Positions 1 through 64,000 of a stretch of DNA of 64,000 nucleotides are shown in pieces. The number at the start of each line of letters is the position of its first letter. Position 1 is the first letter of the stretch. The position numbers and the translations under genes were made by a program. This DNA is from Octopus vulgaris (taxonomy: Eukaryota), in the NCBI GenBank assembly GCA_951406725.2, contig OX597814.1, forward strand, positions 162,626,001 through 162,690,000, read 5' to 3'. The notes beneath the pieces are model-generated. The model saw nothing but the letters and a program-made list of their open reading frames with translations. It was not told where the DNA came from and searched no databases.

Positions 1-1442
1 CGTCCAGTGTTGTTGGACACTGGACAGATGGTCCTGTTAAATTGCTTGGAGTTTGGTTTGGTTCAGACTCCCAGACGGAGAAAAATTGGAGCGAGGTAGT
101 GACCAAGGTAGAAGCCATAGTTCGGGAGTGGTCCGGAAGGCATCTTTCCTTGAAAGGGAGGGCGGAGGTGGTACAGGTGTTTATAGCATCTGTAATCACC
201 TATCGCCTGACTGTCGTGCCTTGCCCCGATTTGTGGCTAAGCAAGTTGGATCGACTCCTTTTCCGCTTTTTGTGGAAGGGAGGAAAGCCACTTGTAAGGC
301 GCTCCGTGTGTTGCCAGGAACCACTAAAGGGTGGGCTGGGGATGCCTTGGTTAATGATGCGCAGGCATGCGCTGAGACTGAGACATCTCTGGTTTCACCT
401 GGAAGGTGATAAGGTGTGGAGTCCGCTGGCAGATAATTTCTTCCCGCAACCGGACTCTATGGAGAGATTTAAACCCGGTTTCATTAAAAGACGGAACCTG
501 ACTTTATGGCAGAAAGAGTGCCGACAGGCACTCTGGCTGATCCACAAGATAGGCAAAGCCGGCTGCGGGAATACCACCTCGACATTTTATAGAAGGATGG
601 TAGAGGCAAAAAATGACGACGTCCTAAGAGGGTCTCTGGGGTTCGATGAGGATCAACTATCCGACCTGTTTAAGAAGACTTTCAAGCCGGGGTATTTGGA
701 CAATTACCAAAAATCCCTGACTTGGCAGTGCTATAGGAATGCTCTACCTGTTCGCGATAAGTTATATAGGCATGGAATGTCAGTGCCACCGACATGTCCA
801 AGATGTGGGTTGGACGATGAAACCGTCCAGCACGCTTTTGTACATTGTCAGGAGCTGTCAGGCTTAATAAGTTACGTAGAACACGTGTTGTCGCATCTGG
901 GACGAGTACAGCTATCGGCTGGTTCTATAATAAAGATGATACCGCCAGCTGGACTCTCAAAGGAAGGTGAGGCTTGTTTTCACTGTACGGTGGCAGTACT
1001 GAAAGAGTGTGTGTGGAGAACTAGATTGGAAGGTTTGGTGTCAGGAACCTTTGTCTCTGGATATGGTATGTTAAAATACTTCAGATACCATCTAAAGAGC
1101 AAGATGGATTTAGAGAAGAGGAACCTGACACAGAAAAAGTATGTGAATCGATGGAAGGATGTGATAAAAAAGGTGGGTGTGAGTAACCCTGCTTGGTCAT
1201 CATGAAGGGAGAAAATAGTCTCTGGGCTCTTAGGCTGTCGGGTAAGAATCCTGACTGTGATATACCTAGCTGGCCAAAATCATTTTTAATTTTTAAAAAA
1301 AAAGGAGAAAAGTAAAGTCTAGTATCATAATCAATAATCAACATATGTAAATATCAAACGAACAACGTAAACTTTTTGTAATTATGTTTTGTATTGTAAT
1401 GTACTATCTCTGTAAGATTTTTATAATCATAATAAAGATTTA
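1..1442 (+). mobile_element. L1/Tx1-clade LINE, 3' portion (ORF2 end plus AT-rich 3' UTR ending in AATAAA)
   Basis: ORF2 as above. The UTR ends ...atcatAATAAAgattta (AATAAA 1431-1436) and abuts the ribozyme array with no poly(A) tail. Confidence 0.85.
3..1205 (+). CDS. C-terminal part of L1/Tx1-clade non-LTR retrotransposon ORF2 (RT thumb region plus zf-RVT CCHC finger); 5'-partial
   Basis: The frame is open from position 3 to TGA 1203-1205. Motifs typical of L1/Tx1 ORF2: LGVWFG, W..RHLSLKGRA, FLWKG, GGLGMP, and the zinc finger W..YRNALP.RD...CPRC...ETVQHAFVHC. Confidence 0.9.
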   Translation, partial: SSVVGHWTDGPVKLLGVWFGSDSQTEKNWSEVVTKVEAIVREWSGRHLSLKGRAEVVQVFIASVITYRLTVVPCPDLWLSKLDRLLFRFLWKGGKPLVRRSVCCQEPLKGGLGMPWLMMRRHALRLRHLWFHLEGDKVWSPLADNFFPQPDSMERFKPGFIKRRNLTLWQKECRQALWLIHKIGKAGCGNTTSTFYRRMVEAKNDDVLRGSLGFDEDQLSDLFKKTFKPGYLDNYQKSLTWQCYRNALPVRDKLYRHGMSVPPTCPRCGLDDETVQHAFVHCQELSGLISYVEHVLSHLGRVQLSAGSIIKMIPPAGLSKEGEACFHCTVAVLKECVWRTRLEGLVSGTFVSGYGMLKYFRYHLKSKMDLEKRNLTQKKYVNRWKDVIKKVGVSNPAWSS

Positions 1443-1450
1443 GGAAGCGA

Positions 1451-1528
1451 CACCTACTGGCTGGCTACGCTGCATTGAAAAGGGGCAATACCCCGAAACG
1501 CGTCTGTAGCTGCCGGTCAAGTAGTGTG
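1451..1528 (+). ncRNA. Type I hammerhead ribozyme (U3-A8 core variant), first copy of the array
   Basis: Stem I GCTGCA (1469-1474) pairs with TGTAGC (1505-1510). Core TTGAAAA 1475-1481; stem II GGGG-CAATA-CCCC; GAAA 1495-1498; palindromic stem III ACGCGT; GTC cleavage triplet ending at C1504. Extended stem I TGGCTGGC/GCCGGTCA. Confidence 0.85.
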
Positions 1529-2377
1529 GAGCGACTGACCTCCCTTGTTCGAAGGTTATATGGATACAGTTTGTGTATCAAATAGCTAACTTAAGGCGAT
1601 GGCCTCATGGAGCTAATAAGCGAACAGCTTTTTTCTTATTTTTATAAGAATGCCATATTAGTATGGCGATAACTATTAAAAGGGGCAATACTCCGAAACG
1701 CGTCTGTAGCTGCCGGTCAAGTAGTGTGGAGCGACTGACCTCCCTTGTTCGAAGGTTATATGGATACAGTTTGTGTATCAAATAGCTAACTTAAGGCGAT
1801 AGCCTCATGGAGCTAATAAGCGGACAGCTTTTTTCTTATTTTTATAAGAATGCCATATTAGTATGGCGATAACTATTATTTTCCGGGAACGCTGCCGCTG
1901 TTCTCTTTTAGAAGACTTAGTTATTTTAATATTTCTATTATTGAAAACAAGTGGATGTATTCCACCGAAACTAGGTAAATAAAACCATCGAACAGAGATT
2001 GTCGGAAGCGACATCTACTGGCTGGCTACGCTGCATTGAAAAAGAAGGGGGCAATACTCCGAAACGCGTCTGTAGCTGCCGGTCAAGTAGTGTGGAGCGA
2101 CTGACCTCCTTGTTCGAAGGTTATATGGATACAGTTTGTGTATCAAATAGCTAACTTAAGGCGATAGCCTCATGGAGCTAATAAGCGGACAGCTTTTTTC
2201 TTATTTTTATAAGAATGCCATATTAGTATGGCGATAACTATTATTTTCCGGGAACGCTGCCGCTGTTCTCTTTTAGAGAGACTTAGTTATTTTAATATTT
2301 CTATTATTGAAAACAAGTGGATGTATTCCACCGAAACTAGGTAAATAAAACCATCGAACAGAGATTGTCGGAAGCGA

Positions 2378-3905
2378 CACCTACTGGCTGGCTACGCTGC
2401 ATTGAAAAGGGGCAATACTCCGAAACGCGTCTGTAGCTGCCGGTCAAGTAGTGTGGAGCGACTGACCTCCCTTGTTCGAAGGTTATATGGATACAGTTTG
2501 TGTATCAAATAGCTAACTTAAGGCGATAGCCTCATGGAGCTAATAAGCGGACAGCTTTTTTCTTATTTTTATAAGAATGCCATATTAGTATGGCGATAAC
2601 TATTATTTTCCGGGAACGCTGCCGCTGTTCTCTTTTAGAGAGACTTAGTTATTTTAATATTTCTATTATTGAAAACAAGTGGATGTATTCCACCGAAACT
2701 AGGTAAATAAAACCATCGAACAGAGATTGTCGGAAGCGACACCTACTGGCTGGCTACGCTGCATTGAAAAGGGGCAATACTCCGAAACGCGTCTGTAGCT
2801 GCCGGTCAAGTAGTGTGGAGCGACTGACCTCCCTTGTTCGAAGGTTATATGGATACAGTTTGTGTATCAAATAGCTAACTTAAGGCGATAGCCTCATGGA
2901 GCTAATAAGCGGACAGCTTTTTCTTATTTTTTTATAAGAATGCCATATTAGTATGGCGATAACTATTATTTTCCGGGAACGCTGCCGCTGTTCTCTTTTA
3001 GAAGACTTAGTTATTTTAATATTTCTATTATTGAAAACAAGTGGATGTATTCCACCGAAACTAGGTAAATAAAACCATCGAACAGAGATTGTCGGAAGCG
3101 ACACCTACTGGCTGGCTACGCTGCATTGAAAAGGGGCAATACTCCGAAACGCGTCTGTAGCTGCCGGTCAAGTAGTGTGGAGCGACTGACCTCCCTTGTT
3201 CGAAAGGTTATATGGATACAGTTTGTTTATCAAATAGCTAACTTAAGGCGATAGCCTCATGGAGCTAATAAGCGGACAGCTTTTTTCTTATTTTTATAAG
3301 AATGCCATATTAGTATGGCGATAACTATTATTTTCCGGGAACGCTGCCGCTGTTCTCTTTTAGAGAGACTTAGTTATTTTAATATTTCTATTATTAGAAA
3401 ACAAGTGGATGTATTCCACCGAAACTAGGTAAATAAAACCATCGAACAGAGATTGTCGGAAGCGACACCTACTGGCTGGCTACGCTGCATTGAAAAGGGG
3501 CAATACTCCGAAACGCGTCTGTAGCTGCCGGTCAAGTAGTGTGGAGCGACTGACCTCCCTTGTTCGAAGGTTATATGGATACAGTTTGTGTATCAAATAG
3601 CTAACTTAAGGCGATAGCCTCATGGAGCTAATAAGCGGACAGCTTTTTCTTATTTTTATAAGAATGCCATATTAGTATGGCGATAACTATTATTTTCCGG
3701 GAACGCTGCCGCTGTTCTCTTTTAGAAGACTTAGTTATTTTAATATTTCTATTATTGAAAACAAGTGGATGTATTCCACCGAAACTAGGTAAATAAAACC
3801 ATCGAACAGAGATTGTCGGAAGCGACACCTACTGGCTGGCTACGCTGCATTGAAAAGGGGCAATACTCCGAAACGCGTCTGTAGCTGCCGGTCAAGTAGT
3901 GTGGA
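2378..3905 (+). ncRNA. Five further intact hammerhead copies (predicted cleavage after 2431, 2793, 3155, 3519, 3879)
   Basis: Each reads gctgcaTTGAAAAggggcaatactccGAAAcgcgTCtgtagc. Copies cleaving at 1704 (5'-truncated), 2070 and 4239 carry indels in the core or stem II. Confidence 0.8.
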
Positions 3906-4405
3906 GCGACTGACCTCCCTTGTTCGAAGGTTATATGGATACAGTTTGTGTATCAAATAGCTAACTTAAGGCGATAGCCTCATGGAGCTAATAAGCGGAC
4001 AGCTTTTTCTTATTTTTATAAGAATGCCATAGTATGGCGATAACTGTATTTTCCGGGAACGCTGCCGCTGTTCTCTTTTAGAAGACTTAGTTATTTTAAT
4101 ATTTCTATTATTGAAAACAAAGTGGATGTATTCCACCGAAACTAGGTAAATAAAACCATCGAACAGAGATTGTCATTAGCTGTCACCTACTGGCTGGCTA
4201 CGCTGCATTGAAAGGGGCAATACTTCTCCGAAACGCGTCTGTAGCTGCCGGTCGAAGTAGTGTGGAGCGAACTGACCTCCTTGTTCGAAGGTTGTATATG
4301 GATACAGTTTGTGTATCAAATAGCTAACTTAAGGCGATAGCCTCATGGAGCTAATAAGCGGACAGCTTTTTTCTTATAAGAATGCCATATTAGTATGGCG
4401 ATAAC

Positions 4406-6360
<1,955 letters not shown>

Positions 6361-6375
6361 TAAATTCATCGAAAA

Positions 6376-6580
6376 CCGGTGATTGCCGTACGTCTAGAAG
6401 ACAGGCAAATACCTAGAAACTGCAGTCCAAGTGGTAATACTTAGGTGTGACGAGAGAGATGACCTCTCTTGCAAATGTCTACAAGAGCACAGAAAGTGTG
6501 CTCTGTATGCAAGCCAGCTGGAGACAATGATCTCCTGGGGCTAAAAGCTACAGTAACACCCACCCTTAGTGGTTAGCCAT
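6376..6580 (+). ncRNA. Diverged hammerhead-like plus multi-hairpin module at the 3' end of LINE copy 2
   Basis: CT(A)GAAGA 6394-6401; stem II AGG-CAAATA-CCT; GAAA 6416-6419; palindrome ACTGCAGT; GTC at 6425-6427; outer stem ATTGCC/GGTAAT. Downstream hairpins match the array unit in order. Confidence 0.6.
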
Positions 6581-6600
6581 ATATATGCATATATATATTC

Positions 6601-6975
6601 TCTCTTTCTCTTTTATTTGTTTGTCATTTGACTGCGGCCATGCTGGAGCACCGCCTTTAGTCGAGCCCAGTACTTATTCTATTGTAAGCCCAGTACTTAT
6701 TCTATCGGTCTCTTTTGCCGAACCGCTAAGTGATGGGGACGTAAACACACCAGCATCGGTTGTCAAGCAATGCTAGGGGGACAAACACAGACACACAAAC
6801 ACACATATATATATACGACAGGCTTCTTTCAGTTTCCGTCTACCAAATCCACTCACAAGGCATTGGTCGGCCCGAGGCTATAGCAGAAGACACTTGCCCA
6901 AGATACCACGCAGTGGGACTGAACCCGCAACCATGTGGTTGGTTAGCAAGCTACTTACCACACAGCCATTCATGC

Positions 6976-6976
<1 letters not shown>
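6601..6976 (-). mobile_element. tRNA-derived SINE, family A (head ggcgcaggagtggctgtgtggtaag)
   Basis: Matches the copies at 10059, 20987 and 57255. A/B-box-like head (TGGCTGTGTGG ... GGTTCAGTCC). Confidence 0.85.
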
Positions 6977-7035
<59 letters not shown>

Positions 7036-7157
7036 TATATATATGCGTATATATGCATATATATATATATGCATATATATATATATATATGCATATATAT
7101 ATACGTATATATGCATATATATATATATATATATATGCATATATACATACGTATATA

Positions 7158-7194
<37 letters not shown>

Positions 7195-7201
7195 GTATAT
7201 A

Positions 7202-7239
<38 letters not shown>

Positions 7240-7438
7240 TATATATACGTATATATGCATATATATATATATACGTATATATATACGTATATATATATAT
7301 ATATATATACGTATATATATACGTATATATGCATATATATATATATACGTATATATGTATATATATATATATACGTATATATGCATATATATATATATAT
7401 ACGTATATATATACGTATATATGTATATATATATATAC

Positions 7439-7527
<89 letters not shown>

Positions 7528-7541
7528 TATATACATATATA
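6977..7541. repeat. Interrupted (TA)n microsatellite
   Basis: TA runs with GC/CG interruptions. Confidence 0.95.
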
Positions 7542-7742
7542 TGAGAACAGCATGAAAAACAATTAAATTGTAGAAAAATGAAATCAACTGTTTTAAAAAT
7601 ATTTCCATAATTTTCAAATGCAAGGGACATTTTCATTTTTTCCGTCTCTCTCTCTCTCTTTCTCTCTCTATTTTACTCATATGAGTTCTAGGTAGTATAT
7701 ACATAATACATACATAAATGTATAAGTACACACACATACGTC

Positions 7743-7779
<37 letters not shown>

Positions 7780-7924
7780 ATGTATAAGTATGTTTATATG
7801 TGCGTGGGTACATTGATGTCAAAAAGTGTGTCAATTTAGCGTGTGAATGACTTCCACATTAATATCTTAACTGCATTAAGCAATAACTATTTTCACACAG
7901 ACACAGACACAGACAGACAGACAG

Positions 7925-7955
<31 letters not shown>

Positions 7956-8164
7956 ATGTATGTATGTACAGATGTTATTAAGATATGATCATATACATAT
8001 TTAATTACATGTGTCATTATATTTTATTACATGTTTAATTGTAAATGTAAATGTGTCTATGCCTCTTTCACTCTTTATCTCTCACTCTATGCATATATAT
8101 ATATATATGTGTGTGTGTGTGTATGTATGTATATATATATATATATATATTCTTTCTTTCTTTT

Positions 8165-8371
8165 CTTTTATTCTTTTACTTTTTTCAGTCATTTGACTGT
8201 GGCCATGCTGGAGCACCGCCTTTAGTCGAGCAAATCGACCCCAGGACTTATTCTTTGTAAGCCTAGTACTTATTCTATTGGTCTCTTTTGCCGAACCGCT
8301 AAGTCACGGGGACATAAACACACCAGCATCGGTTATCAGGCAGTGCTAGGGGGACAAACACAGACACACAA

Positions 8372-8410
<39 letters not shown>

Positions 8411-8572
8411 CACATATATACGACGGGCTTCTTTCAGTTTCCATCTACCAAATCCACTCACAAGGCTTTGGTCGGCCCGAGGCTATAGTAGAAGCTATTA
8501 GCCGAAGATGCCACGCAGTGGGATTGAACCCGGAACCATGTGGTTGATAAGCAAACTACTTACCACACAGCC
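8165..8572 (-). mobile_element. SINE family A
   Basis: Full match to the family A body with an internal TA tract. Confidence 0.85.
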
Positions 8573-8732
8573 TGTATATATATATACCACACAGCCTATA
8601 TATATATATATATATATATACATACATACGCTTGCATATGTACATAATATATACATGTATATAAAGATATGTATAAATATACAGATATATAGACATGAAT
8701 ATATATACAAAGTATATGTACATATCTTCTAA

Positions 8733-9100
8733 GTTTCAACTCTTACTTGCCTCAGGCATTAGACTGTAGCCAAGCTGGGGCACCGCGTGGAAGAATTTTT
8801 AGGCGAATGGACGCACCCCAGTACTTATTCTACCCTTCTCTTACTCGAACCACTATGTTGTTACAGGGATGTAAGCACACTAACACCGGCTGTCAAGCGG
8901 TTGGAGCGGACAAAGACACATTCATATATATAAACACACACACACACACACACACACACATAAAGGGCTTCTTTCAGTTTCCGTCTACCAAAACGACTCA
9001 CATTACTTTGGTCGGTCCGAAGCCACAGTAGAAGAAACTCGCCAAAGGTACCATGCGGTGACACTGGAGGCAGAACGATGTACTTGTGAAGTAAGCTTCT
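8733..9100 (-). mobile_element. SINE family A, older diverged copy
   Basis: Contains gggcttctttcagtttccgtctaccaaa and other family A blocks. Confidence 0.7.
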
Positions 9101-10038
9101 TCCTACAATTTTAATGTTGAGTTTGGTCTCCTTCAGAGTCTTTCTAAATCTACGGGCTAATTCTCCGTGGGCTGTGGCCTCTACAAACATCACTCCTTGA
9201 TATTTGTCGGTTTTATACCACGTGTTCGCCCTGTTTGCTTTGTCACAAGTTCTTTGTATCCTATCCCGTTCTTTGTTTCTATATCTAGGGCAGGTACAAC
9301 TGATATCATTACATATAACTTTGTCTAATTTCTTTCTAGCCCCCCCCCTGTATACTTGAACCCTATCTTTCTGATCATATCCAGAGAACTGCATGTGGTG
9401 CATGAAGTTCTGTATATGTTTCTTCATTTCATAGGATTCGCATAGTGGGGACACATTGTTCATTATTCTAACTAAGTCTGCTATCAGTATGTTAATTTTC
9501 ATGTTGTGTGACAAAGCTGAGTTCTTGTGAACAACATATTTTGAAGTTATGGGTTTCATGTAATAAGAGTGGAGGAGCTGTACTCTATTGTTCACAGTCT
9601 CTAACCAAAGTTCAGTATCAAGTACAGGGAGTCTATTGTTGGGGTGCTTAGTGGGGTAATCTATAGTTACTTTGATACTTTGATGGATGGTGTTAGCTAT
9701 TTGCTGGATGCTCTCCATTACGTTCTTTTCAGTTTCTACATTACCGTCACTAGAGTTGGTTCTAACTATGATATTAATGTCATCTACATATCTACTGTAG
9801 AGTAGAAGAGTTGTGGACTGTTCTGCTAACATTTGTTTAAATTTTTTGCCCCACCATGTCATGAAGAGGTCATCCACATCTCCTACACCGATGGCTGCAC
9901 ATTGAACCTGCGTGTATAGTTTTTTGTTAAACTTTACTATGTGGTTTTTCAAGGGGACTTTTACACTGGCCCCTATTCTATATGCAATCATTTCTTTCAC
10001 CTGATTGTTGTTCTCAGGGTTTTGGGTGGGTGCGGTCT
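9098..10038 (-). mobile_element. Penelope-like element reverse transcriptase fragment (stop-free, internally deleted, no GIY-YIG visible)
   Basis: Core of ORF 8861-10144: Q..AAIG, YSRYVDD, LPVLD, YYMKP..S..V.H..SA, FVEAT..GELA...IKIVGR. These fit PLE-type RT and thumb regions. Confidence 0.75.
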
Positions 10039-10058
10039 GTGTATATATATATACATAT

Positions 10059-10224
10059 AGGCGCAGGAATGGCTGTGTGGTAAGTAGCTTGCTTATCAAC
10101 CACATGGTTCCGTGTTCAGTCCCACTGCGTGTCACCATGGGCAAGTGTCTTCTACTATAGCCTCGGGCCGACCAAAGCCTTGTGAGTGGATTTGGTAGAC
10201 GGAAACTGAAAGAAGCCCGTCATA

Positions 10225-10278
<54 letters not shown>

Positions 10279-10505
10279 TGTGTGTGTTTGTGTCTGTGTT
10301 TATCCCCCTAGCATTGCTTGACAACCGATGCTGGTGTGTTTATGTCCCCGTTACTTAGAGGTTCGGCAAAAGAGACCGATAGAATAAGTACTAGGCTTAC
10401 AAAAGAATAAGTCCCGGGGTCGAGTTGCTCGATTAAAGGCGGTGCTCCAGCATGGCCGCAGTCAAATGACTGAATCAAGTAAAAGAGTAAAGAGAGTAAA
10501 GAGTA
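10059..10505 (+). mobile_element. SINE family A, full length
   Basis: Runs from head ggcgcaggaatggctgtgtggtaag to tail agtaaaagagtaaagagagtaaagag. Confidence 0.9.
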
Positions 10506-10581
10506 ATATATACATAAAAAATTTCAGAATGAGATAAAAATCCAAGGCGGTTAAAGATTTTAGAACATTTCTAAATAAAAG

Positions 10582-10629
10582 GTCTTACAGCTGTTTCTAG
10601 GATATTTTGTATATCCCTTCATCGGAGAC
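10582..10629 (-). ncRNA. Penelope-type minimal type I hammerhead (U4C variant)
   Basis: Minus strand reads GTCT-CCGATGA-A-GGGATAT-ACAAA-ATATCCT-A-GAAA-CAGCTG-TA-AGAC. Stem I GTCT/AGAC; palindromic stem III ACAGCTGT. Confidence 0.6.
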
Positions 10630-10929
10630 GGTGTGAGGAGATGGTTAAGCAATAGTTATTCTAGATAAGATATGAAATAGAAATTGGAAGTTGAGGAATG
10701 AACATAGACGTGAGATATGTAGGGATATTGCATCTGTAGATCCATTATTTAGGCAGAATAGTATACATATAAGATTCCCGTACCTTGTAAGTTTCAATAG
10801 TACATAAAATTGGTCATTCCAAGTTTAGAGTTTGTACACGGTGTTATTGGATCGAGGGTTGAATTTAGTCCATAGCACTTACTCAGCCTTACCTGACACC
10901 TTTGGGTCTTATTGACACCATTAACTCTC

Positions 10930-11580
10930 ATATCCTCAATACATATATACATACATATACATACAAATATATACATATATATACATACATATATATAGAT
11001 ACACATATATATATATATACATAAATATATATAGATACACACATATATACATACATATATATAGATACACATATATATATACATAAATATATATAGATAC
11101 ACACATATATACATACATATATATAGATACACATATATATATACATACATATATAAACATATATATACATACATATATACATATATAAACATATATATAC
11201 ATACATATATACATATATATACATATATACATATATATATATACATATATATATATATACATATATATACATACATATATATATATACATATATACATAT
11301 ATATATATACATACATATATATACATATATATACATACATATATACATATATACATACATATATATATATACATATATATATATATACAGACATATAGAT
11401 ATATATACATATATATACATATATACACATAGATATATATACCTATACATATATACACATAGATATATATACCTATACATATATACACATAGATATATAT
11501 ACCTATACATATATACACACATATATACATATGCATGTATACATATGTATACCTATACATATATATACCTATATATATGC

Positions 11581-11611
<31 letters not shown>

Positions 11612-12000
11612 CATATATACATATATATACATATACATATATATACCTATATATATGCATATATATATATACATATATACATATATATATACATATACGT
11701 ACATATATATACATGTACATATATATACATATATATATTTATATATACACTTATATACATATATATACAGACACGTATATATAAACATATACACATACAC
11801 ATATATACACACGTACATATATACACATACATATATATATATATATATATACACACCAATGTACATACCTACATATAAATATCTATATATATGTATACGT
11901 AAATATATGTATCGATATACACCTCTGAACATACCTACATATATATATATATACACACACACGTAAGTATATGTATCGAACCATGTCTGTCTCTCTCTCA

Positions 12001-12044
<44 letters not shown>

Positions 12045-12045
12045 C
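10930..12045. repeat. Compound (TA)/(TACA)/(CA) microsatellite
   Basis: Direct inspection. Confidence 0.95.
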
Positions 12046-12163
12046 CACAGTATATTATGGAATACTAGAATGCATTGTGAGAAACATGAATGTTCACGGT
12101 TACAATGTTTCTAATCATGGGCCTGCTCGATCAAGGCTTAATCATCAACTAGAAAAATTATAC

Positions 12164-12201
<38 letters not shown>

Positions 12202-13250
12202 ATGCAGTTATGGTGTAGATGGGTATATCTGTAGGTATGCATGCGTGCGTTTATGCACACATCTTTCTACACACACATAAACACATGCATACTTCCACAT
12301 ACATGCACACACCACATTATTTTTTTTTCAGCTACGACGTTCATACAAGCTAGTAATATGAGTGCATATGATTCAATGCTTAATTTAATTTTAAACTCAC
12401 CATATACACTATATACATACATTTTCTCTTTCACTCCCTCCTTCCCAATCTCTGTCTCTATCTCTCTCTCTCTCTCTCTCTTTCACACGTACACAAACAC
12501 ATATACACACAATTGTACTGTTTATTTCACGTGGGTTGTATTTGAGGCTATTAATAAATCTTCTATAATCTAGTTCTTTTTTTTTTCTTGAAGGAATTCT
12601 TTATAAGATCTAATATCAAACAACTGGTGCCTTTCTGCGTAGTTTTGTTTCATGTTCTACATTATGATGTTCTGTAATGGTTCCTTGTGTGCGTAGAGCT
12701 CAGAGCAACATAAGAAAACACGAACGAAAACAAAGTTAGATTACTATTCTTTCCAGAATTCCACAAAAAGATATGAAGACAATATATAAATACAAAATTA
12801 ACTTGGGAATTTATTAAATAGCAATCTACAAATTAAAACTTAACATTCCGATACAAGAATCATGAAAAAAAGCCATCAAGTAATAGGAATTTAACCAATA
12901 TAAAGCTGCTTTTTTTTTTCAGGCGGTGATGATTATATAAGTTCCAACAGTAATTTCCTTGATCCCTTGCTGAGTGCTACAAAACGCGGCAATAACATGC
13001 CATGCTCATTATTTAATTCAGAAAATGATACAGAGAAGATTTGCAATATTGAAGAATTTTTGAATGTTATTGTTCTAAACTCAACATAAAGGGCTCGTAA
13101 GGAAAAATGAAATTTGTTTTTAGAAAAATTGATTAAAATTGGACACAAATGTATCTTCAATATAACATGTTAGGGAAGATATAAAGAAAGTGAATCAAAA
13201 ACGATGAGTGATTTTACAGGTTTCAAAATGAGTCTTCCGAAACATAACAA

Positions 13251-13287
<37 letters not shown>

Positions 13288-13311
13288 ATGTATGTATGTA
13301 TGTGTGTATGT

Positions 13312-13367
<56 letters not shown>

Positions 13368-13917
13368 CGTGTATTTTCTATTTAACATTAATCAGGTATG
13401 TCAGGGTAACAGTAGGTGCACTGGCAAACTGAGGCAAATAATGCGAATATCTGATCGTATTCCAATACTTTATTCCACCGATTAAGGAGGGCGTTTCCAT
13501 GGCATTTACAAAAATCAAAATTCTATACTATAAGTGGTGCGTAGAGTTGCGTATGTATATAAATGGAAACAGCCTTCAACATTCAGTGAGTTCTGGGGTA
13601 CTTAAAATATATTTTTATGTGTCTATAAGGAAGCTAGATTTGCCTGTTCAGACCAGGGTACATACAATCACAGAGATTCACCTATACAATCATGCACGAA
13701 ATATACATAATCTATAACAAAATACAACAGAAAAAGCATTTTATGACTCCACAATTGTTCTTCCTCTCTTTCTTTCTTTCTCGCTCATACATAAATATCT
13801 CATTCTCCCACAAGTATACATTATATGTAGACAGAACTAAACACGCAAACTCATAATAATGTAAACGGAGATGGTTAAAAATACATTTAGTATATGTGTG
13901 TGTATGTACCTTCCCGT

Positions 13918-13956
<39 letters not shown>

Positions 13957-14019
13957 ATGCATATATATATGTATATATATATATATATGTATGTATATAT
14001 ATATGTATGTATATATATG

Positions 14020-14075
<56 letters not shown>

Positions 14076-14338
14076 TATATATATAATAAGTATGTAAATG
14101 TATATATATATATTCAATAATTTGTTAAGTACATATACAAAATAAACAACAATTACATGCGTATACATATTCATACACACGCATGCACACACACAAACAC
14201 ACACACACAAACGTAAACACACATTCGGGCTTAGCGATGTACATATACCTGTATATCTGTATGCATGTTCCATTTTACCATATATACGAATGTTCGCACA
14301 CACGTATGAATGTGTATGTATGTATGTATGTATGTATG

Positions 14339-14390
<52 letters not shown>

Positions 14391-14795
14391 TATGTGAATG
14401 TTTTATAGCAAATTTAAGAATAACAATTGATAAATTACTAACAGTGAGACACAACACTAAATGTTGAGCGAAATTTGTTATAAGATTCATTTCGATTGGG
14501 ATTTTATGTTTCGCCTGAAAGCTTATGCAACCATTTTCATTCAAAATAAACCGTAAGGGAAAATCAAAAGACCTGGTAAAATGAATTTTTTAATACAACG
14601 GACGCAAACACATTTATTTGTTATAGTCAATGAGCTGCAACCTCGCTGAGAGACGAACTTTCAAAGTTTATTTGATCAAATTGCCCCTATAGTTATTTTC
14701 TAAGTCTTGTACATCGGTGTTTATATTTTGTTGCTGAACCGCCGAATGTTAATAAATATCTCTTATGTGTGTCTATGTGAACATACATGAATTAC

Positions 14796-14864
<69 letters not shown>

Positions 14865-15468
14865 TGCGATGATTTTTGTTCGGCTGCCTCGATTTTTATT
14901 AATCTGTAAATAATATTAATAGTGTTTTATAAGCTTAACGCTTATAAACGGTCAACATGCAATGGCTAATGAAAATAGTGGAATAATGGGGCATATAAGC
15001 CCTCGACGTATGTAAGTTTTCCTGCACGTCTATATGTATATAGATAGGTAGATAAATAGATACATACATACATACATACAAATATTTATATATAAACATA
15101 GATATCAATATATTTTAGTATGTATCTGTCTATATATACACGTGTGTGTGTGGGTATGTATATATGTGTGTGTGTGCGCGGGCACCTAGCAGTATCTAGG
15201 TTGCCTCTTGAGTGCACATACTTATATATGTATATATATATACACTAATACATACCAAAATATATTGATATCTATGTATATACATCAATATTTGTATATC
15301 AGTGTCTATATATCTTTCTCTCTCTATATATATAGTTATATATATATATATGTATGTTATATGTATATATAAGTTATATGTATATATGTTTGGATAAATA
15401 AATAGCTAAATTTATATATATATATGTATGTATACACACACACACACATGGATATACATAAATATTTG

Positions 15469-15516
<48 letters not shown>

Positions 15517-15696
15517 TATATATATATAAATATATAAATATGTACACACATATATATATATATATATATAAATATATACATATGTACACACACACATATA
15601 TATATATATATAAATATATACATATGTACACACACACATATATATATATATACATACATATATGTGTGTGTGTATATGGATACATAGATAAACATT

Positions 15697-15739
<43 letters not shown>

Positions 15740-15838
15740 TTAAAATGAGGGTGAAAAATTGGATATTAATTTGATTAACATCAATTTAAAACCAGTTGTC
15801 TAGCATATTAAAAACTACAATATGTAATACAATTTTCT

Positions 15839-15944
<106 letters not shown>

Positions 15945-16241
15945 GGCAAATAAGAGAAACTACATCAGCTGGTAGACATTCCAGTGTGTCTAATTATTCA
16001 AAAGTATTATAAAATATTAGAATAGCACATACACATGCAGTAACTATGTGTTACACGGTTAAGTATTAATTAATATTAACTATTTTTTACCCCCGCCCAT
16101 ATATGACTCAATTGTGAGATTGCCACGCAATAACCAGCATTTGGGTATGAATAATTGGGTACACTACCAGCAGTATATTGGATAGGTACTATTCCTATGT
16201 AGGTTGGCTTCCCAACGTCTAACTTTCACAGAAATACATAT

Positions 16242-16324
<83 letters not shown>

Positions 16325-16399
16325 CATGTACGTATGTACATATAAATGCATGTATGTAAGTGCATATGTATGTATGTCTGTATGTATGAATGTGTGTAT

Positions 16400-17640
16400 G
16401 CGGAGGAAGATGACACCTAATGATTTGCATAGCAGAGTCATCGTAAACTGCTACAAATGCAAAGGCGATGCCTTAGAGAGAACCAGCTATATAAGAATCA
16501 AACTACTGGATCGGATTATGAAGGTAAGAGAGTGAGTGAGAGAGAGAGAGAGAGAGAGGCGTGAGAGAGGGTGGGTGAGAGAGAGGGGCGTGAGAGAGGG
16601 TGGGTGAGAGAGAGAGAGAGAGAGTCAACACATAATTTATCTTTGACCGAGTAGACCTAGATGATGTGCAGTTTGTCCAGGAGAGATACCTCAAACGCAA
16701 TCGCCCAAGTGAGGCAACTGCAGGAAAAGTATTTGCTACGAATAAAGCATAATTCCTGGTTTTCGTTGATTGGGAGAAGGCCTTTGATAGCAAACCACAT
16801 TCAGTAACTTGGTGGGCAGTGATGAATCTGTATGTAATACGAATGACTTGTGAGGACTGTACAATCTACGTACTAAGATGCAGTCAGTGAAATGGGAATC
16901 GACAACAATTTCAGTGACAAATTTACAGCGATGTCATTAGTTCAGCAAGTTTCAGTCCTCACACCTCTCCAATTCAATGCGGACCTACGGTACTACCACA
17001 GAAAAGTTTAAAGGCTGGCTGTCTATGGGAACTTCTATATATTCTGATGATGTAGCTCTCGTAACTGAATCTATGGGAGAATTGGAGAGAAAATTCCAGA
17101 CATGGAAGCTGAACCTCTCAATCGACTGCTCTCAAGATAAACTTCGCAAAGACTAAGCTTTTTGTAAGTAAGAAGACAGGACCCTTCGGGGAACTGGTCT
17201 TGCTTGACGTGTAAGAAAAGAATATGTGTAAACAGCATACTCTGTAGCCAACGTGAGCTATGAACACACAAAAGATCTAGTGAAATTACATGCAGGCTAA
17301 CAGAGAAAGGAAGCTTCATATGTGACAGTTGCACATATGAAAAATATTCTCTTGAATGACTGAATGGCTGACAAGTCAATAGCTTTTGTTACTTAACAGA
17401 AGAGGCTGTTGCTCCGAAATTATAGTAGTCAGGGTAAACACATGTTGGAAAAAGTTCTGGGTGTTTCTACTGCAGCTGGGAACAAACGTCTTTTCCATCA
17501 GAGTGAAGGACAGACTGCATGGCGTATGTGCTTGAACTGCAATTTTGCATGGTAGTGACACAAGGGCTTTTGAATGTAGAGGACTTTAGCAGACTGGAAA
17601 GAAATGAAGCGAGCATGCTCCGTTGGATGTATAATATGTG
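16400..17640 (+). mobile_element. Degenerate RTE-clade LINE RT remnant
   Basis: [25 protein letters not shown] (~16440-16525), FVDWEKAFD (~16762-16788), an ELLY.DD-like motif (~17030-17052) and a C-terminal E.SMLRWM (~17605-17630). Many stops and frameshifts; an AG tract is inserted. Confidence 0.75.
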
Positions 17641-19793
17641 TATATATGAAGTAGTAAATAATGGATCTCTTCTAAAATGCGAGTAGCCATATTGTTCCTA
17701 TACAGTTAGAAACCTATTCTAGTCTGACCATTTCTACCATGCTTTAAAGTTTCATCTCTTAACATAAACCCCGCTCTCTCGGGTTCGTAGTCTCGCATGT
17801 TGGCCTCTTTACTAGTGATAGTGGTTCGAAAAAAAGTACTCAATTTACGCTGTAAAATGACTGACGTTAGGAAGAGAATCCAGCTGAAGAAACTATGTCA
17901 AAATAGAAAGTGGAATACAATGTAATCCTTGGCCTGTCGTGTTCTGACAAACCATCCAATCCATACAAGCATGGAATAATGGTGACGACGATGAACGAAT
18001 AATCGGGCATCGAATAATGATGATGATGATCATCATCATCTATTATATATGTACGGAGTAATAGATAATTTTGATACGTTTGTATGTCTACAACTTGAGT
18101 TACATACATTATATCATATCTTGATACTGTGTAGACTGGCTTCCCCTTTGACAGATATATTAAATAACGTGTTAAAAACACAGTATATAAATTAGTAGCG
18201 CCAATTCTCTCAAGTGGTTAAGGTCAAGCAACTGACAAGCAAAATCTGTGGTACTGATCAGAATATTTTCTATAACGATATTTCTGCCTCAGCACTTCGG
18301 CGCTGAATCTGTCTGAAATGTAATGGAAAATAGGTCAGTTTGAAAATATTGAAGTCCAGGTCACAAAAGCAAAGTTTGAAGGGGATAGTCATTTCCTTTG
18401 ATTTTTAGATAGAAGCAATTAGAAAATAAACCTTTATGGTTGCTGTGTGTGTGGGTGGGTGGGGTGTACGACTTGCTTCCCCACAATTATTGCGTACCAA
18501 ATTCACTCAAAAGGCATTTGATCGGCTCGGAGCTATAGTAGAAGTGGGATTGAACCCCAAGGCACGTGGCTGCCAGACAAACTTCTTAACCCCACAGCTT
18601 TGCTTAGACCTATATAATAGCAATTTACTCAAATACATATATGCACAGTGCAGAACACTGTATCTATTGTCTTAGTATCTCTGAAACAACTTTCTTTGCA
18701 TCACTGAAACAGCTGTAAAGGTTAACCTTGCAATTTCTTTTTTCCATCTATGATTTCAATATGATTTAAATATCCTTTGATATCTACCTATTTATGAAAG
18801 TCTACAACTTCATATTTACGCATATATTGAAAAAACGTTTCGTAAGTTTAAAATTTATTAATTATTTCAAAAATATCTTTAAAAGAAACACGAATGAAAC
18901 TAACCTTAAAAAGAAGTGCTCATATGTGAAGCGCTTTCGCCGTTTACAGGTTTTCAAACACACGTATTATTCTGTATTTTTGAAACATTTTTTTTATATA
19001 ATCACTAATTGTTAATTTTAAGAAAAGCTTTCTTGAAATATTTATCTATATTTGTGCAGGTGTTCACGCACACACACACACACTCATGCACACATACATC
19101 TATATATATTACATATATAGATATCCTCCGTCAATTTTGACAATGAGTAATCCCAGATGATTGATCAAGTGAACTACCCTTACTACATTTATGATCATGT
19201 AAGTGGCTAAACGATTATACCTCATAGACACGTGTATCCTTAACGTAATCCCCACGATCCCACAGCAACACTTTTCATGTCGCGTACAAACTACACAAGC
19301 GATGCTTGCCTGTTGTTAGCTACTTCGGTTAACAGTTAAACTACTTGTGGTGAGCCAACAAGATGAACTCCGCTCACACACACACTCTCTCTCTCTTTTT
19401 CTCTCTTCCTCATCATCTCAGATGATCTTCTGAGGTGTGCTGCAACACCTACCTACACGATCTGCTGGCACCACTTCTCCATACTCAGTATACGCGTGTG
19501 TGTGTGTGTGTGCATGCGCGCGGCGGAGCGGGTGTGTGCGTCTCTGTCTTTGAAAGTGAGTGAATGCTCTCATATATATGTGTGTGTGCATTTTATGCAT
19601 CTATGCATGTATGTATGTACACGTCTAAGAATCTATAATCAGAAAAAAATACGCCCTCTTATATTTGTCAATAGAGTAGGTATATTAATCAAAGTATACA
19701 GTAATATAGATCCGTTTCTGCTGATACTATCAATAGGTTATCCAATACTCAGTTTGGCAAGAACAGCTGAGCTGGACCTATAATACTTGTATA

Positions 19794-19886
<93 letters not shown>

Positions 19887-20014
19887 GTGTGTGTATGTGT
19901 GTGTACACATGCACACACATTCAATGTTGTTTATACAAAAAGAAGGCAACACAGAAGGAAAGTTTTAACAAACGTATTAGTTTAAAACTTGTCTGATTGT
20001 GTGTGAGTGAGTGA

Positions 20015-20056
<42 letters not shown>

Positions 20057-20955
20057 ATGAGTGTGAGTATGTGTTTGGACTCAAGCATGGCCAAGTCGTT
20101 AAGAAGTTTGCCTCGTAAATATGAAAATCCACATTTGATCCGGCATTCGTGGCTTGGGCAAGTGTCTTTTTTTACAAACCCTCCTGTCAGTGTAAATACA
20201 TAGACAGACACTGTCTGCAAGCCCTTCAGATAGCTTGTACCAGTCTTGTGACAGAATACCACACAGTGACCCGACATGAGAAAGACCTGCGTTGAAGATA
20301 AACGTGTGTGTCTGGAATATTGTATCCTCGTTTAGCGACCAGCAGTCTGAATAATCAAATATTTACCATACGGACCGACTGGGGATCCTTCAACATCTCT
20401 CTGCCTCGTCCTCGTTCTCTCCAATCACCTCACATAGACACACACATTCATAATATTTATGCATGTATGTATGCATGTGTGTGTGTGTTTTATCTTTATG
20501 TATGAATGTGTGAGTGTTTTATCTTTATGTATGAATGTGTGAGTGTTTTATCTTTATGTATGAATGTGTGAGTGTTTTATCTTTATGTATATATGTGTGT
20601 GGGGTTGTGTTTCAGTCCTTAGATTGCGGCCATACCGTGGTAATAGGGGTGGGTCGTTATTCCAACAAAACGAGCTTAGTACATTTTTTTAAAGCCTGGT
20701 GTCTATTCCGTCGGTCTTTTTGGCCGAACCGCTATGTTATGAGCATGAATGTATGTATGCATGTATGCATACATGCATGTATGCGTGTCTGTGTATGTGT
20801 TAGCCCTCTAATAACGCTTGGCAACCGGTGTGGTGTGCTTACGTCTTAGAGAGACCCACAGAATCAGTACCATGCTTAAAAATATTAAGTATTGGGGTCG
20901 TTTTGCTCGACTAAGCCCTTCATGGGTGCGTGCACTCCAGCATGGCCGTAATCCA

Positions 20956-20986
<31 letters not shown>

Positions 20987-20988
<2 letters not shown>

Positions 20989-21156
20989 CGTAGGAGTGGC
21001 TGTGTGGTAAGTAGCTTGCTTACCAACCACATGGTTCCGGGTTCAGTCCCATTGCGTGGCACCTTGGGCAAGTGTCTTCTACTATAGCTTCGGGCCGACC
21101 AAAGCCTTGTGAGTGGATTTGGTAGATAGAAACTGAAAGAAGCCTGTCGTATATAT

Positions 21157-21202
<46 letters not shown>

Positions 21203-21417
21203 ATATGTTAGTGTGTCTGTGTTTGTCCCCCTAGCATTGCTTGACAACCGATGCTGGTGTGTTTACGTCCCTGTCACTTAGCGGTTCGGCAAAAGAGACC
21301 GAAAGAGTAAGTACTAGGCTTACAAAGAATAAGTCCCGGGGTCGATTTGCTCGACTAAAGGCGGTGCTCCAGCATGGCCGCAGTCAAATGACTGAAACAA
21401 GTAAAAGAAAGAAAGAA
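20987..21417 (+). mobile_element. SINE family A, full length
   Basis: Matches 10059-10505. Confidence 0.9.
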
Positions 21418-21764
21418 TATATCACACACATTTACATATATACATGTGTATATATATATGTAAATGTGCGAGTGTTTTGTGAGTATGAGAGAGAGAGAGA
21501 GGCTGTGGGAGACAGACCAATAGTGTTTGTTTTATTTCTGTAAATGTGACAGTGTACTGAAAACACCTCGCCTATGTGTGTTTGACTGGCTGTCATGGCA
21601 AGCTTGTAAATATAGTTATTTCGCACACAGCCACGAAAGTTGAATGATTTGCTAGCTTTGACAAGCTGTGAGTTTCGACGCAATAAAACACACACACACA
21701 AACACAGAGCAACATTGACATCGTATGCATGCGTCTGTGCATGTATGCTTCTATCTATATATCT

Positions 21765-21985
21765 ATTTCTTTACTACCCACAAGGGGCTAAACACAGAGG
21801 GGACAAACAAGGACAGACAGACGAATTAAATCGATTATATCGACCCCACTGCGTAATTGGTACTTATTTAATCGACCCCGAAAGGATGAAAAGCAAAGTC
21901 GACATCGGCGGAATTTGAACTCAGAACGCAGCAGTAGGCAAAATACCGCTAAGCATTTCGCCCGGCGTGCTAACGTCTCTGCCGG
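21765..21985 (-). mobile_element. tRNA-derived SINE, family B (head ggcggcgagctggcagaatcgttagc)
   Basis: Shares gagttcaaattccgccgaggtcgactttgcctttcatcctttcggggtcgat with the copies at 27470, 29192, 38498 and 62028. Confidence 0.85.
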
Positions 21986-22827
21986 CGTAACTGTGGCTGT
22001 GTGGTGAGAACTCTGCTTTCCATCTAAAAGGTTCCAGGTTCATTCCCATTGCTTGGACCTTGGGCACGTGTCTTCCACTATGACCTTGGGGTATGTGTGT
22101 GTGTATGTGTATTTCTGTGTAACTATTTGGACTTTGGGCATATGTCTATTAATATCTCGATTAAAACACATTTATCGTTTGGGCTACCTGGTTATCTTTT
22201 TCTACACCAAGCACCTGAAGTGACAGAGCCTGCACTAATTGATGCAATGCAACCAGATGCACAATATCCTATCCACATCGGACAGATGTAGGATGGGTCG
22301 AAATGATCGTCGTGCTGAATAAAGATTCGTATTAAATCCATCTTCCATTTCCTTCATCAACTATATATGCGTGTATGTATGTGTGTGTGTGTGTGTCCCG
22401 CTGTCGCGCACTTTTGCTTGACAACCAGAAAGGGTTTGTTTACATCCACATAACCTAGCGGTTAGCCAAAACAGAGAGTTAGAATAAATATCAGACTTAA
22501 AAATAACAAGGGCTGGGATCCAAAGGGTGAAATGAATAAAAGAACATATTTACATGTGGTTAGGAAACTCAAATCCTTGTGAATTGGGGTATGATTTCCT
22601 TTGAGAAAAAGTCACCTACTTCAGTTTTTGGGTTGAACAGTACATACATACATACATAGACACACACACACACACCATAAACTTCGTATGAACACATACT
22701 GCTATCTATCTATCTATCTCTATATATATATCTGTGTGTGTCTGTCTATGCATGTATTATTCGCGTGTATGCTTATATATATATCGTATATATATATATA
22801 TATATATATAGTATTGTATATATACAT

Positions 22828-22901
<74 letters not shown>

Positions 22902-22904
22902 CAT

Positions 22905-22940
<36 letters not shown>

Positions 22941-23271
22941 GACAGGCACATGCATACATATACATACAGACATATGTACATATATAAACGTGTGAGCGTG
23001 CATATGTATGAGTGTGCATGCGTTTGTTAGGGTATATGAAATAACAGTATAAAACACACTGAGAAAATTTAACTTAGCCAAATCGATAGAGAATGATAAA
23101 ATAGCAGCAGACTAAACAGTAACGGGGTCGATTAAAACCTTCGAAACTATGCCTTAGAAGAATCCTGTGAAAATACACACAAACATATGTATATTAACAC
23201 AAACACACATACGCATATCTGTATATGTATATCTATCTATCAATCACTCTCTCTCTATATATATATATATC

Positions 23272-23412
23272 AGTTATTTCGACTGCGGACATGCTGGTGC
23301 ACCGCCTTTAGTAGCAACAAATCGCCCCCAGGACTTATTCTTTGTAAGCCTCGTACTTATTCTATCGGTCTCTTTTGCCGAGTCGCTAGCTTACGAGGAC
23401 GTAAACACACCA
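23272..23412 (-). mobile_element. SINE family A, 3' fragment
   Basis: gactgcggacatgctggtgcaccgccttta...gtaaacacacc. Confidence 0.7.
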
Positions 23413-23430
23413 TTAGGTGTCTTAGCAATT

Positions 23431-23574
23431 TATAAACGCCACTAAAGTGACAAGGGTACAAAGTGGTACCAGTATTGCTAGAAATAAGAGTTGTAGCTAA
23501 TGAGTCGTTTTGGCTCTTATTTCTAGCAATGGTGGTACCATGTGTCATACCTTGTCACTTTAGCGACGCTTATA
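23431..23574. mobile_element. Palindromic MITE-like foldback element
   Basis: ~60-bp imperfect inverted arms (ctaaagtgacaagg/ccttgtcactttag; attgctagaaataagag/ctcttatttctagcaat) with TA at both ends. Confidence 0.7.
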
Positions 23575-23800
23575 TATATATATATATTGTGGAAGCTGTT
23601 TATTATTATATTCATGCATAATGACATCAATCGGTTATTGCTATCACAATGAGTGGACTCCATAGAAGCGCGGGATATCGTTATAACTTTCGTTTCATCT
23701 GCTTAATGTTATCAGGCGGTTGTTATTTTGTAGAAGCTGCGTCCCAAAGTGATCATAAGCGGCTCCTAATGTACACATTCTCAGACAACACACACAAATA

Positions 23801-23867
<67 letters not shown>

Positions 23868-25026
23868 CTACGTATGTTTGTATTAACCTGGAAGATAAAA
23901 ACGATCGACCTAGGAATATAACAAAAGTCTAGCCGTGAGTAAAACTACAAGCAACGCAGCTGTTTACACACAGCGTATTCCCTGACCACCGATAATGTGT
24001 GCTATTTTTCTACATAGATTTCCTTCTCACAGCTTTTAGTAAATAAACTTAGAGCATCTTAAAACTCTCAATGGCAAGCATCTCCTAATCATGTCAATAC
24101 TATGCTGGACTGCCGATTGAAAGATCACGGTTTCGAATGTCATTCCCTGTACTTACACACTTCGCCCGTGGTCAACAACTATTTTATTTATTCATTTGTT
24201 TATATTATAACGTAGTTGGTAAAACAATAGTGTCGTGGGTTGCAGGTTTCCAGCAGGCTAATTACTGGTTCACAGTTTTAACGGCAAAGGTGGCAAGGGA
24301 GTGTTTGTAAGTTGCAGCGGAACAAATATCGCAAAGAACTTCGATCGGCAATTTTAATATTTTTTCCCATCGAATGTGACGGACTGCTACCCAGTTTCCA
24401 TTTACGAAATTCTGCTTACATTTATTAGTCAATATACTTCTATAAGTAAAACACACCTGTCGAAGGTGAGGATCAAAGGCGGAATCGCGTCGTTGTCATG
24501 CGAAATTCTTAATCACACAACCACAAGCCAAAGTTTCCCCCCCATTCCTCCCTCCAACTGTCATGTTACGTGTAAATGCTTGCGAATTTAAATTTTGTAA
24601 ATAGTACAATGTAAACAACATTAGCGTTGTATGGTTTAACCGGCCTTTTGGTTGAGTTCGCTGAGACTGCCATCTACAAAGAGAGGATGACCGAGAAAAT
24701 AACAATCACGAGTAAAAAAAAAGAAGCAAAGAAAGAAAAAAGAACGAGAAAAGAAACATGTTTCATTCAATCGTGTCCTAAGCTTCCCTCAAGACAAAAA
24801 CCTCCTTGTCAGGCCCTCAATTGGATGGAGAATATCTATGATCAAGGGTGTTTTAGTCATGACTATCACACGTCTTATTTTCGTCTACATATATCCATAC
24901 ATACAATGTTCCATTTTCATTTCATAAAAGTGTTCGAGAGGGAGGTTTCGTTGTCGTCCCTCACCGGTCGATCGATCGTGTTGAGGTCTCTTCGTTGTAA
25001 TAATAGAGATAAGATTAAAAAGAGTC

Positions 25027-25231
25027 GGAATATTGATGGTGTGGAAGTTGCTACCTCTAGTGGAATACTGATGTGGAAGTTACTAGATGTATGGATATTG
25101 TTGGCGTGGAAGCAGCAAGGTATGGTGGGCTATTGATGGTGTAGAAATGGCCAGCTCTTGTGGGATACTGATGACGTGGGAGTTGCTAACTCTTGTGGGA
25201 TGTTCATGACGTGGAAGTTGGAAGCTTTTGT
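25027..25231. repeat. Diverged ~35-bp minisatellite, six copies
   Basis: Consensus approximately gggatactgatgrygtggaagttgctaactcttgt. Confidence 0.75.
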
Positions 25232-26353
25232 AGCATATATCACCATAAATTACTGTGTACAGCTGAGCCAATGAAAGAAGTCACAATGAGGCTGCTCAAC
25301 TTGCTAAAAATAACAACCAAATATCTTTCAAATCATACAAGAAGATGGGTCATAGCAGGAACATTTTTGACCATACGTCTGCTCAGTCAAGACTTTCTTG
25401 GGGCTGAAATCATGCAGCAACTCTCTAAGAATTGGGTTCGGTACTGTGAACAAGCTGTAGTGAAGGTTATACCTATTTTTACAGTATTATGTTGTTCACT
25501 GCTCTACCACTGGAAAACATCAACTCTCTGCAAGTTTTATATATAGATATCAAAGGAGCTTCTTGGTAATTACTCGACCTGCTAGATATTACAACAAAAT
25601 CTCCCTCAATGAAATATATTGGATAATGTAGTCTTATAAATTCCAGTTTGAAAATACTTTTCTACTTTTCTTCCATCAATTTCGGAATCGCTGCATAAGA
25701 TCATGTGACTGCTTTTCATTCTAAGTGTAAAAAGGCAATGTTGAGGAGAATCCCAATGTAGATATTATTTGATCAGTCGCTGAGGGTGAGCGACTGATCA
25801 AAGCTAAAGTATTGTCTGTCCCTTGATAAGGAAACCTCGTCATTGTAATGTATTTTTGTCAATATTATTTACATGTGTTGGAACCATGAAAGGCTTGAAA
25901 TTGTGAGAGCTATCATTTGCAACGTTTGAAAATCTCAACTGAATATTGGAGAATGCAATATAAGGCTATTTCCTTGATATGTGTAAAGGTTCAAGGGGTC
26001 TTTTGTTTTGTCAATGAACGGGGTTTGGTCATCATGGTTCTATTGGGGAACGATTTTGGTGATCTATGCTCATCATGGTAGCAGCTCATGTCTAGCTGAG
26101 ATGCTTAATTTTGCATAAGGGGCAGACAGATAAGGAAAGAAAGATGGCGATTTCATCTCAGTAGAACAGCGAGAGGCTCAGCAATCATTCGTAGTAAATA
26201 GATGCAATAGTGTCGGCAACATAACTGAAAGGTCGGGTTGATAAAATTTAGGTCAGAATTCATTGACACAAGCGGCCTGTCAGACATGAAATTTCATAAA
26301 CAAGAAATGCAAGAAGATAAAGCGCGTTCATAGGTAACATAAGTTATCATGCT

Positions 26354-26744
26354 GATGGAAGCACTCCGTCGGTTACGACGATGAGGGTTCCAGTTGATCC
26401 GAATCAACGGAACAGCCTGCTCGTGAAATTAACGTGTAAGTGGCTGAGCACTCCACAGACACGTGCACCCTTAATGTAGTAGTTCTCAGGGATATTCAGT
26501 GTGGCACAGAGAGTGACAAGGCCGGCCCCTTGAAATACAGGTACAACAGGAACAGGAAGTAAGAATGGGAGAAAGCTGTGGTGAAAGAGTACAGCAGGGA
26601 TCACCACCATCCCCTGCCGGAGCCTCGTGGAGCTTTTAGGTGTTTTCGCTCAATAAACACTCACAACGCCCTGTCTGGGAATCGAAACCGCGATCCTATG
26701 ACCGCGAGTCCGCTGCCCTAACCACTGGGCCATTGCGCCTCCAC
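26354..26744 (-). mobile_element. tRNA-derived SINE (family C/D) with 13-bp target-site duplication
   Basis: Head gtggaggcgcaatggcccagtggttagggcagcgg...ggtttcgattccc. TSD aagttatcatgct at 26341-26353 and 26745-26757. The 3' body is shared with 59057-59376. Confidence 0.9.
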
Positions 26745-26879
26745 AAGTTATCATGCTAGATTCTATATGTACGGGAGAGATTGAACCAGATATTAAGTTT
26801 GTTCTTCTCTTTTGCCACCAAGTCATAATATTGGTTTCAAATTTTAGCACAAGTGATTTGGTGGTGGGGGGGGGGGGGC

Positions 26880-27050
26880 ATAAGTCGTTTACATCAATCC
26901 TAGTGCCCAACTGGTACGTGTTTCATCGACTCCGAAAGGATGAAAGGCAAAATCGACTTCGGCGAAATTATAACTCAGAACGTAAAGACGGACGAAATGC
27001 CGTTAAGTATTTTGCCCGGAGCAGTTACGATTCTGCCAGCTCGCCATCTT
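26880..27050 (-). mobile_element. SINE family B, diverged
   Basis: ccgaaaggatgaaaggcaaaatcgac...ctgccagctcgcc. Confidence 0.7.
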
Positions 27051-27469
27051 AACTCAAGGACATCATATTAGCCAATTTAATTTTTCCTTAGTAATAATGA
27101 GTTTTCTAAAAATTCTTTAACCTGTGTAAGTTGGAAACCAATAGATATTTAACTTAGAACTTAATTTAAAGCAGCGAATCACTAAGTGGTCCGTTAGAAA
27201 CCTATAACCAACAACGCTATAGTTCACCAATTACAATACTAAATAAATAAATAAAATCTGTTTAACTACCCTATCTGGGAATTGAAACAAAAAGGTAGGT
27301 TGCGAACCTAGTTTACTCGCGAATACGATATATGTTACTACGCCAATTTACACTGGTAAAGGTAAAATGCTGCAAATTTGCACAAGAGAGATATTCAACA
27401 GATTGAATTAGATCAAGTACAATCTTTCCTAGTCTAGGCACAAGGCCCGACATTTTGGGGGAGGTTCGA

Positions 27470-27817
27470 TTAGATCGACCCCAGTACGCAAATGGTACTT
27501 AATTTATCGACCTCGAAAGGATGAAAGGCAAAGTCGACCTCGGCGGAATTTGAATTAGAACGTAACAGCAAACGAAATACCTATTTCTTTATTACCCACA
27601 AGGGGCTAAACATAGAAGGGACAAACAAGGACAGACATAGGTATTAAGTCGATTACATCGACCCCAGTCAGTGCGTAACTGGTACTTAATTTATCGACCC
27701 CGAAAGGATGAAAGGTAAAGTCAACCTCGGCGGAATTTGAACTCACAACGTAACGGCAGACGAAATACTGCTAAGCATTTCGCCCGATGTGCTAACGTTT
27801 CTACCAGCTCTCCGCCT
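27470..27817 (-). mobile_element. SINE family B, tandem partial dimer
   Basis: Two consecutive gaaaggatgaaagg.aaagtc.acctcggcggaatttgaa blocks. Confidence 0.85.
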
Positions 27818-28459
27818 TAGCCCAAGTACAATCTGAACGGCTACTAAATTCATCGAGCACCAAAGAGGCGAAAAGTTTAAGTCAACTCAGGCCAAGTTTG
27901 AACTCTGTACGTGGCAGGAGAAACATAGAAACACTGTAAAACATTTGGTACAATGCTGTAATTTTTGTCTCTCCAACTATAGTCTTCAATTCTTGTTGCT
28001 AATGATTTCTCACACCAGTACAAAGTTATAGATTTATAAGGGAATGGTGTCATCCCTGGGGCATTGAAAAGCGAATTCAACTAGCCTGTATTCGAACTCA
28101 GATAATGGTGAGACAAAATAATTAACTCAACGCTTAACCCTTTCTGTCTATATATCCCACGCCTAAAATATTACTTTAATTTGTGGTTGTTTAATCTCTA
28201 TGTAAATCAGTTGACCTACATTCATAGGAGCTCACTCCATCTATGACCATCTCGACATTTTTAGCCGTATTTAAGGCTACTTTACACAATCTGTCTTGTT
28301 CTATATAATGCAGTACGTTTTATATATCCCGTGATTGAGGGAAATATAGCTGACATTTCTAGCGGATTAAGCAACCGCATAGACGCTCCCTCGAGAATGC
28401 GAATGATGACAACGACGATGGTGGCGCCGATGATGATGAGGGGATTATTATTAGTAGTA

Positions 28460-28628
28460 GGCAGTGAGCTGGCAGAATCGATAAGCACGCCGGATAGAAT
28501 GCTTAGCAACATTTCGTCCGTCTTTACGCTCTGGGTTCAAATACCGCCGAGGTCGACTTTGCCTTTCATCCTTTCGAGATCGATTAAATAAGTACCAGCT
28601 ATGCACTGGATCGATGTAATCGACTACT
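28460..28628 (+). mobile_element. SINE family B
   Basis: ggcagtgagctggcagaatcg...gatgtaatcgact. Confidence 0.8.
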
Positions 28629-28860
28629 CCGCTCCCCACACTCAAAATTTTCAGAGTAGAAATGATAATTATTATAATTATTATTATTTATGAAAGAGAT
28701 TTGACTGTTATTTCTAGCGGGTCGAAAGGTAGAGACAGCCGGGCATGGTGGACGGACTTTGTCGATGTGCGATAGACGTTGTTCAAAGTATATCTTCTGG
28801 TCGTGTAATAAATACATCCTAACATAGTGTTTAAGAGGCTAATGAGGTTACTGCTGCTGC

Positions 28861-28892
<32 letters not shown>

Positions 28893-29191
28893 CTGACTGA
28901 GTATGTTTTCTAAGACAGTTATTGTAATATTGTTTTGGGTGCACTGTAGATTACGTGTCTGGGTGTTTGGTGGGGAGAGGACTGTAGAAGCAACGGCAGT
29001 GACTGTGGTGTCTGAGTGCTTTTACGTGTGTGTTTGCGCGCTGTTTAGCTTGCTTTCAGCATAACTTCTACGTACGCTGTGAATGTTGTGGTTGCGTAGT
29101 ACGTAATTCCTAGCTGGTTTTTTGTTGTTGTTGTGGTTGTTGTTGTTTAGTCCGAAGTTAATTCTGGTCGATCAGACTATATATATACATA

Positions 29192-29408
29192 CCTATTTCT
29201 TTATTACCCACAAGGGGCTAAACATAGAGGGGACAAACATAGGTATTAAGTCGATTACATCACCCCCAGTGCGTAACTGGTGCTTTATTTATCGACCCCG
29301 AAAGGATGAAAGGCAAAGTCGACCTCGGCGGAATTTGAACTCGCAACGTTACGGCAGCCGAAATACCGCTAAGCATTTCGCCCGGCGTGCTGACGATTCG
29401 GCCAGCTA
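29192..29408 (-). mobile_element. SINE family B
   Basis: Matches family B. Confidence 0.85.
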
Positions 29409-31474
29409 GCCTCACCACCCACAACGTCACCTTCCTTATAAGATGACAGGGAGACAATTTGACTGTTAATTCTGTCAGAAGACGCAAATACGCAATTCCT
29501 AGTATTTTGCAGGGTGTCTTCCGCTAAAATCAGCGGCTGTTTTAAAGTGGGCAATTCAGTGGATAACGAACTCCCAGTCACAGCAGATTGAAAGAAGAGA
29601 TTAAAAAAAAAAAAATTGAAAAAAAAACCCGACTGCGGATCTAAAAAAAAAAAAAACACTGAAAATTTGCTACTTTTCAAAGTGGCTATACATTTTTGTA
29701 ACGTGTCTATCGCCGAGGCCAACATGGTGATATCTTCAGGACTATTTCTATCTTTACCTATTCGTGGGTTTATTTTGGGGTTGAGGGTTATTTTGTAAAA
29801 CTAAGAGCCACAGTGGAATAGAACTCAATTCATTAGGGCTAATTATTATTATTATTATTATTATTTATTAAACCAGTCCCCGAAAATAGTCGAAGAACCA
29901 ACGTCTACCGGGCATGAAATTTAAGGGCGGAAACTTATGGCAGAAAAATGTAAAGAGTCTGCACACCAATATCTTGACAATTTCCATCGTTTTTAACAAC
30001 AGTTTCTACTCAGTTGCTCGTCCTGCTAGAAATAGCAGTCAAAGAGGAGGACTCTTAGATAATGCTCGGTACACATCGAAAAGATAGGACAATCATAGCA
30101 AAGAAAGCACTGATCTTAGATTTGCTCGATCACGGTTCACCTGGGTTAACCTGATGCTAAATAACTTCAACTTGAATATCATCAGTAATTATTGTTACTA
30201 AGTAACACATGTACAAGGCCTGAATTGAGGGGGAAGGTGTTAGTCTATACCAACAACATCAGTGTTTTGGCATGTACTCAGTCATATAAACCTCATATGG
30301 ATAAAAGGCAAAGTTGCTCTCAACCAGATTTGAACTCAGAATGTAGAGTGACACAACGAAATATCGCAAGACGTGACATTCTGACGATTCTACCAGTCCA
30401 CCACCTTAACAGCAATAATTGTTGTTTCTGGGTTAGGTACAAGGTCAGCAGGTTTAGGGGCAGTGAGTCCGTTACATTGACTCCAATATTTGACTGGTAC
30501 TTAATTTGATCCATCTCGAAAGGATGGAAAGGCAAAGCAGACCCGGTGATCTTTCGGTAATGGTATGCAGAGTGTCTTTTTCAGCCTAGCCTCTTCAACT
30601 ATGCCATGAGGGAAGGTTGTGTAGGTGAATTATGTCATCTAACAATATCGATGGATTACTTCTGTCCCTGGGCGGCATTTGAACTCAGGATGTAAAGAAC
30701 CGGAAGACATACAACAATAACTACAACAACAGTAACAATAACTGCAATAGCTACACGCCGACAGCTCAAATACTGAGAGGAAAGAATATTTTAGTATGCA
30801 ACCTTTATCATTTATCCTCAATGCACGAGTAACCTTTTTAGAGGCTACCAGCAGGAATAGAAACTGGGGCGCGGGTTTTTCCTTTTAAACAAAACAGCTG
30901 TCATAGTAATAATAAAAGTAATTGCTTCTAATTGGCTTTTTAAGGGAGGAGACAACCCACAGTATCAACCCAGTACTTGACTGGTACTTTACGCGGGAGT
31001 GAAAGGTGAAGTTGAGCCCATCGTTTCTAATGTACGTGATAGGTCAGGAATATGGGCGAGGGGTATAAGCGATTAAATCAACCCCAGTACTTAACTGGTA
31101 TTTTATTGGAATGACTGGTAGTTTATTGGCCTTGGCGGGATTTGAACTCAGAGGATAAAGAACATAAACTAAATACAGATTTTACCAACCCTTACACATT
31201 GACACAAGGCTAAAAAAAAATCTGAGGGGAGGGTACACTTGATTATATATCGACCCACCAATATTTTTGATTCAGTTTTATCGACCCCGGAAAGACGAGA
31301 GGCAACGTTGATCTCGCCGTGATTTGAACTTTGAACACACACACACACATACACACACAAACGCCGGTATGAATACCACAAGCATTTTACCGGCACTCAA
31401 CCGATTTTGGTATCCTACCACCCTCCTTACAATAATTATAAAAGGTTTCTTATCTTATTGTTTACAAGTATATA

Positions 31475-31900
31475 AATGATAACGACGTCGATAATATTGT
31501 GAATGATAACAGTGACGATAATGATGACGACAACGATGACGACGATGATGATAATATGGTTTGCGATAAGGTTTTAACAATAATGATGACATTCGTGATG
31601 ACAACGACAATGATTACGGTTATGATGAGGATGCTGAGAATGACAATTACGATGAAGACGATAGTGACAGTGATTACGATTCAAATAGATGATAATTTCG
31701 CTTTATGATAATGAAGATTATTGTGGTGATGACAACGGCGACAAATGGTGATGATAATGATGAGACGGTGGTGGAGGATATCATGAATGAGAATGAGGAT
31801 GAATATGAATATGAAAATTACAATGATGATGATGATGACGACGACATTGACGATGAGACAATTGTAATATGTCATCAAGAAACAACAACAAATAAAAGTT
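31475..31900. repeat. Degenerate (GAT/GAC)n trinucleotide tract
   Basis: Direct inspection. Confidence 0.8.
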
Positions 31901-32069
31901 GAAGAACAATCATCGCCGCAATAACGAGTATTTTTCTATGGACAGTAGTAGTAGTAGTAATTGTAGTTTGAAGGAAGTTGTAAAAATAATTAAGACTATA
32001 TGTATATACACACCTACACAAACTCATACAAACACACAGAAAGACACCCATATGTATTTGTGTGTGTAA

Positions 32070-32082
32070 AATATATACATGT

Positions 32083-32126
<44 letters not shown>

Positions 32127-32325
32127 ATGTATATATATATACATATATATATATATGTGTGTGTGTGTATGTATATATATATACATATATATATATGTGT
32201 GTGTGTGTATGTATATATATATATACATATATATGTATATATGTGTGTGTGTATGTATATATATACATATATATATATGTGTGTGTGTGTATGTATATAT
32301 ATATATACATATATATATATGTGTG

Positions 32326-32374
<49 letters not shown>

Positions 32375-32387
32375 GTGTGTGTATGTG

Positions 32388-32426
<39 letters not shown>

Positions 32427-32463
32427 ATGTATATATATATATATGTGTGTGTATGTATATATA

Positions 32464-32500
<37 letters not shown>

Positions 32501-32522
32501 ATATATATATATATACATATAC

Positions 32523-32553
<31 letters not shown>

Positions 32554-32690
32554 CACTCATATGTGTATATATATATACATATGTGCATACACATATGTAT
32601 ACACATAAATATATGCATCTAGACGCATGTATATACCACACATACACACATCACATGTGTGTGTGCATATATATATATATATATATAGGC
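32070..32690. repeat. Compound (TA)n(TG)n microsatellite
   Basis: Direct inspection. Confidence 0.95.
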
Positions 32691-33039
32691 AGATGAGTGA
32701 ATGACCGGATAGTTCCGAATTCAGGTCTTGCTCAGGTTCACTTATCCAAATACCTTAGAAGTCCGTGCCCCCAGTATGGCCCCAAAACAGTGATAAGAAC
32801 CAAAACACACACACACACACACACACATATTATATATAGCTACACGGACACACTCGTACATACACACACACACACGCACGCATGTTAAGGTATGTCATCA
32901 AGGACATTTTCTGGAGGGTGACACTGATGATGATGGCGACCACGATGACACTCGCTATATTTTGCGTAATGTTTAGGTGGTGTTGATGTGAGATCTTCGC
33001 TTTAATAAAGTGATTTAACGCGATACGCGCGCCAGCACA

Positions 33040-33070
<31 letters not shown>

Positions 33071-33139
33071 GCAAAATACATGAATGAAAAAGTATTATAA
33101 AAATACGACACGTAACTATATATATATTTTGCAGTGATA

Positions 33140-33141
33140 GG

Positions 33142-33190
<49 letters not shown>

Positions 33191-33290
33191 CTATATAGAC
33201 AGACAGATAGATAGATCTATATAGACAGACAGATAGATAGATAGATAGATCTATATAGACAGATAGATAGATAGATAGATCTATATAGAC

Positions 33291-33346
<56 letters not shown>

Positions 33347-33380
33347 CTATCTATATAGATAGATAGATAGATAGATAGAA
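33140..33380. repeat. (AGAT)n tetranucleotide microsatellite
   Basis: Direct inspection. Confidence 0.95.
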
Positions 33381-33548
33381 TAATATACAACTCTGAAAGA
33401 GAGAAAAGAACATGTAAACATATATATATATAAATCAATATTGAAAAAAGAAAGAAATTATGAAAATATAACAGAATGCGAGAAATATAAAGTTGCCGGT
33501 TTTAAGAAGGAAAGAGAAAAAAAAAAAGGAATGTTTTTAGCGTCTCAC

Positions 33549-33618
33549 CTGTAATACTGGGAATCCATAAGCCGTAGAGACTACTCTCGGTTTCCGTGGG
33601 TTTGCGGTTAGCCACCAT
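33549..33618 (-). CDS. Candidate first coding exon of an unidentified host gene (MVANRKPTETESSLYGLWIPSIT, phase-1 donor)
   Basis: Minus strand aacATGg Kozak-like start at 33618, 70 nt of non-repetitive GC-richer sequence, then a CAG|GTGAGA donor at 33548. No homology recognised. Confidence 0.3.
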
Positions 33619-35711
33619 GTTAGCAAAAAAAAAAAAAAGTACAACAACGACGTCAAGAAGAGTAGCCCAGAACAACAACAACAACTACTACTGCTTTTAC
33701 AACAACAACAATAATAAACACCAACCACACAGTAAACAATAAACAGCAGTTAGAGCCCGATACAAGCAACAGCTTCAGCAAAACTTCTCCAAGTAAACTA
33801 AGTCACTCAGTCCGTCTCCTCTTCCTCTCACACTGTGTTATTATTGTTTTTTTCTCTCCTTCTTCTTCCGTTCCTCTTTCTCTTTCTTTCCTTCTCTCTT
33901 TTCCCTAGCTCTGTCTCTCTCTCTTACGTTCTTTCTTCTTTTCTGTCTTCCTCTATTTCTGTCTTGCTTGCTTTCTCCTCCTACTTCTTATCTGTCTATC
34001 TTTTTCTATCTCTCAACTATACGTGTGTATATGTTGAAAAGGCTAGTTTTTAACCCAAGACTGGCCTAAAACATTGTTGTTTTGGCATTGTCGAGAATTG
34101 TGGGTCGGCATGGATCATATTTTGCTCGTTGTAACGTTGTTTCTGTGTTTTTTCTCCTTCCTTTTTTCGTTTCGTTATATATTTGTTGTGAAGTTTTTGT
34201 TGTTCTAGAAAGTTAAGTCCACTACTTTCTCTTCACATCTCTTCTAAAAACATTTTTGGGTGGGTTATAGGTCGGTCGGTCGACTTTATCTGCGTGGTTA
34301 TGCGTAGACGGTGACGGCGACGGCGACAAACAGTAACACTAAGGTGGCGGTAGCGGTGGTGTCAGCATCGTTATAGCTGGTAGACGTGATGATGACGGAG
34401 GTGGTGATGATTAGCGATTGTGGTGGTGGTGGTGGTACTGGTAGGAGTAGTGGTGGCAGAGGAGATGGTGACGAAGGTTAAAAGTAGAAAGAGCTAGTGT
34501 GAGAGGTGGTGAAAGAAGAAGGCAAAGAGAAAGAAAGAGGGAGCGTGAAAAAGTGAGAGTAAGCTTATACACTCTGTGTTGATGGTGGCGAGATAGGTCG
34601 GCTGGCTGGTTGGCTGGTTTGTTGGTAAGTTTGGAGAGAGTTGCTGGTGCAGTGAGAGAGACAGATAAAGAGAGAGAATGGTGAGAGAAATAAGAAGAAA
34701 AAAGAGGGGGAAAAGATGAGGAATGGGCTGAGCGAAAAAGATAAGAGAAGGGCTAATTAGTGTGAGAGGAATAGTTAGAGAAATATATAAAAAAAACACG
34801 ATATATAGTTAGAAAGTGAGAGAGAAAGAAGCGAAGACGGTTAAAGAGAGACAGAGAGAAAGAGAAAGAGAGAGAGACAGAGAGAGGATTGCCGCCGTGG
34901 TGACGGTTTTAGTATATTTCTCGCAGTAGTAGTCGTTGTCATACTAGTCAGTGCTACAGTAGGTGTTGTAGGGGTGTATGGTACTGTGGTACAGTGTGAT
35001 TTGGTGTGTTGGTAGTGCTGGTAGATTTATAGAAGGCGGCTCCGAGGAGATTGTTCAGGTTAGTTTCTGAGTCTGTGTAGGTACATGTATCATGCATGCA
35101 TACATACATACCATGCATGCATGTATGTATGTATGTATGTATGTATGTATGTACTTAAGTGTTTGCGTGTGGCGAGAAAGAGCGGTATCACAGAGGAACC
35201 ATATGACGCAGGCATGGGCGAGTGGTTAAGACGAACGCTTTGCAATTGAGGTCCATGAGGCCCTGCGTTCGAACCCCCTGCCTGCTGCGTAAGCAAGCGT
35301 GTATTTTACCATTACAACGGATCGATTCAAAGGCCTGTGAGTGAAGCTAGGCAGATGGAAACTGTGCAGAAGTCCTAGGATAGCTTATACCTGTAATTCA
35401 AATGTGGTTCGGGCCTTGTCTCTCATACTTGTCACGTTGATTCCGCCCGAGGATTACGTTATAGAAACATGTGTATGCAGAATGCTCGGCCGCTTACACT
35501 TAATAATTCAATCTGTAGCTTCTACAGCTGTTCATAACCGACACAACACACACTCACTTACTCGTACACACACACACACACGCGCGCGCGCATAAAATGT
35601 ATTAATTTAACATGTTGTCTTCATATTTATTCATACCCTATTACTTTATACTGGATGTGGTCTATTTTATGAGTTCTTCGGACAACTATACATACATACA
35701 TACAGGCATAC

Positions 35712-35802
<91 letters not shown>

Positions 35803-36675
35803 CAAGATATTTTCTTCTGCATAAGTAGAAATATAGAATGAATTTGGGGTTTGAAAATGCACTTCGATCTTAAAATGTCTTTATAAAATTTCTTTAAAAT
35901 TTATTAAAATACCAATATACGTATGTGTGAGCGTGTGTGTGCGCATATATATATATATGTGTGTGTGTGATTATACACACAAACATATATATACACACAT
36001 ATATGCATGTGTGTAAATGTATATACATATATGCATGTGTGTATATGTATATAAATATATATGCACATATACATGTGCATAAGGTATATATATTGTATAT
36101 ACATGTGTATACGTATACATACAGACATACATATATGTACATACGTACATGCATACCTACGTACATACATACGCGTATAAACGTATATACAACTTCGTTG
36201 GCCCATGTGTCCTTCCGTTTGCAGGCGGTGGGGTGTGATTCGAGAGAATTCGGCTGCCACTTCTAGGAAGGCGACCGACCGCGATAAGACTCAGCCGTTT
36301 GTAAGAAAAAGAGAGAAAGAAAGAGAGAGAGAAAAAAAATAGAAAAAGCGAAAGAGGGGTGAAAAGTAGAACTGTGGAGGGAGGTCGATAGGGCGGGGCG
36401 GACATGCGAGTCTAGCCATTGACTTACGGTGGGGTGCTAGCTTCTGGTCGTTTAGTATAACAGACGTAGGATGATTGAGAGAAGGAAAGTGAGAGAGAGA
36501 TAAAGACAGAGAGTGTGTGTGAGAGAGAGAGAGGTGGGTAGTGTGTATGTATATATATATATATATCTAGAGATGGCTTGTATATGTTATGTGTGTGGAT
36601 ATAATGTGTGTATTAGTTTTGTATAAAGAGAAACAAATAGACGTATGGAATGGGGCCAAAGGGATAATGTGTGTG

Positions 36676-36719
<44 letters not shown>

Positions 36720-37354
36720 CGGGAGAGATACTGAGAGAGACATCAGACGTAGAAGAATGTACATATATATATATATATATATTCCTCTGTGTATATGTGT
36801 ACGTGCTCGTGTGTGTGTGTGAGAGAGAGTATATAGAAGTTGTATACAACAAAAGTAGCAAAAGAAGAGACATAGACAGACAGAGAGAGGGAGGGATAGA
36901 GGGAGAAAGAGAGAAGGATAAGAGGTAGAAATAGAAAACATAAATATTGAAGAGAGAAAGAATGAAAGAGATGAAGAAAGAAGATGAAGAGATATCGGCA
37001 AGTGAACGAGAAAGATAGGAGAAAGAAGAGGAAAATAGATAGTAGATACTTTGAATTTGAGGAGAGTTAGAGAAAAAAGATAGAAGCGATAAAAGAGACG
37101 AATAAACAGAGATATTGGACGGCTGCAGAAAAAGAGAAAGAAGCAAAGACACTGACAAAGTCAGAGAGAAGAGATAGGATAGAATTAGAGAGAGGGGTGG
37201 GGGAGACGGGGGTGGGGGTGGAATGAGAGAGAGAATGAGAGAGAGAATGAGAGAGAGAGAGAGCTTGTTGAAAGGTTGTGAATCGAGAGAAAAATAATGC
37301 TCTATGTGTTTTATATGCACATGTATGATGTATGTTCATATTCACGCGCACGCT

Positions 37355-37575
37355 CACGTATGTATGTATGTATTTATGTATGTATGTATGTATGTATGTA
37401 TGTATGTATGTATGTATGTATGTATGTATGTATGTATGTATGTATGTATGTATGTATGTATGTATGCATGCGTGTGTGTGTGCATTTGTATAAAGAGTAG
37501 GCGTATCTTTCTCTTCGGATGGGTTAAATTTATCTATCTATCTATCTATATATCTACCCATCTATCTATTTACCC

Positions 37576-37647
<72 letters not shown>

Positions 37648-37649
37648 GC

Positions 37650-37707
<58 letters not shown>

Positions 37708-37721
37708 GCCTATCTATCTGC

Positions 37722-37765
<44 letters not shown>

Positions 37766-37770
37766 ATATT
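37355..37770. repeat. (TATG)n and (TATC)n microsatellites
   Basis: Direct inspection. Confidence 0.95.
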
Positions 37771-37904
37771 TGTGTGTGTGGTATGGGTGGCGGGTGTTCA
37801 TTACTTCTTTTAGCCATCGCGACAAAAAAAAAACTGTGCCGGATGAGAGAGAAAGAGAGAGAGAAAAGTGAGAAGAAAGAGAGGTAGATAGACAGAGTGA
37901 GAAT

Positions 37905-37957
<53 letters not shown>

Positions 37958-38394
37958 CAGAGACAGAGAAACAGACAGACAGAATGCGAGAAAATAAAAG
38001 CTAGTACGACATAGAAACAAAGTAACAGAAAAAGTAAATTCTCGGCAAATTTTCTACTTAGATGTGTATGAAATCATAACGTGAGGAACTTCTGATTATA
38101 CAAGTATAAGAGAGACACGCACCCAAATCAGTCGCACACATACACACAGAGAAACGGACAAACGCATACCAGTACGCATCTTATGTACAGGCACAGCACA
38201 ACACCTGCTTTACACATACACGCATGTCACACGTAAGGTAACCGTCTCCCCACCACCACCTTCGCTTCTTACAGTTTCGACCACTTAGACAGGCGTGCGT
38301 GCATTTTAGGAAACGCATGCAAACTATTTTCTCTCGTACCTTATGAGTAGCAACACCCGCATATACATACGTATACACGCACGCATACACACAC

Positions 38395-38460
<66 letters not shown>

Positions 38461-38497
38461 GTGTGTGTGTGTGTGTATCTATCTATCTATATATATG

Positions 38498-38726
38498 TTT
38501 CTTTACTGCCCACAAGGAGCTAAACATAGAGGGGACAAACAAGGACAGACATAGGTATTAAGTCGATTACATCGACTCCAGTGCGTAACTGGTACTTAAT
38601 TTATCGACCCCGAAAGCATGAAAGGCAAAGTCGACCTCGGCGGAATTTGAACTCAAAACGTAACGACAGATAAAATACCGCTAAGCATTTCGTCCGGCGC
38701 GCTAACGTGTCTGCCAGCTCGCCGCC
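38498..38726 (-). mobile_element. SINE family B, full length
   Basis: Matches family B and ends ctgccagctcgccgcc. Confidence 0.9.
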
Positions 38727-38727
38727 T

Positions 38728-38800
<73 letters not shown>

Positions 38801-38880
38801 CAGGCATCTGTAGACTAGTTTCAGGGTATTTGCCCCTTATCAATGAATATATATGAATATATATACATACATACATAAAT

Positions 38881-38987
<107 letters not shown>

Positions 38988-39406
38988 ATTCTTTTACGTG
39001 TTTCAGACCTAAGGCTGTGACCATGCTGGGGCACCGTTGCAATCCTTCGGTATTGGTACACGACGGCAATTACCTGCACAAACTTACGTCATGACATAGA
39101 TGAAGAGGTTAGGTTGAAAAAGAGGGTGAATGATGTCGTCTCCTCACGCTGACACTCGATAGACCAATGCCGAAGGAATACCATATATGTGTGCGTGTGC
39201 ATGCATATTGTGGTCATTGACCTTTTTCAATCCAAAGGGATCTTTAACCCAATAAATTACACGTAATTATTTATAGCTTTATGCTCTACGAGTTTCACTG
39301 TGTCAAAAAAGAATATATAATACATAATACATACATATTATATATATATACATATATATTATATTATATGGTACGGTATATATATATATATGTGTGTGTG
39401 TGTGCG

Positions 39407-39453
<47 letters not shown>

Positions 39454-39699
39454 GGCGTAGCTTTTGATAACAGTAATCATATGAACGACGATTGATTGTT
39501 AGCGAGAGGGACTCAACAGGTCCGGAATTCTGCGATATGCGCCGTTTAAAATTATCAACCGGTTATTGTTATCTAAAATCTCCATACCACACCAATCACA
39601 AAAAGCGGCTACGCTGCATGTTTGTGTGGAAGCATGGGTGTATATACCGAAACATAATTTATACATACATATACACAAGTATGCATGTATGTATGGATG

Positions 39700-41142
<1,443 letters not shown>

Positions 41143-41319
41143 AAGATTCACTCGAATAAGGTATCTGCTTAGGTCGGAACAGAATACACACACGCACATA
41201 TAAAGCGAAAGAGAGGGAGAGAGGAGCGGGAGAGAATGAACACGCAAAATATTCAAAAGTATGTCTATAATATACGAGTGTGTGTGTGTCTGTATACATA
41301 CATACCTAAATACGTATAG

Positions 41320-41372
<53 letters not shown>

Positions 41373-41673
41373 CGTGTGTGTGTATGCACGCATACATGTA
41401 GGCGTGTGTGGGTGTGAAATCATATCCGAGATGGCAGTATATGTATCGGCATTTAAGCGTGTGTAGGCGTATTTATATGATTACAAATATGAATCTCCCT
41501 TACACGAAAAATGGTTGAATTCCTAATTAACAGCTTATACAATCATACATACATACATACATACACACATACTTACATGTATATCGTATACGAAAATGGA
41601 TGGATGAACCGCTAATTAAATGCTTGTTTTTTTGTGCATACATACACACTCAAACGTGTATGTATGTACACAC

Positions 41674-41728
<55 letters not shown>

Positions 41729-42174
41729 TAGATAGATAGATAGATAGATAAAACTTACTTGGAAAAAGATGCGTGGAGTTCGATCATATAATGAATATAA
41801 ATAATATAAATATATATGCATATATTCATACATATATGTACATACCTACATATATATGTATATATATACATGCATATATGTAGGTATGTACATATATGTA
41901 TGTATATATGCATATATTTATTTATTATTTATATTTATATATATATATATATATATATGCAAATATCTATATATATACACCCCTGTATCTTTATACATAT
42001 TTATCTGTACACACACACACACACACACACATACATATATACACACCTGCATTTATATGTATATATACATAATTCTTCCTGTATCTCTCTATATATATGT
42101 GTGTGTGTGTGTGTGTGTATGTGTGTGTGTGTGTGTGTGTTTGTGTGTGTGCTCATATATATATATGCATGTAA

Positions 42175-42216
<42 letters not shown>

Positions 42217-42355
42217 TCCTATATCGATATGCATATTTATCTATCCACACACTCTCATATATATATATATATATATATATACACACCTGCATTTATATGT
42301 ATATATGTATATATACATAATTCTTGCTGTCTCTCTCTCTATATGTGTGTGTGTA

Positions 42356-42404
<49 letters not shown>

Positions 42405-43015
42405 GCATATGTAGCCACATGTATGCATATGTCTAAACAGACACACACGAAATGTGTGTGTACTTTTTATACGTATATCTATAAGTGTGTATTTGCAGGT
42501 GTATATGTTTGAATGAGTGCATGTATGTGTACCTCTGTGTGTGTATTGTGTGACAAGGTAACAATTCATTCAGGCATATATGTAGATATTGCAAACGCCA
42601 TAGAATTGGTAGTATGCACCCGACAAAACAGTTATACAACGGAAGCTGGATATCTTCTTACCATACTCTCATCCACACCCACAAAGTCCAAAAGAAATGG
42701 ATGAACGTCACATATTCGTACTGACCTATACTATACAGTAATCAAAAACTCTTGTGCATAATGCGTTAAAACGTGAAACTTAGTGTGTGCTATATCAATT
42801 TGTATATGTATGTATGTGTATGTATATATATATATATATATACATATATGTATGTATGTATATTAATACATACATATATATGCATACATATACATATATA
42901 AGCATATACATTTATATGCATATATATACATATACACATAGATATATATACACATATATATACATACATATACATATATATGCATATACATATATACATA
43001 CATATTTTTTTTTTT

Positions 43016-43349
43016 GACCCCCTTCGGTCATGAATGACCATGGGATTGCACCTAGAAGGTTACCTTCCTAGATACAAGTCCGGGCAAGGTTGTTTATGGA
43101 AGGCCAGCAGTCGCCCATGCATACCAGCCTCCCCTCTCCACGCCACCAGTGTTATCCAAGGGAAAGACAAAGGTCGATACAGCTTGGCACCAGCGACGTC
43201 GCAACTCATTTCTACAGCTGAGTGAACTGGAGCAACGTGAAATAAAGTGCCTTGCTCGAGAACACAACACGCAGCCCGGTCCGGGATTCGAGCTCACAAC
43301 CTCACGATCGTAAGCTCGACGCTCTAACCACTGAGCTATGCGCCTTCAC
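43016..43349 (-). mobile_element. tRNA-derived SINE family C
   Basis: Head gtgaaggcgcatagctcagtggttagagcgtcg...ctcgaatccc, central gagcaaggcactttatttcacgttgctccagttcactcagctg, and an A-tail. Confidence 0.9.
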
Positions 43350-43397
43350 ATACATATACACATATATATATATACATATACACATATATATATACAC

Positions 43398-43442
<45 letters not shown>

Positions 43443-43467
43443 CATATGCAAAGATACATATACATAA

Positions 43468-43510
<43 letters not shown>

Positions 43511-43561
43511 CATATATATATATATATATATACATACATATGCAAAGATACATATACATAA

Positions 43562-43613
<52 letters not shown>

Positions 43614-43864
43614 ATACATATATATATATATACATATATATATATACACATATACATATACATATATATATACATACATATATATATACATATATACATA
43701 ATATATATATACATATATACATATATACATATATATATATACATACATATACATATATATATACATATATATATACACATACATATACAAATATATACAT
43801 ATATACATATATATATATACATATATACATATATACATATATATATATACATATATACATATAT

Positions 43865-43895
<31 letters not shown>

Positions 43896-43946
43896 TACAT
43901 ATATACAGATACATATATATATACATATATACATATATACATATAC

Positions 43947-43980
<34 letters not shown>

Positions 43981-44180
43981 ATATATACATATACATATAT
44001 ATATATATACATATACATGTACATATATATATGCATACACACACACACATATATATATATATATATGCATACACACATATATATATATGCATATACATAT
44101 ATATATCTACATATATATACATATATACACATGTGTATATATACATATAGATATACAAACATATATATACACACACACAC
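43350..44180. repeat. Compound (TA)/(TACA) microsatellite
   Basis: Direct inspection. Confidence 0.95.
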
Positions 44181-45293
44181 ATAGGGAAAGAGATAGAGAG
44201 AGAGAGAGAGCAAGAACGAGAAAGAGAGGAGAGTCAAACAAAGAAAGATAATTATAAAAGAATAGACAAATGGGGCAATATCCAGGGACGCCTGCAGCCA
44301 GAATATTTAACTATAAACAGGACGCCATCATGCTTCATGAATAACTTTCCGCACCAAGGAAAAAAAGTAATTAATTAGAATTCCACTGGTATTGTTAGCA
44401 ACAATCATAATGCAAATATTTAATCACCTCCCCATCTACCAAGCAAAAAATTCTTTTTTCCTAAATAAGGGCGCCCTCCCGAAATTCGAACTTAGTAAAT
44501 ACAGAATTTATAGGTACGTGAGTGTATCTTATCAGCATAGTGACGACTCCGCACATGTTATGGCTTCATTAGGATCTAGCGAACCATAGACTAATTTTTA
44601 CTCCAAGTCCTTTGGATGACTATAGAAGTATACACGATTTTCGTTTCTTAGAATTATTATTCTTATTGTTGAATGAATAATTTTAATCAAATATGAAATT
44701 TCCGGCTTACTACCTCAAATGTGTTAGCATCCTCGTTGCCATTGACTTTCTAAGCAGCAATCTTCCAAGTTATAATTGCCCTCAGAGTTTATTGATGAGA
44801 ATGCCACGTTCCCCTCTAGTTATTCTAAAGATGTGAGGTTCAATAAGGCTGGAACATATTCGGAGTTGTCCCTATGCTGCTGAACAGCATTGAATATTTA
44901 ATGTATTTTAACTAAGACTTTTTCTATTAATTCAATTTAATTAAAAACTTTTTCTATTAATATAATTTAATTAAAACTTTTTCTAAAAATTCTACCCCTA
45001 GAATTTTTAAAAATCACATCAAGTCACATTTGCAAAAGATATACATACATACACACACTCACACGTGCGCGCGTATGTATGTATGTATGTATGTATGTAT
45101 GTATGTATGTATGTATGTATGTATGTATGTATGTATGTATGTATGTATGTACATACGTGCGCGCGTATGTATGTATGTATGTATGTATGTGTTTGTGGAT
45201 CTATGTACGTATATATATCGTGAAGTATCTTGTTACCACGCCATTATCGACGTCCACCACATATATGGAACGGCATGAATGTCTTATGTTCAA

Positions 45294-45650
45294 GCTGGCT
45301 CAGTTGTTAGGGTGTCGGACCCACAATCATGACGTAGTGAGTTCAATTCCTGGGCTCACAATCATGAGGTAGTGAGTTCGATTTCCAGGCTGTGTGTTGT
45401 GTTCTTGAGCAAGATACTTCATTTCACCATGCTCCAGTTCACTCAGCTGTAGAAATGAGTTGCGACGTCACTGGTGCCAAGCTGTTTCAACCTTTGCTTT
45501 ACCCTTGGATAACATTGTTGTCATGGAGACTGGAGGCTGGTATGCCTGGGCGACTGCTGGGCTTCCACAAAATCCTTGCCTGGACTTTTGCCTCGAAGGG
45601 GAACTTTCTAGGTGTAATCCCACGGTCATTCCTGGCCGAAGAGGGTCATT
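45294..45650 (+). mobile_element. SINE family C with internal head duplication
   Basis: Matches 43016-43349; cacaatcatga.gtagtgagttc is duplicated. Confidence 0.8.
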
Positions 45651-46247
45651 TTCTCTTTATATGTATGTATATATTTATAAGTGTGTATACAAATATACTT
45701 AAACATACACTTCCACAGAATATCAATCTGTATATGTATATATCTGTGTGTATGTGAAAATGTGGAGTTTTGTGTGTACGGGTGCGCGAGCGTGACAGCA
45801 TACCCATTGATTCAAACGTATATCCATATTCTGCGAACTCCCCAGATCTGGTAAAATGCACCCGACGAACCAGCCATACTACCGAGGGTGAGTATCTTGT
45901 TACCACGCCATTATCGACGTCCACCACATATATGGAAAGGCATCAATGTCTTATGTTCATGCTGGCCCTTATAAAGTGATCGAGTTGTGTGTCGGCATAC
46001 GTCAAGAAATTGGCTCTTATTGCGTGGGATATTAATTTAGTAATATTTTAAGAAAGATGTGCATATGTAGATATGTATGTGTGTGTGTGTGTGTGTCTGT
46101 GTGATTACGTGAGTGTGCATGTATGTATCTGTATATAAATGTGCGCGTGTGTACAATTATCAGAATCATACAGAACACAAACACATACACATTCATGTCA
46201 ATATATATGTATATGAGTATGTATGATATATTTATCCATGCACATGC

Positions 46248-46298
<51 letters not shown>

Positions 46299-46319
46299 CA
46301 TACGTATGTATAGTAGTTT

Positions 46320-46663
46320 ACTTGATTCAGTCATTTGACTGCAGCCGTGCTGGAGCAATCCCTGTAGTCGAGCAAATCAACCCCAGAACTTATTCTCTGT
46401 AAGCCTAGTACTTATTCTATCGTTTTTTTTTAGCCGAACTACTGGGGACGTAAATACACCAACATCGGTTGTCAAGTGATGGTGGGGGGACAAACACAGA
46501 TACACCCATAAACATATATGCGACTGGTTTCTTTCAGTTTCTGTCTGCCAAATCCACTCACAATGCTTCGGTCGGCCCGAGGCTATAGTAGAAAACACTT
46601 GCCCAAGATGCCACGCAGTGGGACTGAACCCGGAATCATGTGGTTAGTAAGCAAGCTACTTAC
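46320..46663 (-). mobile_element. SINE family A
   Basis: Matches family A. Confidence 0.85.
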
Positions 46664-47218
46664 CAGAGAGAGAGAGGGGGAGAGGGAGAGAGAGAGGAGA
46701 GAGTGAGCCGCACAAAGAAATATAATTATAGATTAATGACTGACGTGGGGGAATATCCAGAGACCTCTGCTGCATAAATATTTAACAGTAGATAGGACGT
46801 TAACATACTCGATGAATAAAGCTAAACATACGCGTGCGCACATACACAGAAATTAATTAATTAAAATTCCACTATTATCGTTGACAACAATCATAATGCA
46901 AATATCTAATCACCGTCCATAACAAAGAAGAAAAAAAGAAAAAGAATGAAAAGAGAAAAAATAGGAAAAAAACCCACCTGAAATTCGAACTATAAGTGAA
47001 TATAAAACAGTGGTTGTCATGTGAGTTTTCGCAGTTTATTGACTGTGGACTCTGGACATGTTACAGCTTCACCAGGCCTTAGCTATTTATAGTTTCATTG
47101 TTCCCTCAAGATGTTAAGGTGACTATAAAAGTATAGAGGATTTCGCGTCATAGAATCATATCATTGTTCTCATTGCTGAAGGAATATACTTTATATATAT
47201 ATATATTATATATATATA

Positions 47219-48464
47219 CAGGATGTCCCGAAATTAAGGCAACCGAAGTTTCGGGCTTTAATAACCATCAATAAATGTGGTAAGATATGAAAATTATACA
47301 TTATCATAAAAGCTTAGTGTGTCTTCTTTTTGTTTCAGTCCAATTAAATTCAGATTTATAAATTAAATAGTGGCTATAGACCGAAATACTATCCCAACCC
47401 TCTACAAAGGAGGCGAAAGTAATACAGCTGTAGCAAAAAGCTTAAAATTAGCCGAACAACAGGCTGGAAAATTGTCAAGAAATTTCGAGAGACTAGTTCC
47501 ACCGCTGATCGACCTGGATGTGGCCGAAAAAGTGTACGGGCCTTTCAGTTTATCAAAAGTACCATAAAAAAGATACGGCGAAATCTTCGTCGTTCCGTCA
47601 GAAAACTGGCTGCAACAGCAAGAAATAAACCGAACATCGAATGCTGAAGGATAATCTCAGGACCCACCCCTAACAGATGATCCGCCGTCATGAGCTCATG
47701 CAAGTTTATAAGGCCATAAGACGAGAGAATGCGTCAGATTGCTGAAGGTACGTTGTCCAACCTGGTGTACACTGATGAAAAGAAATTTGACATTGAACAG
47801 ACAGTAAACCAACTTTGGAGTGTATCTGGCTCTGTCGAGGATAGACTCGTAAATCGGCGTCAGAATCCAGTCAGTTATGGTTTGGGTGACTGTGACAGCC
47901 ACTGGAAGGTCTCCTCTCATGTTTATGCCCTCAGGTGTTAAAATTAATACCCAGAGATACATTATGGAAGCTGAACTGTTTTAATGGGCAAATAGGCTCT
48001 TTCAAGGCACACATTGGATCCTCCAACAGGACTTGGCACTATCCCACTGTTCCAAACAGACACAACACAGGATTCAGAAAAATATTCCGTCGTTCATAGG
48101 CAAGGATGTATGACCCTCAAGAAGCTCTGATCTCAACCCGTTGGATTTTTCTGTTTGGTCTAATTTGGAGACGAGGGTCTCGATCACTCATCATGCTTCG
48201 CTCGACGCTTTGAAGGCAAAACTGCGCCAGGAATGGGCTTCAATTAAGCAAGAACAGCTGCGTGCATGCTGCGTATGACGCATTCGTACCTAGACTTAAG
48301 TCTGTGCTTCGAAACAGACGTAGTAATATCGAATAAATGTGGTAGTGTCATACTAGTGTTTCCTTTACCATTGCATTGCAATGCTCGGACCCGAAATATA
48401 ACAATATTTTGCTTTAGCAAAATTGAAAAAAGTTGATTGCCGTAGTAATCTTGGGAACACCCTG
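47219..48464 (+). mobile_element. Full-length but inactivated Tc1/mariner-superfamily transposon, maT (DD37D) type
   Basis: Imperfect TIRs CAGGATGTCCCGAAATTA / CAGGGTGTTCCCAAGATTA (rc), flanked by TA. Transposase motifs YTDEKKF, QQD, SSDLNPLDFSVW, with 37 codons between the second and third D (including an in-frame TGA). Confidence 0.9.
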
Positions 48465-48491
48465 TATGTATATATATATATATATATATAT

Positions 48492-48682
48492 AGTTAATCC
48501 AAACATGAAAACACAAAGATAAAACACAACAATGCGAGGACGGAACAAGTATAGTGTTATTGGACGCTCAGAAAAGGAAAGGAAGAAGGAGGATTTAACG
48601 TTTCGAGCGGAGCTCTTCGTCAGAAACATAGGAAAAGGAAAGATCCAAGGAAGGGAAGACGGAGGAAAAAAAATCGCCAACG
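48492..48682 (-). mobile_element. Solo Penelope-like terminal repeat in a (TA)n tract, carrying a hammerhead
   Basis: A ~190-bp segment bounded by TA runs on both sides that contains a minimal hammerhead. Confidence 0.55.
48593..48627 (-). ncRNA. Penelope-type minimal type I hammerhead
   Basis: Minus strand reads GTTT-CTGACGA-A-GAGC-TCC-GCTC-GAAA-CG-TT-AAAT. Canonical CUGANGA/GAAA core, palindromic ACGT stem III, stem I GTTT/AAAT. Confidence 0.7.
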
Positions 48683-48694
48683 ATATATATATAT

Positions 48695-48752
<58 letters not shown>

Positions 48753-49329
48753 GGGGGAGAGGCGGAGGAAGGAGAGAAAGGAAAAGAGAGAAATTTGTTA
48801 ATTTATCAACTAGAGACACCATATACTGAAAAACTCAAGAAAGATATCCTATGCCTAGGCATACACAAAAATGAAGCAAAAACATTGAGCGTTCACCTTC
48901 AAAAGCTATGCTCCAGCATAGTCTTAGGTGAAATGATAGAAAACAATCTAAATAACTGAACTATGATGTACTTGGCTAATGAGGAGAAGTTTGACGTATG
49001 AGGGCGTTAGGTAGGCAGTTGTGTTATATACGAAGCTGACATTGTACAGTGTTTCTAGTGGAGTTTAATTGAAAATGAGGTGGCTTTGTTGCTAAATCTA
49101 TAACGATCTTCTTGTCTGGTAACTAAATTAAGAAGGAAAGCGGAAGCAGTGATTAGAGGAGTGTGGAAGGAAGCAGGTATTATTTTATCGCAGATATGCC
49201 ACAGATACGTGAAAGAAAGACGTCAGCTGAGAGTGAAAAGATATTCTCAGAATTTCTTGTTTCTAATGGTTTGAATTAGAGTAAACATGGGTAAACTGAA
49301 TGGCAGTCCTAATGAAAAATTACCTTGAA

Positions 49330-50110
49330 TTTTTTTTTTTTTTTTAGTTATACGACCCACCTGATGGATGAGCCATGTCTCATGCAGTCCGCTTCTCGAA
49401 AAAGGTTGCCCACGGATGGTTCAGAAGAAGGACCTACACTCATGCCTTTAGTAGGCCAGTCACCTGAGACCAGTGAAATCGACGTTCATCTTGGATAGTT
49501 GCCATGAATACAGGAAAACCGTAGGTAGTGAAGGAATTGTTGTCCGATTGGCGTTCTGAAAAGAAACGATTGGGAGAAGCTGTTAGTGCAAGGACCTAAA
49601 AGAAGTAAGTACAATATGGCTGGTGAGACAAAAAGGCACGCGTAAACAGCGTGTACCCTGATGAAGATAATACGAGACCAGCTAGCTTCGAAGATCACGG
49701 GCCCAGTTGCAGTAGAAAAGGTAGAATGAAGAGACAGCAAGTCTGTGAACAAGAGTTTGAGATGTTGAAGACCGTTCAACTTCATGTCAATCGAATAGTA
49801 ACAGTAATGTCCAGTTGTGATAACATCATTTCATTGTTGGTCTCACTCGTTAATTAGAATTCGAAGTGGTTTTTGTATCTAAATCGATGACATCCTTCTT
49901 GACTGGGAATTGAATTTAGAAGGACAGTGGAGCATTGATCGGCGAACTGCAGAGAGAAACATAATGTTCCATTGATCATGGAAATGGTGAATACACGTGA
50001 AAGAAAAAGTTAATGTGTTCAGTGGAAAAAACAAATAATTTCCAATCAAGAGTAAAATTAAATGTTAGAGATGCTGCAGCTGTCCTTGGTTTCGTTTGCT
50101 GACGACTGAG
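49330..50110 (-). mobile_element. Old CR1-like LINE 3' remnant with poly(A) tail
   Basis: Poly(T) at 49330-49346 on + strand. The minus frame gives TNSFSQSFLFRT, resembling the CR1/L2 ORF2 C-terminal SFFPRT motif. Confidence 0.45.
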
Positions 50111-51865
50111 ACGCAGAAAGAACATAGATCATGAGGTGATAGCATCAATGTTGTTTCACACCACCAGACTGGTGTTACTTCGATAAGTGCCCAAAATCTT
50201 TGTGCGTCCTCAGCTCGAACAGTTTGTAGATATATATTTTTCTCTGCGTGCTTGTGTGTTAGTGTATCTATGCATATGTGGGTATTGATAAATAGGAAGA
50301 AAAGGAAAAGGGGTTACAGACACAATTATACATGCACGTATATGTACATACACAAATATGTTTTAGTTTTCCCCATATTTCAACAAAGCACTTTAGTTTA
50401 AGAAAGTGCTAGGGACTTTTGAAAAAATGAGTGAGTTAAGAGAGAGAGAGGAGAGGAGAGGAAAATTAGAGGACCTTTAGCATTCACGAGTGGGGAATAG
50501 AAACAAATGCGATCAAGTAATTTAACCAGACTAGCTAAATTTCTCTTATACCGACGCACCTATAAAATAATAGTGTTTTAAAAATTAGAAGTTGCTCCGC
50601 CCAACTGTTTTCTGTCAACTTCATGTTTGGCTTCGATGATATTGTTACTATCACTGTGATCCTGGAGGAATAAGTTTTGACAAGTTGTATATATTTTATA
50701 CGTTAAATTCTGGCATGAAATTGGTTGATAGGTTTTCGCCATATCAGTGCCTTTGTTTCTTGGGAATTAAGATTATTCTTACCATCAGCAACCAGTTTCT
50801 TACATTACATATCACCACTGAGATTTTGGCGGCAGTCGTCTATAAGGTAACCCTAGTAAGCGATGACAGTTTTTCTGTACAGTGCTTCGCTACTCTGGAG
50901 TTTTCCTGTCTCAATCTGAATAGTACCGCTATTGATATTATATGCTTTGGGTGCGATGCAGGGACAATGCTTTTTCAGATTTCTTGTCATATCGTATCCT
51001 TGTTAAACTTGCCCTCATTCCAGACTTCCTCCCGGAATGAATCTGTATATTCCTCAGACGTAGTCTGTGTCATTTATCGATAGCCTTCTCATATTCCTGT
51101 AAACTGTTGATTGGTTTCGACTGAATTTCTTATTAATTTTCTTTCAGCTACAGTTTCTCACCGACAGCTTTTAACTACTGCTTGAAGGTGATCAATTTAT
51201 ACGCAAGCGTACTCGTTTTACTGTCTTCAGACACCGCTTTTTCTTTTCTTATTCTTTTTTTGTTTGTTTTGTTTTTGTAAAGCACTTTTGTTGGTTGGGA
51301 CTGTAGTTATTTGTTTGTTCATAATAAATACCACCGCATAAATGATAGTTTCCTCCATCCTTTGAAAATCTCTGACAGCAGTTTTACTATTGCTTTGCAT
51401 TCGTTTACTATCTCCGAGGTACTGAAAAGAAACATTACTGCTATAAGTAGTCAATCAAGATTTCGTTAATCCCATGGAGATCTCGTTTTACCGTGTTGTA
51501 GCAATGACACAAGTCATTATTGTGTTTAGAACTCCAAGAAAAAAAATACATTTTAGTTTTGGTTTCTTCTAAAGCTGTACTATTTTAAGCTTTACTTTTT
51601 ACCGGTTCTAACACTTTTTTTTTTTATTTTGGTTGTTCTCCGATGATGTTGATGTCGTGTTCAGTCATGTTTGTAGCAAATTTCTGCATGGTAAATTCTG
51701 GTTTGAGACGACTATCACTAGACTGAAACGAAAGATTCTTCGTATGAATGTTATCAGAGGAATATGCAGTTATTTAACAAGTTACGACATTAACACTAGA
51801 AATGATATTCGTTGCAAATTCACTCAATAGTCTCTACGCATAGCATGCAACTGCTTATGCCGAAT

Positions 51866-51946
<81 letters not shown>

Positions 51947-52874
51947 GTAAAAAATACAAACTGGGACAAGAACACATCTGTACGTATGCTTGTTTGATAA
52001 TTTTTTTAGTAACTTAATGAAATTTTTCTGCAAAGAAAGAAATTGGTTGCTAGCTAAGACACAAAGATCCATGATTGAAATTTAGATAACAACAATAATT
52101 AGTTACAAGGGACGGTAGGGACTTTAGTATGAAACGGCTGGTGAGATTAATGTTAAATGATGAATTTTAGAAAACTGTTAATTTTTACGGCTCGGCGCTT
52201 AGAATGAAAGTGCAGATTGCATGTTAGCTGGTATCTTTCTTTCGTATTTTTGACAGTTTATTTCTTATTCACTTAATATCACAACTAAGTGGAGGATAAT
52301 TACGGGTATAAATGCAAATTTATAATCTGGGTACAGAAGCAATAGGTTTCAAAGTTCTTGACCACTACTTCGTAAAGGTTCCCTTATTCACTGATTTTTC
52401 AAAGCAGTGTTCATCTCTGCTGAACAACTGTCTTCTAGGCAACAGTGCGTAAAATTTATATTCTGTCCGAAACAACTATATTATGCACGCCGTCAGGATC
52501 CTGACAGGAATGTTCTCCCTCAAATTTCTCTCATCGGAACATAAGTAACTATATTCTGTATTTACTTCGGAGCAGTCTTTCCTTTCCTACGTATTGCATT
52601 GTATATCGTTTTAGAACAGCTGATGGCCACATATGCATTATCTTCCTCAATCATGGAATATAATTGACATTTTCAATCGCGCCTTGAGATTTAATGGTGC
52701 CACTGTTTCTGTTGTTCACCATGTATTTTGTAGAAACTTCCTGTTCTTGATTTGCATGAGTATAAACATTGAAACGTGACGCAATGTTACGGTCACAAAT
52801 ACACGAAAGGCTTCACTTCCCGTTGATTTTAGCATAGCTCTCGAGCTTATTAGAAAATAGCCATATATACATAA

Positions 52875-53185
52875 CCGTGGTTCAGTGTTTAGAACGTCGG
52901 GTTCACAATCATCAGCTTGTGAGTTCGATTCCCGGACCGGGCTGTGTGTTGTGTTCTTGAGCAAGACACTTTATTTCACGTTGCTCCAGTTCACTCAGCT
53001 GAAGAAATGAATTGCGGCGTCACTGGTGCCAAGCTGTATAAACCTTTGCCTTTCCCTTGGATAACATCAGTGGCCTGGAGAGGAGAAGCTGGTAAGCCTG
53101 GGTGACTGCAGGTCTTCCATAAACAACCTTGCTCGGACTATGTGCAATCTCATGGTCATTCATGACCGAAGTGAGTATTTACCTC
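52875..53185 (+). mobile_element. SINE family C
   Basis: Matches 43016-43349. Confidence 0.85.
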
Positions 53186-54134
53186 ACCTTTCTTTTTTTT
53201 ACATAACCGTTTGGTATATACAAAATATTACTTTTTTGGTTTTTGTTGAAGCAGGTTTGTACGGCCCCTTATGGTCGAATGTTACATCTTCAGGATCAGT
53301 CCCGTGAGATGTTGTTCCCTTTTCGTTTTAACAATTATTTTACGTATTTCTTTTAGTAGCTATCGTTTAGCACCTGCGAAACGACAGCAGCCAAAGGACA
53401 CTCGAAATCTTTTTTTTTTTCTTCTTTTATTGCTTTATCCAGGTTTTGTTTCTCATTGCTATGTGATTCATTAATATTTGAACACTGTTTCTTGAAATTT
53501 TTCCTGTCACCGAATTAGCAGATTCCCTGCTCCGGGCTTACAGGCATAAACAAAGAACTTCATTTCTTGTTGACCCAGATCACGCTTATTTCAGCCACGT
53601 CGCATGAAACATATGCTTAATCTATTTTACAACAGAAAAAAAAAAAAAAAATACAAAACATGTAGCTATATCGGAAACTGCTAAAATCAACAACTTAATG
53701 TCTATTCACGGAAAAGGGGAAAAAAAGTATCATTATTGCGTAAATCAAAATTTAACTTCTGTAATATAAAATGATAAAAATAAAGTAAACTAACGCTACT
53801 ACATCGTACGATAAATAACATTAAATTTGATAGCATAATTGTTCGTAGTAACATAATAAATGCGTTGAGAAAATTACTGCAACAAAACTAATTTCAATAT
53901 TCAAATCATGAAAACACAGTCTGCTCTGTCAGATCTCATTTTTTATGACATTTTAATTCACCGTTAAGTGCGAGGAGGAGGAGGGGAAATATTCACGACC
54001 ATTTCCTGACCGTCCAAGACTGGTGAGAAGAAAGGTTGAAATTATTGTCAGATTACAGGCAAGGTCCAAATATTTGCAATAGAGAGGACACTGTTAAAGA
54101 CATCCAAGGCTCTTTAGATAGAGATATCTTTTAT

Positions 54135-54298
54135 CGTTTTCATTAGGTTGCGGCCGCGTTCGGACAATGTCTTGAAGGGGTTTAGTCGACCCCAGGACTT
54201 AAGTTGTTTTTTTGTATTTTTGTAAGTCCAGTACTTATTCTATAAGCCACTTTTACTGAACCGCAAACTCACGAGGACGTAAACAAACCAGTCACACA

Positions 54299-54341
<43 letters not shown>

Positions 54342-54490
54342 ACACACACATGTAAGTATGTATACGATGTGCTTCCACACTGTTTCCGTGTACCCGGGGC
54401 TATAGTAGAAAATGCGCAGTAGGACTGAACCCGAAGCGACGCGGTTGCAAAAACCAGCTCTTTTTTTTTAAACTCCATAACCATGCCTAC
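54135..54490 (-). mobile_element. SINE family A, strongly diverged
   Basis: tttagtcgaccccaggactt...cagtacttattctat...ggctatagtagaa. Confidence 0.6.
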
Positions 54491-54989
54491 TCCGAATGCC
54501 ATACTTAAGTAAAAGTTTGCCAGATTTGTGTAACAAACCCACCTATCAACTGCATTAAACAAAACCGTTTCTATGGAAAGTTTTGCTTAAATCTTATACA
54601 GGAAAAATAAGTTGAACTGACTTCTACATTTTTACTTTATCAACGTGTACTCGAGTTAGCAGGGGAGTAGCCTCTATACGGTCATTCAACTTGCAAGACA
54701 CAACAAAATCACTCTTAGATGCGTTTTTTTTTCTTTAAAAGGAAAGTATACGGTTTTGATAACGTAATCTATCACATAAACGAGATGTCATGAACGAAAA
54801 CAATGGAACATATGCCTGCTCTTTCAGGACCGATCCAAACTCATTATGTTTATCCAAAATACAATGGATATACATAGTGGTTTGATTATTTGCCTCGGTG
54901 TGGATATCATACCAGCATATCCAAAACATCGAATATTAGGGCAGATCACTGCATTGGTCAACAGCCGTATGATTCAGTGGGACAGATCT

Positions 54990-55352
54990 CGGCGCCGATG
55001 TGGCTGTGTGTAAGAAGCTTTGCTTCCCAACCACATGGTTCTGGGTTCAGCCCCACTGTGTGACACTTTGGGTAAGTGTCTTCTGCTACAGTCTCTGGCC
55101 CACCAAAGCCTTGCGAGTGGATTTGGTAGATGAAAACTGAAAGAAGCCCGTCTTGTGTGTGTATATATACATACATATGTGTGTGTGCTTATGTCTGTAT
55201 TTGTTCCTCGCCATCACTTGACAACTGTTGTTTGTGTGTTTGTGCCAGGCTTAAAAAAGAGAACTGGGGTTAATTCGTTCGTTTAAAAGCATCTCCAAGG
55301 CGATGCACCAGCATGGCCGCAGTCTAATGACTGAAACAAGTAAAACATAGAA
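54990..55352 (+). mobile_element. SINE family A
   Basis: Matches family A. Confidence 0.8.
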
Positions 55353-55699
55353 GATTATGCTCTTTACTCAAGATGCACTTCTAATGTTCCGACAAAACTG
55401 ATACGTACTATATACTATTTTATGCTATTGCTGCTTAGGTCAAGGTCAGCTCTGATCGAACAGAGCCATGCTCAAAGTTTTCCAGCCACGACCTGTCGAT
55501 ATATTACGATACTCAGCGTCTCTAGGACGTCGTTATAATTAAATAGTAGAATGGATTTAACCTCTGTATACATAATATATACAATCTGAACTAAAAATAC
55601 AATTTAATACCGTAGGAATCGAATAAAAAAAAAGGACATATTTGAAGCTTATAGTTTCTGTAAGTACATATATTTAGCTAAAGGTTACTAAATGTATTA

Positions 55700-55880
55700 A
55701 GTATATTTCCAACTTGCTCTAAATGGAGTTTCTCAAGACTGGTATTTAGGCAGTGTGTTACACATCCCAGTGCCCCAATAATTATAAGTATAAACCTGAA
55801 CTTGTAACCTGGATAGAGTAACTGCAAATTTCTCAATAGTTCAGCGTAGGTATTTTCTCTTTCGTTGATCTTTAGCTTGT
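55700..55880 (-). mobile_element. Fragment of a restriction-like-endonuclease (R2/R4/NeSL-group) retrotransposon C-terminus
   Basis: KINERENTYAELLRNLQLLYPGYKFRFILIIIGALGCV resembles the K..KY..L ... P.VIGALG region at the end of RLE domains. Confidence 0.6.
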
Positions 55881-57254
55881 GAAGGAAAACATCTTGCTTT
55901 AACCACCGCCCTGTAAATCTCAAGAAGGTCTTGCAGACTTTTATAGTCCTTGAGATCTCATTTGTAGCGTGTGAATTAAGGATTGACATTATCTCCCCAC
56001 GATCCCGTGTTCATATGTATGTATGTATACGAGTTATATCAAATTACATATGAAACTCTCGCATATGTCAGAATATACCAATATTCTTAATAAATCTAAC
56101 TTCTTATCATGATGAGATGAATGATTTACGCCCTCAATCACAGGGAATGCACAGATATGCCACGGATTCGAATTTCAGGTTAAACTTACCAACCCGAAGT
56201 CAGTATTTAACTAAACAATACTGTCTCTTTGTGTACTCCAGACAAATTGTGGTCCTCTATTTGGCCATCTTCAGCAGAGCAGCAACGCTGCTTGGAACAC
56301 AGGTGATGTTTATTTTTTTTTTTGCTATTTCATATGTTTTTATCTGCAAATAGAATAGCATTTATGACAGGTTTACTTCTAGAATTTTTTTCGTTTCGTA
56401 ATTTTTGATATTTAAAAAAATATAATTTTTTTACGGCAAGGGAATCAAAATCAGTCAATGTATGGATAAGAGAATAGTGTGTGTGTGTGTACATAATATT
56501 TTAGACATCATATATGTAATATGCAAATAATATATATATATCATATTGTATATGATATGATATATATATATCATATTGTATATGATATGATATATATATA
56601 TATATATATACACGCATGTACCTGATGTGACACAAACTGCACAGATTGATGCAACACAGATACACAAATTCCTACCAATAACGGACAGTTTCAGGATGAG
56701 TCGAAACGATAGTCGTACTGAATAAAGACTAGTAGCAAATCTATCTTCCGCTTCCTTCAACAAATATTACTATATAATAATTTCAAATTCGGGTACAGGG
56801 CCAGCATTTATCTTCTCTAAGGGGAGGGCGAAGTCAATTACGTCGACTCCAGTTCTTGACTGGTACTTATTTTTCGAACCGGAAAGGATGAAAAGTAAAA
56901 TCGACCTCGGTGAGAATTTGAACTAAGAACGTATAGACAGACGAAATGCCATTCATGTATTATATTTACTGTGAATACATCGTGATACAAAATTTACTGT
57001 GGTATTCGTCCTTAGATACTATCTTCTATGGATATGGCACGTTTGAAAAACACAATATGCATGTACCGAAGGGAATCTCAGCTGCCGCGAGTGAAAACGC
57101 TAGATACATTTCTGTTTCTGAGAAGGTTATCTATAACGTGTACTCACAGCCTGACATGCTTAGACGAAATCCGTCGCACTAGATCATTCGCGAATTACTG
57201 CAGAATGCGAGGACTATGCTCTATCACAACAGTCTAATCTGAAAGTGGCATTGG

Positions 57255-57650
57255 ATGTGTGGTAAGTAGCTTATTTACCAACCACATGGTTCCGGGTTCA
57301 GTCCCACTGCGTGGCACCTTGGGCAAGTGTCTTCTACTCTAGCCTCGGGCCAACCAAAGCCTTGTGAGTGGATTTGATAGACGGAAACTGAAAGAAGCCC
57401 GTCGTATATATGTATATATATATGTATGCGTGTGTGCGTTTGTGTGTCTGTGTTTGTCCCCCTAGCATTTCTTGACAACCGATGCTGGTGTGTTTATGTC
57501 CCCGTTACTTAGCGGTTCGGCAAAAGTGACCGATAGAATAAGTACTGGGCTTACAAAAGAATAAGTCCCGGGGTCGAGTTGCTCGATTAAAGGCGGTGCT
57601 CTAGCATGGCCGCAGTCAAATGACTGAAACAAGTAAAAGAGTAAAAGAGA
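57255..57650 (+). mobile_element. SINE family A
   Basis: Matches 10059-10505. Confidence 0.9.
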
Positions 57651-57998
57651 GAGTCAGACCAATGGATTCAGGAACATTACTGTTACAGAAGCAGATATGA
57701 AAACATCCTTAATAATATAAATATACTCATTTAAAACAGACTTAGATTAACATACCGATGTGTATATCCTTTGTCATGTTAGTATCTATACATGCGTAGA
57801 ACGGCATTAAAGAGCTTTGGGATTTTAACACACAAGTCTCTTTCAGATGTTTTTTCTGAGATAAAATAGTACAGTTAGTGTCGTTCCACATTTGTACACA
57901 CATTATAAATGTTGTTCATACTAGTGTTTTATCCTTAATAAAAATATATGGAACTTAAGCATAGAAATACATTAACAGATACACACACGCGAATATAT

Positions 57999-58034
<36 letters not shown>

Positions 58035-58659
58035 CATTCCTGACGTATGCCACAATGTAAACAAGAAAACACAAACACTACCAATTAAGCGGAAACATGT
58101 TGGGAGTTATTTCCCGTACCTGCCGGAAATACGAAATAAATAAATAAATTTATTAGTTATCGACTAATATTGTTTTCATCGTAAAATCATCTACTTCAGT
58201 TTTTAGTGCTTTATGTAGTAAATAAAGCGATAGTCACTTTATTATTCATTTATAAGGCAAATATCGTGTCATAATTATTTAACTTCTAAACAATAGTATT
58301 TCTCTGTGCTAACACACACACACACACACGCAATGTTGAAATGTGCGTTATTCCTAACATTATTTTCTTTTGTGCATGTGCAACTCTCTTTGTGTGTGTA
58401 TGTGTGTGTGTGTGTCCGTGTGTGTGTGTGTGTGCATGCGTGTGTGTGTGCATGCGTGTGTGTGCGTGCCCGCGCTTGCATGCGTGTCTGTAATCACTAT
58501 ATTGTTGGGTGTAGTCGTGGGTTGCATCTCATGTTCCCTGGTTTTGCTATATAAAACGAGGGAAATGGTAGAATTAGTGAGTGCTACTTTAATATGTTGT
58601 ATAGAGTCAGATTTGTAGGTGGTTAGGAGATGGCTGGCGTGTTTGCGCAACATATCCCA

Positions 58660-59960
58660 CACTTGATGCATTCCAGAACTTTTGAGACTTTTTTTTATAA
58701 CTGTTATAGTTTATTGTAATTTCAGTATATCATTACTATACATCTAATAAGCTGACCTGATGAGTCCAGTAACAACACTTTGAACACATTCTCCTAAACA
58801 CTCCTTGTTACAAACTGACTAGCATGCAGAATGTAGTCAGAATGTTTGCAAGCTCGCTAAATAATAAACTGGGCAAAAATTACTACAGAAACTTATGAAG
58901 CGTTCAAGATAACTTTATGGATTAACTTTTCCACTGGTACGAGAGGTTTAAGGACGGTAGAGAGAAGGTGAGAGATGATGAGGGATTGCATTATCTCCCT
59001 ACGATCCCGTGTTCATATGTATGTATGTATGTAAGTATACGAGTTATATCAAATTAGTGAAGGCGCGTGGCTTAGTGGTTAGGGACATTCGGCTCATGAT
59101 CGTAAGGTCGTGTGTTCAATTCCCGGCGGCGCCATGTGAGCAAGACACTTTATTTCATGTTGCTCCAGTCCACTCAGCTGGCAAAAATGAGTAGTACCTG
59201 TATTTCAAAGGGCAAGACTTGTCACACACTGTGTCACGCTGAATCTCCCCGAGAACTACGTTAAGGGTACACGTGTTTGTGGAGTGTTCAGTCACTTGCA
59301 CATTAATTTTACGAGCAAGCTGTTCCGTTGATCGTATCAACTGGGAGCCTCGTCGTCGCAACCGACGGAGTGCTCCTATATCAAATTACATATGAAACCC
59401 TCGCATATGTCAGAATATATACCAATATTCTTAATAAATCTAACTTCCTATCATGATGAGACGAATGATTTACGAATGGTTGAGAAAATTGGCAGTTTTC
59501 TGGATGAAGACCGTCGTGTGACTATAAAAAACAATGAGCATACACTTTGGAGTTGCCAACTGTACACAGAATTATTCATAAAGATCTGAACATTTGTTCA
59601 GTGTTCAGGGATGATAATCCTTGTAAACAACTACTTCTCAGAGATGAGCATCAAAATAATCCCTCTCCCTCCCTACAGCCCAAAACTTGTTTCCTGTGAC
59701 TTTTGGTTGCTCTCCAAGCAGAAATAGAAACTCAGGCCAGTCGTTTTGAAGACATTGAGAAGGCGAAGGAGGCTGTGACAAGGATACCGGACACCTTCAC
59801 TTTGGTTGACATCCATGAGGCGTTCACGAAGTGACTGTAGCGCTACAAGTGCACTGAAGTCAGCGGAGCCTACTTTGAAGGAGATGAGAATTTTGTACTT
59901 CTTTGACGTTAACAAATATCTCTCCTGAAAATGCCTTTCCAGAATGTACCTTGAATCGTG
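58660..59960 (+). mobile_element. Degenerate mariner transposon remnant interrupted by later insertions
   Basis: KLGK...TETYE and WYERFKDGRE (~58865-58965), DEDRRVT (~59503-59523) and a C-terminal G.YFEGD (~59865-59885). Confidence 0.6.
59057..59376 (+). mobile_element. tRNA-derived SINE with 12-bp target-site duplication
   Basis: Head gtgaaggcgcgtggcttagtggttaggg. TSD tatatcaaatta at 59045-59056 and 59377-59388. Confidence 0.9.
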
Positions 59961-59994
59961 GAAGAGGGCTAGTGTGAGATGACGAGAAGACGTA

Positions 59995-60163
59995 TGTATG
60001 AGGTTTGCTTCCCAACCACATGGTTTCAGGTTCAGTCTCACTGCGTAGAACCTTGGGCAGGTGTCTTCTGCTATAGCCACGGACCGACCAAAGGCTTGTG
60101 AGTGTATTTGGTAGACGCAAACTGAAAAAAGCCCATCGAACATATATATATATATATATATAT

Positions 60164-60210
<47 letters not shown>

Positions 60211-60412
60211 ATATCTTCGTGTCTGTCTGTATTGTGTGTGTGTCCCCATCACCGCTTGACAACCAAGGTTGGTGTATTTACGTCCCCGTGACATAGCGGT
60301 TCAGCAAAATAAAACGATAGAATAAGTACTAGGCTTAAGTGATAAGTCCTGGGATCGATTTTTTCGATTAAAGCCCTTCAAGACGGTGCTCCACCATGGT
60401 TGCAGTCAAACG
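59995..60412 (+). mobile_element. SINE family A
   Basis: Matches family A. Confidence 0.8.
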
Positions 60413-61154
60413 ACTTTTTGTTGACGCTGTCATGTATCACCTATGCATAGACATTGCCCTGGGTATCATTTTAAACTACGTCCGGTAATGAGGACCCAGT
60501 TCAGGATTGCAGGGTTTTGAGGAAAGTGGACTCAGCCCTTAGTCACTACTTACCCCAAATATACTATGACCCAGAGTTATAGCACCTGCCAGGGCCTCAG
60601 CTATGGGTAAATCATCATTATTAGGGCTCAGTCTGGCGGACTCTGTGGAGGGGAAGGCGGCTGTAGTAACACATTGTGGAATGCTGAGGGTAAGACGAGG
60701 TATGTAAGACATCTTAGTCATCTAGTGAATCCCATCTCAATTCTCAGTCGTTTGACCAGGTCTTCCGACACGACTGAAGATAGTCACTGACTAGACAATG
60801 AAGCTGACGGTGTGCAACTCTGAAACAAAGACACCGAGGCAGTCATCATTGATTTAAAGAAATTTCATTTCCCCAAATTACTAGGTATAAGACTCTCCCT
60901 TTACGAGGTTAACTTATCCTCTAAGCAACTTTCATACATACATACATACATACATACATACATACATACATACACACACACAGACACACACACACACACA
61001 CACACATATATACATATATGAATATCAAAAATACACACACTGTCCCTCTCTCTCACACACACACACTTAATGATCTCGTTTCCTGGCAGTTGGCCAGTCA
61101 AAACAATCTTTTAAAAATCCAGCCGGGAAGATACATAATACGCATTCAAATATA

Positions 61155-61357
<203 letters not shown>

Positions 61358-62027
61358 TACGTAATGTGTATATGTGTGTATAAATGTATATATATGTATA
61401 ATATATGCATATGTATAAGTGTGTGTGCGCATGTGCGTGTACATATATATTTATAATTGGTAATTGTCAACATGTATGATTTATCTCTTGACTTCAGTTA
61501 CGACTTCGGGGCCATTGTAGGAGGGATGGGGGAACACTGAGTTATCAGCACAACTTGTGATGCAGACTAAATGAACCCACTGTGGGAAATACACCCAATT
61601 ACTTTCCCTACTAACAAAAGTTTTTCTTTCAACATAGCAGCCACAAAAGACAAAAATATTTACAGTGCATTTGTGTAAAGCGTGCTAACTTACTAAAAAT
61701 GCGTTACTCTGTTACAGATCGACTTTCTTACTGTTCTTCTCACCGCTTCTCATCTTGCATTTCTTAACTGTGGGAATGTTAGTATCTTTCCCGACGTTTC
61801 AAACGTTTGAGGAACAACAATGCATATTCTGAACGATATCTATTTGGTTCTCGGTCATTGGTAGATTTCCACCAGATTATACCACTTCCAGGGCGTTCCT
61901 GTAAAATAATATATTGACAGAATTGACATCGAACATGGTAATCATTCTGTAAATTATACATATGAGAGCAATTTTGAAATGGGGAAGGTTAGTTGATTAA
62001 ATTAACACTAGTATTGCCCGGTACTAA

Positions 62028-62445
62028 AGGCGGCGAGATGGCAGAATCGTTAGCGCGTAGGCGAAAAGCTTAGCGGTATTTCGTCTGCCGTTGCGTTATG
62101 AGTTCAAATTACGCCGAGGTCGACTTCGCCTTTCAGCCTTTCGGGGTCGATAAATTAAGTACCAGTTGTGTATTGGGGTCGATATAATCGACTTAATCCG
62201 TTTGTCTGTCCTTGTTTGTCCTCTCTGTGTTTAGCCCCTTGTGGGTAGTAAAGAAATAGGTATTTCGTCTGCCGCTTACGTTCTGAGTTCAAATTCCGCC
62301 GAGGTCGATTTTGCCTTTCATCCTTTCGGGGTCGATTAAATAAGTACCAGTTACGCAATGGGGTCGATATAATCGACTTAATCCGTTTGTCTGTCCTTGT
62401 TTCTCCCTTCTGTGTGTAGCCCCTTGTGAGTAGTAAAGAAATAAG
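62028..62445 (+). mobile_element. SINE family B, tandem partial dimer
   Basis: ggcggcgagatggcagaatcgttagc head; the body repeats twice and ends gtagtaaagaaata. Confidence 0.88.
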
Positions 62446-62930
62446 TATTGACCGGTACTTTATTTTATCAACCCTGAAAGGACGAGAGGCAAAATTCGGT
62501 GGTAGTTGAACTCAGAACGTAAAAGAGTGGAAGAAATAATGCAAGATATTTTGTCCGTCGCTCTAACAGTTCTGTCTGTCCAACGCTCTGAAGTCATTTA
62601 TTAATACAAAATTTGTTTGTATCGTCTTCCGTACATACAAAATTAATTGGAGTATCACTTGCTACTCAAGGGTATATCTGGGAGGAGAAAACACCAAGTA
62701 TGTTGTCATTGTAATTGTATACAATATTTCTATTTTCTTTTAACTTTTATCTTTACTTGTTTCAATTATTGGATTGCAACCATGTTACAGCACCGCCATA
62801 TGGCGCCCAGTACTTATTTTTTTTTAAGTCTGGTATTCTTTTCCCGAACCTCTGAGTAATGGAGATGGAAACAAACCAACACCAGTTGACAAGTGGTAGA
62901 GGATGAAAACACATCTCTCTCCATACATAC

Positions 62931-62978
<48 letters not shown>

Positions 62979-63099
62979 CTGGCATGCAGTTTCCGTCAAC
63001 CATATTGACTCACAAGGCAACAGAGGCAGCTACTAAAATAATAATGATATAAATGTTTATCATTACCACATGGCCAGAAATTTGTAGATGGGGAAACGG

Positions 63100-63880
63100 T
63101 TGCTTATTTTATGCATTCCGAAGTGATGAAAGGCAAGGTTGACCTAAACGGGATTTTAACTCAGAGCGTAAATATCACAAAGTATTTTACCAAGGCTTTA
63201 ATAGTTCTATTAATCCACTGCTCAGCGAAAATAATTGTTTCTTGCAAAAGCATAGGCCTGAAATTTATGGAAGAAGGTTGGTTGGTATCATCGAGCCCAA
63301 TACTTGACTGCACTCTTTTTTTTTTATCGATCCCGAAAGAATGAAAGCAAAGTTGTATGCGATGCGGTGGCATTTGAATTCAGAGCTGAAAGTGCCGAAG
63401 AAAATGCCAAAAGGCATTTTCACGACGCTCCAGGGATTCTACCAGCTCTACGCCTTCATTGTTTTAGGAAAGCTATTTTGATGGGAGAGTTTTAGTTATT
63501 ATCTTTGAATCTAATATTCGATTGATACCTTTTTTTTTTTATCGAACCTAGACGGATGAAAGGTAAAGCTTACCTTGGCGCAGTTTGAACTCAGAATGTA
63601 AAAAGTACCTGATATAATACTGCAAAGTACTTTTTCTGACGTTCTAACAATCCTGCCAAACAAACGTTCTAGCTGCAACTAAAAGTTGTTTCAAAATTTA
63701 GCACAAAGCCAGCGATTTTAGGGGAATTTCAACTCAGAACGTGAAGACGGGCGAAATGCTGCTAAACATTTTAACAATTCTGCCAGCTCGCCGCCCTGCA
63801 ACTAAAATAATATCTAACAGAGAACATATTTTACGGAGAGAGAGAAAGCCGGGTCGATTACATCGATTCCAGTATTTGGT
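63100..63880 (-). mobile_element. Cluster of old family B SINE fragments
   Basis: Several degenerate gatgaaaggcaa..gacct..gg..tttgaactcaga blocks. Confidence 0.55.
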
Positions 63881-64000
63881 AATGATAATGATAGACAAAG
63901 AAGAACGTAAGATCCGAAGAGGAAAGAAAAAAGTAATATTCGAAGAGGAAATGTTTACGTTTAATATTTGCTTCCTATTCCACTAAGATTAGGTAATGCA

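What the first reader, a model, noticed from the sequence alone, without database searches (positions are those of the whole stretch)
6376..6580. Structure conserved by covariation between the two LINE 3' modules
Seen (copy 1 unit vs copy 2): stem II GGGG-caata-CYCC vs AGG-caaata-CCT; stem III palindrome ACGCGT vs ACTGCAGT; core U3-A8 vs C3-G8-like; GGAG-cgactgac-CTCC vs GAGAG-agatgac-CTCTC; GATAC-agtttgt-GTATC vs AGAGCAC-agaaagt-GTGCTCT; AGGC-gata-GCCT vs GGAGA-caatga-TCTCC; GCT-aata-AGC vs GCT-aaa-AGC; a terminal hairpin then taactat vs tagccat. Stems change sequence while pairing, order and loop words (TGAC, AG...GT) persist. Inference: beyond the hammerhead there is a ~150-nt conserved structured RNA domain, plausibly the RT recognition or circularisation signal, which I cannot assign to a known family.
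Basis: partly seen in the sequence, partly recalled or inferred. Interest (0 to 1): 0.75.

Follow-up and report, generated by a model that had tools for sequence, protein, structure and literature searches.

The report
Conserved fold of a ribozyme retroelement
Most of the hairpins are real, but they belong to a small, predicted self-cutting jumping RNA (a retrozyme) into which the neighbouring LINE has inserted, and their conserved fold likely marks where a Penelope-type reverse transcriptase grips that RNA and starts copying it.

Summary
6376-6580 is a 3'-truncated, error-laden copy of a ~355-nt non-LTR retrozyme unit (type I hammerhead), not a LINE 3' module. The Tx1-type LINE inserts into these units: copy 1 has a 17-bp target-site duplication, and sister copies hit U2 snRNA +1. 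Across 12 subfamilies (47-92% identity) hairpins H2, H3 and a terminal hairpin H5 covary on structure-blind alignments: 12 of 22 pairs change on both sides, and a tree-aware null gives about 5.9 vs 0.6 events (P about 0.003). H1 does not covary in a fixed register. New here: an 11-14-bp covarying helix joins the H1-H2 linker to the sequence just before the unit start, so it needs unit-length, multimeric or circular RNA. Insertions end at two fixed sites, the first 9-21 nt behind H5, as in Penelope internal initiation. No Rfam match. Best reading: a binding/initiation platform for a Penelope-type RT (inferred; partner not found). The scan has already reported this retrozyme, its Tx1 targeting and a conserved fold on other DNA of this genome.

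The parts
6379..6441 (+). Type I hammerhead of copy 2 (family B1): extended stem I, stem II, palindromic stem III, predicted cut after 6427; 2 extra letters in the core are private to this copy
6452..6470 (+). H1 hairpin; folds in most families but with slipping register; competes with P0
6466..6477 (+). Downstream strand of long-range helix P0; its partner strand (just before the unit start) is absent here, replaced by the Tx1 insertion
6485..6503 (+). H2: 6-bp stem, 5-6-nt loop starting with G; covaries
6512..6542 (+). H3: upper 5-6-bp stem covaries; lower stem undecided
6536..6552 (+).
6574..6580 (+). 5' arm of terminal hairpin H5; the 3' arm is missing in this copy
5400..6367 (+). 3' part of Tx1/L1-type LINE copy 2 (indel-laden), ending at the presumed +1 of the retrozyme unit (6368)
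1..1442 (+). 3' part of Tx1/L1-type LINE copy 1 (ORF2 end with zf-RVT)
1443..1459 (+). 17-bp target-site duplication of LINE copy 1 (other copy at L108:6073-6089)
1443..4407 (+). Family-A retrozyme tandem array, 362-bp units, ending in (TA)n
2313..2325 (+). U1/U2-type PSE-like motif of one family-A unit (about -57 from the Tx1 site at 2370)
2349..2363 (+). Upstream strand of P0 in a family-A unit; pairs with about 2470-2485

Best explanation
The region is the non-catalytic body of a non-LTR retrozyme RNA whose hairpins H2, H3, H5 and long-range helix P0 covary between subfamilies, and this fold likely serves as the site where a Penelope-type reverse transcriptase binds the unit-length, probably circular, RNA and starts copying just behind H5. 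Steps: (1) transcription from an internal U1/U2-type promoter reads through tandem units (inferred); (2) type I hammerheads, probably as dimers, cut out monomers (inferred from intact cores and literature); (3) P0 and stem I close the monomer into a two-lobed shape, hammerhead on one side and hairpin string on the other, which a host ligase would circularise (P0 covariation shown; folding and circle inferred); (4) a Penelope-type RNP nicks (TA)n DNA and starts cDNA at two fixed internal sites (fixed ends and (TA)n flanks shown; enzyme inferred). The Tx1 LINE is a later, site-specific insertion at the unit's presumed +1 (TSD shown for copy 1).
For: Structure: blind MAFFT alignment of 12 subfamily medoids, H2+H3+H5 90.1% paired, 12 of 22 pairs changed on both sides, 0 of 500 shuffles as high, slid controls 32-47%. 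Tree-aware null: about 5.9 compensatory events vs 0.57, P 0.0025 using the lowest observed count; 81% vs 35% of changes keep pairing. RNAalifold picks H2, upper H3, H5 unaided. P0: duplex -13 to -23 kcal/mol in 8 of 8 families, 8 of 40320 family permutations as low as the true pairing; RNAalifold finds it unaided; 82% paired, 0 of 500 shuffles. Ends: 22 of 23 (A), 36 of 39 (C), 33 of 36 (D) 3' ends fall in two narrow zones, the first 9-21 nt behind H5; 5' ends are scattered. Precedent: in the anole Penelope element RT starts internally at two sites downstream of the hammerhead, and the proposed binding motif lies in that region (PMC11167929). LINE is an insertion. PSE-like motif at -54 to -64, shared with U1 and U2 upstream regions.
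Against: No autonomous partner found: CM R2 hits no pLTR in 49 Penelope-containing loci, and Penelope ORF pieces lie near only 6 of 170 module-centred loci with no fixed geometry. The young 781-aa Penelope family has a minimal hammerhead and no such domain. All 12 subfamilies come from one genome, and no single pair was tested with R-scape. Downstream covariation is weaker than in the hammerhead (score 0.32 vs 0.84). P0 is weak in the family-F copy used (25 of 500 shuffles as good), and families A and F are two columns out of register in the blind alignment. Loci were chosen as best full-length hits, which biases the end counts. Cleavage, circles and binding are untested.
Confidence: 0.55

Rival explanations
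1. The fold is mainly a circularisation and stability scaffold: P0 and stem I hold the cut ends together for an RtcB-type ligase and the hairpins protect the circle; RT start sites are set by short local sequence only.
For: P0 can form only when the region before the unit start and the H1-H2 linker are in one molecule. Animal retrozyme circles are described as highly self-paired and ligated by RtcB in vitro (PMC7229834).
Against: General stability does not need fixed stem lengths, G-starting loops and many invariant letters in H2, H3, H5 (31 invariant columns of 167), nor the fixed distance from H5 to the first end.
Confidence: 0.25
2. The hairpins serve snRNA-type biogenesis: a Pol II transcript from the PSE whose 3' end is made behind H5, bound by host snRNP-like proteins.
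For: PSE-like motif shared with U1/U2 at the right distance; newt satellite 2 is reported to use an snRNA promoter (cited in PMC2220036).
Against: P0 needs sequence upstream of +1, so the selected RNA is at least unit length; copies run through +1 and the cut site; no Rfam snRNA match.
Confidence: 0.1
3. One reading: the module is the 3' UTR of the Tx1 LINE and the signal for its own RT.
For: 55 of 108 distinct ORF2 ends examined are followed by a module.
Against: 17-bp TSD and array on both sides of copy 1; tandem LINE copies are separated only by the TSD; 53 of 108 ends are followed by U2 (3), the next LINE (16) or other DNA (34); 25 of 30 best copies lack a LINE; inverted, partial-tandem copies in (TA)n are a Penelope footprint (PMC8557442).
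Confidence: 0.03
4. The hairpins are unselected by-products of fold-back template switching and shared ancestry.
For: Penelope-type insertion makes inverted segments; H1 and the GCT/AGC hairpin show little covariation.
Against: Pairing is kept through independent changes across lineages only about 50% identical.
Confidence: 0.07

Closest known systems
Metazoan non-LTR retrozymes (Cervera and de la Pena 2020, PMC7229834: passages and Discussion read; Li, Clavereau and Pollet, bioRxiv 10.64898/2026.07.22.740005: part 1 of 5 and passages read)
   Same: Non-coding tandem units of 350-362 bp, one type I hammerhead per unit, high copy number; mussel units are 350-390 bp; Penelope mobilisation proposed.
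   Different: In the parts read, structure outside the hammerhead is given as minimum-energy folds only; here specific helices (H2, H3, H5, P0) are supported by covariation. Unlike the Xenopus case, no sequence link to a pLTR was found. Expression and circles are not shown here.
Penelope-like element pLTR, PAc of Anolis (Frangieh et al. 2024, PMC11167929: parts 1-2 of 4 read; Craig et al. 2021, PMC8557442: passages)
   Same: Hammerhead upstream of two internal RT start sites, a tail between them, AT-rich targets, inverted 5'-truncated copies.
   Different: No ORF; tail is about 45-60 nt rather than 30-40; the domain was not found in 49 Penelope-containing loci of this genome.
Newt satellite 2 (Coats et al. 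1994, seen only as a citation in PMC2220036)
   Same: Hammerhead tandem repeat with an internal snRNA-type promoter.
   Different: No sequence comparison was possible; the promoter here is inferred from motif and position only.
Target-specific Tx1-clade LINEs: Tx1L in Tx1D, Keno in U2, Tx1-Mar (PMC4494074: passages)
   Same: Tx1-type LINE inserting at a fixed site of another multicopy element or U2.
   Different: Target is the presumed transcription start of retrozymes and of U2. This concerns the neighbour, not the domain itself.

Membership tests
Type I hammerhead ribozyme | Core C3-U4-G5-A6-N7-G8-A9 / G12-A13-A14, A15.1-U16.1, H17 | tested here: met
   Canonical in B3, D, G; U3-A8 in A and F (variant described in PMC4209133); C at position 4 in B1 and E. 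The window copy has 2 extra letters.
Type I hammerhead ribozyme | Stem I open, stem II closed, short palindromic stem III | tested here: met
   Stems I and II 96% paired, 14 of 14 pairs change on both sides; stem III palindromic or nearly so in the consensuses.
Type I hammerhead ribozyme | Self-cleavage | not testable with these tools
   Needs an in vitro assay.
Type I hammerhead ribozyme | Match to an Rfam hammerhead model | tested here: not met
   No match at gathering score or E<=10.
Non-LTR retrozyme | Non-coding tandem units of 170-400 bp, one type I hammerhead each, dispersed in many copies | tested here: met
   Units of 352-362 bp; 1140-2840 first-look candidates per family query (not copy numbers).
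Non-LTR retrozyme | Expressed as linear and circular RNA | tested here: inconclusive
   No run on record as RNA; contigs cannot tell circle from tandem array or DNA.
Penelope-mobilised element | Partial tandems, inverted 5'-truncated copies, two fixed 3' ends with a tail, (TA)n targets | tested here: met
Penelope-mobilised element | Homology to the pLTR of an autonomous element | tested here: not met
   No hit in 49 Penelope-containing loci; only the best 150 of 6136 GIY-YIG candidates were scored, so a partner may be missed.
Tx1 LINE 3' UTR | Always follows ORF2 and lies inside the TSD | tested here: not met
Any Rfam family for the downstream domain | Covariance-model match | tested here: not met
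   Best hit on a clean copy was 13.9 bits, E 4.5, against a gathering score of 50; none on the window copies.

The most novel reading that the evidence does not exclude
These retrozymes carry a conserved, previously undescribed RNA module (P0 spine plus H2-H3-H5) that a Penelope RT recognises in trans on a circular template without any sequence likeness to its own pLTR, fixing two initiation sites: the retrozyme equivalent of a SINE tail, built from structure alone.
Probability: 0.3. Interest if true: 0.7.

Novelty: new member of a known kind. Interest (0 to 1): 0.45.

Why it matters
How animal retrozymes are recognised and copied by an RT is proposed but not shown in the papers read (PMC7229834 Discussion; bioRxiv 10.64898/2026.07.22.740005). 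A family with 12 diverged subfamilies, helices pinned by covariation and two exact insertion end points gives ready-made mutants and compensatory rescues for the existing in vitro Penelope assay. P0 is also genomic evidence that selection acts on the whole unit-length RNA rather than on the ribozyme alone. The class of element is known, and the LINE framing of the finding is wrong.

Tried and rejected
Rfam: no match for the window at gathering score or for module copies at E<=10. A second hammerhead-like motif near the end of the A unit was considered and dropped: it coincides with the PSE-like motif and lacks the core in D and E. Octamer reading of the H1-H2 linker dropped: it changes in step with its P0 partner. 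U6-type promoter: U6 upstream motif differs. Penelope partner: not found. Metagenome pattern scan: 0 matches. Sequencing runs: no RNA holder listed; contigs from four runs guessed to be RNA join unit end to unit start, which cannot tell circle from tandem array or DNA; zero contig cover at 6442-6477 in three runs is no proof of absence. Model R1 had H5 off by one column and was not used (R2 is). The own genome cannot be searched with an RNA model, so more distant subfamilies may be missed. Period figures of 344 (B1) and 374 (D) in my early notes were wrong; tandem periods are 352-362. A genome-wide or loci-wide count of the copy-2-specific words was not done. Literature: eight searches listed no paper describing this family or a covarying retrozyme domain; supplements of PMC7229834 were not opened and those of the bioRxiv preprint are closed, and either could hold cephalopod sequences; Repbase/Dfam were not available; PMC308520 is not held.

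Full report
Setting. The window lies in a 2.8-Gb animal assembly (G000:C1); earlier scan notes call it an octopus, which I did not verify. 6376-6580 follows the 3' end of a Tx1/L1-type LINE (ORF2 end with zf-RVT). 'Copy 1' is the 362-bp tandem array at 1443-4407.

The modules are the LINE's target. Upstream of the window the same array continues, and LINE copy 1 sits inside it with a 17-bp duplication on both sides (L108:6073-6089 and window 1443-1459). Tandem LINE copies are separated by that duplication alone. The lineage of copy 2 also inserts at the first base of U2 snRNA genes with a 14-bp duplication. Of 108 distinct ORF2 ends examined (from the 150 scored hits, of which I fetched part), 55 are followed by a module, 3 by U2, 16 by the next LINE and 34 by other DNA. 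Of the 30 best genomic matches to copy 2, 25 have no LINE in front. A TSD for copy 2 itself could not be checked.

What the module is. It is a 352-362-bp non-coding unit with a type I hammerhead: stems I and II are 96% paired and all 14 pairs change on both sides across 11 subfamily representatives. Cores are canonical or carry U3-A8 or C4 variants; U3-A8 and palindromic stem III are described in PMC4209133 (passages). Copies occur as partial tandems and inverted 5'-truncated pairs in (TA)n, the Penelope footprint (PMC8557442 passages). This fits a non-LTR retrozyme (PMC7229834; bioRxiv 10.64898/2026.07.22.740005). A 10-letter motif 54-64 bases before the Tx1 site matches the upstream regions of U1 and U2 genes at 9-10 of 10 letters in A, B1, B2, C, D and E; F matches at -51 and G at an offset that could not be fixed. 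I read it as an snRNA-type promoter (inferred; newt precedent seen only as a citation).

Copy 2 is a poor witness. Against the 35-copy B1 consensus it has many small indels between 6393 and 6510. Its LINE part has 26-28 gap openings in 967 bp, against 2 between independent copies. Contigs of three runs leave out its inserted letters at 6393-6395 and 6501-6508. The copy stops in the 5' arm of the terminal hairpin H5, which is what 'tagccat' is. It still folds better than shuffles (z -2.9; a clean copy -4.2).

Testing the domain. From 264 full-length copies I kept 12 subfamily consensuses (clusters of 2-51 copies; singleton clusters and two small clusters were left out, and one of three related G clusters was used); identities run from 47 to 92%. 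On a sequence-only alignment of representative copies, H2, H3 and H5 are 90.1% paired, 12 of 22 pairs change on both sides, 0 of 500 shuffles reach this and slid controls give 32-47%. That shuffle ignores relatedness, so I also moved substitutions at random along the tree: H2+upper H3+H5 show about 5.9 compensatory events against 0.57 (P 0.0025 with the lowest observed count), and 81% of changes keep pairing against 35%. Singly, upper H3 is significant for double changes (P 0.016); H2 and H5 only for the share of changes that keep pairing (P 0.0005, 0.005). H1 folds in most single sequences but slips in register and fails the test. The lower stem of H3 and the extended GCT/AGC hairpin exclude each other, have one compensatory event each and are undecided. 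Rfam has nothing.

Circular folds of full units pair the 3' strand of H1 and the H1-H2 linker with the 10-30 bases just before the unit start. This helix, P0, is 11-14 bp, -13 to -23 kcal/mol in 8 of 8 families; at most 2 of 500 shuffles match it in seven families and 25 of 500 in F; own-family pairing is as low as in only 8 of 40320 permutations. RNAalifold finds it on a blind alignment, with 82% pairing although A and F are two columns out of register. P0 explains why the pyrimidine strand of H1 is conserved while H1 slips. It cannot form in a short transcript from +1 to H5; it needs a cut-to-cut monomer, a multimer or a circle. In copy 2 the partner strand is gone, replaced by the LINE.

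Likely function. 3' ends of copies fall in two zones (A 22 of 23, C 36 of 39, D 33 of 36), the first 9-21 nt behind H5, while 5' ends are scattered with no pile at the cut site (the script stopped on an error after these tables; B1, E, F, G had no tandem unit to measure against; loci are best hits, so counts are biased). In the anole Penelope element RT starts internally at two sites downstream of the hammerhead, the tail is the stretch between them, and the binding motif is proposed in that region (PMC11167929). The domain occupies the same position, so the most likely role is an RT binding and initiation platform on unit-length RNA. Against this, the fold is absent from 49 Penelope-containing loci and no ORF adjoins modules in a fixed way. 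A circularisation or stability scaffold is the main rival, and both may hold. Shown: homology, covariation, target-site relation, fixed ends. Inferred: promoter, cleavage, circles, RT identity, binding.

Novelty. The class is known. Eight literature searches listed no description of this family or of covarying non-catalytic helices in animal retrozymes; supplements were not seen. The scan has already noted this retrozyme family, the Tx1 targeting and a conserved fold on other DNA of this genome; I reached the target-site and promoter reading before the first look-up, and none of the short notes shown names P0. Verdict: new member of a known kind, interest 0.45.

Noticed in passing
L093:65 and 5622; L083, L085, L090: The Tx1 lineage of copy 2 inserts at +1 of U2 snRNA genes with a 14-bp TSD and at the matching position of at least five retrozyme subfamilies with different local sequences, suggesting position-guided targeting behind a PSE.
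   Followed up: partly
L273:1010; L223:2310-2861: One Tx1 end is followed by a short U1-like 5' sequence, and a LINE ORF1-like frame lies beside a U1 gene; possible U1-targeting sister family.
   Followed up: no
L091-L092, L095-L099: Head-to-tail arrays of full-length Tx1 (about 5.3 kb period) separated only by a short duplicated target.
   Followed up: partly
window 2630-2650 and equivalents in B2, C, D, E: A further short hairpin lies just before the second fixed 3' end in most families, and the PSE-like motif itself forms the 5' arm of a hairpin; not tested for covariation.
   Followed up: no
L207:1278-6065: Young Penelope-like family with a 781-aa RT + GIY-YIG frame, minimal hammerheads in both pLTRs and a tail of about 35 nt; candidate source of RT.
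   Followed up: partly
L106:3180-3433; L344:1199-1393: Subfamily copies in which stem III and part of stem I, or H1, are deleted while H2-H5 stay intact; the L106 form occurs twice, hinting that the ribozyme may be dispensable for mobility.
   Followed up: no
window 1630-1680: The first family-A unit after the LINE is shortened (200-bp spacing instead of 362), joining the first fixed end directly to the hammerhead core.
   Followed up: no
window 6590-6960: A common SINE-like repeat follows copy 2 and recurs many times in the window.
   Followed up: no
window 4400-5400: Long TA and TC runs with scrambled LINE pieces; this part of the assembly looks low in quality.
   Followed up: partly
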